Part shown: positions 1 to 64,000 of the stretch, one piece after another
Layout: every line of letters starts with the position of its first letter
How positions within the stretch are numbered: the stretch's first letter is position 1
DNA from: Octopus vulgaris
Lineage: Eukaryota
NCBI GenBank assembly: GCA_951406725.2
Contig: OX597842.1
Coordinates: 28,582,001 to 28,646,000 of the forward strand
Length of the DNA stretch: 64,000 nt
Direction of reading: 5' to 3'
Notes under the pieces: model-generated
What the model was told of the DNA's origin: nothing
Databases searched by the model: none
Seen by the model: the letters and a program-made list of their open reading frames with translations, nothing else
Made by a program: the position numbers and the translations under genes

Positions 1-744
1 ATGGGTCGTCATGCTTCACCCCTCTCTCTCTCTCACACTCTAATGACACTGTAATCTAACTTCATTAATTAATCATCATAATTATTGTTGTTGTTGTTGT
101 TACCTGACTGGATTCTTTACTTCATCTCATCCTTCGTTACCTCAACGTTACAGGTTCAAATCCTCTCCCTTCTTCCTTTCATTCCATGTAAAACACCTCA
201 CCCCCCCCTCTCTTGAAATTTTCCTCTTTCCTCTGGCCCTGGGCTAAATGCAGAATCATCCCCTTACTTTGATCCGTTTGTGTTCCAAGTTCAACTCCTG
301 GGCTCAAAATCTGTACCAGTAATATCCAGGGGTTCATTTAATAAATTGTCCTCCCTCTTTACTCCTGTTCTTGTGTCTGATTACTGTTGGAAAATATTCA
401 GATAAAATTTACAAGTGTTGATATCTGGACGGTTTCCTAGTCTTCTGATTGTTTACGGAATATGTGGTGTAATTTTTAATTATGTATCTTATGCAAATAA
501 CCTACATCTTCTTTACACTGGTTATGGTAAATCTGGGTTTTGAGTTTATACCCTTCTTATAAATTTTATCTGAATATTTTCCAACCTTTGCCTTTTATTA
601 ACCCTTACGTCTTTCTACCCTTTTAGGCCCCTCTTTTTTGTATATTACTAACTACCCTTCCGACCCCTTTCGTTGTATTAACAATTAATATTATCTTAAT
701 TTTAATGATTCTTAATACTATTTTAGTTAACAGTATGTATGTGT

Positions 745-2151
745 ATGTTGTTGGCATCGTTTTTGTCTCGGGAGACAATGGAGTTGCGCATAAAATAGTC
801 CAGTCCGACTTTTACATTTCATGTCCTGACACATTTCCTGCTGTGGCTGTGTAGTTCTATCCTGGACAAACACTCCCTCTGGCAGGTACCGCAAATGTAG
901 CGAAGACTGTTCCTGGCTGGTTGTAATGTCATAGTTTCTTGTTGACGTCTTTTCTTGTCTTTCCATTTCTCCTCTCTCTCTCTGTCACTCCTTTGTATTC
1001 CCTCTTTTACGGTACGTCCCCAATCTCCACGGTTGCTGGCAATTGCTTCCCAACTGCTAATATTGATGTTGCAGGGCTTCATGTCCCTTTTGCAAACATC
1101 CTTGTAACGTAAGAACCGTCTACCCACAGACCTAGTACCCCAAGCAAGCTCTCTATAGAGTATGTCCTTGGGGATTCTGCCATCTTTCATACGGCTAACA
1201 TGCCCAAGCCATCTCATACGTCTTTGTGTGAGGAGTGCAAACATGCTTGGTATTCCTGCTTGCTTGAGGACATCTTTGTTGGGGATATGATTCTGCCATT
1301 TGATGCGGAGGATTTTCCGGAGGCAGCGCAGGTGAAAGATGTTTAGGCGACGCTCTTGGCGTGTGTATAGCGTCCAAGTCTCACTTCCATACAGTAGAGT
1401 GCTAAGTACACATGCCTGGTAGATCTTCATTTTCATGGTCTTGGTCAGCTTATTGTTGTCCCATGCCCGTTTGGAGAGTTGGGCCATCGCAGCAGCTGCC
1501 TTGCCAATGCGTATATTGAGCTCAGCGTCAAGGGATAGGTTGTAGGTGACGGTAAAGCCAAGATAGGTAAACTTCTCCACCTCCTGTAATCTGTGGTCTC
1601 CAATATGTATGTTTGGGATGTCCAGTGTAGCCTGACCCATGATGTTGGTCTTCTTAAGGCTGATAGCTAAGCCAAAGTTGTTACATGCTTGCTCAAAACA
1701 GTTAATGAGCCTTTGGAGGGCTTCTTCTGTGTGTGATACCAGAGCGGCATCATCAGCAAATAGCATCTCCTTGATCAGGACGTTTCTGATTTTGGTCTTG
1801 GCACGCAGGCGCGAGAGATTGAACAGTTTCCCGTCACTTCTACTGTGCAGAAACACTCCATCATCTGATGTCTGAAAGGCATGTGAGAGCAAGAGCGAGA
1901 AGAAAATGCCAAATAATGTAGGAGCGAGGACACAACCTTGCTTTACCCTGTTTTTCAATTGGAAGGCGGCTGATGTTGAACCATTGTGCTGTATGGTGCC
2001 TTGCATATCATCATGGAAAGACTTGATGATCCTCAGCAGCTTTGGTGGACATCCGATTTTTGGAGCAGGATGAAGAGGCCTTTTTTACTAACGAGTCAAA
2101 GGCCTTTGTTAGATCAATGAAGGCCATATATAGTGGCATTTTCTGCTCTCT
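745..2151 (-). mobile_element. 5'-truncated RTE-clade LINE (RT C-terminal half, C-terminal zinc finger, short 3' UTR)
   Basis: ORF 819-2006 has RT motifs (VKQGCVLAPTLF, LFADD, FTYLG, LLYGSETW) and a terminal CxxC...HxxxC-type finger (YICGTCQRECLSRIELHSHSRKC). Upstream 2040-2150 still encodes FIDLTKAFD across small frameshifts. Confidence 0.93.
819..2006 (-). pseudogene. LINE reverse transcriptase fragment (395 aa open)
   Basis: ORF track translation; lacks the endonuclease and the RT N-terminus. Confidence 0.9.
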
Positions 2152-2209
2152 GTGTGTATGTATATATATACATATATGTGTGCGTGGTTGTTTTCGGGTA
2201 TATGTATTT

Positions 2210-2610
2210 CTCTTTACTCTCTTTTACTTGTTTCAGTCATTTGACTACGGCCATGCTGGAGCACCGCCTTTAGTCGAGCAAATCGCCCCCGGGACTTATT
2301 CTTTGTAAGCCCAGTACTTATTCTATCGGTCTCTTTTGCCGAACCGCTAAGTGACGGGGACGTAAACACGCCAACATTGGTTGTCAAGCAATGCTAGGGG
2401 GACAAACACAGACACAGAAACACACACATACATATATATATATACATATATACGACAGACTTCTTTCAGTTTCCGTCTACCAAATCCACTCACAAGGCAT
2501 TGGTCGGCCCGGGGCTATAGTAGAAGATACTTGCCCAAGATGCCACGCAGTGGGACTGAACCTGGAACCATGTGGTTGGTTAGCAAGCTACTTACCACAC
2601 AGCCACTCCT
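2210..2610 (-). mobile_element. Dominant tRNA-derived SINE with internal (TA/CA)n tract
   Basis: Head aggagtggctgtgtggtaag...ggttcagtccc (A/B-box-like) and tail ggcggtgctccagcatggcc...ctgaaacaagtaaaagag. Related copies lie at ~29850, 32525, 33770-35512, 49030-52130, 57960, 58360, 59260 and 60240. Confidence 0.85.
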
Positions 2611-2624
2611 GCGTCTATTTGTTG

Positions 2625-2656
<32 letters not shown>

Positions 2657-3169
2657 ATATATATATAGATCTATATGTACGTAGTTATATATGTAAGCAT
2701 GTATATATGTAAGCATGTATGTGTGTATGTAAGCTTGTATTTTCTGTTTTTTGGTTTATCTGTGTATATATGTGTAAGCGCACATATACGTGTGTATGTA
2801 TGTAAGTGTATCTTAATAAACCAACCGTAACGAAGACAATTGAAATTCAAATGTTCCAGTCAATCCTATTGAGCTTTCAATCTTAAATTATTTCTAAACT
2901 TACTACTTAATATATATCACCGTCAAAAGTCTGACTTGTATGCGTTTATATGCATGTACACTTCTGGATTTTGCTATGATGTAAATCAATATTTTTCATT
3001 TTATATGTATTTGCTGATCTATAATGTTTTGCATTGTACTGTATTATTATTGTTGTTATTGTTATTATGTTGCTATTTCACTATATTATGCTGTTGATTT
3101 TTTCCATCTAATATGTACTGTGAACCGCATGATGCACATAGTTTTACTGGTATTATTATTATTATTATT

Positions 3170-3200
<31 letters not shown>

Positions 3201-3519
3201 ATAGTGATGGTAATAGTAATGATAATAATGGTAATATTAATGGCATTTTGTAACTTAATATAATGAACTCTTGACTTTGTATATGTACATTTGCATATGG
3301 ATATGTGTATGTTTGTATATTGTAATATTCTAATATATTGATTTGACTAAATGTAACCTTGTATATATGTATGTATATTATTATGTATATACGTGTATAT
3401 ATATATAGGAGCATGGGTATATGCACTTATATGTATGTGTTTATTATATATTATGTGTATGTACCCATTCTTGTATGGGTGTACCTTCTCTGATATTCAT
3501 ATTTAGATTGTACTTTATA

Positions 3520-3646
3520 ATCTCTGAAGAGGCCTTGGGATATATTTGTATGTGTCTCATTTATAACCACATATTAATTTATCACACCTGGCTAATATGA
3601 GCATAATGAGATACTCATATCTACATGGCTGAAACAGCTGTAAGAT
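3520..3646 (+). ncRNA. Minimal type I hammerhead ribozyme motif (Penelope-like-element type)
   Basis: Stem I atct (3520-23)/agat (3643-46); core CTGAAGA 3524-30; stem II GGCC (3531-34)/GGCT (3627-30); GAAA 3631-34; palindromic stem III ACAGCTGT; cleavage triplet GTA 3640-42. Confidence 0.65.
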
Positions 3647-3842
3647 GTAGTTTATATTTATATTTATATTTATTTATACATATTGTACTTATTGTATCAT
3701 ATTACTCTTTGATGTGCATTGTTTTGTTCTGTACTATTATGTTTGACCTTGATGTTCATATGTAGTTGGTTAATAAATTATGTGATTGGGTATTATCTGG
3801 TAGTTGATTATTGATTAAGGTGTATTTCTCCATTTTCTTATT

Positions 3843-3947
3843 TTGTATATATATATATGTATGTATATGTATTTCTTTACTACCCGCAAGGGGCTATATG
3901 TATGTATATGTGTATATATATATATATATATGTGTGTATGTATGTAT

Positions 3948-4013
<66 letters not shown>

Positions 4014-4130
4014 GTGTATATATATATGTATGTGTGTATATATATATGTATGTTTGTATATATATATATGTATGTATGTATATATATATATATACATACA
4101 CACACGTATAATATGTATTTGTGTGTATGT
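3843..4130. repeat. (TA)n/(TATG)n compound microsatellite
   Basis: Seen directly. Confidence 0.95.
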
Positions 4131-4229
4131 AATTATTGATGTAATTAGGTTATAATGACCCAATTACATTTGTTTTAATTAATCTGATTATAATTATTTT
4201 TTTTCCTTTCCTCTTTCTATAACTTTCAG

Positions 4230-4266
4230 TCAACGCTATGATGTGGTGGCTTCAATGCTGGTCCAG
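4230..4266 (+). CDS. ANK-RING-death domain gene, internal exon (xQRYDVVASMLVQ)
   Basis: Pyrimidine tract + ttcag acceptor and CAG|gttagt donor. Ends in phase 0, matching the next exon; looks like an ankyrin second helix. Confidence 0.6.
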
Positions 4267-5129
4267 GTTAGTTAACAAATACATAATTATATCCTGTCTT
4301 TAATATTCAATATTAAATATCATCAAAATACCAGTGAAATTCTGGTGGGTAGGTTTAATCAACTTCACTGCAGCAGCCTTCAAACGGCAGGTCTTGGGTC
4401 TGTGAAGAATAATTATATTGGTGATAACAATGATGACAGTAGTAGTGGTGTTGACAGTCCAACTGACCACCACTGCTGACAGTACTATCTTCAATGGTCA
4501 GACAAAACAAGGTCATTATGAATTCAACCCATATATATCAGATTATATATACTATCATCATCATCATCATCTTTTAATATCGCTCTGTCATGTTGTATGT
4601 GCGTGTGATATGTTATATATGTACATTGTTGGTGTCGGCATTTTATCTTGTGTCCAATAATTTATTTGGCTTCTTTTGGCTACTTTTTCCCCTCTGTACA
4701 TATGTATAAATGTCTATGTATGTGTGTTATATATATATATATATGTATCATCATATGTATCAATATATATTTATATATATATATGTATGTTATGTTTATG
4801 TACACACAGAGTTATTCGTACCAGACACATTGCATGCTGAGATTATGCAGCAGAGAAAAGTTAAAAGTCCTTGTCCCCAGCAACAAAGCTAAATGAGGGT
4901 ACGCTGCACTCAGTCCCTATTGCTTCGTTAATCCATTACCATCAATACATGATGAATCAACTTCCCTTGTCCTCTCCCTACCTAATTCAACGGATTAACT
5001 ACCCTTACTGTATTTGTCTACCTAACTTATTTACCTGTATTTGTATTAACATTGCATTGCATGAATGCCAGGATGCGGCACCCTCCACTGCTGGTGGTGA
5101 CAATACCTGATTAACTCCTATTTACAGGT

Positions 5130-6210
5130 GTCCATAAACAACCTTTTCAGATGCTGATAGCTGCAGTCAATGTAGGCACAGCAACAATCATCTCGTCCTA
5201 TGCGCTCCTCCCCACACACACACAGACAACTGGGTCTGCCAAATGAACTGAAGGGCTACTTCTATGACACTCTTCTGCTGGCCACTTCAAAGATAAATGA
5301 CTGTGACCTTATCTTCGTGGCCAGTGATTTCAATGGTTATGTTAGGCAGCACCGAGGTATCTTCCATGGGGGACGCAGATTTGGTTCCTGAAATGAGGGG
5401 AGTGCAAGGCTACTGGAGTTCTGTGGTGCAAATGACCAAATAATCGCAACACTTGCTTCAGAAAGCCGGCCAGCCACTTGATAACCTATAAATCCAAGGT
5501 ACATGCTCACCAAACTGACTACATTCTCACCCAAAAGCAGGATTCATGGCTGCTCATAAATGCAAAGGCCTTCAATAGAGAAGAATGTAGCCCACAGCAT
5601 AGGTTACTCATTAGGGAGTTCAAGCTACTGGCTTGAAGGATTCCAAGAAGCAAGCCAGTTTGGAAAAGAAGAGTATGGAAGCTGAAGGACCCTTCAATTA
5701 GTCAGAAGTTTAGTGATGTCCTAAATGAAGCATATAATGGGAAGGAGGAGGAATTTCAGACTTGCAGCATTGAGGATAAGTGGAAGTTCCAATGGGACAA
5801 CTTGCTGAGAGTTTCAGACCAAATTTGTGGCTGGTGCAATGTCCCAGCCAGGCGTAGGGTGATGTGGTGGTGGAAAAGGGTAATTGACAGGGACAAGGAT
5901 GGGAAGGGTGGTGGCAGCTGGGAGTTGTATCTGGCAGTTAGAAAGGAAGCTAGGAAGCAGGTATACTCATCCATGAGTGAAGCAGAAAGGAAGAAGTTTG
6001 CCCATGTCTTGCAATGTGAGGACCAGAGATTTGAAGTGTTTTGGCTTACCAAGGAAAATTGTGATGTTGTGGGAGAGGAGTGTGTTCACATGGATGATGG
6101 CTCCGTTGCAGTTAGTGACTCTGCAAAGAAATAGGCTTGAAAGTGCCACTATGAAAGGCTCCTAAATGTAGAGAACGCGTGAGAGAAGGAGAGGCTGTCT
6201 AAAGTGGATC
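5130..6210 (+). mobile_element. Decayed LINE fragment (APE endonuclease end and linker, RTE-like)
   Basis: Broken frames encode DLIFVASDFNGYV (GDFN motif) and ICGW...WWW linker motifs; many stops. Confidence 0.7.
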
Positions 6211-6915
6211 CAAGAGATCTGTTTGTTTTTTTAGTTGTTCGAAGAAAAGTTCATTTCTATGTTTTCGTTTCTCATTGTGTTCGGTTTTTTTATGTCTTGT
6301 ACCCATATATGCATGTATATATATACATATATATATATATGTAGGTATGTACATATATTTATGTATATATGCATATATTTATATATTATATATATATATA
6401 TATTTTCAGTGGCAATTTTGATTGTTATATGAATGTGTGTGTGTGTGTATATATGTGTGTGTGTGTGTGCATGTTACATCCATAACGTTAATATATTTAT
6501 ACATCTATATGTACAGTGATGTAAGGATGTGGACACTAACCAACTCCCCCGTTTTATGGATCCCTTATTAACATAGCAACATGAAAGGCTTACATTAAGT
6601 ATATAATTCGTCTTTACTAGACTTGATCTGCTAATTATATTTTCACTCTTGTTCTAGTCCCCTAAAACATACTATATAGTGAGGGATAAATGAAGATGAG
6701 GCTGAAACAATCTGTTTATGACATCTTAATAGATTTATCATGTCCCTAACAAATATCCATTGCGTGTTATAGAGGGACCTTACAGAAGGTTGACTACACT
6801 AACAAACATCAAATGTACATGATCAGGTTGATCAAGTACCCAGTAGAAGACAGCAATGACACATCCACCCTAATTTTCATGTACATTTTCAATTTCTATT
6901 TTTACTTCCACAAAG

Positions 6916-7125
6916 GATTCAGTGAAACTGGAAATTGCGAACAATCATAAAAGAACACCCTTACTGGAAGCCGTGTCTGAAGCGCACATCGGAATAGTCC
7001 ACAAACTTACAACATGCGGTGCAAACATAAATGCCGTCGACAAGGATGGCAATAATTGTTTGCATATTGCAGCAGAGAAAGAGGAATTTCATTCTGAAAA
7101 GGAACATATTCCCATTTTAGATGAG
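6916..7125 (+). CDS. ANK-RING-death domain gene, ankyrin-repeat exon
   Basis: aag|GAT TCA GTG...GAT GAG|gtaag; encodes RTPLLEAVSEAHIGIVHKLTTCGANINAVDKDGNNCLHIAA (ankyrin consensus). Confidence 0.92.
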
Positions 7126-7916
7126 GTAAGTTTTTAAAATTGTTTGTGAATGTGTGTGTGGTTGGCGTTAGGAAGGGCATCCAACCACAGAAACCATGCC
7201 AAAACTGGCAATTGGACCCTGAGCTGCTCTGCAGTTGGCCAGCCCTTGCTGAACCATTGAACCCACACCAGCATGGAAAATGGACATTAAATGATGATGA
7301 GGAGGATGAGTAGAAGTGTGAGCTTGTGTGTGTGTGTGTGTGTAAGATAAAGAGAGAGAAATAGAGAAACGGGCAGACATTGCTTGCCATGTCTATTCAC
7401 TCCCATCCACCTCTCTTCCATTAGTATTAAGTAATCCAGTCAATCCAGATAACCCTAGTTATATTATGTAACTAACTATATTCCATCTCCTTTCACCCTC
7501 GAAGGCATGCTCTCTCCCCTGTAAAGGAGGTAACCCATCTTGTTGGCTATATAAACACAGCCATCACAGTGTGAAGGAAAGGTGACCAATGACAAAGAGG
7601 AGACATTCCCAAATAACAATGAAACAGGGAGGAGGAGAGGTCTGTGGGACATGATAGACGATAACCTTTATAATGCTGGTGCCATGATAAATGCATCCAG
7701 ACCATTCTGGAAGAATTCTTCCCGAAACGACTCTTTATCACACATCTTGCACACAATGTGTATCCACTGGTTTCCTGTAGACATGTCATCACAATGTTGA
7801 ATGTTAGAACACTAGAGAATGGATACAATGAACGAAGGTCCTTGGTGTGTTTTCCTGTATGTAGGTTGTGTATGTTCAACTACATATTTATCAGTCTCTC
7901 TCTCTCTCTCTCTTTC

Positions 7917-7947
<31 letters not shown>

Positions 7948-8904
7948 CTAAACAAATGCATCAACATGTATCCATAGGGAGATCTGATGGTATATATTGT
8001 CTACTGTTTCAGAATTCAATCGACTCTTTGATTCCCGTATAAATAAAGGTCACTACTGATGTGTGACTCTATTTCAGACATTTGATGATCATATGTAAAT
8101 TGTAGTAATGTCTACTTTGGTGAGAAGAAGCCACTCTTGCAGTCAGCTACCCACCCAACTGGAATTGTCTAACAGTTTGAGCAGTTTATTAACTATAATG
8201 TGTTGGTGTGCTGCCTCAACTGTGACACTAATTCTTACTTCCTTTACTTCACCTTCATTATCCAAAGAGGTTTCTTTATTAATTATGGAAACGTTGTTAT
8301 TTTTGGATATGTCTGTGTGGTGTTGCTTTTGTTGTTCTGTCTGTTCTAAGTATTCTCAGTTCTCATGTAACTTGTTTGCTGTCACGTTGTTGTGTTATAT
8401 TTATATATACAATACTCCTCCATATTTCTTGTGTGATGGCCATTTATGGATTCACCAAGCTAGTTGAATAGATAGGTTGTTGTTAGTTTGTTGTGTTCTA
8501 ATATTTGTGATGTTTGTTCCATTATATTCCATATATTTGACCTGATGCTATGATTTGGTTTTAAATTGTTTTTTATTGAATATCTTGTGATATTTGTGAT
8601 TGGCAAATGATTATTTACGCATTAATTACCAATAAACTTGATGTTAATCAGTAATGTTTGTTCTGTTTAATATAATGACCATATATATAAAATATGTCAT
8701 AATGTTGAGAATAGACTAAAAACAAATGAAAATGGGAAATGGATTCAATTAGAGATGATGTCGGAACTTAATATTGTGCAATCAGTTTAAGCGCTGGAGA
8801 TACAAACTATTTGTATACGTAGTTGAACTGTTGTGTAATTTGGGTATCTACGAAGTATATTTGTGAAATATTGTAATCATCATTTTATACTTTGTCATTT
8901 GTAG

Positions 8905-9083
8905 TGCTGTGCTAAGCTTGGGTTGTCAACCGAACAGAGGCTCTCTAATGTAGGAGTCGCTTACTATCTAGCCCACCAGGGGGCCAACTTGTACAGGAAA
9001 AATAATGAGAATGTAGCTCTATTGGACCTCATTGGGGATGCAGATTTGAAAGAAAAATTTAAAGTATTATTCCCCCCACAAAA
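8905..9083 (+). CDS. ANK-RING-death domain gene, last ankyrin-like exon (Mind-bomb-like)
   Basis: tttgtag|TGC...CAA AA|gtaagt, phase 0 to 2; CCAKLGLSTEQRLSNVGVAYYLAHQGANLYRKNNENVALLDLIGDADLKEKF resembles the pre-RING segment of MIB proteins. Confidence 0.85.
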
Positions 9084-10379
9084 GTAAGTATTCGTTGGCA
9101 GTGACAGTTTATTTTCTATTTTGTATATAATCATGTTTATGTTTGTTTAATTTTCATTCTACCAATACATTATACTGCCATAGTGTCTTGATCAAAGGCC
9201 ACACAACAATAGTATGAAGAACAATAAACAAAATGCAGTTGTTATGTGATCCAATGAAGAGCACTGTTTTGGTTGGTAGTTGTACCTCACTGTCTACCAC
9301 CACCCATCTACCTTTCTTAGTTCCCTATTTTAAAGATTTGTGACCAATAAAAAAATGTAGAACTAAACAGTGAAGTGAATGAACAGATTTTGAAGTTGTT
9401 ACATAAAAACAAATGGAATTAATCTGTCTACCAACATGTTCTCTCTCTTCTCTGTTCCAATCAGTTCATTATTATGAAAGGTTTCGTAAGAAAATAAACT
9501 ACACACCCAAACAGTGTGTGTATATATATCATCAACATCATTATCATCATTGCTTAACGTCCGTTTCCATCCTGGCATGAGTTGGATGGTTTGAAAGGGA
9601 GCCCGCCAGAAGTCTACACCAAACTTCTGTCTGTTTTGGCATGCCCAGCAGAGTGGACTGAGTAACACCAGCGCAGGCAAGGCCAGTTTTGGAATGGTTT
9701 TTACAGCTGGATGTCCTTCCAAATGCCAGCCATTTTACAGTGTGGACTGGATGCTTTTTATGTGGCCCCAGCACTGGCAGGGTCACCAAGTGTATATATA
9801 CACACACACACACACATATTTCTGTTAATATTGCTAGAACACTGACACACATCTTCACAGAATAAAATTGCCAGGAAACATAAATCGTTCTGGTAACACC
9901 TATACCATTCTTAGTCTTTTAGGCTTCTTGGTCACATTAGACTCCTGTATTTCATAAGTTTTAGCTGTTACTTTGCCATATATTTGTTAGCTGCTGATGA
10001 ACAAGACACATTATTCTCTGTGAGAATATGCATAACTTTCTTTGTCTGTTGAAATTCAGATATTGTCTTTAGATGTTGATTTCTGAACTGTATAAATATA
10101 GCTCTGTTTTATCCGATAGACAAGCATTGGTTGGACTTATTTATTAGCAAATAATCTTTTATGCAAGTATTGTAATGACATAATGTATACAGAGCTGAGG
10201 TGTACTACAACTTACTGGGAAAGGGTAAAAGAGGGGATGGAAAGCAGTGCTTAGTCAAGTAAAGAAAGACCGTTATGAAAGCTAGGAGTAAATGCACGAT
10301 ACATAGAATAAAACACAAAAAACAGAAAGGCTAACAGTAAAAGAGGCATAAAAAGGTACATCAGGAGTCTAGTGGTCTA

Positions 10380-10726
10380 TGTAGCTAAATAGTTGAATGA
10401 TCTCCCTTGCAAGAAAGCCTATAGAGTAACCTCCCTTCACTAAGTTTCTCACAGCATCTGTGTCATAAGATGTGATTCTTAATTATTCAAGTATCTTAGC
10501 GTTTCTCTTGGAAGTTTCTAGAATATCTAGCATTCCATTCATAAAAACAGCTTGCTAACCCTGCTCTTTGCTTCTTAGTCGATTAGACTTAGAGCCATTC
10601 ACGTCATTGCTATGTCCGTCTGTTTCTCTACGTCACATGGCTGAAAACCACCACTTGGCTATTATTTCTATATTTCCTATCTCTGAACTTTCTTGTATAG
10701 ATTATTTCGTTCAACTAGATGCTACA
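10380..10726 (+). mobile_element. Candidate solo LTR (or small TIR element) with heat-shock element and TATA-like box
   Basis: TGTAGC...GCTACA ends within an imperfect ~22-bp inverted repeat; GAAgtTTCtaGAA at 10511-10523; cataaaaa at ~10540. Confidence 0.45.
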
Positions 10727-11229
10727 TATTAATTCTGTGTATCGTCATCGACCAGTAAATAAAATATATTTTTCCGTAGTAAATATATAGGTCTTGAATT
10801 TATTCTTCATCTCTTTATGAACTCTTGTAAATAACATACACGCAGCCACATCAACACCTTGTACTGGCTATATATCATCGGTAAGAAAAGAATATTTTGA
10901 AGGATGCCGTATCCTGACAGCTAACAGCTGACTCAGGTGGTTTGTTGTGTGCTTAAATAATTCTGAGTGAGATAAAGTATTTCGTAAAGTCATGGGTGCT
11001 GCACTGTTTTTTATTTTAATTTTATAAGAATGTCTGCTGCTGGCTGAGATTTTGAATTCTAAAATGTTGCTAAAGTTGTTGTTGGCAAGATTATGTATAA
11101 ACCTAAGGGATTATACCAGATTAGCTGCTAGACTTCAAAACTTTAGTGTGCTGATACCCAGAGAAACAATACATTCAGTATATGGTGACTAACAGAGAGC
11201 ATTTGCCTGGTTTGGTGATCAGATTGAAG

Positions 11230-13200
11230 CAAAGGTATATAGCATCTAATAAGATGTCAATACCCAGAGAAGCAATATATTCAAGATATGGTAACTAAGA
11301 GAGAGCATTTGCCTTGTTGTTCTTCTCTGAATAGATATTCTGGACAGGATGGGGATTCCAGATTGGAAATGTAAACTGTAAGTGTAGACGTATGATAGCC
11401 AGGCATAATTTTAAACTGATAACTTGATAAATTGACGGGCAGAGGTTTTACTGAGCAATACTTTGATATTTCTGATGATTTTTAGAAATGTGGTTCATGC
11501 ATTGCACATCGTTGTTGACATTAATGTCACAGTCAAGTTCACCTGCAGACTTTTGAAGTTTGCTGTTCTGGAGAGAGTTGGTAAATTTTGGAATTTTCAT
11601 TCCAAAGTGTATAGTGGTGCACCATTCTATGGCCAGCTTGAGTTTGCAATCAGCAGTGCATTGCTGCATTGTATCCAGGTCAGATTGAAGAAAGGATCTA
11701 TAGCAGATAGTTGGCATGTATTTAGCTGATACATAGAAGGAGCAAGAGAAAACCAAGAGTAGTTCCTTGTAGGTCTTCTGTGTTAGGTGCAGAATGTTAG
11801 CTTAGTGTTGTGACTCTGTCTTTTCAACTGAGAATGTAAGTATTTTAAGCAGTTATATAATTTAGTCCTCGCACCCATTCCAGACAGTTGTGCCGTAATT
11901 GATCACTGTGGCATGGAATTAAAGACTTTGGTGAAGTTGATAGAGATAATATCCACCCATGAACCACCATCTGTGAAGAAATTCAATGCAGCAACAGTTA
12001 GGGATAAATCGAAATGGTTGGAGTTTGAATAAGCTTATGAGGGTTCCAGATGTTCCAAAATGTCTTCCTGTAGATCCATTAATTCTGTGAGACTGACTGG
12101 ATGGTAATCAACAGGGGATGTCTGGTCACTCCCTTTTTGAACGGGGGAGGATAATGGCAACTTTCCATTAAACTGGGCTAAGTGTGAATTAGAAGAGGAC
12201 AAAAAGCTGGTGCAGTAGAAAAAGGGTGCACCCTTTGAGAAGCAGATGAATAACACCACCAAGACAAGAGGAAGCATAATTGCACATATGCTTCAATTAG
12301 CATTGCGATATTGCAGAATTCAACAGGTTTTATGGAATTTGATCTCAGTAGCAGTGAAAACGGTACATTTGTCACTCCTTTAATATGGCAGGGTACCATG
12401 TTGCACCTTCTTCTTTTATCCCCTGTTCTTTTATCACGTCCAGCATCTCATCGATATTTCCTGGCAGTCTCTCACATATTCAGGCTTCTAAAACGTTTCT
12501 ATGGCACCGACACTTATTCATGAATTAAGGATGGATGTGCTGAAGGTTAGTCTTGACATCTCCAGAATTGTAAAGTCGAAGCCAGTCAGGGAACTATACC
12601 TTAGTACAGTCGGTGTTCCAGGAAAACGAAGCAGTTTGGTAGTTATGGTGGCTTTTCTTTCTATCCATTAGAAATACTTTTGCAAGATTGGAGTATGATC
12701 AGAGTCACCTAAGGGTTCATCACTATTGAGGCTGATAATTTCAGGAGCAGTGGTAAATATCAGATCGAAAGTGTTGTTACCTTTTAAGGGAGAGAGGACT
12801 ACTTGGGGTTAGTTTGAATTTAACATTAAATGAAGGAAATCTGTTGCATTTTGTGGCCAGTGAAAGATTTCCTAATCAATATTGGGTAATTGAAATCACA
12901 AGTATGAGAACATAGGTGACCATTTTCATAGATGCAGCTCTAAAAAGTTTCGAGGATGGTAAATGTTGATGTGCTTTTATGTCGCAGAAAAATTCCTCTT
13001 GTGACTGGTTTAAATCTTCACAAGCAATTTCTGAAAAGCTTGAGCAAGCATAGACCATCGCACCACCTCCAAGGTAATGAAAGAGGTCTTTGTGAAAGAA
13101 AATGTAGCCAGCCATGCTAAAAACACCATAGCACAGTAAAGAATGTGTCCAGGTTTAACAAATGAGATTGGAATCAGTACTTTTAACTTAGGAATCAAAA
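11230..13200 (-). mobile_element. Decayed CR1/Jockey-like LINE ORF2 remnant
   Basis: Fragments LQSDLDTMQQC...KCTTIHFG-like, VDYHPVSLT and GGGAMVY; multiple stops and frameshifts. Confidence 0.65.
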
Positions 13201-13823
13201 ATAGTGAACTTTATTGCATAAACTGTGGGTATTTTTAAACAATAATTTGTATCTCGATTTAAATCTGTCATGGTTCATGGAAGAGGATATCCTCAGACCA
13301 GTTTGCATCCCTTTTTCATCTGGTATTGAGTCATGATTTAAGGGACCTACAATATGTAACTTCAGGTGTGTATCAGGTGGTGAATGACGAAGAGCTCAAT
13401 TTATCACACCTGTCCTTATAAGAAGCTAAACAGTATGCACATAGCTCAGTAGAAGGTGAATCTAACTCGTTTGGGTTTTGATCCAATCAACTGAGGCAAA
13501 TAAAATTGTTTTGGAGGAACACATCTGAAGTTGATAAGATGTAGATCAATGAACATGGATTCACCTATAACAAGGGGCAGGTTTGTATGCAGGACAAACC
13601 TAGACTGAAGTGTTTTGCTAAAGAACTTTACACATTGCCTTGTCGAGGAATTGAAACCGCAATTTTACTCTATGAGTCCAAAAGCCTAACAATTTAGCCA
13701 TGCACCTCACTCTGGTCAGTCTGGTGTTTCATAATATTCTGTACTGTAAACATAAAACAAACATGTAATATTTGTTAGAAATGAATGTTATAGGTGGGAT
13801 GTGTTTTATGTTTTTTTCCACAG

Positions 13824-13963
13824 ATGTATGTTTTGTGAAGTGAATGAAGCCAGCATGGAGTTACAACCCTGTGCACATACTGTTTTATGTGAAGATTGTA
13901 GCAAAATTCAACTTAAAAGATGCCCTAAGTGTAAAACATGTATAGAAAGCAAAAGGAGAGTTG
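13824..13963 (+). CDS. ANK-RING-death domain gene, C3HC4 RING exon
   Basis: ccacag|A TGT...GTT G|gtaag, phase 2 to 1; CMFC-x11-CAH-x3-CEDC-x7-CPKC (MIB/IAP-type spacing). Confidence 0.9.
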
Positions 13964-15222
13964 GTAAGAATATGATTTGATGATCTGTCTGTTTGTCACA
14001 TGACATTAGGGAATGGAATAATGTTGTATCGACCCAGATCTGTCATAATCTGACAGACGTATGATAAAAGATGTCCCAGGTGTCTTTTCTCTTTGATAGT
14101 ATATCCATGACTACACCCACTGAATATTGTCTTTATCCAAGTAGGAAACCTGTCCCACATCAAAAGAGTACTGTCTGCAACATAAGACTAATACGTTTTA
14201 CTGAAATATAAATGAAATATCAATAAATCTCCAAGGTCCCTTCAGTAAACATCAACTTTTTATATTCAGTTGTCAGCTTTTATATGAGGTTAATGATTTA
14301 TAAGTATCTTGGGAAACTGATAATTAAGGACAACAGTACTTCCTATAACATCACAGTCAGCTTTGTAATGTAAGAATTTCAATGACAAAATCTCAACTGA
14401 GAGTTTAAGGATCTGACTCTTAGCGAGTCTTATATATTCTTGAGAATGAATTCTAGTGTCCCATTTCAGATATAACTCCTTTGCAATAATGTGTAGATAA
14501 ACAGTTTTAAGTTAAGGAGGTTTTATACAAATGTAATGTTTCAGGATACCTGTTATCACTTTCTGCTCCACCTGTGTAGAACCAATCATTGCTCACCTGG
14601 AAAAAGAAAAAGCTGCTTATTAAGGAGGATGAATGACATTGAAATATCTTCAGGTATTTCCTGAATCAGGTGGTATTCTGGTGAAGTGTGATGTGGGCAG
14701 TTAAAATTAAAGATTACCAACAGTAACATATAAAAATGAGAGCTGGGGTATGTTTATCCTTCCTGAAGCAATGTGTCATGCCTTTGTGGCCAGATCTTTG
14801 AAGACCAGTTTGGTTGACACTGGAATTTAGCAGAAGATGAGAAGAATATTGGTTAGTGAAGGTTCGAGATGAGAGGACAATGGCATGTCATGTGACCAGC
14901 ACAGACATAACAAAGGAAAGACAAAACTAAGAGAAAAAGAGTGTTATGAAGTGATAACCAAGTGAGAGAATTTCAGAATTGTTAGATTAGTATATAGGAT
15001 GTCTTAATAGAAAGATGAGATTTAGAAAGGTTTGCCTATTTTGTTGTGGTTCTAAATATTGAACTATTATATAGTAACAGCTTAGAAAGTGTTGACCGAA
15101 AGCATAGTGGTCACCAATTGACTATTGATGATATGAATGCCTTACAAAAATGGAATATAGATTATTAAAAGAGACAAAGAAATTTTACTATGAAGTATAA
15201 AACTTTGAAATGCTTATTTCAG

Positions 15223-15273
15223 TGTGTCCAAAGTCTGAAGAAAAAGCAGTCAAGATGGTTGCAGAAGCTGTTG
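15223..15273 (+). CDS. Linker micro-exon 1 (51 nt, VCPKSEEKAVKMVAEAV)
   Basis: tatttcag| ... G|gtgagt; symmetric phase 1-1, open in the RING frame. Confidence 0.75.
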
Positions 15274-15388
15274 GTGAGTATAAAATAACTGTAATTGATT
15301 TCTATAAATTTTACCTTCACCTGAGATATATTATTTGTGTGAATGACTGAGAACAGGTTCCATTCTTAATTTCCAATTCTTATTTCAG

Positions 15389-15424
15389 AATGTCCAAAGT
15401 GTAAAGGAAAAGTAAAATCTTTTG
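15389..15424 (+). CDS. Linker micro-exon 2 (36 nt, ECPKCKGKVKSF)
   Basis: tatttcag| ... G|gtgagt; phase 1-1, open. Confidence 0.7.
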
Positions 15425-15539
15425 GTGAGTATAAAATAACTGTAATTGATTTCTATAAATTTTACCTTCACCTGAGATATATTATTTGTGTGAATGACTG
15501 AGAACAGGTTCCATTCTTAATTTCCAATTCTTATTTCAG

Positions 15540-15590
15540 AATGTCCAAAGTCTGAAGAAAAAGCAGTCAAGACGGTTGCAGAATCTGTTG
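15540..15590 (+). CDS. Linker micro-exon 3 (51 nt, ECPKSEEKAVKTVAESV)
   Basis: Same splice signals; phase 1-1. Confidence 0.75.
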
Positions 15591-15705
15591 GTGAGTATAA
15601 AATAACTGTAATTGATTTCTATAAATTTTACCTTCACCTGAAATATATTATTTGTGTGAATGACTGAGAACAGGTTCCATTCTTAATTTCCAATTCTTAT
15701 TTCAG

Positions 15706-15756
15706 TGTGTCCAAAGTCTGAAGAAAAAGCAGTCCAGACGGTTGCAGAATCTGTTG
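15706..15756 (+). CDS. Linker micro-exon 4 (51 nt, VCPKSEEKAVQTVAESV)
   Basis: Same splice signals; phase 1-1. Confidence 0.75.
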
Positions 15757-16540
15757 GTGAGTATAAAATATCTGTAATAAATTTCTATAAATTTTATCTT
15801 CACCTGAAATATATTATTTGTGTGAATGACTGAGAACAGGTTCCATTGTTACATTTCTTTCGAATGGTTAGCGATAAAAGTAATTCTATTCGTTACCTAC
15901 AAATGCAAGAATATCCAATAAAGGGGTTTTATAGAAATATGGAAACATGAGACACAGGAAAAATGTCTTTCACGATGAGGCCAAAATACAAAAGATAAAA
16001 TATAAACCCTGAAGCTGTTCTCTCCCCATAATGAGATACATTCACTTTTCTTTCATCTCATTGTTGTCTCTCTCTCTCCTTCCCTGTTTCTTCCCTTCAT
16101 CTCTCTCTCTCTCTCTCTCTATGCATCTACATGTAGCAGCCTCTGTACTTTCCAGTCGTGTAACAACATGAATTGTATTTAAAATATTGATATTACAGAA
16201 ATTTAATAAAATGTCCAGCAGTGTTGGCTCTGTTGCTAAAATGGTTAAATTAGAAAAAAAAAACAATAGAGTTAATATTGTCTTTTGAATGAAGGAAGAA
16301 AAACATTTTGTTGTTTAATGGTAAACAGGTGAGTTAATGACAGTGTTTGTTTGTTGTACGTTTTCAATAAGTTTACTGATTATTGTTGTTGATGTTCTTG
16401 TTGAACAAGATGGTTAAGTTGAAAGCTTACAAGTGTGATCACCCTGTCTTCTTTTTTTCACTGTTAGTAAATCTATCATTACATCCATTAAATGATGTCT
16501 TTGTCCAAGTAAGAAGCTTTGGTCTGCTGCTGAGACAATT

Positions 16541-16574
<34 letters not shown>

Positions 16575-18071
16575 TAAGATGGACACTGGTTGCAAGATAC
16601 AAAACAATCGATGTTATTGTCCTCATCATTTACCGTCTGCTCTCCTTGCTTCCATGTAATGGATGGGTGATCACTGTCCAAGTCAGTTCTTATTCAGAGT
16701 TACTGTCCCCCTTGACTGCTTGAGAAACACATCTCCCTTAAACATTCCACCTTTTCTATGGTGGGATGCCCTCCCCAACACCAACCACTTCATAAAGAGT
16801 CCTGAGTACATTTTAATGTGGCACAAGCACTAGAAAGATTTTCATGTGTCCAACATTGAAACTGGAATAGCTGTAGGTTGCACACAATCAGTCTCTTGGT
16901 TTGTGCTTGTTATGGGGGTCGGCAGATTTATGAGAAGAAATTACTCAGGCGAAATCACCTCAGAAGACATTCATGGTTGACATAAAAATGCTAACAAGAG
17001 ATCCAAAGTATATGCAATCAGTCCTAGATAGATTGGATGGACTAATTAATTGCTCAAGAATGCTGTTTGAAACAAATAATGAATGCATTCTGACATTGTG
17101 AAAGATCAACAGAAGCAAGTGAAGTTCAAAATAGCAGGAGAAACGATGTGAAAGGTTAAAGAGTAACTTGTAAAACGTTTTGGACTGTGGTAGACGATCT
17201 CATTGTCCGATAAGAGTAGAGGCATTGCAGAAACCGAGGATGGGCAATAAGCATTTGCCAAGTCAAAACTTCTGGGCAAAAACAAGATTTGGTGCTTGAA
17301 GTTTGATCTATATCACCATCTTGATAATATATTCTTAAATATCACTTCTTTTGTACCATTTCAGATGTTTTTCCTTTGCGATAATCTGTGTATGAACATT
17401 TGCATGTTGTTAAAGATGTTTTGTGCAAGTATACAGTGTTTTAGGATACTTGCTATCACTTTCTGTTTCACCTGTGTAGAACTAATCATTGCTCATCAGG
17501 AAAGAAAAGCATTTCATTAAGGAGTCCTTAAATATTTCCTGAATCAGATGAAATTCTGGTGAACTGTGAGTTGCATAGTTTAAAATTAAAGATTAAAAGC
17601 AGCAACGTTTGACAAAGATAACAGGTGTGACATGAGTTTGTGTCAAGGTCGTTGATGACCAGCTTGGTTGACATCAGAATTAAGCAAAAGATGAGGGGAA
17701 TGTTGATTAAGTGAAGTCCAGTGGTGAGGGGACAATGCCATGTCATAGGTTTAGCATGGATATAAGAGAGAAGAAAGATAAAAGGTGTTAACATGTGATC
17801 ATTAAATAAGATGATTGCAACGTTGTTAGATTAAGTAGGATGTCTTAAGAGAAAAAGGAGGCTTATGAAGGTCAGTCTATTTTGTTATGGACCTAAATAT
17901 TGAGCCATTATATAGGACCACTGTAGGAAGTATAAAAGTGTCAACCAAACCTATAGTGGTCAGAAGTTGTCCATTGATGATAGGAGTGTCTTACAATAAT
18001 AATATATAAACCATTAACAGAGATCGGGAAATTGTGCTATGAAGTGTAAAATTTGGAAATATTTATTTCAG

Positions 18072-18143
18072 AGTCTGTAATGGTAGAGGAGAAGCATCTT
18101 CATAGGGTGTCCCAAAAGTTGGCAGGTAAATGGATGGAACTTG
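18072..18143 (+). CDS. ANK-RING-death domain gene, death domain exon 1 (ESVMVEEKHLHRVSQKLAGKWMEL)
   Basis: tatttcag|AG...CTT G|gtgagt, phase 1-1; L..VS.KL...W..LG is the death-domain helix 1-2 pattern. Confidence 0.85.
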
Positions 18144-19132
18144 GTGAGTATAAAATACCCAATTAATTTCTATAAATTTTACTTTCAGCTAAACTTTTGT
18201 TTGTTTGAATGACTGAGAACCGGTTCCATTCCTAATTTCCAATTGAAAGTTTAGCTAAAAAGTAAAGCTATCACTGATATTTCATAAAATATCTACAGAC
18301 GTCAGCACGGTTGTAAAATGTATAAATTAGAAGGTCCAGTAGAGTTAATACTATCGTTTGTAAAAGGGGACTCAAAAATATTGTTGTTTAAGAGTAAACA
18401 GGTGAATTAATGACAATGTTTTTGCTTGTTTACACTTTTACTAAGTTTACTAGTAGAGTGTTGTTGTTGTTGATGTTTATTTCGGCAGATATCTGCCTTA
18501 ATCTGGCAGAATTAAGGGGAAAGGGTTCCATTGCTCTTTCTCTTGGGTGAAGAGGACCACATTATCAAGTGTAACCTTTTTAAAATGAGAGTGTGCATTG
18601 TGTGGGACATGTTGTCATCTCTCCCCTGGCCAGTCTGTTTTTCTATATTTACTGTAATTCTTTAGTCCCAGGTCAACATATATTTCCTGTCTCTATAGAA
18701 GACAGGCCCCATTGTTGATTGTGTTCATGGCTGGATTGAACTCAGCATTGTAAGTTAATGAAACACTCATTTATATTAGAAGAAAAAGAATCTCAACAGA
18801 AAATTCAAACTCAACTTGATCTTGTTTCTCAATTGAAATCATTTCACTCTCCTTTACATTACAAATGTCACATGGAAAGGCATGAACATCACAATATCCC
18901 ATTTCCCCTTCTCCGACAGTTTAACACAACATAAAATATCATTTATACAATGCTCCTATTATTTACAGCAATGTCTTCTACCTCCCTATGGTACCTATAT
19001 ACATCTAGATAGAATGAAGCATAGAGAAATGTCTTTACCAGGTACATTGAGCGGTGCTGGGGATTAGATTTGAACCTTTGATCCCTGACTCAAGGGATCA
19101 TGACAATATCCCCTGAGTCAGCTGATAGAAAC

Positions 19133-20008
19133 CATCATCATCATCACTTGACGTCTGTTTTCCATGCTGGCATGGGTTGGACTGTTTGACTGAGGTCTGG
19201 AGAGCCAGTGGCTGCACCAGGCTCCAATCTGATCTGGCAGAGTTTCTACAGCTGGATGCCCTTCCTAATGCCAGCCACTCCGAGAGTGTAGTGGGTGCTT
19301 TTTATGTGTCACCAGTACAGGAGCCAGTCAGGTGGACCTAGCATCAGTCATGTTCGGATGGCCTTTTTACGTGCCACCAACACAAGGAGTCAGTCAGATG
19401 ACACTGGCATCGACTACATTCGGATGATGGTTTTTATGTGCCACCAGAACGGGGGCTAGTCATGGGGAACTGGCCACAGCTGCAATTTTGGTTTTACTTC
19501 ACTCCACAGGTCTTCTCAAGCATATCATGTCACCCGATGCATTAAGGATACTCTTAAATGGGCCGGACATGCAACACTGGCATCGGCCATGGCTGCGATC
19601 TCACTTTAGTTGCTGGGTCTTCTCAATCACAGTATATTTCCAAAGGTCTCGGTCTCCTGCCATTGCCTCTGTGAGGCCCAATGTTCAAAGGCCATGCTTC
19701 ACCATCTCATTCCATGTCTTCCTGGGTCTACCTCTTCCACAGCTTCGTTCTACAGTTAGGGAGTAGCACTTCCTCACACAGTTGTCCTCATCCATACGTA
19801 ATATGTGACCATACCAGCGTAGTCGTCTCTCTTGCACACCACATTTGATGCTTCTCATGTCCAACTTTCCTCTCAGGGTGTTTACACTGTGTCGTGTATG
19901 CACACAGACATTCCACATCCAGCGGATCATACTACCTTCATTTCTGTCAAGCCTACGCATGTCCTCAGCAATCATGGCCCATGTTTCACTGCCATGTAGC
20001 ATGGCAGT
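19133..20008 (-). mobile_element. RTE-like LINE 3' end with long 3' UTR and (GAT)n tail
   Basis: ORF 19685-20002 (MLHGSETW...RLRWYGHILRM...RGRPRKTW), then the family 3' UTR ending in catcatcat on the + strand. Confidence 0.88.
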
Positions 20009-21848
20009 TCACACTCAGAAATGATTTATCTAATTTAAGAAAGGACATCGTCTACAACATTGCCAGCTTGCTATACCTCTGGGTGTCATACAAAATATAC
20101 CAGTCATATACTGGGATAAAAGGAATCCACTAACACCAGGTCCATTATCATCATCACCTTACATCCATTTTTCTAAGTTTGTAATGGTCAGACGACTTCT
20201 CCCAGAGTTGTTGTGGTCCTTTGTCCAGTTTGATCGCTTGTTTCTTTCCACTTGAATTCCAGGCACTTCTTTACCCAGATTTCATCTGCCATGTCCCTTC
20301 TATATCTATACCATTATCTTTTTTCTTGTACACTATCACAGATTCTTCTGAGATCCAGTTATTTGGCTCCAAGTTTTCAACACATTAACATTACACTTCT
20401 AGTGATGTCTGCTCACCTCATTTCCTGGCAGTTTCCATTGCATCTTTCACATTCTACGTAACATTGCATGAGGTGTATTTGTAAAGTGCAATCTCTCCCT
20501 CATATGGAGACAGAATCCCTTAGTTGCCAGTAGACATAACAACTCCCTGTACATTTTTCATCTCGTTTTCCTTCTGTACTTTCAGAATAGTTTCCTCTAC
20601 TTCTAATTCTGTCCTTTAGGTAACAGAAACTATCAACTATGTCTTTCATACTTGTTCCTATGAACTATTCCTGTATATTTGCCACATACAAAGTCCTTCC
20701 TCAGCCCTAACCTTAACCTGCCCTCCCTGTAAACTTGCTTGTTTGTGAATGCAGTGATTCTATCAGGACCCGAGTGTTGTAGGTGTATGGTGTAGATGTT
20801 GGTAAAACTCTTCTCATTGCTTTGTTTACTCTAGGGCCTCTCCTGTATTAGATTCTTTGAAATTGTGGCCTTGATCCAACGAAAGAAGTTCTTGTTATAA
20901 GTCATGAATCCAAAAACCTTAAGCCAATGCCCTCTATAATATGTGATATTTACCTAACAGTATTATGTTTTTACTTTGGGATGGTTGAAATCATTCAGGT
21001 ACACAATCCCCGCTTTTGAGATATTTCTGAATGTTGATAATTTTTAAATATTTATTAATCATAGGTGGAAAAACATCGCAAATGACTATTTCAGGCATTG
21101 ATCACAGGACGTTATCAAACGACTGAGATTGTATTCCTCCAAAGAGTCTCTGGAGTAACGTTACTCAACAAGGTGTGCAGGCTGGAGATTTGGGGTCTCT
21201 CCAGGTCAAGTGACTGCTTCTCTGCATTGAGAATTCACAGCTCCAGTAATCCTGGCATGTGATTAAAATATCACAGGAAAGAACCATAAAAGGGATTCTT
21301 CAAGCTGAGCCAACCGACAGGAGACCTAGGGGTAGAGCAAGAATGAAATGGTTGGATGATATCCATAGTTTCAATTGGCCATGCTTGGAAATCCTTTCAG
21401 AAATTCTAATGAAGGTTGCCTCTGATAGGATCATATGAAGGAGGTGCCTGAAGACTCTTCCCCTACAACCCTCCTATGAATAGAGGGCAGAGAAAATGGA
21501 TGGATGGGTGAAATTATCTGTTGGTGGTCTTTGTCAATTCTTTAGGCTCTCATACACTGCTACCCACACAAACACTTCTCCTGCCAGTTGTTCACCAAAC
21601 ATTTTCTCATGTGTAATTTTCAATTCTTTAAAATATTCTTCTCCTTCTCCAGCCTTTATTTCAAATTGTTTGATATTTTTGTCAACATCTTTAGAAATAG
21701 ATAACAAAGTCTTCTAATTTCCCTGTTTCTTAAGTATTTCTCATTCTTCTATTCACATAATTTCTTTGTCCTAATTAATACAGCCTACAGTACACAGGTT
21801 TTATATTATCGTTAATGCTGTTGCAATTATTTCTTATTTCTTTTGCAG

Positions 21849-22054
21849 GAAGGGAATTAGAAATTAAACAAACTGACCTGGAAATCATCAGGCATGACTA
21901 TCCTCAAAGCGTTAGGGAACAAGGCTTCCAGATGCTGCTCAAATGGCATCAGCTTTGTGATCGAGAGAAACATACACTTCAAATATTAAAAGCAGCTCTT
22001 AAAGAAACTGAATGTTATGATGCACTCAAATGTTTACCATCAGAATTCAATTGA
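21849..22054 (+). CDS. ANK-RING-death domain gene, terminal death domain exon
   Basis: ttttgcag|GA AGG...TGA; GRELEIKQTDLEIIRHDYPQSVREQGFQMLLKW...LKAALKETEC, a typical death domain. Confidence 0.9.
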
Positions 22055-22181
22055 ATTTCTTTGTAAATTGTTGCTGTTGCTTAGTTGCAAGTCTGTCTTT
22101 ACCACAGACCTATTATCAAATGCCTTCCATCCAGGACCATTGTTTAATGTGTCCTTCTATAAGGTGATAAGTAGGATTTGG

Positions 22182-23928
22182 GGATCTTTACCTTTTGACC
22201 GGCAGATTTAGAAAATAATTTTTTGGAACTAAACACTTTCAAACTTCGTATTCTGGTAGAATGTGTCGTATAAAACATCTTTTACTCTTATCGTTTTTGA
22301 GAAAAGTTTATATTTACAAAGTTATTTCGTGTTAAATTTGTCGTATTTCGGTAATTTCAACCAATCAATGGCGTGTATTCATCTGAATAAAATTACTGCC
22401 GTTGTTTGTCAACAACAACTTCTGGCGGTGTATATTTCGTTTGTCACTGTTATTTATGACATATTTCATCTCAGTTATGTTTGTATGAAAAACGAGTCTA
22501 TCTGAAACATGTTTACTTCATGGCACCACCAGAATCGTTCGTGCATTTCTACTGGTTTTAGTTGTTTTTTCCTGTTTTTCAGCTACTATTTTCGCTAAGA
22601 CTTTTTTAACCCTAACCCTAAAACCCTAGCCCTAACACTAAAACCCTAGCCCTAACACTAAAACCTTAACTCTAACCCTAAAACCCTAAACCTAACCCTA
22701 AAACCTTAGCCCTGACACTAAAACCCTAGCCCTAACACTAAAACCTTAACTCTAACCCTAAAACCCTAACCCTAACCCTAAAACCTTAGCCCTGACATTA
22801 AAACCCTAGCCCTAACACTAAAACCTTAACTCTAACCCTAAAACCCTAACCCTAACACCTTAGCCCTGACATTAAAACCCTAGCCCTAACACTAAAACCT
22901 TAACTCTAACCCTAAAACCCTAAACCTAACCCTAAAACCTTAGCCCTGACACTAAAACCCTAGCCCTAACACTAAAACCTTAACTCTAACCCTAAAACCC
23001 TAACCCTAACACCTTAGCCCTGACATTAAAACCCTAGCCCTAACACTAAAACCTTAACTCTAACCCTAAAACCCTAAACCTAACCCTAAAACCTTAGCCC
23101 TGACACTAAAACCCTAGCCCTAACACTAAAACCTTAACTCTAACCCTAAAACCCTAAACCTAACCCTAAAACCTTAGCCTTGACATTAAAACCCTAGCCC
23201 TAACACTAAAACCTTAACTCTAACCCTAAAACCCTAACCCTAACACCTTAGCCCTGACATTAAAACCCTAGCCCTAACACTAAAACCTTAACTCTAACCC
23301 TAAAACCCTAAACCTAACCCTAAAACCTTAGCCCTGACACTAAAACCCTAGCCCTAACACTAAAACCTTAACTCTAACCCTAAAACCCTAACCCTAACAC
23401 CTTAGCCCTGACACTAAAACCCTAGCCCTAACACTAAAACCTTAACTCTAACCCTAAAACCCTAACCCTAACCCTAAAACCTTAGCCCTGACACTAAAAC
23501 CCTAGCCCTAACACTAAAACCTTAACTCTAACCCTAACCCTAAAACCCTAACCCTAACCCTAACACCTTAAAGCTAAAACCAGTACAAACGCACGAACGA
23601 TGTCATAAATAACAACAACAAACGAAATATATACCACCAGTTGTTGTTGACAAACATCATCATCATCATCATCATCCTTTAACATCTGCTTTGCATGCTA
23701 GCATGGGTTAGCAGTAATTTTATTCAGCTGAATACACATCATTGATTGGTTGAAATTACTGAAATACGACAAATTTAACACGAAATAACTTTGTAAATAT
23801 AAACTTTTCTCAAAAACGCTAAGAGTAAAAGATGTTTTATACGACACATTCTACCAGAATACGAAGTTTGAAAGTGTTTAGTTACAAGAAATTATTTTCT
23901 AAATCTGCCGGTCGAAAGGTAAAGATCC
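22182..23928. mobile_element. Non-autonomous long-TIR (foldback; Merlin- or MULE-like) DNA transposon with telomere-like core
   Basis: Ends GGATCTTTACC...GGTAAAGATCC; inverted arms ~22182-22561 and ~23574-23928; 8-bp direct repeat GGATTTGG at 22174-81 and 23929-36. Confidence 0.9.
22607..23570 (+). repeat. Interstitial telomere-like (CCCTAA-derived) higher-order repeat, 20-bp monomers in 80/75-bp units
   Basis: Unit aaaaccctagccctaacact-aaaaccttaactctaaccct-aaaaccctaaacctaaccct-aaaaccttagccctgacact, repeated roughly 11-12 times. Confidence 0.92.
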
Positions 23929-24018
23929 GGATTTGGTTACTAATTCTGGCAGATCTCTCTATCACCTGTAGACCCCTTTACTGGTTTGGTTCCCTCATTG
24001 TTCTAGATAAACTGTGGA

Positions 24019-24024
24019 AATAAA
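24019..24024 (+). promoter_or_regulatory. Candidate polyadenylation signal of the ANK-RING-DD gene
   Basis: AATAAA followed ~20 nt later by a GT/T-rich tract (tttgttgttgttgttgt). An alternative AATAAA lies at 22386 inside the left TIR. Confidence 0.4.
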
Positions 24025-25016
24025 GACAAACTTTGAAATTTCATTTGTTGTTGTTGTTGTAAGTCCCAGCATCTCCCTAAACACTTCCATTGTTATAGAG
24101 ACAGTTTAAATATCCTGTGGAATTTTTCAAAAAACGAAAGTTGTAAATTCCATTTTGTGAAACTTACTTAAAATGCACATTTTTTCAAGTAGAACCTCCT
24201 TGTGGACACAATTGTCAGTCAATATACAGTTTCTATTTGTCTCAGCCAATATTTTTACATTAGCCTTCATCCAAAATCTAGAAAAGGAAACTTACAGCTG
24301 ACCACGGGAGAAGAATTGCGTTGGAAGATATATTCTGCTTGGTTTAAATGTCTGTCCCTGTGCCTTGCTGCATGTCAAGGCAGAGACTGGTTCCACAGGA
24401 AATTGTTTATGTGGTAACTGTGAATGGGAACTCCAGTCATTGAGACCCATGCGGAATCCTTGAGATTACCAGCATTGATCCTGCAGAAGGACCACAAGCA
24501 ACCTCAGCCACAATAATAAGATCGTGCAAGCAGATAATAACGTAGCCTGTGTCATTGCAATGGCCTTGTTTAACATCTAAATTCTTCGAAAACCTAATGC
24601 AGCCTCTTGTCTTTCAGGTTAGGATATGTCCATTGAAAACCTGATGGTAGGAGTTTGTTGATGAATTTGATTAGGTACAGAGCTTCGTTATCAACTGTAT
24701 CTGAGCTTTCTGTATATCTTTACCTCGCCAGGGATCCTGGTCAACATGAATTCATTCACAAATTGTGATATTTCATTTGTTGGAGTAATGGTCTGTTTGC
24801 AAGCCACATGGGGTCTGTGAAGTTATTTGCAAGGTCAGCCTCTACAAAATCACTTGGAATTAAAGACAAAGTTTGTAAGTCAGGTTGATTTTGAATGCAC
24901 CTAGACTTTGTTCGACAGAAATGTCACTATTTCCTACATCTCTCTTTCATCAGAATGATCTTTTGTAAAAAGTCTTAGATTGGTTGTCAACTTCACTACT
25001 TGCACCAAATCCTCAT

Positions 25017-25450
25017 ATAATAATAATAATAATGAAATTATTGTATACAGTGCTCAGGTGCGCCACAACTTGTCAGACAGTGCATATAAAGTATATGCAG
25101 TAATGTACAAATGTCTGGAAAGCGAATAATGTATGAGTCAGATACATGCTTGTGTGTGTATGGAGGGGAGAAAATCAGGTGTAGTGTTGGCAAATCTCAG
25201 AAAGCATGGAAGTTTTAAAGGATGCAGTGCTCCGACAACCAACAACTGATACCGGCAGTTTGTTCCATGCTTCAGCAACTCTCAGCGTGAAAAAATGTTT
25301 CCTAAAGTCATGGGAGCTGTGCTGTTTTCTGACTTTGTAAACATGTCCACAGGTGGAGTTTGAAAAGGTGCTCAGAGTTATTGTTTGTAAGATGGTTAAT
25401 AATTTTAGGGGTGTCTGTCAAGTCAGCTGCCAGACGTCGGAGTTTCAATG
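25017..25450 (-). mobile_element. CR1-like LINE 3' end with (TTA)n tail
   Basis: Reverse strand encodes ...RKHFFTLRVAEAWNKLPVSVV...FK; taataataat tail on +. Confidence 0.75.
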
Positions 25451-25579
25451 TGTGTATTTGAATTTTTCTTGTTATATATCACATTTAAACACACATTTTT
25501 ATTCTGATGTTTAATCTTATATCTCACATTCTGTATTTCTCATATACTTGATTTTACATGATTGATGTATATATACTAA

Positions 25580-27230
25580 CTAGCAGAATTGCCCGGCGTT
25601 GCTCGGGGCTCAATTGCTTGAAAGTACTGTTAATGATTGCACTGAATTATGATGATTATTCAGGCAAATATTGATATAAGCTTACGGTGGGAGATAAGGA
25701 CTTAACGATCAAACGTGTGCCATTGCATTGTTTTGGGGGAACCAAATTTCTGATGAGCATTACCGGGGCACCAACTTTAAGTTTGAGAAAATGTGGTGGT
25801 AGTCCGGGGTGCTCAAAGGAATTGAGTACCTCTATTGGATAGTTGATGACGTCCTCTGGGTCAGGAGTTGTATCGATAGACTGATATACATAGACTTCCC
25901 CAGGAATGAGTTTTAGCATTTCATCATTAATATGGTGAACAGTTTTATTCCTCGGGGCCAGTATAGCCTTTTTGCCAATCCAATCCATATTCTGATAATT
26001 AGCTTGTAGATCTGGGAACACTGCATCTCTGAGATCAGAAGGCGTCTTAACAATGTTACAAATGGAATCGATGGCAATATTACCATTTTCATCCCCTGGT
26101 ATTTTGCCTTCGCCAAGTGCAAGGAGGGTGTGAGGAAATGCCGCTGATGTGATATTACGTCGCATATGAGCACGCATATTGGTGTGAAGTTTGAGAGTTA
26201 CTTCCCTTTATTTAAAAAAATATGCATTAAAATGGAAAAAAATGATGGTAAATTATTTGTAAAATCATAGACTCATCGTAGACGCGCTAATACCCAGAAG
26301 GGCTCGATATGAATCACGACTATAAGATACCCGGTTTTGGTTAAACTGCATCGCAAAATGTGGGAGTAGTTAGGAATCTAAATCGGAGTAGACAGACACA
26401 CAACCTTTCTTTTATATATAAATATTTTCATCCTAAAAAACTTTGTATGGATTGAATGGTTACCTCTATGGAAATATATACACGCACATTATACATACAT
26501 GTGTGTATAGATGAATATATAAATACATTTAAATATCTATATACACTTTTGGGCGATCTTTCTGTTTATTAGAGATAACTTTAGATCTTATTTTCGTCCT
26601 AAAAAACTTTGTATGGAGTGAATGGTTACCTCTATGGAAATATATACACACACATTATACATACATCTGTGTATAGATGAATATATAAATACATTTAAAC
26701 ATCTATATACACTTTTGGGCGATCTTTCTGCTACTTGGATATAGGTCTTATATTCGTCCTAAAAAACTTTCCTGTCACACTCACGCACACGCACACACAC
26801 ACACACACGCACCCTCACACACACACACACGCACACATACACACACTCACACACACGCACACACACACGTTAGCTTACAATTTTATTTATATATTTGCGT
26901 GTCTATGTGTGTAAAGAGGAAGTGGCAGAGTGAAAGAGTCACTCAGTACAAAAAGTGAATTACTTTCACTTTATTCGTTGCACACTGTGTGTGTGCATGT
27001 GCGTGTGGTGTAGGCCACACTAAGAAAAGCATTTGACTTATACACCACAATGTGAGTTTTCTCTAAATTTTGCTTAATTGGGGTTGAAATTTTAAAAACT
27101 GGACCTGGCACGACCCGATGCATTCTACTGTTAAAAATGCTAGGTAAATTGTAATTGAAGAAATCCTATATTGTAGATTTCTATAAGAGACAAAGGGAGG
27201 CAGATAAAATCTGCCTTTTATAATAAGAGA
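25580..27230 (-). mobile_element. Internally deleted Helitron carrying a PIF1-type helicase fragment
   Basis: On the minus strand: 5' TC (27230), 3' hairpin cccgagcaacgccggg then CTAG (25580-83), inserted at an A|T site. An internal ~168-bp tandem duplication lies at ~26425-26730. Confidence 0.85.
25656..26200 (-). pseudogene. Helitron RepHel PIF1 helicase fragment
   Basis: KAILAPRNKTVHHIN, YPIEVLNSFEHPGLPPHFLKLKVGAPVMLIRNL..CNGTRL are PIF1 motifs. Confidence 0.9.
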
Positions 27231-27477
27231 TTCATATTTATAATGTATAATTTATAAATTTTAATTCTTTAATTTTAATTTCAAAGTATCATTTTTCTTC
27301 TTAATTTTTAATCTTTAATGCTTAATTGTATTGCGTATTTTTAAAGGGATGTAAAATTAGATATATAATATTTTCAAATAGAACCTGAAGATGTGTTGGA
27401 ATAATTGTAAATCTGACAATTGCATATATGTATTTATATATGTATATATATGGGTATACAGTTGTGTATATGTATGT

Positions 27478-28303
27478 ATATTGCTGATGACCTTGCTCTA
27501 ATTGCTGAGTCACTATCAGAACTGGAGGAGAAGTTTCAGGTGTGGAAACAAGGATTAGAATCGAAGGGGCCTTAGAATCAACCTAGCTAAAACTGAAGTC
27601 CTAATAAGTAGGAAGGTAGACAAATCACAAACGCTTTCAGGTAGATGGCCCTGCTCAATCTGTAGAAAAGGCGTAGGTAGAAACTCTATAAGATGCACCA
27701 AGTGTAAGCTATGAACACATAAGAGGTGCAGCAATGTCAAAAGAAGGCTAACTGGGAAAATAGTTTTAGTATGCGGCAGATGCTCAGGAGCAATAAACAT
27801 TGAAAATGCTCTGAGACCAACTTCTGCCACTTTCCAGGGAGAAAAACTAGAAGTAGTTGATAGCTTCCGTTACCTAGGTGACCAAGTCAGTAGCAGGGGC
27901 GGGTGTGCTGAAAGTGTAAATGCTAGAGTAAGAATAGCCTGGGCAAAGTTCAGAGAGCTCTTACCTCTGCTGGTGACAAAAGGCCTCTCGCTCAGAGTAA
28001 AAGGCAGACTGTATGATGCATGTGTACAAACAGCCATGCTACATGGCAGTGAAGCATGGGCCGTAACTGCTGAGGATATGCGTAAGCTCGCAAGAAATGA
28101 AGCCAGTATGCTCTGATGGATGTGTAATGTCAGTGTTCATACTCGACAGAGTGTAGGTACCTTGAGAGAAATGTTGGACCTAGGAAGCATCAGTTGTGGT
28201 GTGCAAGAGAGACATTTGCACTGGTATGGTCATGTGGTGAGAATGGATGAAGATAGTTGTGTGAAAAAGTGCCACACCCTGGCAGTTGAGGGAACCTGTG
28301 GAA
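27478..28303 (+). mobile_element. RTE-like LINE RT C-terminal fragment
   Basis: ADDL at ~27483, a Cys-rich insert (CSIC..C.KC...H.RC), FRYLGDQ, LHGSEAW, HWYGHV; disrupted by stops. Confidence 0.88.
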
Positions 28304-28866
28304 ACCAAAGTTTGAAGGGATAGAATCTGCGGATAGTAGAGTCACCATGGCTGGCATTTCTTAACGACAGACAGCAACATAGTGGCAGTTTAACAGCTGG
28401 CATAAAATTTTGAACTTGATGTAGAAGAAAATTCCTAAACACCAAGCTTTGAATTGATTCTTTCTCACGACAGTGGACTCACCATGGCAAGCATTTAAAT
28501 CTTCTTCATCATGGACGGCAACACATTGACGATTTAAAGACTGGCACAAATTTTGATGTAACAGAGAATTCCCAAACACCCGCTCCTGTAAATTTTAATC
28601 CCCTCCTAGCCCCATTAGACCCCTTTTCACATTTTGGTTAATATAACCTGATTTCATTCAGGTTTACTTGGGCCACATTTTATGAAGAATTTTGTCCTAG
28701 AGGTCATGCCTTTCATTTGAGGAATATAATAGTTGCCATGCAAACTCGCCTGCACTTTTAACATAGGTGTGCATATTTTCAGCTCAACCGACCACATAAT
28801 GCACACATTATATATATATGTGTGTGTGTGTGTGTGTATATATGCATTATATATACAAATGTATAC

Positions 28867-28910
<44 letters not shown>

Positions 28911-30080
28911 AATACAGATATATGCACTTTATATATATACATTATATATACATATATATATATAGAACACACACACACACACACATATAAATTAACACAA
29001 TAAATATCTGATTCATAATATTTGTTCCCATGATTTGTGTGGTGGTGATGGCCATAATAAAACTCTCTATGAATGCAGACAGACATACAGAGAGAGGGAG
29101 ACTGGGGGGGGGGAAGAGGGACAGCGCTGGCGAAGGCAGCTGGGGGAAAGATAGTAGTATCTGTCAAACGTTGTTATAGAGAGAATGTGATGGGAAGGGA
29201 GGAAAGAGAGAGAGAGATGGAGGAAGACATGTAGATAAGAGGATGAGAGGAGACTTGTCAAAGTGTGCGTTTTTCGCCCAAGTAACCACATCCTTTTAAG
29301 ATAGGGATTTCTAACTTAGCCCAGTCGCATCCTCACCTCATTTTATACGTCCCTGTAAATTTTGGAGTCAATCCGACGGGATCTAGTGGCCTTTAACCTG
29401 TTCCAATGCCTAAACCAGACAAAAACTTTTCACATTTCAGAATTATAATATATAGATATATATAAATTAGAAAAAAAACCCACCTTTTATCAATTCAATA
29501 ATGAAAAATGAAATTATACCATCTAGAAAATTACATATTATAGAAAGATTAAATAGAAAATAGAAAATATAACGATGATTAAGTAATTTGCAGGTGGCTG
29601 AGTGCTCCACAGACATGTATGCTCTTAATGTAGATCTGGGGGAGAGTCATTGTGACACAGAATGTGACAAGGCTGGCCCCTTTGAAATTACCGGTGCGTC
29701 TCATGTTTGCCAGCTGAGTGAAGTGGAGCAATGTGAAATAAAGTGTCTTGCTCAAGGATACAGCACATCGCCAGGAATTGAACTCACAATTTTATGATTG
29801 TGGACTGAACACACTAACCTCAAGCCATCACCTTCACGTGTGTGTGGTTAGATGCTTGATTACCAGCTACATGGTTCCGGGTTCAGTCCCACTGTGTGAC
29901 ACCTTGGGTAAATGTCTTCTACTATAGCCTCAGGCCGCCCAAAGCGTTGTGAATGGATTTGGTAGACGGAAACTGAAAGAAGCCCGTCGTATATATGTAT
30001 GTATATATATATATTTTTACTTGTTTCAGTCATTTTGACTGCAGCCATGCTGGAGCACCACCTTTAATCGAGCAACTCAA

Positions 30081-31146
30081 TTTTCTTTCAAGCCTATGCA
30101 TGTCCTCTGCAGTCACAGCCCATGTTTCACTACCGTGAAGCATAGCAGTTCACACACGTGCATCATACAATCTACTTTTCACTCTGAGTGAGAGACCCTT
30201 TGTCGCCAGTAGGGGTAGAAGCTTTCTAAACTTTACCCAGTCTATTCGTATTCTAGTGGTGACAATCTCTGAGCATCTACCCCTACTACTAATTTGGTCA
30301 CCTAGGTAGTGGAAACTATCAACTACTTCTAGTGTCTCCCCCTGGAGTGTGATGGAATCTGTTTTCTGAGTATCTGTGGTGTCTATTGCCCCTGTGCATC
30401 TGCCGCACATGAAAGCTACACATGACAGTGTGTAAGTGCCCTGAGAGAAATGCTGGACATAAGAAGCATCGGATGTGGCATGCAAAAGAGACATTTGAGT
30501 TGGTATGGTCATGTACTATGGATGGATGAGGAGAGATGTATGAAGAAGTGCCACTCCCAAACAGTTGAAGGAATCCGGGGTAGAGGTAGACCCAGGAAGA
30601 CATGGGATGAGGTGGTCAAGCATGACCTTCGAATGTTGGGCCTCACAGAAGCAATGACAAAAGACCGAGACCTCTGGAGATATGCTGTGACTGCAAAGAC
30701 CCGACAAATAATGTGAGTTCATGGCTGTTTCCTGCACCAGCTTCACATAGAAGCCCCAGCCCATCCAAAGTACCTTGGATCACAGGATGGCCTGCTGTGC
30801 TTACCTTGAATCGTAGGGTGACCTGCTGTGCTCGAGGAGACCCATTGAGGCAAGTGCATCAACATCAAAATAAAAATCAAATGGAAATTGTAGTTCTGAT
30901 ACCCATGCCAGTGGCAAGTGAAAAGCACCAACCGATCGTGGCCATTACCAGCCTCCTCTGTTGGTGGCATGTAAAAAGCACCCACTACACTCATGGAGTG
31001 GTTGGCATTATGAAGGGCATCCAGCTGTAGAAACACTGCCAGATCAGACTGGGGCCTGATGCAGCCTCCTGGCTTCCCAGACCCCAGTTGAACCGTCCAA
31101 CCCATGCTAGCATGGAAAACGGACGTTAAACGATGATGATGATGAT
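30081..31146 (+). mobile_element. RTE-like LINE 3' end with inverted 5' segment
   Basis: 30081-~30420 encodes the upstream RT part on the minus strand; ~30424-30716 encodes the downstream part on plus, followed by the 3' UTR and (GAT)n. Confidence 0.8.
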
Positions 31147-31739
31147 ATATATATATATATATATAAGCAAAACATTCAAACACTGAGATTTGAAATCAGA
31201 TGTCGCTACTATTCACATCATCTGTGGATAAATTTTTAAATTGATGATATCACCAGCAGCGACACAGGTGGATCGCAGGTGCAACAGCATTAAATAGCTA
31301 TGATTTATATATTTGCTCAGTCTCACTGTGTGGCCCCCTTGTAATTATTTTATCGGTCTCTTTTGCTGAACTGCTAAGTTACAGGTACATAAGCACACCA
31401 GCATCGGTTGTCAAGCGATGCTGGAGAGACAAACAAACACACACACACGCACTGTCCATTGTACACCCTGATGACATTCAGTCCAAGCTATTTAAAATGC
31501 CAAATTATATATTTATATATCATCATCATCGTTTAACGTCCGTTTTCCGCGCTAACACGGGTTGGACGGTTCGACCGGGGTCTGGGAAGCCAGGGGCTGC
31601 TCCAGGCTCCAGTCTGATCTGGCAGAGTTTCTATGGCTGGATGCCCTTCCTAACGCCTACAATATGTTTTGTAATTTTAATTATGTTTATGAAATGAAAC
31701 AATTGTAGGTGAATATGTTAATTAATTAACAAATTGATT

Positions 31740-32189
31740 TGTATCCATTAGATATCTTTGGAGAAGACTTTTACGGATTCCATGGACAGCGAGGCTCACC
31801 AATGGAGAAGTACTTAAGCAGATCAGGCCGAAAATGTCGCAAGAAGCTTGGATCACCAAGCATAGATTGGCACATTTCAGTCATATTATGAGGAGAAAAT
31901 CCCTGGAGAAGGACATCATGCTTGGAATGGTCAGTGTGGCAAGAGAGGAAGAGGCTGACCAAGAACCCACTGGCTTGACACTATCAAGAGTGACACGGGA
32001 ATGGCCATAGCCAATCTGAAAGAAGCGGCCCAGGATAGAACTGACTGGAGGACACTGATCCAACGAGTGACCGAGAGTCGACTTCGACTAAGCGAATGGA
32101 CAGACAGATAGACAGACAGATAGACAGACAAATAGATAGATAGATAGAAAGAAAGATAGGTATATAGATAGATAGGAAGATAGATAGGG

Positions 32190-32220
<31 letters not shown>

Positions 32221-32283
32221 CACACACTGATAGATAGATAGACAGACAGACACACACTGATAGATAGATAGACAGATAGATAA

Positions 32284-32331
<48 letters not shown>

Positions 32332-32418
32332 GTAGATAGATAGATAGATAGATAGATAGACAGACACACACTGATAGATAGATAGATATATAAGAAGATA
32401 GATAGACAGACACACACT

Positions 32419-32484
<66 letters not shown>

Positions 32485-32505
32485 CAGACACACACTGATA
32501 GATAG
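31740..32505 (+). mobile_element. RTE (BovB-like) 3' end running into a ~400-bp (TAGA)n microsatellite
   Basis: Encodes SLEKDIMLGMV...[10 protein letters not shown]...[22 protein letters not shown], directly followed by gata/gaca repeats. Confidence 0.8.
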
Positions 32506-32733
32506 ACCTCTTTGTTTTCTAACTCGATAATATATCAATATATACGACGGGCTGCTTTCACTTTCCGTTTACCAAATCCACTCACAAGGCTTTGGTCAGC
32601 CCTAGGCTATAGTAGAAGACACTTGTCCACGGTGCCACGCAGTGAGACTGAACCCGGAACCCTGCGTTTGGGAAGTAAGAAGCTTACCGCACAACCACGC
32701 TGTACACACTGCGTGCGGTTAAGTGACGCAACA

Positions 32734-32776
<43 letters not shown>

Positions 32777-32819
32777 TAATCACAACACATCGCATACACA
32801 CACACAAACATAAATCTGG

Positions 32820-33275
32820 CGATGAGAGGAGGGAGAGAGCAAAAAAAGAACGAACATGAGAGAAGTGATAGAGGGTGAAAGTGAAAGACAAGGAAAAATG
32901 AGAGAGAGTGAGAGGTTGAGTAGAGGGAGGAGAGATAGAGGGTGAAAGTGAAAGACAAAGAAAAAGGAGAGAGTGAGAGGTTGAGTAGAGGGTGAAAGTG
33001 ATAGACAAAGACAAATGAGGGAGTGAGAGGTTGAGTAGATGGCGAAAGTGAAAGACAAAGAAGGAGACAGAGAGTGAACGGTTGCGTATTGGGAGGAGAG
33101 ATGGAGGGTGAAAGTGAAAGACAAGGAAAAAGGAGAGAGGGAGAGGTTGAGTAGAGGGCGAAAGTGAAAGACAAAGAAGGAGACAGAGAGTGAACGGTTG
33201 TGTATTGGGAGGAGAGATGGAGGGTGAAAGACAAGGAAAAAGGAGTGAGTGAGTGGTTGAGTAGAGGGAGGAGAA
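32820..33275. repeat. Purine-rich ~45-55-bp minisatellite
   Basis: Recurring gagggtgaaagtgaaagacaa...gagagtgagaggttgagta. Confidence 0.85.
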
Positions 33276-33769
33276 AGCAAACGCTGCCTTCGCTGTGCAT
33301 GCTGGGTAATTTGTTTCTCTTCAGTGAACAGCGTGTCGTCCATTTGTCTGTCGTTTTGGATCCCAACCTACGTAAGTCATGGCTTATTTTAACATCTTTC
33401 TAAACCTTTACCAACCGCGAAATCACCCACATCTCGTCAAGGAAAGTCTCATCCATTAAATACACTAATTTTTAGAAGAATATTAATTACCTAAAGGCCT
33501 TAAATTTCTTGCCCAATTTCTATGCTTCGTGTTTTCTTCAAATCATGGCGACTTCTGACCAAATCTCCGCCAATAATTATGTTTAATTTTCATCGTTTTC
33601 TGAGCCATAATCTCACAAAATATCCACTCGTTTCCCTCAATATTTCTCTTGGTTATCTAACGCTCGTATATTATAGAAATAAACATGATATTAAGTCCTT
33701 AATTAACCCTACCAAACGATCGTCTGCCTCCTCTTAATTAAGCTCCATTTTCATTATCTTCGCTCCGAC

Positions 33770-35202
33770 TCTCTTTTACTCTCTTTTACTTGTTTCAGTC
33801 CAATTTGACTGCGGCCATGCTGTAGCACCGCCTTTTTAGTCGAGCGAATCGACCCCCCGGCACTTATTCTTTTTGTAAGCCCAGTACTTATTCTATCGGT
33901 CCCTTTTTGTCGAACCGCTAGGTGACGGGGACGTAAACACACCAGCATCGGTTGTCAAGCAATGCTAGGGGGACAAACACAGACACACAAACACACACAC
34001 ACACGCATACATATATATGGTACATATATATATATGCATATATATATATACATATATATGGTACATATATATATATATGCATATATATATATACATATAT
34101 ATGGTACATATATATATATATGCATATATATATATACATATATATGGTACATATATATATATATGCATATATATATATACATATATATGGTACATATATA
34201 TATATATGCATATACATATATATATATATGCATATACATATATATATATATGCATATATATATATATGCATATATATGGTACATATATATATATATATGC
34301 ATATATATATGTGAAGGCGCATGGCTCAGTGGTTAGAGCGTCGAGCTTACGACCATGAGGTTGTGAGCTCGAATCCCGGATCGGGCTGCGTGTTGTGTTC
34401 TTGAGCGAGACACTTTATTTCACATTGCTCCAGTTCACTCAGCTGTAGAAATGAGTTGCGACGTCACAGGTGCCAAGCTGTATCGGCCCCTTTGCCTTTC
34501 CCTTGGATAACACTGGTGGCGTGGAGAGGGGAAGCCGGTATGCATGGGCGACTGCTGGTCTTCCATAAAACAACCTTGCCCAGACTTCTAGGTGCAAACC
34601 CATGGTCAGTGTCTGACCGAAGGGGGGTCACATGGTACATATATATGGTACATATATGTATATATGCATATATATAAATATATATATATACATACATATA
34701 TATATGGTACATATATATATATGGTACATATATATATACATATATATGGTACATATATATATATATATGCATATATATATATATATATATATGGTACATA
34801 TATATATACATATATATGGTACATATATATACATATATGGTACATATATATATATATGCATATATATATATATATATATATGGTACATATATATATATAT
34901 GCATATATATATGGTACATATATATATATATGCATATATATATGGTACATATATATATATATATATATATGTGGAGGCGCAATGGCCTAGTGGTTAGGGC
35001 AGCGGACTCGCGGTCGCAGGATCGCGGTTTCGATTCTCAGACCGGGCGTTGTGTGTGTTTATTGAGCGAAAACACCTAAAAGCTCTACGAGGCTCCGGCA
35101 GGGGGTGGTGATCCCTGCTGTACTCTTTCACCACAATGGCGGTGCCCCAGCATGGCCACAGCTCAAGAGCTGAAACTGGAAAACATGCATATATATATAT
35201 AC

Positions 35203-35257
<55 letters not shown>

Positions 35258-35262
35258 GATGC

Positions 35263-35300
<38 letters not shown>

Positions 35301-35302
35301 GA

Positions 35303-35342
<40 letters not shown>

Positions 35343-35512
35343 TATATATATATATACGACAGGCTTCTTTCAGTTTCCGTCTTCCAAATCAATTCACAAG
35401 GCATTGGTCGGCCCGGTGCTATAGCAGAAGACACTTGCCCAAGATGCCACGCAGTGGGACTGAACCCGGAACCATGTGGTTGGTAAGCAAGCTACTTACC
35501 ACACAGCCACTA
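33770..35512 (-). mobile_element. Dominant SINE whose internal microsatellite hosts two other tRNA-SINEs (34313-34630, 34972-35185; both +)
   Basis: Outer SINE tail at 33770-33990 and head at 35355-35512. Inner heads are ggcgcatggctcagtggttagagcg and ggcgcaatggcctagtggttagggc. Confidence 0.8.
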
Positions 35513-35703
35513 CTATTCTTCGCTTTCGTCTTTTTATCTCTTGTACCTTTGCTTCCAAAATTCTCCGGTTCCGGACGACAGCATTTCAAATATATCTTCG
35601 AGTCGTTGAATTGCGGCCATGCTGGAGCACCGCCTTTGAATGTAAAACTTTTAAAGTCGCCTAGTGTTTAATCTAGCGGTTGTTTATGCCGAGGGGCTAA
35701 GTG

Positions 35704-35947
35704 ATTTCAACGTAAACAAACAAACACCGGTCATTGGTACTACTTAAGAAGAGTGGTCCCTGTGCGCGCACTCGCGCTAGCTAGTCGTGACTAGTCGATT
35801 GTACGACTATCCTGCAAAGTAAATAAAACAAATAATTTTTCTTTAAACAAAGTAAGGATCGACTAGTCACGACTAGCTAGCGCGAGTGCGCGCACCGGAC
35901 CACTCTTAAGTAGTAACCCAAAATTTCAACGTAAACAAACAAACACC
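35704..35947. repeat. CpG-rich ~60-bp-arm hairpin insertion bracketed by 25-bp direct repeats
   Basis: Arms 35738-35799 and 35858-35915; direct repeat atttcaacgtaaacaaacaaacacc at 35704-28 and 35923-47. Confidence 0.88.
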
Positions 35948-36449
35948 AGTTATCAAGTGCTGTCGGAGAAGACGCACATATATACTATAGTTGAGAGGTT
36001 TGCTTCCCAACCACATGATTCTTGGGCAAGTGTCTTCTATAGCCCCAGGCCGACCAAAGCCTTGCGAATAGCTTTTATAACAGAAACTGAAAGAAGCCTG
36101 TCGTGTGACGGTCGCATCACTGCTTCATAACCGGTATTGGTTTGTTTACGTCCCCGCAGCCTAGCGGGTCGGCAAAAGAGACCGAAAGAATTCCCCCGAT
36201 ACTAAGGGTACTAAGGTCCATTCGTTCGACGATGATTCTTCAAGATATTGCTCCAGCATGGCCGCAGTCAAATAAGCTGGAACAAGTTGGTTCTTTGAAT
36301 ATCTGGTTTTGGTACTTTCATAATCACACGGCGGGTTTCCACGCAGTTTCCGTCTACCAAGGCTTTAATCGGCCGGAGCCACTGGCTCAAGATGCCAAGT
36401 TGTGGTACCGAACCTGGAACCATGTGATCGATAAGTAAACACATGTATC

Positions 36450-38320
36450 GTGCCCTTAATTTTGCCGCTCAAAATTTCCTGTGCTCGGAGCGACCCTTTG
36501 TCAATAATTGTGTATTTTCTATCCTTTCTTAGATGCAGTTTTAACCCCCAAAACGTCCGAAAGGGTTTGTCTGTATTTGTCTCAGCCACAAAAGGAGGGT
36601 CTTTATATGAGAATTAAATATACAAGGCCCTTAGTTTTGCTGTGGAAACTGTTGTTTGCTTTTGTATCTCGTGTTCCATGTGAATCCTCCCCCTCTTGTG
36701 GACGGGTTTCGGGTTTTGGCCCCTTCATGTCCAAAATTGTTTATTTTTAAGGATACCGATTCTTTAATTACCTAATCTTCGAAATAAATTCCCAATATTT
36801 GAATGAATTTTCGAACAAGGGCCATTTTATGGGAATATATATTCCTATAAAAAGAAGCCCTTAATTTCGGTGTGAAAACTGTTGCATGTTTGTTTTCCTC
36901 ATTAAATGTGTCCCGACACTATTTGGGAACCTACTTGTGTAAAACATTTACACTCTTTCTGGCCCCTTATCAGGGACATCATAGTATTTACAGGCCATCG
37001 AACAAACCAATGCATCGGACCCTATAGTATTTTTCTTTGACAGTCACACTATGCATAGATCAGAATTGGGGCGCCTAGACTCCGAGCACCCTCCCCAGGC
37101 AAGTCAATGCACTGCACCCTATAGAATTTGACAGTAATCCACAGAATACATTAGAATTGGGTTTCTAAACTGCTGAGAACCCCACCATCTCGAGGGGTGA
37201 ATGCCCTGGGTCTTATAGGTCTTGACAGTAAGCCAGAGGATGCATAGATCTTGAGGCAGCTGCCCATGCCTAAAAACGGTCTTGCAAACCCCGTCCCCAA
37301 ATGTTCTGTCAATGATTGAATTTTGATTGTGCCCTTAATTTTAGTGTCGAAATCCTTGTTTTTTTTTCTCCCCATCTCATTACATGTGTCGTTCATAATA
37401 GCGACAGCGTTTGTTTGTCAAGGCGGAAGAACCCTAACTCAGTGAAACCCACTTATTAGCCCTATTCTTTTGGAAAGGGGAAACCTGTAAAAAAAAAAAA
37501 ATATTTTCAGACTTAACTTAAATCTTAAAAGTGCCCTCCCCCCCTTACAGATCCAGTTAACCCATGTCCCTGCTTTTAAAGTGAGTCTCTTTATGGGAAT
37601 ATATATATATATCATACAAAGTCCTTAATTTTGCTGCCAATACTGTCGTGTGCTCTATGCTTTTCTCATGTTACATGTGTCCCCTTCAAAATGGCGACAT
37701 CGTCTAGGTTTTTATTTATTTATTTATTTTTGTGTGTGAATTCTTTTTAGGGCTCCGTGAAAAGCTACAAACCCCAACTTTGCAAAAGATGACCCCCTCC
37801 CCCAAATCTCATTCAATATTTGTTTGAGCTATGAAACGAGGGTCCTTTTTATGCGCGTGTCATGCGAAACCTTTACTTTCCGCTGTCGTCATCTCGCCAT
37901 GTGAGACGGGGTGGGGGTGCGTCTCAGACCTACAGCTTTCATTTTAACCCCTGCCCCTTAACTAACCCCAGATTTTCACTAAATATTTATATCACCTACT
38001 AACCTAGGGTCCTCCTGTATGACTATATGTAATGCGAAGTCTTTAATTTCGCTGTCGAAACTGCGGCCTGGCTTTTCTCTCCATGTTGTGTGTCTCGTTT
38101 GTATATGTCGACGACTGAGAGGGGAGGGGGGAGAGGTAGACTTTGAACCCAATTGTTTTAACTTTACTACGGCTCCCTTAACCCCGACCTGACTAATCCC
38201 AGATTTTCATTACATATTTTTATCATCTATTAAAGGAAAGGCTCCTTTTTATACGAATATATATATACCAAACGAAGCCCTTAACACTCGCATTTCTCTC
38301 TCTCCATGTTCGCTGTTGTC
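36450..38320. repeat. Degenerate tandem array, ~8 units of about 170-290 bp
   Basis: Anchor gcccttaattttgctgtcgaaact-like at ~36452, 36627, 36857, 37331, 37621, 37869, 38039, 38277, usually preceded by ...ttttatgggaatatatat. Confidence 0.7.
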
Positions 38321-38600
38321 GTTATTAATGGCGGGCAGGCGACTTGGTCGTCGTCGTCTGTCTTTCTTTCTAGCTCCTATCTCGCCGTTTTCCAGGCCTG
38401 CTTCTCGCCAGGAGACCCACCGGATTTATTCACGTATATCTCAGTTATTAAACGACTGGCTATTTTCTAGGAACTTGAATAATTCAACCAGAGATTAAAT
38501 AAATAAAAAAAAAGATGTCCGTTTATTCGTTCTTCGCCTCCGTCGTCGTCGTCATCGTGGTGTCTAGTCATTAATGGCCGACACCGAACAATGGTTTCGC
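38320..38600 (+). promoter_or_regulatory. CpG-rich region, candidate promoter/non-coding first exon of the SR gene
   Basis: Locally CpG-dense, non-repetitive, with aatggcg YY1-like motifs. The SR gene's ATG exon has an acceptor, so an upstream exon must exist; no clear donor was found. Confidence 0.35.
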
Positions 38601-38849
38601 TTTCTCTTTATTATTATTATTTTTTTTATTCTGCGGGTTTTCTATACAAGTCTAAGCAAAATGGCTATAAAATTTGGAAGAGAGTTGTAAAGAAAGGATC
38701 GGTGAAGGTTTTGATGTTGGAAATGAGCAAATTCGTGGAAAATAAACTGATATTTTTATGTATCTATCTATGTGTGTGTGTTGAAACGAAAACTCGTAGC
38801 ATGGATAGTGTTGAATTTTTGTATATATTAGATGTGCGTGTGTGTATGT

Positions 38850-38911
<62 letters not shown>

Positions 38912-40381
38912 CCTATTGTGGTTGATGTGTGTATATGTCTTATGATTCTAGGTTGTGTAAATTAATGTCGAATTTTTGTAAGTGCTCACTAATAGCAATG
39001 TGTTATTTTGTGTGTATTCATATATACACGTGTGTAGAATGTGTCTATAAGCAGTTAAATACTACTACTACTAATAATAATAACAACAACAACAACGAAC
39101 AGTGGTTGTATTGTAGTTTGGCTGTGTAAATGCTGAAAGAACCACTCTGGTTATTTTACTAAATAGGTTTGTATATCTGCGTTATTGTATTAAGGTGTTT
39201 AAATTAATGCCAAATGAATTCTTGGTGTGTGTAGATGTAGTGCTCACTATAGTAATAAATGTGTGCGTGTATATATATGTATGTATATTGAGGTGTGTCT
39301 AAGGGTTATGTCATTGTTCAACTGTAGAAATTGTGCAGTATTGTATATAGTTTATCTAATACAGTTACGTTTATGTATATCTGTATGTACGTGTGTGTGT
39401 ATGTATATTTTCAGCATGTAATTTATCAAATGCTACATCTTCATTGTAGATATGTGTGTATATATAATTGTATACGTTGCAACCCTCTGATTCAGCCGTT
39501 CCAATCATGACCACCTGCTTTAATATATTCAGCCTTCCCGCCTCATATTTACGCCTACGTCGTTCTCCAGTCTACCCTCTTGTTGTTAGGAAGGGCACTA
39601 GGCTGCTATATCTAGCAGGCCTAGTGACCTTGCTACTATTTCAATGTGCAAAAATGTTTTGAATTGTGTGTGTGTGTGTGTATATGTATGCATACACACG
39701 TGTGTTAATGAAATGGTAAATGGCCTGGTTTTTAATATTGGATTTGTGTGTATATATAGATGTTTATACGTGTCTGTGTATGCTTATATGGATATATATA
39801 CCCATACATTCGTATATGTATAAACATATATAAACATTTATATAGATGTATTTATGTTTGAACATATAGTTGCGTTTATACATAAATACATATATCAAAT
39901 GTGTGTGTGCTCGCGTCTATTGTTGAATATGTAGGTCAAGCTAAATAGCCATTTGTGTGTGCGCATGTATGTGTATATATATATATATATATATAGCATA
40001 TACACACTCATGCACGCACTTGGCCTTCGTTTAATGTGGAGGTTTTTATTTACAATAACCATAGGAGCTTATTGTTTCTGCTAAAGTAATTTATAAATTC
40101 TTCACTCCGCGTGTTTATATATTCACGTATGTATGTATATGTGCGTGTGTGTGCATGTATATATATATATATATATATTTCTACACAGACCTCTCCTTCA
40201 CATCTTTCCCCCTCGCTCTGGTCTTTTTACTCTTTCCTCTCCTCCTCCCCCCTCCGTCGTTGGTATAGGTTACCATCTTTCACCTCCTCCTACTCCTACA
40301 CTACATATCTCTCAATCTTTCTCCCCTCCTTCGCCACATTTCCCTTCTCCTCCTACTCTCCCTCTTCTGCCATGGTTGACT

Positions 40382-40557
40382 AATATTCAGTCATGATACT
40401 TGGTGGTGGTGGTATACGGAGTTGTTTTTTTTAACCCTAGGCCATTGTTGTTTCTAGATGGGCCCCACAAATATTCAGTAATGATACTTGGTGGTGGTGG
40501 TATACGGAGTTGTTTTTTTTAACCCTAGGCCATTGTTGTTTCTAGATGGGCCCCACA
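40382..40557. repeat. 88-bp near-perfect tandem duplication
   Basis: 40382-40469 matches 40470-40557 with about one mismatch. Confidence 0.92.
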
Positions 40558-41119
40558 GATCACAGTGGTTCTCAACTGAAGTCCATGTGGTCCTTGAGGG
40601 TGGGGGCCACGAATTTTTCGTGTTAAAATTTATCCAATAAATTTGTGATACTTCTACAATTCACAAAATATTTTAGCATTTTTTTTTTGTTTTTTAAATT
40701 TCTAATAATATTTTAAAAGAGAATTTTTAAAAATCGAAAGGTTACAGGGGCCCACCTTAGTAAAATACGATTCAAAGGGGTCGGCGGCTAAAAGATGGTA
40801 GAGGTTCTTTTCTCTAGCTCGCGTGTGTGTCTGTGGCTTTGATAAACACGTGGAAGAATTTTAATCTAGATTTAGTTTTGCAAGTGTCTAGATTGTTCCA
40901 GCCGTGACCACCTCGTCCCAATTTTTGCGTATCTGGCACAGTAGATTCTACGGCCATAAATCGACTATTTCTCACAGTTAAGGGATCACGTGCCTTAGGC
41001 GTTGAGAAATAGGTCATACATGCTGGAAGCAACCACTTGTCTAAATTTATATCGTCTGTGCCTCTCCCTCTTTGTGTGTGTGTTACCAGAATAAGGTATG
41101 ATTTGGAGAAATTTGGTTA

Positions 41120-41531
41120 TCTTTCTCTATATAAACGGCAGTTTGTCTGTCTGTGTGTCTGTGAGGTTGTACCCTCACCCTGACCACGGCTTTCAACCGA
41201 TTCTGATGAAACTTGACACACACATAGCCCAATGTCATAATTCAAAACTAACTCAGCAAAAATTTTGAAAAGTTCCCCCAGTTCTGAAAAGAATCGATAA
41301 ATTCGACATGGGGTCGAGAATCTAAGCTTTTTATATGCAACACAACCCGACCTTTTTATCGCCCAAAGGGACAGCAAGGAACATCGTATACACAGAAGTA
41401 TTCGAGTGAAGAGAAGACATTGCAACCTACACATGCGCCTTCGTTCCCTAGAGGGAAAGGACTAGATTGGGATTAGTCGTTGCCTACTAGGGGCTCTTAC
41501 ATACCCGGGCAACGCCAGGCTATGCTGCTAG
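41120..41531 (+). mobile_element. Non-autonomous Helitron
   Basis: A|TC start (tctttctctatataaacggcag), 3' cccgggcaacgccagg hairpin + CTAG|T; same end motifs as 25580-27230. Confidence 0.82.
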
Positions 41532-42839
41532 TCTGTTATATTTGATCTATTATAACTCTTGTGAAGGCACGTGACTTAGTGATCAGGTCACAACAAGTTC
41601 GATTCTTGAGTTGAGCTCTGAGTGGCTGTATGCAATTGAGTTCCTGGCTGGGGTCCAGAACTCGTGTGGGAAAAAAAATTTTGTGACCTGGCGAATGCGT
41701 GCTTGTTGCTGGAGATCTTCAATCGCTTCTGTATTTGTTGTCTTCTCAGACTGCATTTCAAACCAACAGCTTTATGCTTGCCCTGGTCTCTCACCTCTTG
41801 AGGGAACTCTTCTGACGAGGAGACTTTGGTGATTTGGTCAGGTGCTGTGGTGCTCCCGTCAGGAACTCATCCTGAAGGCAACAGCCCCAGATCCTTCCCC
41901 CTGGGTTGGCGTAAGCAGAAAGGTTGTCAGCTGAAGACGTGGCTTGCAATAGTCAAAGCAGATATAGAGCTCGTTTCTGGCCCGTGAATCTTTGGCATTT
42001 GTTGCTGGAACTAGGAATGGCTTCAACAATCTGCCGAATTGGCCGCCTACAGACATGCATGTAGTGCTTTGGTCCTTGATGCCGTGAACTCGATAGGAAG
42101 TCGATGTAACCACCTCCAGGTGAATGCCATTACAAGATGGAAAGTTTACATGTGGTACCAGTATACATGTCAGATATCCCTCTCACAATAGTGGTAACTT
42201 GTCCTGACACATCTCCACCACCATCTCTCTCTCTCTCTCTCTCTCTCCATTGTTTTCCAACTAATATTCTTATACCTCTTCTGCATCCAGGCATCTATCC
42301 CTATCCCTCTTTTTTTTTTTTTTAACCTCTCATCAATTGGCACAAAGTGACCCCCTCATTACTATTCACTGCCCAGTTGAGGGTTCTCTCTGTCTTGCTG
42401 GTGCCACATAAAAAGCACCTAGTACACTCTGTAAAGTGGTTGGCATTAGGAAGGGCATCCAGCCATGGACACCACACCAAAACAGACAATAGAGTTTTGT
42501 GTAGTCGTCTGGCTTGTCAGCTCTTAGCAAGCCATCTAACACAAGTCAGCATAGGAAGCAGATGTTAAAATGATGATGATACAGAGACAAGGAGTTGTAA
42601 TTGTGCAGTTGGTGGAACAGAGTTGTTTATATGTCTTACCAATATGTGTGTTAGATGCCCCCCCCCTCCCTCTCCTGTTAGTACTGGTCGTATGATGTCA
42701 CAATGTGTGTCATGCAAGTTAGTAGTAGTAGTAATATGAATAGAGGTGTGCCTGTGCCTCTGGAGTGGAATGTGAACTGTTTATACATGAATACCATTAT
42801 GTCAGTTTGTCTCTTTATCTCCTGGTGGCTGTGGTGCTG

Positions 42840-42871
<32 letters not shown>

Positions 42872-42951
42872 GTCTTTATTATAGACACAACGCCAGTAGT
42901 TTTTGCTTGAAGTGTGTTAACATCAACTCTATTGCTTGACTGGTAATTTAA

Positions 42952-43162
42952 CCCTTTAGCATTTAAACCGGCCAAAAGTATTCTGTCTGTTTTATGTTCA
43001 AACTGGCCAGATCTGGTCTCTCACACCGACCCTACAATGTCATTTTAAAAATTAACAGCTACCTCATCAAAATCTCATAGCTACAAGATAATGCCTGGTT
43101 AGTTCAAAACAATGTGGATGAAGAAGCATTAATTTTGGATGAATAATGCGAACACTAAAGGG
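42952..43162. mobile_element. piggyBac-like MITE
   Basis: TTAA|CCCTTTAG...CTAAAGGG|TTAA; second copy at 53787-54007. Confidence 0.8.
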
Positions 43163-44873
43163 TTAATAGATCCCCCGAGGATGAAAGGCAGTTGATGTGC
43201 TGCAAAAGAGCTGGTGGCTGAATGACTACGAAAGAGATGTGGTGGTGGTGTATCCCATGACTAGGTCCTTGGAAAGGAACTGTTGTTTTCATGTGGTACC
43301 AGTATATACTAGGTGTGTGTGTGTGTGTGTATGCGCGCACCTTGCTCTCTCTCTCTCTTTCTCTCCAGTGGTAGTGTTGGTGGTGATTTTGTTTGTCATG
43401 TGGTGTTTATATGTAAGCAGTCATAGTAATTATGTACATGTGGTGAGTTGGTTGTTGGAGTGGCAGAAATCTACATGTGGTACCAATGTGTGTGTATTTG
43501 GGATAGTAGTTCCCTGTATTTTTCATAAATGCATTCAAACACAATCTGAAACAGCTGTAAGCCTATAATAAATATATGACCCACTATTTCTGTCGTGTGT
43601 GTGTGCGTAGATGTATGTGTATAGTTCACAGATGAGATCCAGAGATTGTCTATATAGAAGACAGTAGTGCTCAAAAGATTCAAACATAGGCGTCAATGTC
43701 TTTCCAGGGAATCAATTCCATGAGGTAAAGAAACGGTATAAGAGGGATCAGGTTGAGCAGGTATGGAAGCAGTTTTTGGGATAAACAAATTAGACACATC
43801 AAATACAAAATATGTGCGTGTGTGTATATAATTGAAATTTATAGAAAAGCAAAAGACGAAGACAGGTGTGTGTATGAACAACATGCAAGTGTATTGATTT
43901 GACACTCAGAAAAATGAAAAAGTCTCTACATGCAAAACGAGAAAATGCGAAAGGTGGAAGCTTTCAGGTGATGAATTATCATCATCATCATCATCGTTTA
44001 ACGTCCCTTCTCCATGCTTGCATGGGTTGGATGGTTCGACCGGGGATCTGTGAAGCCAGAAGGCTGCACCAGGCTCCAGTCTGATCTGGCAGTGTTTTTA
44101 CAGCTGGATGCCCTTCCTAATGCCAACCACTCTGTGTGTGTAGTGGGTGCTTTTTACATGCCACTGGCACAGGGGCCAGAGGAGGCTGGCAAACAGTGAT
44201 TGTAGAAGTTCCCACATTAGCTCTCGTGTTTTCTCTCCAGGTGTTTGTTGTATGTCAGGATCAACTTTGACTGATTATATCATTGATCAAGGCAGGGGTT
44301 CTCTAACACTACATGGATCTCTTCTTTTGTGTCTTTGTTGTAAAACTGGTTGTGATTGGTGGGAGATTTCACTATTTCTGGCAGATTGAAGTGCCACGTA
44401 GAATCATTCCTATATTGTGAATTTTCAGGCTATGCTTGTCTCAGGAGGTAGGTTGGTAGTATCCCCTGAGGGCTGTAGCTCTCAGTTATGCGTGTCCTTC
44501 TGGGAAAACAAAATATTATTCCCTCAGATATCACCTTGCCTGAGCTTGCCCCTGGTTCTGATAGAAACTTCCCTATTTCAAACTGATCATGTTCCAAACA
44601 CCATCTTCATAATGACATGTCATCATTTAACATCCATTTTCCACACTGGCATGGGTTAGATGCTTTGATGAGAGCTTGCCTCATCACGTTCCATTGTCTG
44701 TTTTGCCTATCTTTGTAATTTGGAGGAAGCTTTAGTTGCTGTATCTAGCAAGTCAGTCTAGCAGAGGCTCTCGTTGTTCCCATGGTTATTGCAAGGTCTT
44801 TGAATGTCTTCCTCTCCCCGCCTCTCGCTCCCCTTTTTCATCCCTTCTTCATCCTCCCTCCTAGGTCTAGATA

Positions 44874-45058
44874 ATGGATTGTAAGATTTACGTTGGAGAC
44901 CTACCGAGAGATGCGTCCGAGAAGGAAATTGAACGGGCATTCTGCTACTATGGCCCGCTGAGGAACGTCTGGGTTGCTCGCAACCCTTCTGGTTTTGCCT
45001 TTGTGGAGTTTGAAGATCCCAGGGATGCAGAAGATGCTGTCCGAGCCCTTGATGGAAC
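44874..45058 (+). CDS. SRSF7: SR splicing factor SRSF7/9G8-like, exon with start codon (RRM)
   Basis: [10 protein letters not shown]...[37 protein letters not shown]; acceptor cctag at 44864, in-frame TAG just before the ATG, donor AC|gtaagt. Confidence 0.93.
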
Positions 45059-46139
45059 GTAAGTAAATCCATTTCTCTTCTGTTTTTTCCTGTCTGTGGT
45101 GCATGCATGATCGATAACTTGTTATGCAAATTGAGTAGCCATACTCTCTTGACTTAGGTTTCAAATTTTGGCACAAGGCCTGCAATTTCGGGGGAGGGGT
45201 GAGTCAATTACATCAATCCCAGTGTTCAGCTGGTATTTATTTTATCAACCCTCAAAGGGATGAAAGATAAAGATGACCTCAACAGAATTTGAATTCAGAA
45301 CGTGTAGGTGGGTGATATGCCATTAAGCATTTTGGCTGGTGTGCTAACCATTCCCGCCTACCTTATGACCGTATGTCTCCCCTTTACCAAGGCACCTGCT
45401 CCTGCCCCTTTATTGTCAATATCTGGCATAAAGCCACCTCTTTGAATGCTGTACTCCTTCCCTGTTGAGGGGTCTTTCCTTGTGACTTATTTAGGGCCCT
45501 TACAAATGCTGCTGTCAAGAAAAAATCACCTAGCACTCCCTGTAAAGTGGTTGGCTTATCCAACCCTAGAAACCCTGCTACAGCTAACTGTGAAGGCCTG
45601 CACAGGCCTTGGGGCTGGTCAAATCCTGTCAAGCCACCCAACCCTAAATGATGATGGTGACTGGTAGTGAATTGCTGGAGTTGTTGGATCATCGGATTAA
45701 GGGCTTTGTGGTATTTTTCTGGCTCTGCATTTATGCTTTCAACTTTCATCAGGGTCGACTCCTGATTTCAACCCTCCTCCTTTCAGAGCCAATAAAATAC
45801 CATCCAGTGCAGTGGGGCCGACAGTGTTGTTAGGAGCCTCGGATGAGATGGCTTGCAGTGTTTCCTGGTATCTCTGTTCAAGTTCAGCCTCCTCTTTAAT
45901 GGGTTATTTGTAGCAGGTATAGGGACCTTTAAGAGCGGGCCGTGAATAGACTGGACGCACCTCAGTGTCAGGAGACGTGTCATGTCAACTGAGCTGCATC
46001 TTGGTTGCATCAATGTGCATGACAGCAGCAAATGTAGATGCTGTGCTCGAAGCAGGATTAAGCCCTTAGCATTGCGATTATTGTCAAAGCTAATGCTTAT
46101 TGATCCACATTGTTTTCAATTAATCATGGAAATAGTAGT

Positions 46140-46755
46140 TGTGATACTATTGGCGTTAGGAAGGGCATCCAGCCGTAGAAACACTGCCAAATCTGACTGG
46201 GCCTGATGAAGCCTTCCGGCTTCACAGACCCCAGTTAAACCGTCCAACCCATGCTAGCATGGAAAACGGACGCTAAATGATGATGATGATGATGATGATA
46301 CCTGTGCCGGTAGCACATAAAAAGCACCATCCGAACGTGGCCGTTGCCAGCGCCGCCTCGACTGGCTTCTGTACCGGTGGCACATAAAAAGCACCATCCA
46401 AACATGGCCAATGCCAGCGCCGCCTCGACTGGCTTCCGTGCCGGTGGCACATAAAAAGCACCATCCGAACGTGGCCAATGCCAGCGCCGCCTTGGCTGGC
46501 TTCCGTGCCGGTGGCACGTTAAAAGCACCAACCGATCGTGGCCGATGCCAGACCCCCCCCGGCATCTGTGCAGGTGGCACGTAAAAAGCACCCACTACAC
46601 TCGCGGAGTGGTTGGCGTTAGGAAGGGCATCCAGCTGTAGAAACACTGCCAGATCAGCCTGGATCCTGGTGCAGCCTTCTGGCTTCCCAGACCCCGGTCG
46701 AACCGTCCAACACATGCTAGCATGGAGAATGGACGTTAAACGATGATGATGATGC
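46140..46755 (+). mobile_element. Two tandem RTE-LINE 3' UTR ends with ~68-bp internal sub-repeats
   Basis: Each ends in (GAT)n; unit gtgccggtggcacataaaaagcaccatccgaacgtggcc...actggcttcc repeated about 4 times. Confidence 0.8.
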
Positions 46756-46969
46756 CTTATCCCATAGCTTTGAGATTTTGATGTGATTTGTTCATCTCTA
46801 GAATGACGTTGTAGGGTCAGTGTAAGAAGCTGGATCTGGCCAGTTTGACCATAAAACGGGGAGAATGTTCTGGGCCAGATGTGACTGGTTTGACTGCTAG
46901 AAGATTAATGTGAGGTCAGGCCCCGAAAAAAGAAGGAAAAACTCCAATTTAATTTTATTTCTCTTTCAG

Positions 46970-47182
46970 AAATGTTTGCGGTGCCAGGGTCAGAGTGGAA
47001 CACTCAACAGGGAAAGTTCGTCCGAAACCCTGGATGAGAGGTGGTCGCGGATCATCGAAGAATAGGAGACCATTCCATCCTGAAGACAGATGCTTTGAAT
47101 GTGGCGACAGGGGGCACTACGCCTACGACTGCTCTCGGTACAAGCGTACCGGACGATCTAGGTACTCGAAGCGGCACTCCAA
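46970..47182 (+). CDS. SRSF7: SRSF7-like exon (RRM end + CCHC zinc knuckle)
   Basis: tttcag|A AAT...TCC AA|gtaagt, phase 2-2; [12 protein letters not shown]...[23 protein letters not shown]. The knuckle distinguishes SRSF7 from SRSF3. Confidence 0.93.
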
Positions 47183-47779
47183 GTAAGTACGGGCACAGAA
47201 CATTTTGATGCCGTCCGGCCACCCCTATCGTTCCCCCACCCTCCGTTATTTATTTTCCTAACAGTATTTATGACAGTAAGTTGGATGGAGTTGTTTTGGG
47301 GTTGCGTGCTTGTTATTTAAGGGTCTATTTGGATGTTGTGTGTGGGGCTAGCATCTTGATGGTGTATCACAATGGTTATTGGTTGGGTTCCACATTGACC
47401 CTTAATGGCTCATGTAAGATATCCTTAAAATTTAGGTGCAGCTAATTGGTTATATTTCAGTTTTTTTTTTTTAATACGACCCCAAATGATATCTATGTAT
47501 AAAAATATAATCTTTTAATTGCTTCTGTGATCAGACTGTGGCCGTGCTGGAGCACCACCTTGAATTTTTAATGTAATGAATCAACCCTGGGTCTTATTAT
47601 ATTTTAAAGCCTGGTACTTATTCTATTGGCCTTTTTTGTCTAAGTTACAGGGACATAAACAAACCAACACCGGTTGTCAAGTGCTTGTGAGGGACGAATG
47701 CACACGTGTATCTGATGGGCTTCTTTCAGTTCCCATCTACCAAATCCACTCACAAGGCTTTGCTTAGCCCAGGGCTATA

Positions 47780-48425
47780 GTTGGATTTGAACTCAGAACC
47801 ACATAAAAACAGATGAAATACCACAGCATTTTGTCTGGCAAGCAAACCTGCCAGCTCATCGCCTTAATATCGAATTTTGCCACAATGGCAGCCATTTTGG
47901 TGGGGAAGAGGCGGGAGTCGAATACATTGACCCTTAGTTTTTCACTGGTATTTATCAACCCCTGAAAGCATGAAAGACAAAATCGACCGCGGCGGAATTT
48001 GAACTCAGAACATAGCAGCAGATGAAATAACCTCCAAGCATTTCGCCTAGCATGCTGACGATTTTGCCAGCCCTAATGATAATGATAATGATAATGATTT
48101 TGGCCCAGGGCCAGGAATTTTGAAGGCTAATTTGGTTAAATTGATCCCAGTAATTGACTAGTTATTTTTATCAGCCCCAAAAAGAAAAAAAAAGGGCAAA
48201 GTTGACCTTGGTGGGATTTGAACTCAGAACACACGGAGCTGGAGGAAATGTTAAGCATTTTGTTTAGCACTCCAATGAATAGTAATAATAATAATAATCC
48301 TTTCTACTTTAGCCACAAAGCCTGTAATTTCAGGGGAGGAGACCAGTCGATTACATCGACCCCAGTGCTCAACTGGTTTTTACTTTGTCAACCCTGAAAA
48401 GATAAAGGTAAAAATATTGACCATT
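47780..48425 (-). mobile_element. Cluster of tandem copies of another tRNA-SINE family
   Basis: Repeated ...gaaag.caaa.tcgacc.cggcggaatttgaactcagaac...aagcattt...; also at 45160-45365. Confidence 0.7.
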
Positions 48426-48888
48426 ATCAAGGGGCTTCAGATTTAAGGGATGGGGTGGCACCTAAAAAGCAGCATCCGTTCGTGGCTGTTTGCCAGACTC
48501 GTCTGGCACCACCATCCGTTCGTGGCCGTTGCCAGCGCCGCCCTGACTGGCCTTGTGCCGGTGGGACGTAAAAAGCACCATCCGTTCGTGGCCGGTGGCA
48601 CGTAAAAAGCACCATCCGTCCGTGGCCGTTTGCTAGCTCCATCTGGCACCTTTGCGGGTGGCACGTAAATAGCACCCACTACACTCTCGGAGTGGTTGGC
48701 GTTAGGAAGGGCATCCAGCTGTGGAAACACTGCCAGATCAAGATTGGAGCCTGATGCAGCCTCCTGGCTTCACAGACCCCAGTTGAACCGTCCAACCCAT
48801 GCCAGCATGGAAAGCGGACGCTAAACGATGATGATGATGATTGTATAATTAATTTAATTGATCCCATTACATAACTGGTACTTTATAC

Positions 48889-49189
48889 CAGTGGCTCCCA
48901 CACTTTTTCTGACTGGCACATTCCTAGCCCCCACCCCCTCCAGTCAGCACCACTAATGTAGATCACTTGCTACAGCAAATTCAAAACAACAGTATTTTAT
49001 AATTTCATAAATAAAACTTGACCTATAGGTACTGGAATGGCTGTGTGGTAAGTAGCTTGCTTACCAACCACATGGTTCCGGGTTCGGTCCCACTGCATGG
49101 CATCTTGGGCAGGTGTCTTCTACTGTAGCCTTGGGCCGACCAAAGCCTTGTGACTGGATTTGGTAGACGGAAACTGAAAGAAGCCTGTC

Positions 49190-49237
<48 letters not shown>

Positions 49238-49258
49238 ATGTATGTATATATATATATG

Positions 49259-49290
<32 letters not shown>

Positions 49291-50653
49291 TATATATGTA
49301 TATGTATGTATATATATATATGTATATGTATGTATATATATATATGTATATGTATGTATATATATATATGTATATGTATGTATATATATATATGTATATG
49401 TATGTATATATATATATGTATATGTATGTATATATATATATGTATATGTATGTATATATATATATGTATATGTATGTATATATATATATGTATATGTATG
49501 TATATATGTATATGTATATGTATGTATATGTGTATATGTATGTATATATATATATGTGTATATGTATGTATATATGCATATGTATATGTATGTATATATG
49601 TATATGTATATATGTATATGTATATGTATGTATATATGTATACGTATATGTATGTATATATGTATATGTATGTATATATATATATATGTGTATATATATA
49701 TATATGTATGTGTATGTATATATATATATGTATGTATATATATATATGTATGTGTATGTATATATATATATGTGTATGTATATATATATATGTATGTGTA
49801 TGTATATATATATATGTATATGTATGTATATATATATATGTATATGTATGTATATATATATATGTGTATATGTATGTATATATATATATATGTGTATATG
49901 TATGTATATATATATGTGTATATGTATGTATATATGTATATGTATATGTATGTATATATGTATATGTATATGTATGTATATATATATATGTATATGTATG
50001 TATATATGTATATATATATGTATATGTATGTATATATGTATATATATATATATATGTATATTTATGTATATATATATATATGTATATGTATGTATATATA
50101 TATATATATATATGTATGTGTATGTATATATATATATGTATGTGTATGTATATATGTATGTGTATGTATATATATATATGTATGTGTATGTATATATATG
50201 TATATGTATGTATATATATATATGTATGTGTATGTGTATGTATATATATATATGTATGTGTATGTATATATATATATATGTATGTGTATGTATATATATA
50301 TATATGTATGTATGTGTATGTATATATATATGTATGTGTATGTATATATATATATATATATGTATGTGTATCATCATCATCATCATCGTTTAACGTCCGT
50401 TTTCCGCGCTAGCACGGGTTGGACGGTTCGACCGGGGTCTGGGAAGCCAGGGGCCGCTCCAGGCTCCAGTCTGATTCTGGCAGAGTTTCTACGGCTGGAT
50501 GCCCTTCCTAACGCCAACCACTCCGTGAGTGGATTGGGTGCTTTTTACGTGCCACCTGCACAGGGGCCGGGGGGTCCGGCATCGGTCACGATCGGTGTAT
50601 GTATATATATATATATATATGTATGTGTATGTATATATATATATATATATATG

Positions 50654-50733
<80 letters not shown>

Positions 50734-50746
50734 TATGTATGTGTAT

Positions 50747-50777
<31 letters not shown>

Positions 50778-50826
50778 ATGTATATATATATATATATGTA
50801 TGTGTATGTATATATATATATGTATG

Positions 50827-50857
<31 letters not shown>

Positions 50858-50873
50858 TATATATATATATATG

Positions 50874-50964
<91 letters not shown>

Positions 50965-51269
50965 ATATATATATGTATGTATATATATATTATATATGTA
51001 TATATATATATATGTATGTATATATATATATATATATATGTATGTATATATATATATATGTATGTATATATATATTATATATGTATGTATATATATATAT
51101 ATGTATGTATATATATATTATATATGTATGTATATATATATATATGTATGTATATATATATTATATATGTATGTATATATATATATGTATGTATATATAT
51201 ATTATATATGTATGTATATATATATATATATTATATATGTATGTATATATATATATGTATATATATATG

Positions 51270-51308
<39 letters not shown>

Positions 51309-51822
51309 ATATATATATATGTATATATATATGTATGTATGTATATATATATATGTATGTATGTATATATATATATGTATGTATGTATATATATATATGT
51401 ATGTATGTATATATATATATGTATGTATGTATGTATATATATATATGTATGTATGTATATATATATATGTATGTATGTATGTATATATATATATGTATGT
51501 ATGTATATATATATATGTATATATATATGTATGTATATATATATATGTATATATATATATGTATATATATGTATATATGTATATATATATATATTATATA
51601 TGTATGTATGTATATATATGTATGTATGTATATATATATATGTATATATATATATTATATATGTATGTATGTATATATATGTATGTATGTATATATATAT
51701 ATTATATATGTATGTATGTATATATATGTATGTATGTATATATATATATGTATATATATATATATTATATATGTATGTATGTATATATATATATATGTAT
51801 ATATATATGTATGTATGTATAT

Positions 51823-51854
<32 letters not shown>

Positions 51855-51866
51855 TATATATGTATG

Positions 51867-51929
<63 letters not shown>

Positions 51930-52398
51930 TTGTGCTTGTCTCCCCACCGTTGCTTGAAAACCGATGTTGGTGTGTTTATGTCCCCACAAATTAGCAGTTC
52001 GGCAAAGGAGACCGATAGAATAAGTACTAGGTTACAAAGAATAATTCCTGGGGCCAGTTGGTTCGACTAAAGGCAGTGCTCCAGCACAGCCACAGTCAAA
52101 TGACAAAAATAAAAATAAAAAGAGTAATTAAAAGAATAATCAAAAAGGAAAATGCAAGTGATAATGCATCTCTACTAACATCAGAGATCAAACATCCCTT
52201 TCAGATATTTTCAACAATCTTCTTATTGATTGCTTGATACTTGGTTGACCTAAAAGTTACATAATTCGCATTCACATATGTTTTGGGGGTTTTGGGTGGG
52301 TTACATCCATTGTCCCCTTTTGGCCACTGTTTTATTGCCCTTCTTGATCTTCCCGTCACCTATAGGTGGGGCAGTACCGCCCACTTTGAGAACCACTG
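48889..52398. mobile_element. hAT (Charlie-like) MITE split by nested insertions
   Basis: CAGTGGCTCCCA...TGAGAACCACTG ends; 8-bp TSD ctttatac (48881-88)/ctttatgc (52399-406). Confidence 0.75.
49030..52130 (+). mobile_element. Dominant SINE with ~2.7-kb expanded (TA/TG) tract and an embedded LINE 3' UTR (50370-50596)
   Basis: Head at 49030-49190, tail at 51920-52130, microsatellite in between. Confidence 0.85.
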
Positions 52399-53786
52399 CT
52401 TTATGCTATAAACTGCTGGAAGAGTAAAATGCAAGATTGTCATCCGTCAGATTAGAACCGGGGATGTAATAGGTTGAATACAGCATTGCAGGGCATTTTA
52501 CCCGATGCTCTGATAGTGATATAAGACAGTAGTAGAGGAAGAGGTGTCTGCTGTGATCTACTTTTCAAGCAAACCATCTAATTTGATGCAAGGCTAAGGG
52601 CACAGCCTATTCAGTGTCTTGGGAAGGGTGAGGCACATAGAGACAAATCCATAATCCACGTTGTGATGCGGAGGAAACACTTTGAGACATTTCCAACTCC
52701 TGGAAGCATGGGGAAAGATCAAGAGCGAATGTGGTAGTGGTGGTCTTAACGGGAGTGGTATGGTAGATTATATAGAGCTGGCATATCGAACACACAGGCT
52801 GAATGCGGCCCTTTTCAAAATGGGGGGACCTCAAAAATTTTTAATAATAAAAATAGAACTGATTAGGAAAGAAAAGGTTTTAAAAGACTTTTACTTCATA
52901 ATAAGGAATTGATATGACAGAAATGTTTGAAGATCCAGAAGTGTTAAGAGCAATTCTTGTGGTGGCGTAAAGCACTCGTGGCAGTGCCATGTAAAAATGC
53001 CCCTGCGGAAACATATAGGAGTGCCTGTGTGGTGCCGCGTAAAAGCATCCAGCTGATGATGATGATGCTCCTATGGCAGTGTGAGCAATGTGGCCCATAA
53101 AGATTCTACAGTTTGATACTTTGACATGCCTAGTGTTTAGCTGCTATTTTATTGACCTTGAAAGGAAGGTTGAGTAGGATTTGAACTCCTGCTTGTAGAA
53201 ATTTCTTTTGACCCATCCTCTACAGAAATGTTAAGGCCGGTCCTGCTGGTGCAAAGGATTCCACTGCTAGAGTCCTCCTGTTGGTGTCAAGTAAAGGCAG
53301 CCAGCACACCTCTGTAAAGTGGCTGGTGTTAGGAGGTGCCTCCATCTGCAGACACCAAGCCAAATCAGACTGGGACAATGGTACACCTCTCCAACCCATG
53401 CCAGCAGGCAAAACAGACATTAAAGCAATGGTGATGCTTGGGATTATAAATCTCGATAACATTTCGTTTGGGTTGCATGAAATATGTTGAGGGTGGAGGC
53501 TCTTCATGAAATCACCCTTGCTGTTTTTCAAGTACCCCCACTGACAACCATGTGTACTGGGCAATGGAAGTAAAGGACAACCATTTTTACTCAGGCAGTG
53601 TTAACAAGGGGATACAAAACGTTTCAATTAAGCTGGTAGTTTTTATTAAACCCTTTTCTTAATCGTATTTCCGTTCTGGTTAACTTGGCCTTTTGTTCTT
53701 CTAAAATACCAGTCAAATATTGGATTCAGCCAAAAGGCTTTCATTACCATATTTCTGTTAAAATGCACGGCCTCTGTTTCAATTAA

Positions 53787-54007
53787 CCCTTTAGCATTCA
53801 AACTGGCCATATCTGGCCAAAATATTTAACCTGTTTTATATTGAAACTGACCAGAGTTCGCCTCTCACCTCAGCCCTACCATGTCGTTCTAAAACTAAAA
53901 AAATCACATCACTGAAATCTCTAAACTACAAGATAATGCATGATTAATTCAAACCATTTTAAATAAACAAACATCACATTTGATAGAATAATCTGAACAC
54001 TAAAAGG
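53787..54007. mobile_element. piggyBac-like MITE, second copy
   Basis: TTAA|CCCTTTAG...CTAAAAGG|TTAA; interior similar to 42952-43162. Confidence 0.75.
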
Positions 54008-54156
54008 TTAATGAATTCAGTAAAAACTTATTATTAAGCTAGTGTTTAGAACATATATTGAAACATTTTGATGGAAGATTTTAACTGATTGCACACACAC
54101 ACACGCGTCAACTCAAAGTCTATATAAACAGTACCCATGGAAGCTATATCTGCCAC

Positions 54157-54650
54157 CCATGTTGTGTTCGGAAAGACTCAAGAGATTAAGACTCTATTCC
54201 TTAGAGCATAGGCGAGAAAGATATGCCATAATATACATCTGGAAGATCCTAGAAGGACTTGTCCTAAACTTTGGCATCGAGAGTTACACAAATGCTAGAA
54301 CTGGGCGCCACTGCATGGTGTCAAGGACTCCAAATTTGCCATCAAGATGTAGGACAAGATACTGTGATAGCCTGGGTTTCCGAGGCCCACAGCTCTTCAA
54401 TATCCTCCCGAAGAACCTGAGAGACCTGCAAGGGGTGGATTAAAATAAAACTGGATCTCTTCTTGTCAGGTGTCCCAGATGAACCAACTTCACGGCAGGA
54501 GGTGCAGATGAGGGCGGCTGCATCGAACTCTCTCATGCACCAAATGGCAATTCCTAAAAAGCATTCGTGAAGTTAAATCATGTAGCAACACTGAATGGTG
54601 GTGCCCCAGTATGGCCACAGCTCGTGAACTGAAACTAGATGAAAATAATA
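54157..54650 (+). mobile_element. CR1/L2-like LINE 3' end
   Basis: ERLKRLRLYSLEHRRERYAIIYIWKILEG...GPQLFNILP; the 3' UTR ends ggtgccccagtatggccacagctc..ctgaaac. Confidence 0.82.
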
Positions 54651-55526
54651 AGTGAAAATATTACAAAATTTAACCCCTTCTGTTAGCATATTTCTGTTAA
54701 AATACACCTGAGTTACTTTCAATTACTTTTGAAAATAACGTGGTGTTTGGAAAATTAGAAAGACATTTTACTGGAAGGTTTTAAATGAGATCATTTTAAA
54801 ACGAAGTTTGTATTATAGAATTAGAGGATTTGTCTGTCTCTGGTGCATTGGTATCAAAACCACTCCAAGACTATACAAACAGTACCCGTGGAAACGATAT
54901 CTGCTACCCAATATGGCCCCTATACTTACTACATACAGAATTTAACACCTTTTCTGCTGAAAAACACTGAATTTATATTAATTATGAAATTAACGAAGGA
55001 TTTAGTAAAATGACTGGCATTAATTAAGCTGATGTTTTGAACAATAGAATGCTTTAGGTCCCTTTTAAAATAAGAAGCTTGTATCATAAAACAAGGGTTG
55101 ATTTCAGGTGTGTAGGGATCAAAAGGATTAAATTAGGAACCTGTATTTTCATTAGTGTTGAATGCTAAATTGATTTGTGTTGTAGTCCCTTTTGTTTTAA
55201 TATAAAGAGGGAAGGAGAGGTTCAAGCAAAGGTGTGTGTGTGTAGGGGCAGGCTGTGTGTGTATATACAGAAAACAATGATGTTGCTTTTCATATATTTC
55301 CCTCAATTCTCCCCAGTCAGTATATATGTATACCATAACACTTTTTTTTTTTTTCCTTACAATATATATTTATTGGTGATGGAGAAAATAATAATAAACA
55401 TTAAAATATGATTTAAAAAAGAAAAGAAAAAATTAACTTCTGTGTCTTTGAATTTGCCCTCACCTGTCTTTGTCATAATTATTTTCTCCTTCACCATTTA
55501 AGATTGTCCTTATATATATATATATA

Positions 55527-55654
<128 letters not shown>

Positions 55655-55762
55655 CATACACAATCATATATATATGTACACATGCGCACACATCATAAAT
55701 GGTTGTTAAATGATTGTAGTTAATATACTTGTTTTATGTACATATATGTCTGGGCGTGTGTG

Positions 55763-55813
<51 letters not shown>

Positions 55814-56145
55814 GTATATATGTATTTATTATTGTCCTAGTATATGTTGTCCACCTGTTGCTTTCATAGATTTAAATCATTGTTACTAAGTTTTCAAACC
55901 AGTTCATATCTTCAATCTCTTTTCTCTGTTTTTTTTTTTCTTTCTCTCCTCTAAATTATCTTTATCTGCATATATTTCTTTCATCGTTATCATTGTCATA
56001 ATTATTGTTGATAATAATCGTTTTTTTTTTTTTTTTCACCAGTTCATGTATCTTTTTGCCTGTTTAAATTTATTTAAAAAAAAAAAAGCACTTTTTCAAT
56101 ATTGTTTATATATGTATATATGTATGTGTATATTTGTATATATTT

Positions 56146-56185
<40 letters not shown>

Positions 56186-56290
56186 CGTTATTATTAATAT
56201 TATTAATTTCTATACATATATATATACATATATATACATATATATATAGTTTTCTTGTAACTAAATGAATCTCGTGTCCGTGCTTTGCAG

Positions 56291-57622
56291 ACCATTCCTG
56301 CTACGTAGAGACGTGGGACTAATTTGAGAGCTTCATTGCACCACGGCTTAAGATCTCTTCAGCCTACCTTTGAGCTTCTACTAAGTGTTGATCATCGTTG
56401 ATTTGAGTGAGTTCAACCGCACTCCCAGTGAAGCTTCTAGCCAGTCGGCCCGCTGGCCTCCATAGATTTCAGCTCCTCGAAACATCTAATATATAAGATA
56501 TATATATATCTATATATATATATATATATGCATATATATATATACATATATATTATGTGTGAATGTATATGTATATTTATATATTTTCTTTTAAGAATTC
56601 TTCCAAAAAAAAAAACAAAAAAAAAAAGCTACACAAACCTAACGCAGACCGTCCCAGCTGCCTGCCTGCCTACCAGACAAGTTAATGCTGCTCCTTTCTT
56701 CTACTCGGGCCTTTTGGTTGATCGAAATCTTCAGAGAGAGAGAGAGAGAGATCTTCATAGTCCAGCCTCTTCTCGAGCTACTGTCTTCCGTCTCGACTCG
56801 ACTCGAAATTGATTAGATATCAACTACGTTTGTTTTTTTTTTTTTTTTTCCTCTCTCCCCCCCCTCCCATCTTAGGTGTCTGGTGGCCGTTCAAAGAGCG
56901 ACTCGACACGCATCGACGACAAGAAGACATGTCATGATTTGATTTCATTTATCGATATATAATCTGCCAGATTTTGTGGTTTTTTCCCCCCTCCCCCTAA
57001 ACAAAAGAGAGAAACTTATATATATATATTTAAAAAAAAAAAAATTAAAAAACAAAGCAGTGACCATCACTACAGAGGCAGCAAGAGCAGACATCATACC
57101 TACTTATCTAGACATCGTTTTGAGAATGATCCGGCGAGAGAGAGAGAGAGAGAGACACACACATACACGCATATATTCTGCAGCATATTGAGTTCTTCAA
57201 ACAACCAGTTATTCGCATTGATATGCTTAAACGAAATCATAAAATATATTCATTAATTTGTGTATATAAAAAGAAAAAAAAAAACTGACAAACAATACAG
57301 ATAAAAAGAATGCTTTTCATTCACTGAAGAATATAATTAATAAAAAGAAAGAAAACGGCTATGGGCTGGCTCTACACCCCTGTACCAGCCAGCTACTGAT
57401 TTCTTTTTGTTTCGTTAAATATATTTTTTGGTTTATCAGTCGTCAATTCAGTCAGAAATTTTGGATTTTCCTTCGACTCCAGCTCAATTCGAACCCTCCT
57501 CCAGAAGAACTAGATACATATATGTGCGTGTACGTGTGTTCTCACATCATCGTTGAAAGATCGACCACCTTGTCTTGCATCTTTTAGAAACAAAACAAAA
57601 AAAAAAAACATTGCAAACGTGC
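56291..57622 (+). other. Candidate poison (PTC) cassette/alternative terminal exon of the SRSF7-like gene
   Basis: Acceptor tgctttgcag|56291 gives in-frame TGA at 56325. A second strong acceptor before 56876 gives TGA at 56940. Possible donor gc|gtaagt at 57623; AATAAA at 57339. Confidence 0.55.
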
Positions 57623-60007
57623 GTAAGTTTATCACACTTTAGCACATGCCTGTATGTTATTTCTGCACTTCTTCTGCCCCATTCCCCTGGGCCCTTTTTA
57701 TTTTAACTTCCCAAGTGGCTCCTCCATCCAACCATTTTTCCTCGTCCTCATAATTTAGGCACCCATCTCTCTGTTAGCCCCCTTTCTCCCTCGAGTGGCC
57801 ACAACTGGGGATTACATTTTTATGACGCTGCACTAGGAATCCCTGACCCTTTATTGACTAATTTCGGTAGGTCCTTGATTTCACATTGGGTTCTTCCATA
57901 ACTTAAACACGTTAGCCGCCATGGCCTGTTACTGGAACTGACTGATGGGGCCTTGTATTCTTTTGTTTCAGTCAATTGACTGTGGCCATGCTGGAGCACC
58001 ACCTTTAGTCAAACAAATCGACCCCAGGACTTATTCTTTGTAAGCCTTACTACTTATTCTATGTCTCTTTTGCTGAACCGCTAAGTTACACAGACATAAG
58101 CACCAACATTGGTTGTCAAATGTTGGTGGGGGAACATACACACACACACACGATGGGCTTCTTTCAGTTTCCGTCTACCAAACCCACTCAAGATTTTGGT
58201 CGGCCTGAGGCTACAGTAGAAGACACTTGCCCAAGGTGCCACGCAGTGGGACTGAACCCAGAACCATGTGGTTGGTAAATCCCTATCATATCTGCATAGT
58301 GTTTAATTACAAGGAAATGTATTGTTTTTTGCATTTTTACAATATTTCATAACTTTATCTTGTTTCAGTTATTAAACTGTGGCCATGCTGGGGCACCACG
58401 GTGAAGAATTTTTCTTGGTTTCAGTCAAATGAATTGGCCCCAGTGCCTGTCTTTCTGTAAAGCCTGATACTTATTCTATCGGTTTCTTTTGCCAAACTGC
58501 TAAGTCGTGTGGATGTGAAGTGGCAGTGGAAGACAAATACACAGCCACCATCACACACGATGGGCTTCTTTCAGTTTCCTTCTACCAAATTCATTCACAA
58601 GGCTTTGGTCAGCCCAAGGCTATAGTAGAAGACAGTTGCTCAAAGTGCCATGCAGTGGGACTGAACCTGGAACCACACCTTTGCTTCATAATTAGACTTT
58701 AATATTTATCTCTCATATTATGAAAATGTACCACATGTGGTGCTTGCGATGAGCCACCGGAGGTATTTGTGGTGGTTAACGTGTTTATGTAGTGGATAGC
58801 TGTGGGAAGTCTCCAAAATAAAACATCTGATATGGTCCAATAACTGTAGTCAACAAAGGCTGCCTTGCTTTGAAGAGATGGGTTTGATATGTCCGTAAAA
58901 CTCCTTTTGGTCTTGTTTGATCCCTCATGAGAAGGCCTCAAGACGACTTTGTTTTTAGTCCCGGTTTCAGCTCCTTGAAGAAAAATGCTTTCTGTGTACA
59001 CCTTGATGAAGGACTTGTGATTTTCCAGTCAAACTCTCACTGAGGATTAAGGGTTATAGATGTCTAAATACTCTGTCCAGATATCTTGTTATAGCTACAC
59101 AGTGGTCTGTATTTCCTGGTTAGAAGAGCCTCCCCCTTGTAGCATAGTGTCATGTTTTAAGCTAAGGGTACATGTCAGTGGAATACACCCTTGTTTATCT
59201 TGAGGTGTATTGTTGAAACTGACTGAAGACCCATCTTGTAGATGGGTGTTTGTATCTTTTATGGCCATGCTGGGGCACCTCCTTGAAGAAATTTTAGTTG
59301 AATGAATCGACACCAGTTCTTCTATTAGACTGGTACTTATTCTGTCATTCTGCTTTGCTGAACTGCTAAGTTACAAGGCTGTAGACACCATCATCACTGG
59401 TGCAAGTTCAGGCAGTCACATATACTTTATACACACACACATACGACGGGCTTCTTTCAGTTTCCATCTACCAGATCCACTCACGAGGCTTTGGTCAGCC
59501 CAAGGTTATAATACAAGACACTTGCACAAAGTGCCATGCAGTGGGACTGAACCCAGAATCATGTGGTTGCAAAGCAAACATCTTACCCCACAGCCATGCC
59601 TGTTCTTTGTGTGTGTTTATATATTATACATATGTATTCCTTATATGGTGTGTGTGTTTGTATATACACACACAAATCCATATAAATATATATATATACG
59701 CTTGTCAGGGATTTAGAGTGTGAAGCTAATCCCTCTTGAAATCTAATATTTTGGTGTTGAAACTTAAAAGTTAAGTTTTTAGGGAGTTAAAAAAAAAAAA
59801 AATCCCCCTACCCCCTTCACGAGTAATTTAGGGTATGCAGACCTCTTTCTTTTGTTGCCTTTCTCCCAGCCTGGGTCCTTATTCAATGGCCACTGCCCAT
59901 TTCCAGTCATTGTTTTAGGTGCCATGCCCAGTGTTTAGGGGGTCAGCTTGTGTCCTGCAGGTGTCGTTGGGTAAGCATTGATTAGTGTCTGTTTGCTGTC
60001 CCTTCAG

Positions 60008-60109
60008 ATCCCGCTCTCGTTCGCGGTCCGGAAGGAGTTACTCCCGCAGCTGGAGTCGCAGTCGGAGTCATAGCCGCTCCCCCCGGAGGGCCAGCAGAAG
60101 CCACAGCAG
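60008..60109 (+). CDS. SRSF7: SRSF7-like RS-domain exon (gene continues beyond)
   Basis: ccttcag|A TCC...AGC AG|gtaag, phase 2-2; SRSRSRSGRSYSRSWSRSRSHSRSPRRASRSHSR. Confidence 0.9.
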
Positions 60110-60239
60110 GTAAGATCAAACAATTGATGACAACATTTTCCTTCTTCTTCTTCTTCTTCTGGTCGGTATGTTGTTTCCTATTTGCCTCAAGAATTCAAAG
60201 AAAATGGCTTCGATTTCCTTCTTGAAGCTTTTGTGACTT

Positions 60240-60465
60240 TACTCTTTACTCTTTTACTTGTTTCAGTCATTTGACTGCGGCCATGCTGGAGCACAGCCTT
60301 TTTAATCGAGCAACTCGACCTCCCAGGACTTGTTCTTTTTGTAAGCCCAGTACTTATTCTATCGGTCTCTTTTGCTGAACCGCTAAGTAACGGGGACATA
60401 AACACACCAGCATCGGTTGTCAAGTGATGTTGGGGGGACAAACACAGACACACAAACACACACAC

Positions 60466-60532
<67 letters not shown>

Positions 60533-60690
60533 CGACGGGCTTCTTTCAGCTTCCGTCTACCAAATCCACTCACAAGGCTTTGGTCGGCCCGAGGCTGTAG
60601 TAGAAAAACACTTGCCCAAGGTGCCACGCAGTGGGACTGAACCTGGAACCATGTGGTTGGTAAACAAGCTACTTACCACACAGCCACTCC
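60240..60690 (-). mobile_element. Dominant SINE, near full-length copy
   Basis: Same head, core and tail as 2210-2610. Confidence 0.85.
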
Positions 60691-61047
60691 GACTTGGACG
60701 TAAATGTTATGGAACTCACTTATTTCCCATCACATTTTCTTGCCAGACTCTGCTGAATCACTGATGCAGAAGTATCTTTGTAGCAAATATTCTGCTCAAT
60801 ACCACAGATCTCCTTGCCAGTTGCTTGACCATAACTACTTGGGGATGTCCCTTAGTGGCTGGCAATATGTATCCCTCTGATCACAAGCAGGAGTAGTGGG
60901 GGAGCATCATAGCCATGTGTTGAGAGGGATTCTTTGGGATTTGAATAAATATTGTCACAAGAGCAAAGTTTGAAGGAAATAGCCATCCCATAAATAATGC
61001 GTTTCTTTTATATTTTTATTTTTCAGAATTAAAATAAAGTTCTTTTT

Positions 61048-61730
61048 TAGTCTGAAATATATTCTCCTTCATTTTCTACAATGCTCTTCCATCTATGTGG
61101 TAGACTTGCAAGGCCCCTCTTCCAAAATTCCTTTGTCTCTGATGAAAAATACTTCTCCAGTATTGTTTTGCCCTCATCTACAGAATTCACTTTTTTTCCA
61201 TCTGAATGATTTTGAAGAATAAATGATAATCAGATGGGGCAATGTCTGGCGAATTTGATGTATGGGACATCGTCTCCCATTCAAACTGCTCCAACCTTTG
61301 GAATGTGATCCTTGCTGTATGTGGTTGAGCATTATCCTGATAGAAGAAGACCTTTCGTTTTGAGACCAGAAATAGTGGGGTTTTTTCCTCTAAGGCTGAT
61401 TTAAGCTGCTCAAGCTGATCTTTGTTTGGTTTGGATTTAAATGTTCAAAGTGGACTAAACCTTTCATGTCTCAACCCCTTATGTGGGCAAAGACTTTCCT
61501 TAACCCATGGCTGCTGGTGTTCCTCCTTTCCCTACCCCACTCTTCTTTGGTCCACAGACATTTTTGTAGGGAACCCCCCCTCCCTTTCTCGTCACCAGTC
61601 ACATTGACAGCAAAGAAGAGCACACATTCAATCTCTCTGCGCATGATTAGACTCAGAAAGTTTGTGACGAAGCCATTGACCCAGTTTGCTGACTCTTCCT
61701 ATGGCACTCAGGTGTTGCTGAATGGTTGAA
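61048..61730 (-). mobile_element. Decayed mariner transposase
   Basis: Minus strand encodes GQWLRHKL (WVPHEL-like), VTGDEK, QDNAQPHTA, SPDIAPSDYHLF and GLASLPHRWKSIVENEGEY. Confidence 0.85.
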
Positions 61731-62227
61731 TGACTAAATCAAAGTTTCTCTGTCCCTTATAAAAGCTGCCGTTTCTTTTGTTGTGTGAAACAAGTCCTTT
61801 ATTCCACTCTACAAACACATTTTTTTTCTTGTATATTTTCAGGAATTAAAACTTTATTAGAAGTCAGTCTTAAATGTAAGTACTCTCACCTTCAACTTCT
61901 TCTGGTTTTATTCTTTCTTGTAAAGTTTTGCTCTGTTTCTACCCAAATCATACCCTAGTTTCATAAACTGCTCTAAGGTTTGTTTTCTTCTATATATCAA
62001 CATCATCTTTTAGTGTGCAATTTCCTCACTGACGTGGGGTTAGGGTACCACAGTTTAAGAGGAGCTGCTAAGGCCAGGAGTCACACCAGTTTCTATGGCT
62101 GCATATGCCACCTAATGCCAACTACATTACAGTGTGTACTGGATGCGTCTTTTTGTGGGCCCTCAACATATTAATCCAATTATGCCCGAAATGAAATAAA
62201 AATTTGAATTTTCTTGTTACATTCACA

Positions 62228-62690
62228 ATCATCATCATCATCGTTTAACGTCCGTTCTCCATGCTAGCATGGGTTGGATGGTTCGACCGGGGATCTGGAA
62301 AGCCAGAAGGCTGCACCAGGCTCCAGTCTGATCTGGCAGTGTTTCTACAGCTGGATGCCCTTCCTAACGCCAACCACTCCGTGAGTGTAGTGAGTGCTTT
62401 TTACGTACCACCTGCACAGATGCCAGGCGAGGCTGGCAACGGCCACGGTCGGATTGGTGCATTTTACGTGCCACCGGCACGGAAGCCAGTCGAGGCGGCA
62501 CTGGCATCGGCCACGAGTCGGATAGTGCTTTTTACGTACCACCAGTCCAGGGGTCCTGGCTGGTTCAATTCGATTTCGATTTCACTTGCCCCAACATGTC
62601 TTCGCAAGCAAAGGGGGTTGGCATGGGTGCCTGTCGTCGGATGAGGTTCTATATCGACTTCGCTTGCCTCAACAGGTCTTTGTGTCCATG
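62228..62690 (-). mobile_element. RTE-LINE 3' UTR fragment with (GAT)n tail
   Basis: Same family sequence as 30716-31146 and 19133-19620. Confidence 0.8.
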
Positions 62691-64000
62691 TATAAATAAA
62701 TGGAAAAAAATGGCTTTGATGCCAAATATTGCTGGATAAATTATTATTCTTTATCTTCAGAAAGGTTTTTGATGCCTAAATTTATGAAACCATATGAATA
62801 TTTTCATCGGTGCTGGGCATTAATGGGTTTATGTGATTTAGTAAGTTTCTTATCTGAATCTATTGCATAAATTTGGTCTCCAAGCAAAACCAATTATAGG
62901 TAAATGCTACAAAATTTAGTTATGCTCTTAGTTAATTAAGAGATGTATTTCTAATCAAAATAAACCTCTTGTGCGTTTCAATTGAATTCCAGCATAATCA
63001 TAAATTTACACTCTTTATTCATTGATCCATTGTGATTTTTGGAACCCTTAAATCTGTTGCATGATTTTTGTCTCAAAGCAAATCTAATTACAGGTAAATT
63101 CAATAAAATAATATAAAACTAGTGGGACCCATGAATACTTCATGGAATTAATGGAAAACCTTTTGGGTTATTTCTGCAAACTTCTAAAAACCCGAAAGCG
63201 TGGCTTGTGTTATGCCTGTATCAAAAGATAGTCCGTCATCTGCTAATCATTGAAAAGCGAAGGAAACTGGAATATGATGATTACTTAATGCTGCTTGACT
63301 GGCATGTAAAAAGCAGCCGCTATACTTGCAGAGTGGTTGGTGTTATAGAGGGCATCCAGCTGTAGAAACCACGCCAAATCAAATTGGAGCCTGGTGCAGC
63401 CTCTTGGCTTGCCAGCCCTCAGTCAAACCGTCCAACCCATGCCAGCATGGAAAGCGGAATTTGATGATGATGATGCTTTATTCACAATTTTATAGACTTA
63501 ATACACAGCACTCTTCCCCTCATCTTTCCCTTCAGCCAATCATATGAAGGCATTACAGACAGGCTAAATAACTAAGGATTAAAACTTAGTTAAAAAGACT
63601 TGTACATTTCTACTTCAGCTAATCACATGAAAGCATTAAGAATGGGCTCAGTAACAGAGGAACAAGCATAATTGTTATAAGATTGAATCTTGTTTAACCC
63701 TTTCGTTACCAAACCCGGCTGAACCTGGCCCAGGCTCCAATTACAAATGTTCTGAATTAAAATCTTCCACCAGACCTTAGTCACTTTATGTTCCTAAAAC
63801 TGGCCTTTAAATATGGTTTCTGATTATAAATATCTTGGGTCATACATATCATCATCTGGAAAAGACTTTCTAACTAGAAAGGGTATGGCCTGGTCAGCCT
63901 GTAATAACATGCATTAGATCTGGTCATCAAATCTAAGTAGAGACTTCAAACTTGAAATATTCAAAGCCACAGTCGAACCAATTCTACTATATGGCTCAGA

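What the first reader, a model, noticed from the sequence alone, without database searches (positions are those of the whole stretch)
14460..18480. Micro-exons appear to be born from a duplicated death-domain exon
Seen: about 750 bp upstream of micro-exon 1, the intron start after it, and a block at ~16270-16410 are collinearly homologous to the flanks of death-domain exon 1 (17355-18071, 18144-18245, 18340-18480). The peptides align loosely (EEKAVKMVAEAV vs EEKHLHRVSQKL). Inference: the helix-1 exon was duplicated with its introns, shortened and then tandemly amplified. The protein may therefore carry extra helix-1-like segments that could swap into or modulate the death domain.
Basis: partly seen in the sequence, partly recalled or inferred. 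Interest (0 to 1): 0.7.

Follow-up and report, generated by a model that had tools for sequence, protein, structure and literature searches.

The report
Death-domain exon recycled into LC8 sites
In a large octopus family of ankyrin-RING-death-domain genes, the exon for the first death-domain helix was copied together with its introns, and many copies became tiny in-frame exons carrying a motif predicted to bind the dimer-forming hub protein LC8, so copy number and likely optional splicing could tune how these proteins pair up.

Summary
Window 14432-15378 and 16191-16396 are collinear copies (69-73% identical) of the introns around death-domain (DD) exon 1. At 36 of 36 paralogous places examined, these flanks surround that exon, so they are not a dispersed repeat. 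The gene belongs to a large Octopus ankyrin-RING-DD family. Of 87 loci with DD exon 1, 70 carry upstream copies (170 in all), some still 72 nt long.

The helix-swap idea fails: the copies lost the helix core and model as disorder. Instead, 73 of 170 copies (0 of 87 DD1 exons) read [KR]x[TVIS]Q[TV] at one fixed register, the LC8/DYNLL docking motif. It also occurs in O. sinensis and O. bimaculoides models. A complex model placed a micro-exon-4-type peptide in the LC8 groove (0.71 against best control 0.29), possibly from memory of solved complexes.

In this gene only micro-exon 4 keeps the motif, in a weak form. RefSeq models of the closest O. sinensis relative show 15 of 16 inclusion patterns. 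No reads were seen, binding is untested, and evidence of selection is modest. The scan noted this family before (e1-8662395) but not, in the notes shown, this origin or motif.

The parts
6916..7125 (+). Ankyrin-repeat exon of the host gene (further 5' ankyrin exons lie just upstream of the window, in L124)
   Evidence: Pfam Ank E 6e-8; upstream exons match P0001/P0007 at 95-100%
8905..9083 (+). Exon with the last, degenerate ankyrin-like helices before the RING
   Evidence: tblastn 97% to P0001; boundaries read from the sequence
13824..13963 (+). C3HC4 RING exon, complete, ends in phase 1
   Evidence: Pfam zf-C3HC4_3 E 5e-8; all eight ligands present
14432..16396 (+). Old duplicate of the DD-exon-1 unit (upstream intron, exon, downstream intron)
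   Evidence: 69-73% collinear identity to 17327-18477
15268..15857 (+). Younger 166-bp tandem amplification of the exon plus the first 115 nt of intron
   Evidence: TRF period 166, 3.7 copies, 87% matches
15223..15273 (+). Micro-exon 1, 51 nt, phase 1-1; motif lost (Lys at the Gln position, Met at +1)
15389..15424 (+). Micro-exon 2, 36 nt, phase 1-1; motif deleted, carries a CxxC
15540..15590 (+). Micro-exon 3, 51 nt, phase 1-1; motif lost (Lys at the Gln position)
15706..15756 (+). Micro-exon 4, 51 nt, phase 1-1; keeps the LC8-type motif at codons 7-11 (15726-15740): Lys -3, Val -1, Gln 0, Thr +1, with Glu -4 and an unfavourable Val +2
   Evidence: the same peptide in P0002 was placed in the LC8 groove by the complex model
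17327..18477 (+). Parent-type unit: introns around DD exon 1
18072..18143 (+). Death-domain exon 1 (helix 1 to the conserved Trp), 72 nt, phase 1-1
   Evidence: 88% to P0004 393-417; Pfam Death covers P0004 401-480
21849..22054 (+). Death-domain exon 2, ending in the stop codon
   Evidence: Pfam Death E 1e-6; 100% to P0001

Best explanation
The micro-exons are shortened copies of death-domain exon 1 that lost the helix core and, across this octopus ankyrin-RING-death-domain family, often carry a motif predicted to dock the hub protein LC8 (DYNLL), so the likely spliced, disordered linker would hold a variable number of LC8 sites that pair two chains. Step 1 (shown): DD exon 1 is a symmetric phase 1-1 cassette and was duplicated with its introns more than once. 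Step 2 (sequence shown, order inferred): helix 1 already supplied acidic residues and Lys at -5 to -3 and sometimes Gln at 0; in one early copy the invariant Leu became Val/Thr and +1 became Thr, which made an LC8 motif, and later deletions gave 57-, 51-, 48- and 36-nt forms. Step 3 (shown): copies multiplied by kilobase duplications and by 166-bp tandem amplification, to 0-7 per locus within the 10 kb examined. Step 4 (annotation only): the exons are optional cassettes. Step 5 (predicted): LC8 dimers bind the motifs of two chains as beta-strands and bring their RINGs and death domains together, so the number of sites would set dimer strength. In this particular gene the system looks partly decayed: one of four micro-exons keeps a weak site.
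For: Origin. 19 of 170 copies are still 72 nt. All copies as one clade is rejected (p-AU 0.017); the motif-bearing copies as one clade are not rejected (p-AU 0.65). Motif: 73 of 170 copies against 0 of 87 DD1 exons; 45 of 70 loci with copies have at least one, 36 with intact splice sites and frame. 33 of 86 distinct copy peptides carry it, all at codons 7-11, against a mean of 0.66 (maximum 5) in 2000 composition shuffles and 8 hits in 35,187 residues of other DD proteins; 30 of the 33 have Asp/Glu at -4. Among 22 lineages with 66% mean intron identity, Lys -3 is kept in 18, Gln 0 in 18 (12 CAG, 6 CAA) and Thr +1 in 15. O. bimaculoides RefSeq models carry up to four motifs (P0317), and one with this gene's RING type carries one (P0210). 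The consensus [D/S]K-x-[T/V/I]Q[T/V][D/E] is from the abstract of PMC3078936. The linker is low-confidence coil in AlphaFold2 (residues 320-390 under pLDDT 50). The genome encodes a canonical LC8 (L121). Complex model of two LC8 and two copies of P0002 597-627: score 0.71, best of 3 controls 0.29, runs agree in at least 93% of contacts, partner pLDDT at least 54; the mark was reached by 51 of 78 solved and 2 of 108 mismatched microbial pairs. The Gln contacts LC8 residues 62-64 and 35-36. Splicing: 21 RefSeq models of the closest O. sinensis relative show 15 of 16 inclusion patterns of four micro-exons.
Against: No binding experiment exists. The complex pass may come from memory of solved LC8-peptide structures, the tool is untested on peptides and disordered chains, and DD helix 1 itself was not run as a control. 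Only 8 of 170 copies meet the full seven-position consensus. Val at +2, as in micro-exon 4 and 13 of the 33 motif peptides, is reported as poorly accommodated, and only 7 of 19 matrix-predicted motifs bound in that study (PMC6607443 section 9). The per-codon test against intron rates is weak: Lys 6 changes against 10.2 expected (P 0.08) and Gln 7 against 11.7 (P 0.05, uncorrected for 13 codons), while Thr +1 (14 against 10.4) and Val -1 (16 against 10.8) change as fast as neutral or faster. 97 of 170 copies lack the motif, and 32 of 170 have a damaged splice site or frame. Three of this gene's four micro-exons lack it. The two O. vulgaris models of this locus (P0001, P0007) skip all micro-exons and DD exon 1. 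No RNA reads were examined, and cross-mapping among near-identical paralogues could inflate the RefSeq isoform count.
Confidence: 0.6

Rival explanations
1. The copies are tolerated by-products of an unstable, duplication-prone gene family. They act only as a variable-length spacer between RING and DD, or are rarely spliced, and the motif is a relic of one founding copy.
For: 32 of 170 copies are damaged and 97 lack the motif. Most codons change at or above the intron rate. A single origin of the motif-bearing copies is not rejected. No copy was detected in 11 of 34 loci with the RING in view. Several paralogues have broken RING or DD exons.
Against: Lys and Gln persist in 18 of 22 lineages with 66% intron identity. 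Lys -3 shows 2, 2 and 11 changes at codon positions 1, 2 and 3, and Gln uses both codons. The motif also stands in models of two other Octopus species. 138 of 170 copies keep AG, GT and frame.
Confidence: 0.27
2. In the chromosome-29 subfamily, including this gene, the micro-exons have moved on to a zinc-ligand role: a new CxxC supplies or competes with the last ligand pair of the RING.
For: Micro-exon 2 and many copies in this subfamily begin with CxxC, resembling the RING's own tail. In L040 and in the O. sinensis gene the RING exon has lost its last CxxC by an 18-nt deletion, and the first two micro-exons carry one.
Against: CxxC copies also follow complete RINGs (window, L043, L058, L060, L062, L066). 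AlphaFold2 does not fold the CxxC micro-exons onto the shortened RING of P0004 (320-390 under pLDDT 50). The trait is confined to one young subfamily.
Confidence: 0.08
3. One reading: the micro-exons encode extra helix-1-like segments that swap into or modulate the death domain.
For: Common origin and codon register with DD exon 1. A few young 72-nt copies keep some helix-like residues (L061 type, L074, L094).
Against: Helix-core Leu at codon 9 in 1 of 140 copies against 82 of 85 DD1 exons, Trp at codon 20 in 1 against 81, Leu at codon 4 in 11 against 66. The 51- and 36-nt forms have deleted the Trp segment. AlphaFold2 gives coil for the micro-exons and a similar DD with and without them.
Confidence: 0.03
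4. The shared flanks are independent insertions of a dispersed repeat and have nothing to do with the exon.
For: The flank has 373 first-look candidates in the genome, of which only 40 were scored.
Against: 36 of 36 examined places hold a DD exon 1 at the homologous position. 257 of 266 profile hits of the donor-side intron follow an exon-like unit with the acceptor consensus. The homology runs through both splice sites.
Confidence: 0.01

Closest known systems
Multivalent LC8/DYNLL clients such as ASCIZ/ATMIN (PMC5963919, abstract read) and KANK1 linker L2 (bioRxiv 10.1101/2025.07.16.665182, start of abstract in a search listing)
   Same: Several Gln-anchored motifs in a disordered region; LC8 occupancy is proposed to tune activity in ASCIZ.
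   Different: Here each motif is its own optional exon, the exon descends from a helix of a folded death domain of the same gene, and the host is a RING/DD protein. Binding here is only predicted.
NCoR-family CoRNR boxes (PMC4554918, abstract read)
   Same: Gain of short linear motifs, gene duplication and alternative splicing give isoforms with different motif content.
   Different: The NCoR motifs arose inside one large exon that was later split. Here the motif arose in a duplicated globular-domain exon that was then amplified, and copy number varies between paralogues.
Mind bomb E3 ligases MIB1/MIB2 (the database label of these proteins)
   Same: Ankyrin repeats followed by a zf-C3HC4_3 RING; sequence match to the solved MIB1 fragment 8v0e, E 3e-27.
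   Different: No Mib-Herc2 or ZZ domain was found, there is one RING, and a C-terminal death domain is present. The MIB architecture is recalled, not from a call.
Tandem duplication of symmetric (phase 1-1) exons (general mechanism, recalled)
   Same: An in-frame cassette exon is copied with its introns and diverges.
   Different: The copy does not stay an alternative version of the same domain part; it becomes a disordered motif carrier and is added to, not exchanged for, the parent exon.

Membership tests
LC8/DYNLL client motif | Anchor [T/V/I]-Q-[T/V] with Gln at 0 | tested here: met
   73 of 170 copies (pattern also allows Ser at -1); in the window, micro-exon 4 only
LC8/DYNLL client motif | Lys/Arg at -3 and a polar residue (often Asp) at -4 | tested here: met
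   Lys in 18 of 22 lineages; Asp 17 or Glu 13 of 33 motif peptides at -4
LC8/DYNLL client motif | Asp, Glu or Pro at +2 | tested here: inconclusive
   Glu 11, Asp 4, Pro 1, but Val 13 of 33; window micro-exon 4 has Val, so not met there
LC8/DYNLL client motif | Motif lies in a disordered region | tested here: met
   AlphaFold2 pLDDT under 50 and no secondary structure over 320-387 of P0004; a prediction only
LC8/DYNLL client motif | Binds the LC8 dimer groove as a beta-strand | tested here: inconclusive
   Complex model passes (0.71 against best control 0.29) with contacts along LC8 59-70, but may reflect memory of solved complexes
LC8/DYNLL client motif | Measured binding, or dimerisation of the client | not testable with these tools
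   Needs ITC, pull-down or SEC-MALS
Mind bomb (MIB1/MIB2) | N-terminal Mib-Herc2/ZZ/Mib-Herc2 and REP region (recalled) | tested here: not met
   No such Pfam hit in P0001 or P0004; model P0007 starts with ankyrin repeats mapped to L124
Mind bomb (MIB1/MIB2) | Ankyrin repeats followed by zf-C3HC4_3 RING | tested here: met
Mind bomb (MIB1/MIB2) | Two or three C-terminal RINGs and no death domain (recalled) | tested here: not met
   One RING, then a Pfam Death domain
Death-domain helix 1 (swappable segment) | Hydrophobic core Leu4, Leu9, Leu16, Trp20 of DD exon 1 | tested here: not met
   11, 1, 19 and 1 of 140 copies against 66, 82, 82 and 81 of 85 DD1 exons
Alternatively spliced cassette micro-exons | Canonical splice sites and preserved frame | tested here: met
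   All four in the window; 138 of 170 in the family
Alternatively spliced cassette micro-exons | Inclusion and skipping seen in transcripts | tested here: inconclusive
   Database models only: 15 of 16 patterns in O. sinensis, variable inclusion in O. bimaculoides; skipped in both models of this locus. No reads seen.

The most novel reading that the evidence does not exclude
A helix-coding exon of a folded death domain was recycled into an LC8-binding motif exon and then used as a mobile, countable unit. An octopus-specific, fast-diversifying family of more than 100 ankyrin-RING-DD genes sets the LC8 valency of each protein by exon copy number and by combinatorial splicing, which gives a rheostat for the dimerisation of ubiquitin-ligase and death-domain signalling modules. 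The same exon is being re-duplicated and re-purposed today (young 72-nt copies; CxxC copies beside a shortened RING), so the full path from domain helix to linear motif is visible in one genome.
Probability: 0.4. Interest if true: 0.8.

Novelty: new variant of a known kind. Interest (0 to 1): 0.66.

Why it matters
Short linear motifs are usually thought to arise by point mutation in disordered sequence (recalled). Here intron homology shows a motif being made from a duplicated exon of a folded domain, with intermediates of 72, 78, 57, 51 and 36 nt still in the genome. If binding holds, one motif per optional exon gives a natural series with 0 to about 7 LC8 sites, which tests directly how LC8 valency controls a RING and a death domain. 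It also gives a first mechanistic lead for a large octopus gene family that databases label as MIB2-like. Nine paper searches of the held library listed nothing on this family or this route; subscription papers and supplements were not searched.

Tried and rejected
Dispersed-repeat origin of the flanks: rejected. Helix-1 swap: rejected. One duplication for all copies: rejected by the AU test on about 190 intron bases per unit (p 0.017, quick tree); short alignments and gene conversion limit this. Origin of the micro-exons from the RING tail: considered because micro-exon 2 resembles the end of the RING as a peptide, and rejected because the flanks are those of DD exon 1 and the shared Cys, Pro and Ser use different codons. 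Rescue of a shortened RING by CxxC micro-exons: not supported by AlphaFold2, left open. A per-codon selection test gave only marginal support. A joint test of motif retention against neutral drift, and pN/pS at the motif codons, were not carried out, so the strength of selection on the whole motif remains open. No RNA reads were examined, so splicing at this locus remains open. The PDB sequence search listed only ankyrin-repeat matches among its best 60 of 386. PMC8166818 has no mention of Mind bomb (passages), and bioRxiv 10.1101/2023.09.15.557927 has no passage on exons.
Full report
1. What the region is. The window holds the 3' part of a spliced gene on the + strand: ankyrin exons (6916-7125, 8905-9083), a C3HC4 RING exon (13824-13963), four micro-exons (15223-15273, 15389-15424, 15540-15590, 15706-15756), death-domain (DD) exon 1 (18072-18143) and DD exon 2 (21849-22054). 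Pfam confirms the ankyrin, RING and DD parts, and the 5' ankyrin exons lie just upstream, in L124. DD exon 2 is 100% identical to a protein labelled Octopus vulgaris, on a contig of the same length as C29. Databases call these proteins MIB2-like or ankyrin-3-like. They have one RING and a DD and no Mib-Herc2 or ZZ hit, so I do not file them as Mind bomb (its architecture is recalled).

2. BLASTN aligns 14432-15378 to 17327-18244 (68.9%, 984 columns, E 3e-115) and 16191-16396 to 18269-18477 (73.1%, E 3e-26). The alignment runs through acceptor, exon and donor. The micro-exons sit in a 166-bp array of 3.7 copies. All five small exons have CAG and GTGAGT boundaries and lengths divisible by three. 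The exon diverged more than its introns: micro-exon 1 and DD exon 1 share 22 of their first 50 bases.

3. The flanks are not a dispersed repeat. A genome search with the DD1 unit gave 373 candidates, of which 40 were scored. I examined 36 of those places, and all 36 hold a DD exon 1 at the homologous position. DD exon 2 has 134 matches among 150 scored candidates, some of them broken, so this is a large family. I fetched 100 stretches of 10 kb (L021-L120). Together with the window, 87 show a DD1 unit and 70 of these carry at least one upstream copy, 170 copies in all. DD1 was defined as the last unit before DD exon 2. L081 and L104 overlap, so one gene is counted twice, and copies more than about 9.7 kb from DD exon 2 are missed. 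Copies are mostly 51 nt (111); 19 are still 72 nt, and others are 78, 57, 54, 48 and 36 nt. In 11 of 34 loci with the RING exon in view no copy was detected; diverged copies could have been missed. On intron-flank trees, all copies as one clade is rejected (p-AU 0.017, 48 against 46 rows), while the 23 motif-bearing rows as one clade are not rejected (p-AU 0.65). The simplest history is one early copy that gained the motif and spread, plus later independent copies, such as the three in L094 that group with that gene's own DD1.

4. The copies are not spare helices. Leu at codon 9 stands in 82 of 85 DD1 exons and 1 of 140 copies, Trp at codon 20 in 81 and 1, Leu at codon 4 in 66 and 11 (frameshifted units and units under 51 nt were left out). 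AlphaFold2 on the closest O. sinensis relative with four micro-exons leaves residues 320-390 under pLDDT 50, without secondary structure up to 387, and builds the DD from its own exon. Without micro-exons the DD comes out similar.

5. What they gained. At codons 7-11, 73 of 170 copies and 0 of 87 DD1 exons read [KR]x[TVIS]Q[TV]. The LC8/DYNLL consensus is [D/S]-4 K-3 X-2 [T/V/I]-1 Q0 [T/V]+1 [D/E]+2 (PMC3078936, start of the abstract in the listing). Of 86 distinct copy peptides, 33 carry the motif, always in that register; composition shuffles give 0.66 on average (maximum 5 in 2000) and 55 distinct DD1 peptides give 0. Among 22 copy lineages (flank identity under 85%, mean 66%), Lys -3 is kept in 18, Gln 0 in 18 with both codons in use, Thr +1 in 15 and Val -1 in 13. 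Among 25 DD1 lineages the same codons are Lys 13, Leu 25, Gln 4 and Thr 3, so helix 1 was a few substitutions from the motif. Database models include these exons: 12 of the 53 best new hits of the profile search carry the motif, 2 of them long proteins with hits far from the DD. O. bimaculoides P0317 has four motifs, and P0210, with this gene's RING type, has one with Asp at -4. That suggests the window's micro-exons 1 and 3 lost the Gln secondarily (inference).

6. Tests of binding and selection, for and against. The genome encodes a canonical 89-residue LC8 (L121). A model of two LC8 chains with two copies of P0002 597-627, which contains the same peptide as micro-exon 4, scored 0.71 against a best control of 0.29. 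The runs agree in at least 93% of contacts and the partner's pLDDT is at least 54. The mark was reached by 51 of 78 solved and 2 of 108 mismatched microbial pairs; on eukaryotes by 39 of 65 solved pairs without a like older complex and 2 of 126 unrelated pairs. Residues 606-617 lie along LC8 59-70, and the Gln touches 62-64 and 35-36. LC8-peptide complexes are solved, so the pass shows likeness, not binding; peptides are outside the tool's calibration. Against the reading: only 8 of 170 copies meet the full consensus. Val at +2, as in micro-exon 4, is reported as poorly accommodated, and 7 of 19 predicted motifs bound in that study (PMC6607443, passages and section 9 read). A per-codon comparison with intron rates on 63 rows found Lys and Gln the least changed codons (6 against 10.2 expected, P 0.08; 7 against 11.7, P 0.05, uncorrected), but Thr +1 and Val -1 changed at or above the neutral rate. 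32 of 170 copies have lost a splice site or the frame. A joint test of motif retention was not carried out.

7. Splicing. For the closest O. sinensis relative I saw 21 RefSeq models, covering 15 of the 16 inclusion patterns of four micro-exons. O. bimaculoides models differ by single 17-18-residue exons. The two O. vulgaris models of this locus skip the micro-exons and DD exon 1, although models of paralogues include them. No reads were seen, and near-identical paralogues could inflate isoform counts, so optional splicing is likely but not shown here.

8. How it most likely works. Shown: duplication, loss of the helix core, fixed-register motif, variable copy number. Predicted: disorder and fit to the LC8 groove. 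Inferred: LC8 dimers bind two chains through the included motifs and bring RINGs and DDs together, so valency sets dimer strength, much as LC8 occupancy is proposed to grade ASCIZ activity (PMC5963919, abstract). My estimates: origin 0.97, LC8 binding by the better family motifs about 0.7, by micro-exon 4 about 0.5, regulation by exon count about 0.4. This gene belongs to a young chromosome-29 subfamily in which the motif is often lost and a CxxC is often gained; that may be decay or a second change of role.

9. Novelty. Exon duplication, multivalent LC8 clients and motif-controlling splicing (NCoR, PMC4554918, abstract) are each known. Nine searches of the held library listed no description of this family or of an LC8 motif made from a death-domain exon; I read listings only, except where stated, and no supplements. 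PMC12057147 was seen as abstract and outline. An earlier scan note describes the same family's variable ankyrin array about 0.95 Mb away (e1-8662395), and another reports an LC8 motif array in an unrelated gene of another genome (e1-9803425). Verdict: a new variant of a known kind, interest 0.66.

Noticed in passing
window 22182-23928: Right after the stop codon, a 218-nt inverted repeat pair (96%) encloses a telomere-like array of about 960 nt (22607-23572); it looks like a non-autonomous inverted-repeat element.
   Followed up: partly
L040 (RING at 978) and O. sinensis P0004: The RING exon has lost its last CxxC by an 18-nt deletion, while the first two micro-exons carry a new CxxC.
   Followed up: partly
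L061-L068, L098, L074, L094: Younger 72-nt copies of DD exon 1 without the motif sit upstream of the working DD exon 1, three in a row in L094: intermediate stages of the same process.
   Followed up: partly
G000:C1:102.71-102.73 Mb and C1:216.93-216.97 Mb: Tandem runs of DD-exon-2-like copies, nearly all with stop codons.
   Followed up: no
window 18072-18143; L046, L057: O. sinensis models also use an acceptor 15 nt inside DD exon 1, and two paralogues have a fixed 57-nt DD exon 1.
   Followed up: no
P0217 (O. bimaculoides, labelled GPR126-like): A 1283-residue receptor model ends in a death domain of this family's type.
   Followed up: no
L045, L048, L053, L056: RING exons in several close paralogues are frameshifted, shortened or have lost ligands, which points to fast birth and death in the cluster.
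   Followed up: no
window 819-2084 (-) and 25656-26207 (-): ORFs that look like a LINE-type reverse transcriptase end and a PIF1/Helitron-type helicase piece (by recall).
   Followed up: no

Follow-up and report, generated by a model that had tools for sequence, protein, structure and literature searches.

The stretch analysed here, a 64,000-nt window of Octopus vulgaris DNA (contig OX597842.1, 28,582,001-28,646,000; coordinates below are those of the window, on the + strand unless stated), carries an intact Octopus ANK-RING-DD gene (ankyrin, RING and death domain, DD) with a tandem array of four short exons between the RING and the death domain. This array is a real, expressed-type, fast-changing cassette. 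The reading towards which we incline is that its units are tandem, frame-preserving copies of a shortened DD first exon, which would form a disordered linker whose length depends on the set of units skipped and whose fourth unit would dock LC8. The gene family is an octopus one and apparently undescribed; a literature search at title and abstract level, with most subscription journals outside its coverage, returned no paper describing either the family or the arrangement.

Structure of the gene and of the array

Two ankyrin-region exons, of 37 nt (4230..4266) and 210 nt (6916..7125), and the 179-nt exon preceding the RING (8905..9083) were located by tblastn with P0001, all with AG/GT ends and one open frame, and three further long ankyrin exons lie upstream, within 9 kb. 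The RING exon (13824..13963; C3HC4 type, Pfam zf-C3HC4_3, E 4.7e-8) ends in CPKCKTCIESKRRV at a phase-1 donor and is identical to part of P0001, an ankyrin-RING-death-domain protein labelled Octopus vulgaris. The death domain is encoded by a 72-nt first exon of phase 1-1 (18072..18143), covering helix 1 and the start of helix 2 (on the paralogue P0006 the Pfam Death match runs from residue 401 and the modelled helix spans 399-408), and by a second, last coding exon with the stop included (21849..22054; Pfam Death, E 1.1e-6); the 23-residue DD first exon alone gave no Pfam match. When joined, the ten in-window exons give a single open frame, 343 codons long and closed by a stop, and the Pfam matches agree with the earlier note in placing the array as a linker between RING and death domain. 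In P0001/P0037, the database model matching the locus, neither the DD first exon nor any of the four units is included, and the feature is therefore absent from that annotation. Three protein searches, which rely on shared words, returned 9, 23 and 21 entries, every one of them under an Octopus label.

The array itself is built exactly as the earlier note had described it, with four micro-exons of 51, 36, 51 and 51 nt, all phase 1-1, the same peptides and introns of 115 nt. Unit 1 (15223..15273, 51 nt, CPKSEEKAVKMVAEAV), which is joined to the RING exon, is without a QT anchor; unit 2 (15389..15424, 36 nt, CPKCKGKVKSF), on sequence comparison, has a 15-nt in-frame deletion and contains a CxxC; unit 3 (15540..15590, 51 nt, CPKSEEKAVKTVAESV) has K where the Q anchor would stand; and unit 4 (15706..15756, 51 nt, CPKSEEKAVQTVAESV), from which a joint leads to the DD first exon, carries the LC8-type motif EEKAVQTV. 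TRF and alignment delimit three introns of 115 nt (15274-15388, 15425-15539 and 15591-15705, together spanning 15274..15705), TRF giving a period of 166, 3.7 copies and a score of 822, and unit 4 is followed by a partial fourth intron copy, lacking an acceptor, to about 15850. All four exons are flanked by cttatttcag upstream and gtgagtat downstream. The introns differ pairwise at 0, 1 and 1 of 115 sites and the 51-nt exons at 4, 3 and 3 of 51. All 16 subsets of units, placed between the phase-1 end of the RING exon and the phase 1-1 DD exon, translate without a stop (16/16), and the claim that any subset can be skipped without a frameshift holds. An assembly artefact is rejected in view of similar four-unit arrays in O. 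sinensis models and of joints at the predicted sites. It may be noted that retention of an array intron adds 25 codons and then a stop (15274-15351), and the O. sinensis model P0054 ends in this way, without a death domain.

Elsewhere in the window, a telomere-like array of AACCCT variants of about 950 bp (22607-23572), with higher-order periods of 80/154/234 bp and inverted flanks, lies just after the gene. On the opposite strand we noticed a 421-codon open frame (819-2084, -), presumably the C-terminal part of a LINE reverse transcriptase, and a 183-codon frame (25656-26207, -) which we take to be a Helitron/PIF1 helicase fragment.

Splicing of the units

The splice data were contigs of four runs from three studies, presumed to be RNA and matched at 90% likeness, with 15 of 105 joints listed. 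We observed the GT-AG joint 13963->15223 (RING exon to unit 1) in X3 and X15, the GT-AG joint 15756->18072 (unit 4 to DD first exon) in X3 and X9, and the GT-AG joint 18143->21849 in X15, where unit-to-unit joints were also found. Inclusion of such micro-exons in transcripts at the predicted sites is thus supported by X3, X9 and X15, at family level and in presumed RNA. The evidence stays at that level because paralogues give identical joints: those from the RING exon to unit 1 and from unit 4 to the DD exon match adjacent joints of paralogues with 0 mismatches over 50 nt. Among the joints which skipping would produce, RING exon to unit 3, RING exon to unit 4 and unit 2 to unit 4 likewise show 0 mismatches to paralogues' adjacent joints, and RING exon to unit 2 and unit 3 to DD show 1. 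The remaining five (RING exon to DD, unit 1 to unit 3, unit 1 to unit 4, unit 1 to DD and unit 2 to DD) differ by 3 mismatches or more from every adjacent joint of a paralogue and would be diagnostic for the locus; none of them is among the joints listed (15 of 105). In X9 the RING exon is also joined to an exon resembling unit 3; this joint is ambiguous, since paralogues share the same joint sequence.

RefSeq isoform models require RNA-supported introns. For a four-unit paralogue of O. sinensis, 15 of the 16 subsets are represented among the 21 RefSeq isoforms listed, and the missing subset, a three-unit one, would fit the unlisted isoform X4. Skip isoforms were also noticed at three further O. 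sinensis genes, and O. bimaculoides has isoforms that skip another 17-residue linker stretch. The combinatorial skipping proposed earlier is thus seen in the RefSeq models of the O. sinensis paralogue, while at the locus itself the listed joints are common to paralogues. Taken together, we regard it as nearly certain that the units are spliced in the octopus family, and skipping probably occurs at this locus.

Two further features of the DD first exon may be mentioned. An internal TAG 15 nt into it (18086-18087) matches an alternative acceptor used in 6 of the 21 listed O. sinensis isoforms. At eight paralogous loci (L027-L031, L035, L041 and L046) a degenerate copy of the 72-nt exon precedes the true one and forms an extra linker exon that can be skipped.

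Origin, copy number and divergence of the units

By alignment, the region 14430..15390 is an old duplicate of the intron-exon block at about 17320-18250 (DD first exon and flanks), and repeat families D3, D6 and D8-D10 connect the two at 73-86%. The flanks of unit 1 are 73% and 82% identical to those of the DD first exon, as against 55% and 52% to those of the RING exon; the latter values are at background level, and an origin of the units from the RING tail is rejected. Unit 4 aligned with another type of DD first exon (z 3.5) and with cysteine-free 51-nt exons on C31 (z about 10), but not with the RING tail (z 0.7). The C31 exons (L050-L057) are older 51-nt linker exons with introns of 0.8-2.6 kb, without cysteines and with the motifs KASQT and KETQT. 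Unit 2 corresponds to a 51-nt unit minus 15 nt and scored z 2.2 against the RING tail and 4.2 against the DD exon. The earlier remark that exon 2 repeats the CPKCK of the RING tail therefore stands at the peptide level only, flanks and sequence pointing to descent from the DD first exon; as unit 2 is a shortened 51-nt unit of probable DD-exon ancestry, its CPKCK most likely arose by point changes. From these sequence comparisons we infer that the DD first exon is the parent type of the units, and that the path would have led from the 72-nt DD exon through a duplicated block and a 51-nt linker exon to the 166-bp tandem unit.

A first genome search, which scored 40 of 341 candidates, gave at least 106 matches, mostly on C29, and the counts are lower bounds. 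At least 27 loci on C29 and C27, the present one included, hold at least 99 units, of which 76 measure 51 nt and 17 measure 36 nt, while 6 are frameshifted singletons; these counts exclude the C31 loci, L047-L049 and L058-L060, and treat the two arrays of L024 (3 and 5 units) as one locus. Eight of the 99 units are broken (6 frameshifted, 2 with dead acceptors). Array size ranges from 1 to 8 units, and L048 has none. Seven loci which differ from the present one by 0.6-2.0% over the upstream 700 nt have 5, 1, 1, 1, 4, 1 and 1 units; among locus pairs within 2% the unit count differs in 63 of 76 (L024 arrays counted together), and for 56 of 94 units the nearest unit sits at another locus. As counts differ between near-identical loci and nearest units lie elsewhere, unequal crossover and gene conversion probably both took part. 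The variable copy number expected earlier is thus borne out by these paralogues, from which unequal crossover as its cause is deduced. Paralogues with a frameshift or stop in the RING or DD exons, or with a degenerate RING, were also noticed (L021, L022, L040, L044 and L048).

Across the 76 units of 51 nt, exons carry 1.04 variants per site and introns 0.57 (P 0.004). The exon excess is partly a matter of base composition and CpG, GC columns having 1.11 vs 0.95 variants per site, but exons remain the more variable at AT columns (0.85 vs 0.43). Synonymous and replacement sites are alike (0.97 vs 1.06 variants per site, P 0.87), and pairwise pN, pS and intron divergence amount to 0.122, 0.110 and 0.036 within loci and to 0.141, 0.141 and 0.053 between them. 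As pN and pS are roughly the same, this comparison of replacement and synonymous rates gives no indication of positive selection at the amino-acid level. No stop occurs in the 93 in-frame units against 2.6 expected, a depletion which is not significant (P 0.07). The earlier observation that exons are more divergent than introns therefore holds as to the difference itself; adaptive amino-acid divergence is not supported. Unit sequence drifts near neutrally within the clade, which implies that most of the unit variety is probably tolerated, not selected; that unit variation is under selection rather than tolerated seems to us somewhat doubtful.

The LC8-type motif and the linker

An LC8-type motif, K/R-x-V-Q-T, is conserved in the unit in three Octopus species; at the present locus it occurs in unit 4 only. 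The earlier note mentions neither this motif nor the large cluster of paralogues. In 21 more distant family proteins of three species, the pattern K/R-x-(T,S,V,I,A,C)-Q-T, fixed after the sequences were seen, occurs 18 times in 945 linker residues and 0 times in 6708 non-linker residues, with 0.32 expected after shuffling, and it is present in 11 of the 21; these counts are not independent because the units are homologous. The simpler xQT is found in 22 of the 74 51-nt units that are intact and is missing altogether from 17 of 27 loci. LC8-type motifs number 0-6 per locus, with up to 6 at L040, 4 at L038 and 1 among the four units here. The Octopus genome encodes an 89-residue LC8 (L061:1489-1755). 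Gephyrin binds LC8 via EDKGVQCE, which the forms SDKGVQTV and EEKAVQTV of octopus units resemble, non-TQT anchors reportedly tend to weaker binding (PMC12057147), and motif number and spacing affect assembly in ASCIZ (PMC10046861). In the model of the paralogue P0006, residues 289-395 have pLDDT under 50 and the DD helix starts at 399; the underlying alignment is shallow (21 sequences) and the low pLDDT also spans the shortened RING. The model suggests that the linker is likely disordered, and we consider unit 4, by its sequence, a candidate LC8 site that may well be a binding one.

Discussion

We propose that a duplication of 166 bp joined the intron that follows the exon to the acceptor and so would have created a new intron of 115 nt, and that unequal crossover and gene conversion may then have altered unit number and mixed units across loci. 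Linker length could range from 0 to 63 residues and would likely be set by exon skipping, which at this locus is presumed to proceed as in the models of the O. sinensis paralogue. Units with K/R-x-V-Q-T would bind the dimerising hub LC8 and so pair two ligase chains beside the RING, and units with K for Q would serve as plain spacers.

The observations also have to be weighed against other explanations. The array may be a neutral by-product, a minisatellite-like 166-bp unit with a symmetric exon which grows and shrinks, its isoforms being splicing noise and the LC8 motif a decaying relic. The near equality of pN and pS, the presence among 99 units of 6 with a frameshift and 2 with a dead acceptor, the insignificant depletion of stops (0 vs 2.6 expected, P 0.07), the absence of xQT from 17 of 27 loci, the paralogue L048 without any unit and an exon excess partly due to base composition (GC columns 1.11 vs 0.95) are all in line with this. 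Yet the six frameshifted exons are all single copies, whereas the in-frame 15-nt deletion has spread to 17 units, the motif is retained in distant members of three species while flanks diverge, and AT columns are more variable in exons (0.85 vs 0.43); on balance we think a mere neutral by-product rather unlikely. It could also be argued that the exons are constitutive, that variety exists only between paralogues or alleles, and that annotated skip isoforms are mis-mapped reads of sister genes, as the skip joints equal to paralogue adjacent joints (RING exon to units 3 and 4, unit 2 to unit 4), or 1 mismatch away (RING exon to unit 2, unit 3 to DD), would allow. Moreover, one RefSeq isoform series appears, from its consecutive accessions, to mix two RING types or paralogues. 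However, the O. sinensis gene with 22 isoforms is marked by a distinctive deletion in its RING close to the donor, found among the fetched loci only in L023, so that its RING-to-unit joints should map uniquely, and skip isoforms recur at several genes; we hold constitutive inclusion to be quite improbable.

A role for the cysteines is a further alternative, in which CPKC-type units would add zinc ligands, as a two-chain hook or as a substitute for the last RING knuckle, switched by splicing. CxxC is present in 34 of 93 in-frame units, and L023 and its O. sinensis counterpart have a RING without the last CxxC, the Pfam RING match extending over 289-337 with unit A and over 289-323 without it. 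Against this, the RING is complete at the present locus, which has a single CxxC unit, the older C31 51-nt exons are cysteine-free, and the region is unstructured in the P0006 model, which leaves this explanation very improbable for the array. As an observation apart, in L023 (G000:C29:21230000-21239999), of the P0006 family, the RING exon has six residues deleted and units 1 and 2 begin with CPKC, and splicing in this gene might complete the RING.

Among known systems, Mind bomb 1/2 (the database label is 'MIB2-like') shares ankyrin repeats followed by a C3HC4-type RING, and in a PDB sequence search with P0039 ankyrin-type proteins were among the best 60 of 428 matches and MIB1 (8v0e) was matched. 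Mind bomb proteins have N-terminal substrate domains and a RING at the C-terminal end, whereas the octopus protein has a death domain at its C-terminus and occurs in dozens of clustered copies; Pfam scans of P0001, P0006 and P0029 found no MIB N-terminal domains. In Dscam1, too, tandem exon copies diversify one gene, but these are mutually exclusive and encode parts of folded domains, while the annotated octopus isoforms include any number of units. The MEGs (micro-exon genes) of Schistosoma mansoni share short symmetric skippable exons, exon duplication, a multigene family and many isoforms, and have mainly exons of 36 nt or less, long introns and secreted products (PMC8293314; bioRxiv 10.1101/2023.06.21.545858). 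The octopus array differs in having four exons of 36-51 nt, 115-nt introns and a single linker in a multi-domain ANK-RING-DD protein, and a length of 36 nt or less is seen in 1 of its 10 in-window coding exons; it resembles the symmetric-exon variation of MEGs in how it works, without being a MEG itself. With their 36-51 nt the units also exceed the 3-30 nt by which micro-exons are defined in one source (PMC13627293). With multivalent LC8/DYNLL clients (ASCIZ, PMC10046861; gephyrin, PMC12057147) the octopus linkers share Q-anchored motifs of 8-10 residues in a likely disordered region. They differ in that each motif has its own duplicated symmetric exon and that the predicted valency varies by splicing and copy number; the present locus, with one predicted site, falls outside a class marked by several motifs.

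ANK, RING and DD are cytoplasmic domain types. More tentatively, and in our view less probably true than not, the family may comprise octopus-specific ANK-RING-DD intracellular sensors which reused copies of the DD first exon as plug-in dimerisation modules, so that pairing or activity would differ per gene and per cell. Such modules would be the LC8 sites and the CxxC knuckles, the latter of which could complete the truncated RING in one paralogue.

One genome thus preserves the intermediates from a folded-domain exon through a linker exon to a minisatellite-like cassette, the copy number of which shifts before the flanks have diverged by 1%. Should the LC8 reading be correct, the number of motifs in a RING ligase would be determined one exon at a time; multivalent LC8 binding could then be studied in a simple test system, and the array may be a source of diversity in cephalopod intracellular signalling.

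Follow-up and report, generated by a model that had tools for sequence, protein, structure and literature searches.

Tandem arrays inside described DNA transposons

The Merlin superfamily of DNA transposons is reportedly related to IS1016/IS1595, a placement which is said to go back to Feschotte in 2004. As defined by Lopes et al. 2021 (PMC8101967), Merlin elements possess ends that start with GG, are flanked by target duplications of 8-9 bp, and carry terminal inverted repeats (TIRs) of 24-462 bp. Internal tandem repeats are listed in PMC8101967 for many Repbase Merlin families, the superfamily is proposed there to spread ‘proto-satellites’, and 191 Merlin matches are given for O. bimaculoides. 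In automatic libraries Merlin is, among molluscs, almost limited to cephalopods (PMC10294476). The string ‘telomer’ is absent from the main text of PMC8101967. In its S2 Appendix one end that starts with GG recurs at differing flanks in 11 of the 21 headed Merlin records of Ptychodera flava that were covered, and one record holds, about 340 bp inside the GG end, a TTAGGG tract of approximately 2.5 units as counted by eye. The motif TTAGGGTTAGGG occurs at 36 places in the supplements, the first 19 of which are all in the context of this Ptychodera tract. These supplementary sequences are truncated at about 400 letters, with far ends and duplications lying beyond them.

Three further systems bear likeness to what is described below. 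Tetris of Drosophila virilis (Dias et al. 2014, PMC4079207) is non-autonomous, has been assigned to Mutator via its long arms and 8-10-bp duplications, and contains internal repeats that are amplified within the element into long, uniform arrays. Those repeats, however, are 220 bp in length, lie inside both arms, and are not telomere-like, whereas in octopus a single-orientation array is situated between the arms. The DTC84/pearl-type MITEs of bivalves (Satovic and Plohl 2013, PMC3879986) are, likewise, of molluscs and of high copy number, with flanks that serve as a cassette in which repeat variants are arrayed in order. They have instead short inverted repeats, an AA duplication, and at most five core repeats along with a microsatellite, which are not telomere-like; the octopus element, with its 218-bp TIR and 8-bp duplication, was rejected as a member of this type. 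The telomere-bearing elements (TBEs) of Oxytricha, a ciliate (PMC4724952), are TIR DNA transposons with the host telomere repeat inside, but there the repeats form the TIR tips, the duplication is ANT, and three ORFs are present. A TBE-like identity was rejected as well, i.e., as the octopus tips read GGATC, the repeat lies 425 bp and 358 bp inside the two ends, and the duplication is of 8 bp. The growth of arrays within non-autonomous elements has precedents in Tetris and DTC84, and a general review statement is to the same effect (PMC5615363).

The locus considered here lies within a stretch of 64,000 nucleotides of Octopus vulgaris DNA (‘the window’, the positions of which are used throughout). 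Here a 1,747-bp element, 22182-23928, encloses a 964-bp array that is telomere-like. In the literature covered, neither this family nor any octopus transposon with a telomere-like array of higher order was found to be described, though Repbase and Dfam lie outside of that literature and the family may already be catalogued. The available portions of PMC8967140 and PMC10700109 contain neither ‘Merlin’ nor ‘telomer’. Arm motifs had no matches in 12 of the 33 supplements of PMC10294476, and in the portions of the PMC8101967 supplements covered, where the octopus entries seen are proteins, one 10-letter motif was found at two places, both of them in records from outside octopus, and no other motif was found.

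Anatomy of the octopus element

The element’s first letters are GG and its last are CC, with one copy of GGATTTGG immediately outside of each end (Table 1). An earlier note on this DNA had claimed GG...CC ends along with an exact 8-bp duplication, both of which hold. Of seven boundary positions compared, only 22182-23928 combines paired ends with an 8-bp direct repeat. As the probability of such a flank match by chance is about 2.5e-5 at local composition, a chance flanking repeat was rejected. This exact duplication is observed for one copy, that of the window.

Table 1. Features of the octopus element and of its immediate surroundings, in window positions.
Feature	Position	Strand	Remarks
Last coding exon and stop, ankyrin-RING-Death gene	21849..22054	+	Pfam Death E 4.9e-7; host context, outside element
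Left copy of 8-bp target duplication	22174..22181	+	Exact match to 23929-23936
Left TIR, 218-bp core, GG start	22182..22399	+	96% complementary to 23711-23928, 8 differences
Inner paired block, left arm	22403..22461	+	87% to 23600-23656; CCCTAA-type tract joined at 22458-22461 in other copies
72-bp block, left arm only	22462..22533	+	No partner in right arm
Second inner paired block, 28 bp	22534..22561	+	93% to 23574-23601
45-bp left-only spacer ahead of array	22562..22606	+	No partner in right arm
Telomere-like array, C-rich on + strand	22607..23570	+	964 bp, 20-bp monomers of four types
Inner paired blocks, right arm	23574..23656	-	Pair with left-arm inner blocks
54-bp insert, right arm	23657..23710	.	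Replaces 3 bp; (CAT)n end of abundant interspersed repeat
Right TIR, CC end	23711..23928	-	Pairs with 22182-22399
Right copy of 8-bp target duplication	23929..23936	+	Exact match to 22174-22181

The inverted arms had been put by the earlier note at about 350-380 bp. A long paired core does exist, that is, 218 bp at 96%, but pairing totals only about 300 bases once inner blocks are included (about 56 bp at 87% and 28 bp at 93%), with the remainder consisting of the two left-only blocks and the right-arm insert. That insert is matched over at least 40 bp, at 75-90%, by 16 other places in the window, and the repeat behind it is putatively SINE-like. It has no duplication of its own and marks an event that is later than arm formation. 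When folded as DNA, the left arm shows nothing out of the ordinary (z -1.7). Over six frames, no open frame of the element is longer than 81 aa, and the element thus is non-autonomous. No second copy of an arm was found within the 64-kb window, the inverted pairs covered including the longest 25 out of 1,559, and a search of Rfam over 21500-24600 gave one below-threshold match (E 0.2), outside of the element. End and arm patterns had zero matches in metagenome contigs, viral contigs, and prokaryote genomes, which is expected since this is octopus DNA.

Indels distinguish the inner parts of the two arms, as might be seen were there no single element here but instead two separate arms, inserted head-to-head on either side of an interstitial telomeric site that was already present. 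Eight bases, however, are identical at both outer flanks, with the low chance probability given above, and four subfamily letters that go against the family majority are common to both arms, leaving that possibility barely credible.

With regard to superfamily, the likenesses to Merlin are the GG...CC ends, the exact 8-bp duplication (from a range of 8 or 9 bp), a TIR length that is within range, and internal tandem repeats, Merlin being abundant also in O. bimaculoides. The difference is that the window element has no transposase of its own, its membership being read from its ends and duplication. Merlin-type membership is, on the structural grounds of GG ends, duplication, and TIR length, probable. 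The main competitor holds anatomy and history to be the same but the element to be a Mutator (MULE/foldback) one, moved by a MULE transposase. Long arms together with an 8-bp duplication agree with that assignment, as they did for Tetris, and MULE is present in every mollusc genome analysed in PMC10294476. GG ends with an 8-bp duplication, however, agree with the definition of Merlin; tandem repeats are not found inside the TIRs as they are with the Tetris type, there being none in 22182-22606 or 23574-23928 and instead a single C-rich array between the arms; and a TTAGGG tract in a similar position is known from a Merlin family, at least as seen in the Ptychodera record. A MULE identity seems unlikely. 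The earlier note’s use of ‘foldback’ does not survive in the strict sense of tandem repeats inside both arms, while its structural placement of the element as Merlin or MULE, i.e., as a non-autonomous TIR DNA transposon of what is a dispersed family, is borne out. Ends of hAT or P elements start with CA or TA. Those superfamilies, which would also account for an 8-bp duplication, were rejected given that the octopus ends start with GG.

The array is built from 20-bp monomers that read AA+(AACCCT)x3 with 0-6 mismatches, in agreement with the earlier description of a core of about 960 bp that is CCCTAA-derived. Four monomer types form an 80-bp higher-order unit, and a shorter unit is the same less a single 6-bp loss. 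This shorter unit had been reported as 75 bp but is instead 74 bp, autocorrelation of the array being 0.73 at 74 versus 0.36 at 75. Eleven complete higher-order units span 22640-23495, in the order 80, 80, 74, 80, 74, 80, 80, 74, 80, 74, 80, and it is because of this order of 80- and 74-bp units that the array’s best periods are 154 and 234 bp.

Perfect CCCTAA covers 34% of array bases, with no more than three such hexamers found consecutively. A classical interstitial telomeric site, which would contain a long, perfect TTAGGG run, was rejected on this basis. The array contains four canonical G-quadruplex motifs, and to that extent the capability which the earlier note had ascribed to it stands. 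G-quadruplex potential nevertheless is moderate, with a mean G4Hunter score of 0.89 versus 1.5 for perfect TTAGGG and with a score of 1.2 or above reached in 9% of windows. The motif YAACCCTAR, of which 30 were counted, is a TRF half-site, and these motifs are candidate sites for the binding of telomere proteins. TTAGGG is given as the sole experimentally determined telomere motif of cephalopods in the available portion of PMC13218726.

The gene within which, or beside which, the element resides is one of several Octopus paralogues, named ankyrin-3-like or MIB2-like, that possess an architecture of ankyrin repeats plus RING plus Death; one protein (P0001) displays that ankyrin-RING-Death architecture twice. 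Over 67 aa the product of the last coding exon matches P0002, an Octopus vulgaris protein that bears the name ankyrin-3-like, at 100% identity, and all six protein matches of this exon are Octopus ankyrin-RING-Death paralogues, by Pfam lists, at 70-100% identity. Upstream exons map to 6913-18145. The stop codon is at 22052-22054, with the element beginning 127 bp downstream, and the first AATAAA past that stop is at 22386, inside of the left arm. In a sequencing run that by guess is of RNA (X1), a contig has a loose end exactly at the acceptor of exon 21849, reading by eye as a paralogue of the upstream exon at 18071-18145, and it is because of this that X1 can be said to contain spliced RNA. 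This spliced loose end had no match in the window at three mismatches. Depth in X1 is 1,645 at 22169, equal to the 1,635 of a variant at 22562. The contigs, which cannot establish a single transcript, would agree with a position of the element in the host gene's 3' untranslated region.

Other repeats occur nearby. On the minus strand are a Pif1 helicase fragment at 25656-26207 (Pfam E 1.7e-15), 1.7 kb from the element and probably a Helitron remnant, and a 421-aa open frame at 819-2084 with a reverse transcriptase domain (Pfam E 1.3e-15), the latter a remnant of a non-LTR retrotransposon. Tandem arrays at 15268-15857 and 26423-26770 both have a 166-bp period, with consensus sequences that are unlike, and the first of these overlaps short host-gene exon matches. 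At 40382-40557 an 88-bp sequence occurs twice in tandem, the copies being 98% alike and having a T-run and then one AACCCTA in each; this resembles the array’s entry (22600-22615), a likeness that probably is chance.

Other copies of the element

Contigs from four of 24 listed sequencing runs were aligned to 21300-22630 at 85% likeness, the run types being guessed as three of DNA (from three organisms) and one of RNA (X1), with no listed run labelled as RNA. In the three DNA runs, 123, 139, and 117 contigs have loose ends exactly before 22182, that is, at the element’s outer boundary. These loose ends are a median of 255 letters long and agree with one another at only 0.38-0.40, so that the flanks outside of 22182 are unrelated. 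The element therefore belongs to a dispersed family with many insertion sites. Summed arm depth is 2.4-3.6e5 in one of the DNA runs (X2) as compared with 13-29 for each of the single arm contigs listed, which is not a copy number; the size of the family may be roughly thousands of copies. Among the loose ends listed, 18-66 contigs per run also show different but similar sequence outside of 22227, suggesting a sister subfamily with another terminal 45 bp.

Some of these other copies pass from the arm into telomere-type sequence. Among the joints listed, contigs that connect 22458-22461 with 22607-22608 number 4, 8, and 8 in the respective DNA runs; X1 has none. Array joints make up 4 of the best 15 kinds of joint, beyond which are 37 more, and the letters at the joint vary. 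Each match on the array side consists of 18-22 low-complexity letters at 85% likeness, only 24 array bases being within the aligned stretch. As 22462-22606 is absent from them, these copies are not the window locus, and the point at which they enter the CCCTAA-type tract is also the point at which the window’s right arm departs from its left arm. One joint carries 26 CCCTAA-like letters with at least five differences from anything in the window array. Array joints sum to at least 0.17%, 0.07%, and 0.14% of the depth just upstream in the three DNA runs, while in X2 depth drops tenfold past 22470, from 132,815 to 13,136, indicating that most copies either lack this interior or differ from it strongly. 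A CCCTAA-type tract is thus common to some sister copies, with most copies possibly being without one.

These same observations bear on whether the window’s tract might be a ‘one-off’, that is, telomeric DNA patched into this copy in the course of break repair (e.g., by telomerase) and then expanded, in a family otherwise unrelated to telomere repeats. An interior that is asymmetric and rearranged-looking, the tenfold depth drop, and the presence already of another stray insert in the right arm all are in keeping with such an event. Copies lacking 22462-22606 nevertheless also enter a CCCTAA-type tract, doing so in three DNA runs and with varied joint letters, which leaves a unique patching event only a slim chance of being correct.

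At eight arm sites the depth-majority letter differs from that of the left arm. At four of these the right arm agrees with the majority, and at the other four both arms have the minority letter. Because of the latter, the window copy can be placed in a minor subfamily; with regard to the former, at least four left-arm changes probably arose post insertion.

Probable growth of the array and what it may mean

The 856 bp of complete units contain one private substitution, two shared variable columns, and the one shared 6-bp loss. The rate seen in the arms (4 of 218) predicts instead about 16 private changes in the array versus the one that is seen (P 2.5e-6, or 0.003 at half that rate). With all variable array columns counted, P is 5e-4, or 0.11 at half rate, the latter counting against a young array. 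As units are far more alike than are the arms, the ordered array appears to be younger than the insertion, i.e., the array in its ordered form likely postdates the element’s arrival. Its uniformity could alternatively reflect continuing homogenisation of an old array, or assembly polishing.

It had been proposed in the earlier note that the ordered 960-bp array is the element’s travelling cargo. Under such a reading the finished higher-order array would be regularly carried, moving several hundred bases of ordered, telomere-like DNA to many sites. That some other copies pass from arm end into a CCCTAA-type tract is consistent with this, as are X1 contigs that contain the window array’s monomer types. 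So too is the depth of the array-adjacent contig 22460-22592 (637, 920, and 103 in the three DNA runs), by which near-identical inner sequence is repeated. The latter depth is nearly that, however, of a contig from a host-gene intron, 21505-21813 (660, 926, and 125), both being tens of times those of single contigs in all three DNA runs, which points to amplification along with the host gene and away from transposition. The insertion, that is, may have been amplified together with a cluster of ankyrin-RING-Death paralogues, though against this are the shallowness of the right-arm-type joint, 22460-22534 (38, 56, and 5), and the 12- and 36-base insertions, absent from the window, that the high-depth flank variant possesses. 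Also counting against a finished cargo are the much greater uniformity of array units than of arms and the at least five differences seen over the 26 joint letters of another copy. Regular carriage of the finished array is to be doubted, and with array joints at under 0.2% of arm depth, as a lower bound, the claim is not upheld. What stands of the idea that the element spreads telomere-like arrays is that other copies do join a CCCTAA-type tract, this being no one-off; what finds no support is the finished array as that which is moved. Probably the element spreads a short seed.

What on balance seems probable is that the window element is a gene-less, cut-and-paste copy from a dispersed octopus family, one that likely is Merlin-type and likely was moved by transposase made elsewhere, and that it arrived with a short telomere-like tract which then grew in place into an array ordered at 20, 80, and 154/234 bp. 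A Merlin/IS1595-type transposase, acting in trans, would bind the GG...CC ends and make an 8-bp staggered cut. The short tract presumably would belong to at least part of the family. Following insertion, slippage or unequal exchange could have generated the four-monomer, 80-bp unit, with one 6-bp loss then giving rise to the 74-bp unit and block duplications to the 154- and 234-bp periods. Such a family would sow the seeds from which telomere-like interstitial satellites develop; in Drosophila, Tetris does likewise with a repeat of ordinary sequence. The Ptychodera Merlin tract consists of about 2.5 units, whereas the octopus array is 964 bp with higher-order structure.

A bolder version would have telomere-type tracts, positioned a few hundred bases inside of the ends, be a selected, working part of Merlin across animals (octopus, Ptychodera), recruiting host telomere-binding proteins so as to pair, shield, or silence the element. 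The octopus family, with its thousands of copies, would then act across the genome as a ‘factory’ for telomere-like interstitial satellites, and one of these would now be situated within the 3' end of a Death-domain gene that is expressed. I consider this unlikely.

Interstitial telomere-like repeats usually are taken to be scars that were left when chromosomes fused or breaks were repaired. A telomere-type seed on a high-copy DNA transposon is a different source of such repeats, and one which, if transposon-borne, would matter for telomere FISH as well as for telomere calling in cephalopod assemblies. There is precedent for each ingredient, i.e., repeats in Merlin, Tetris, and DTC84, so that this is a modest twist on the known seeding of satellite DNA by transposons; the gain is not a new mechanism but a clean example along with a cross-phylum pattern that is testable. 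The locus captures, within a datable insertion, the stepwise building of a higher-order satellite, from 20 to 80 to 154/234 bp.
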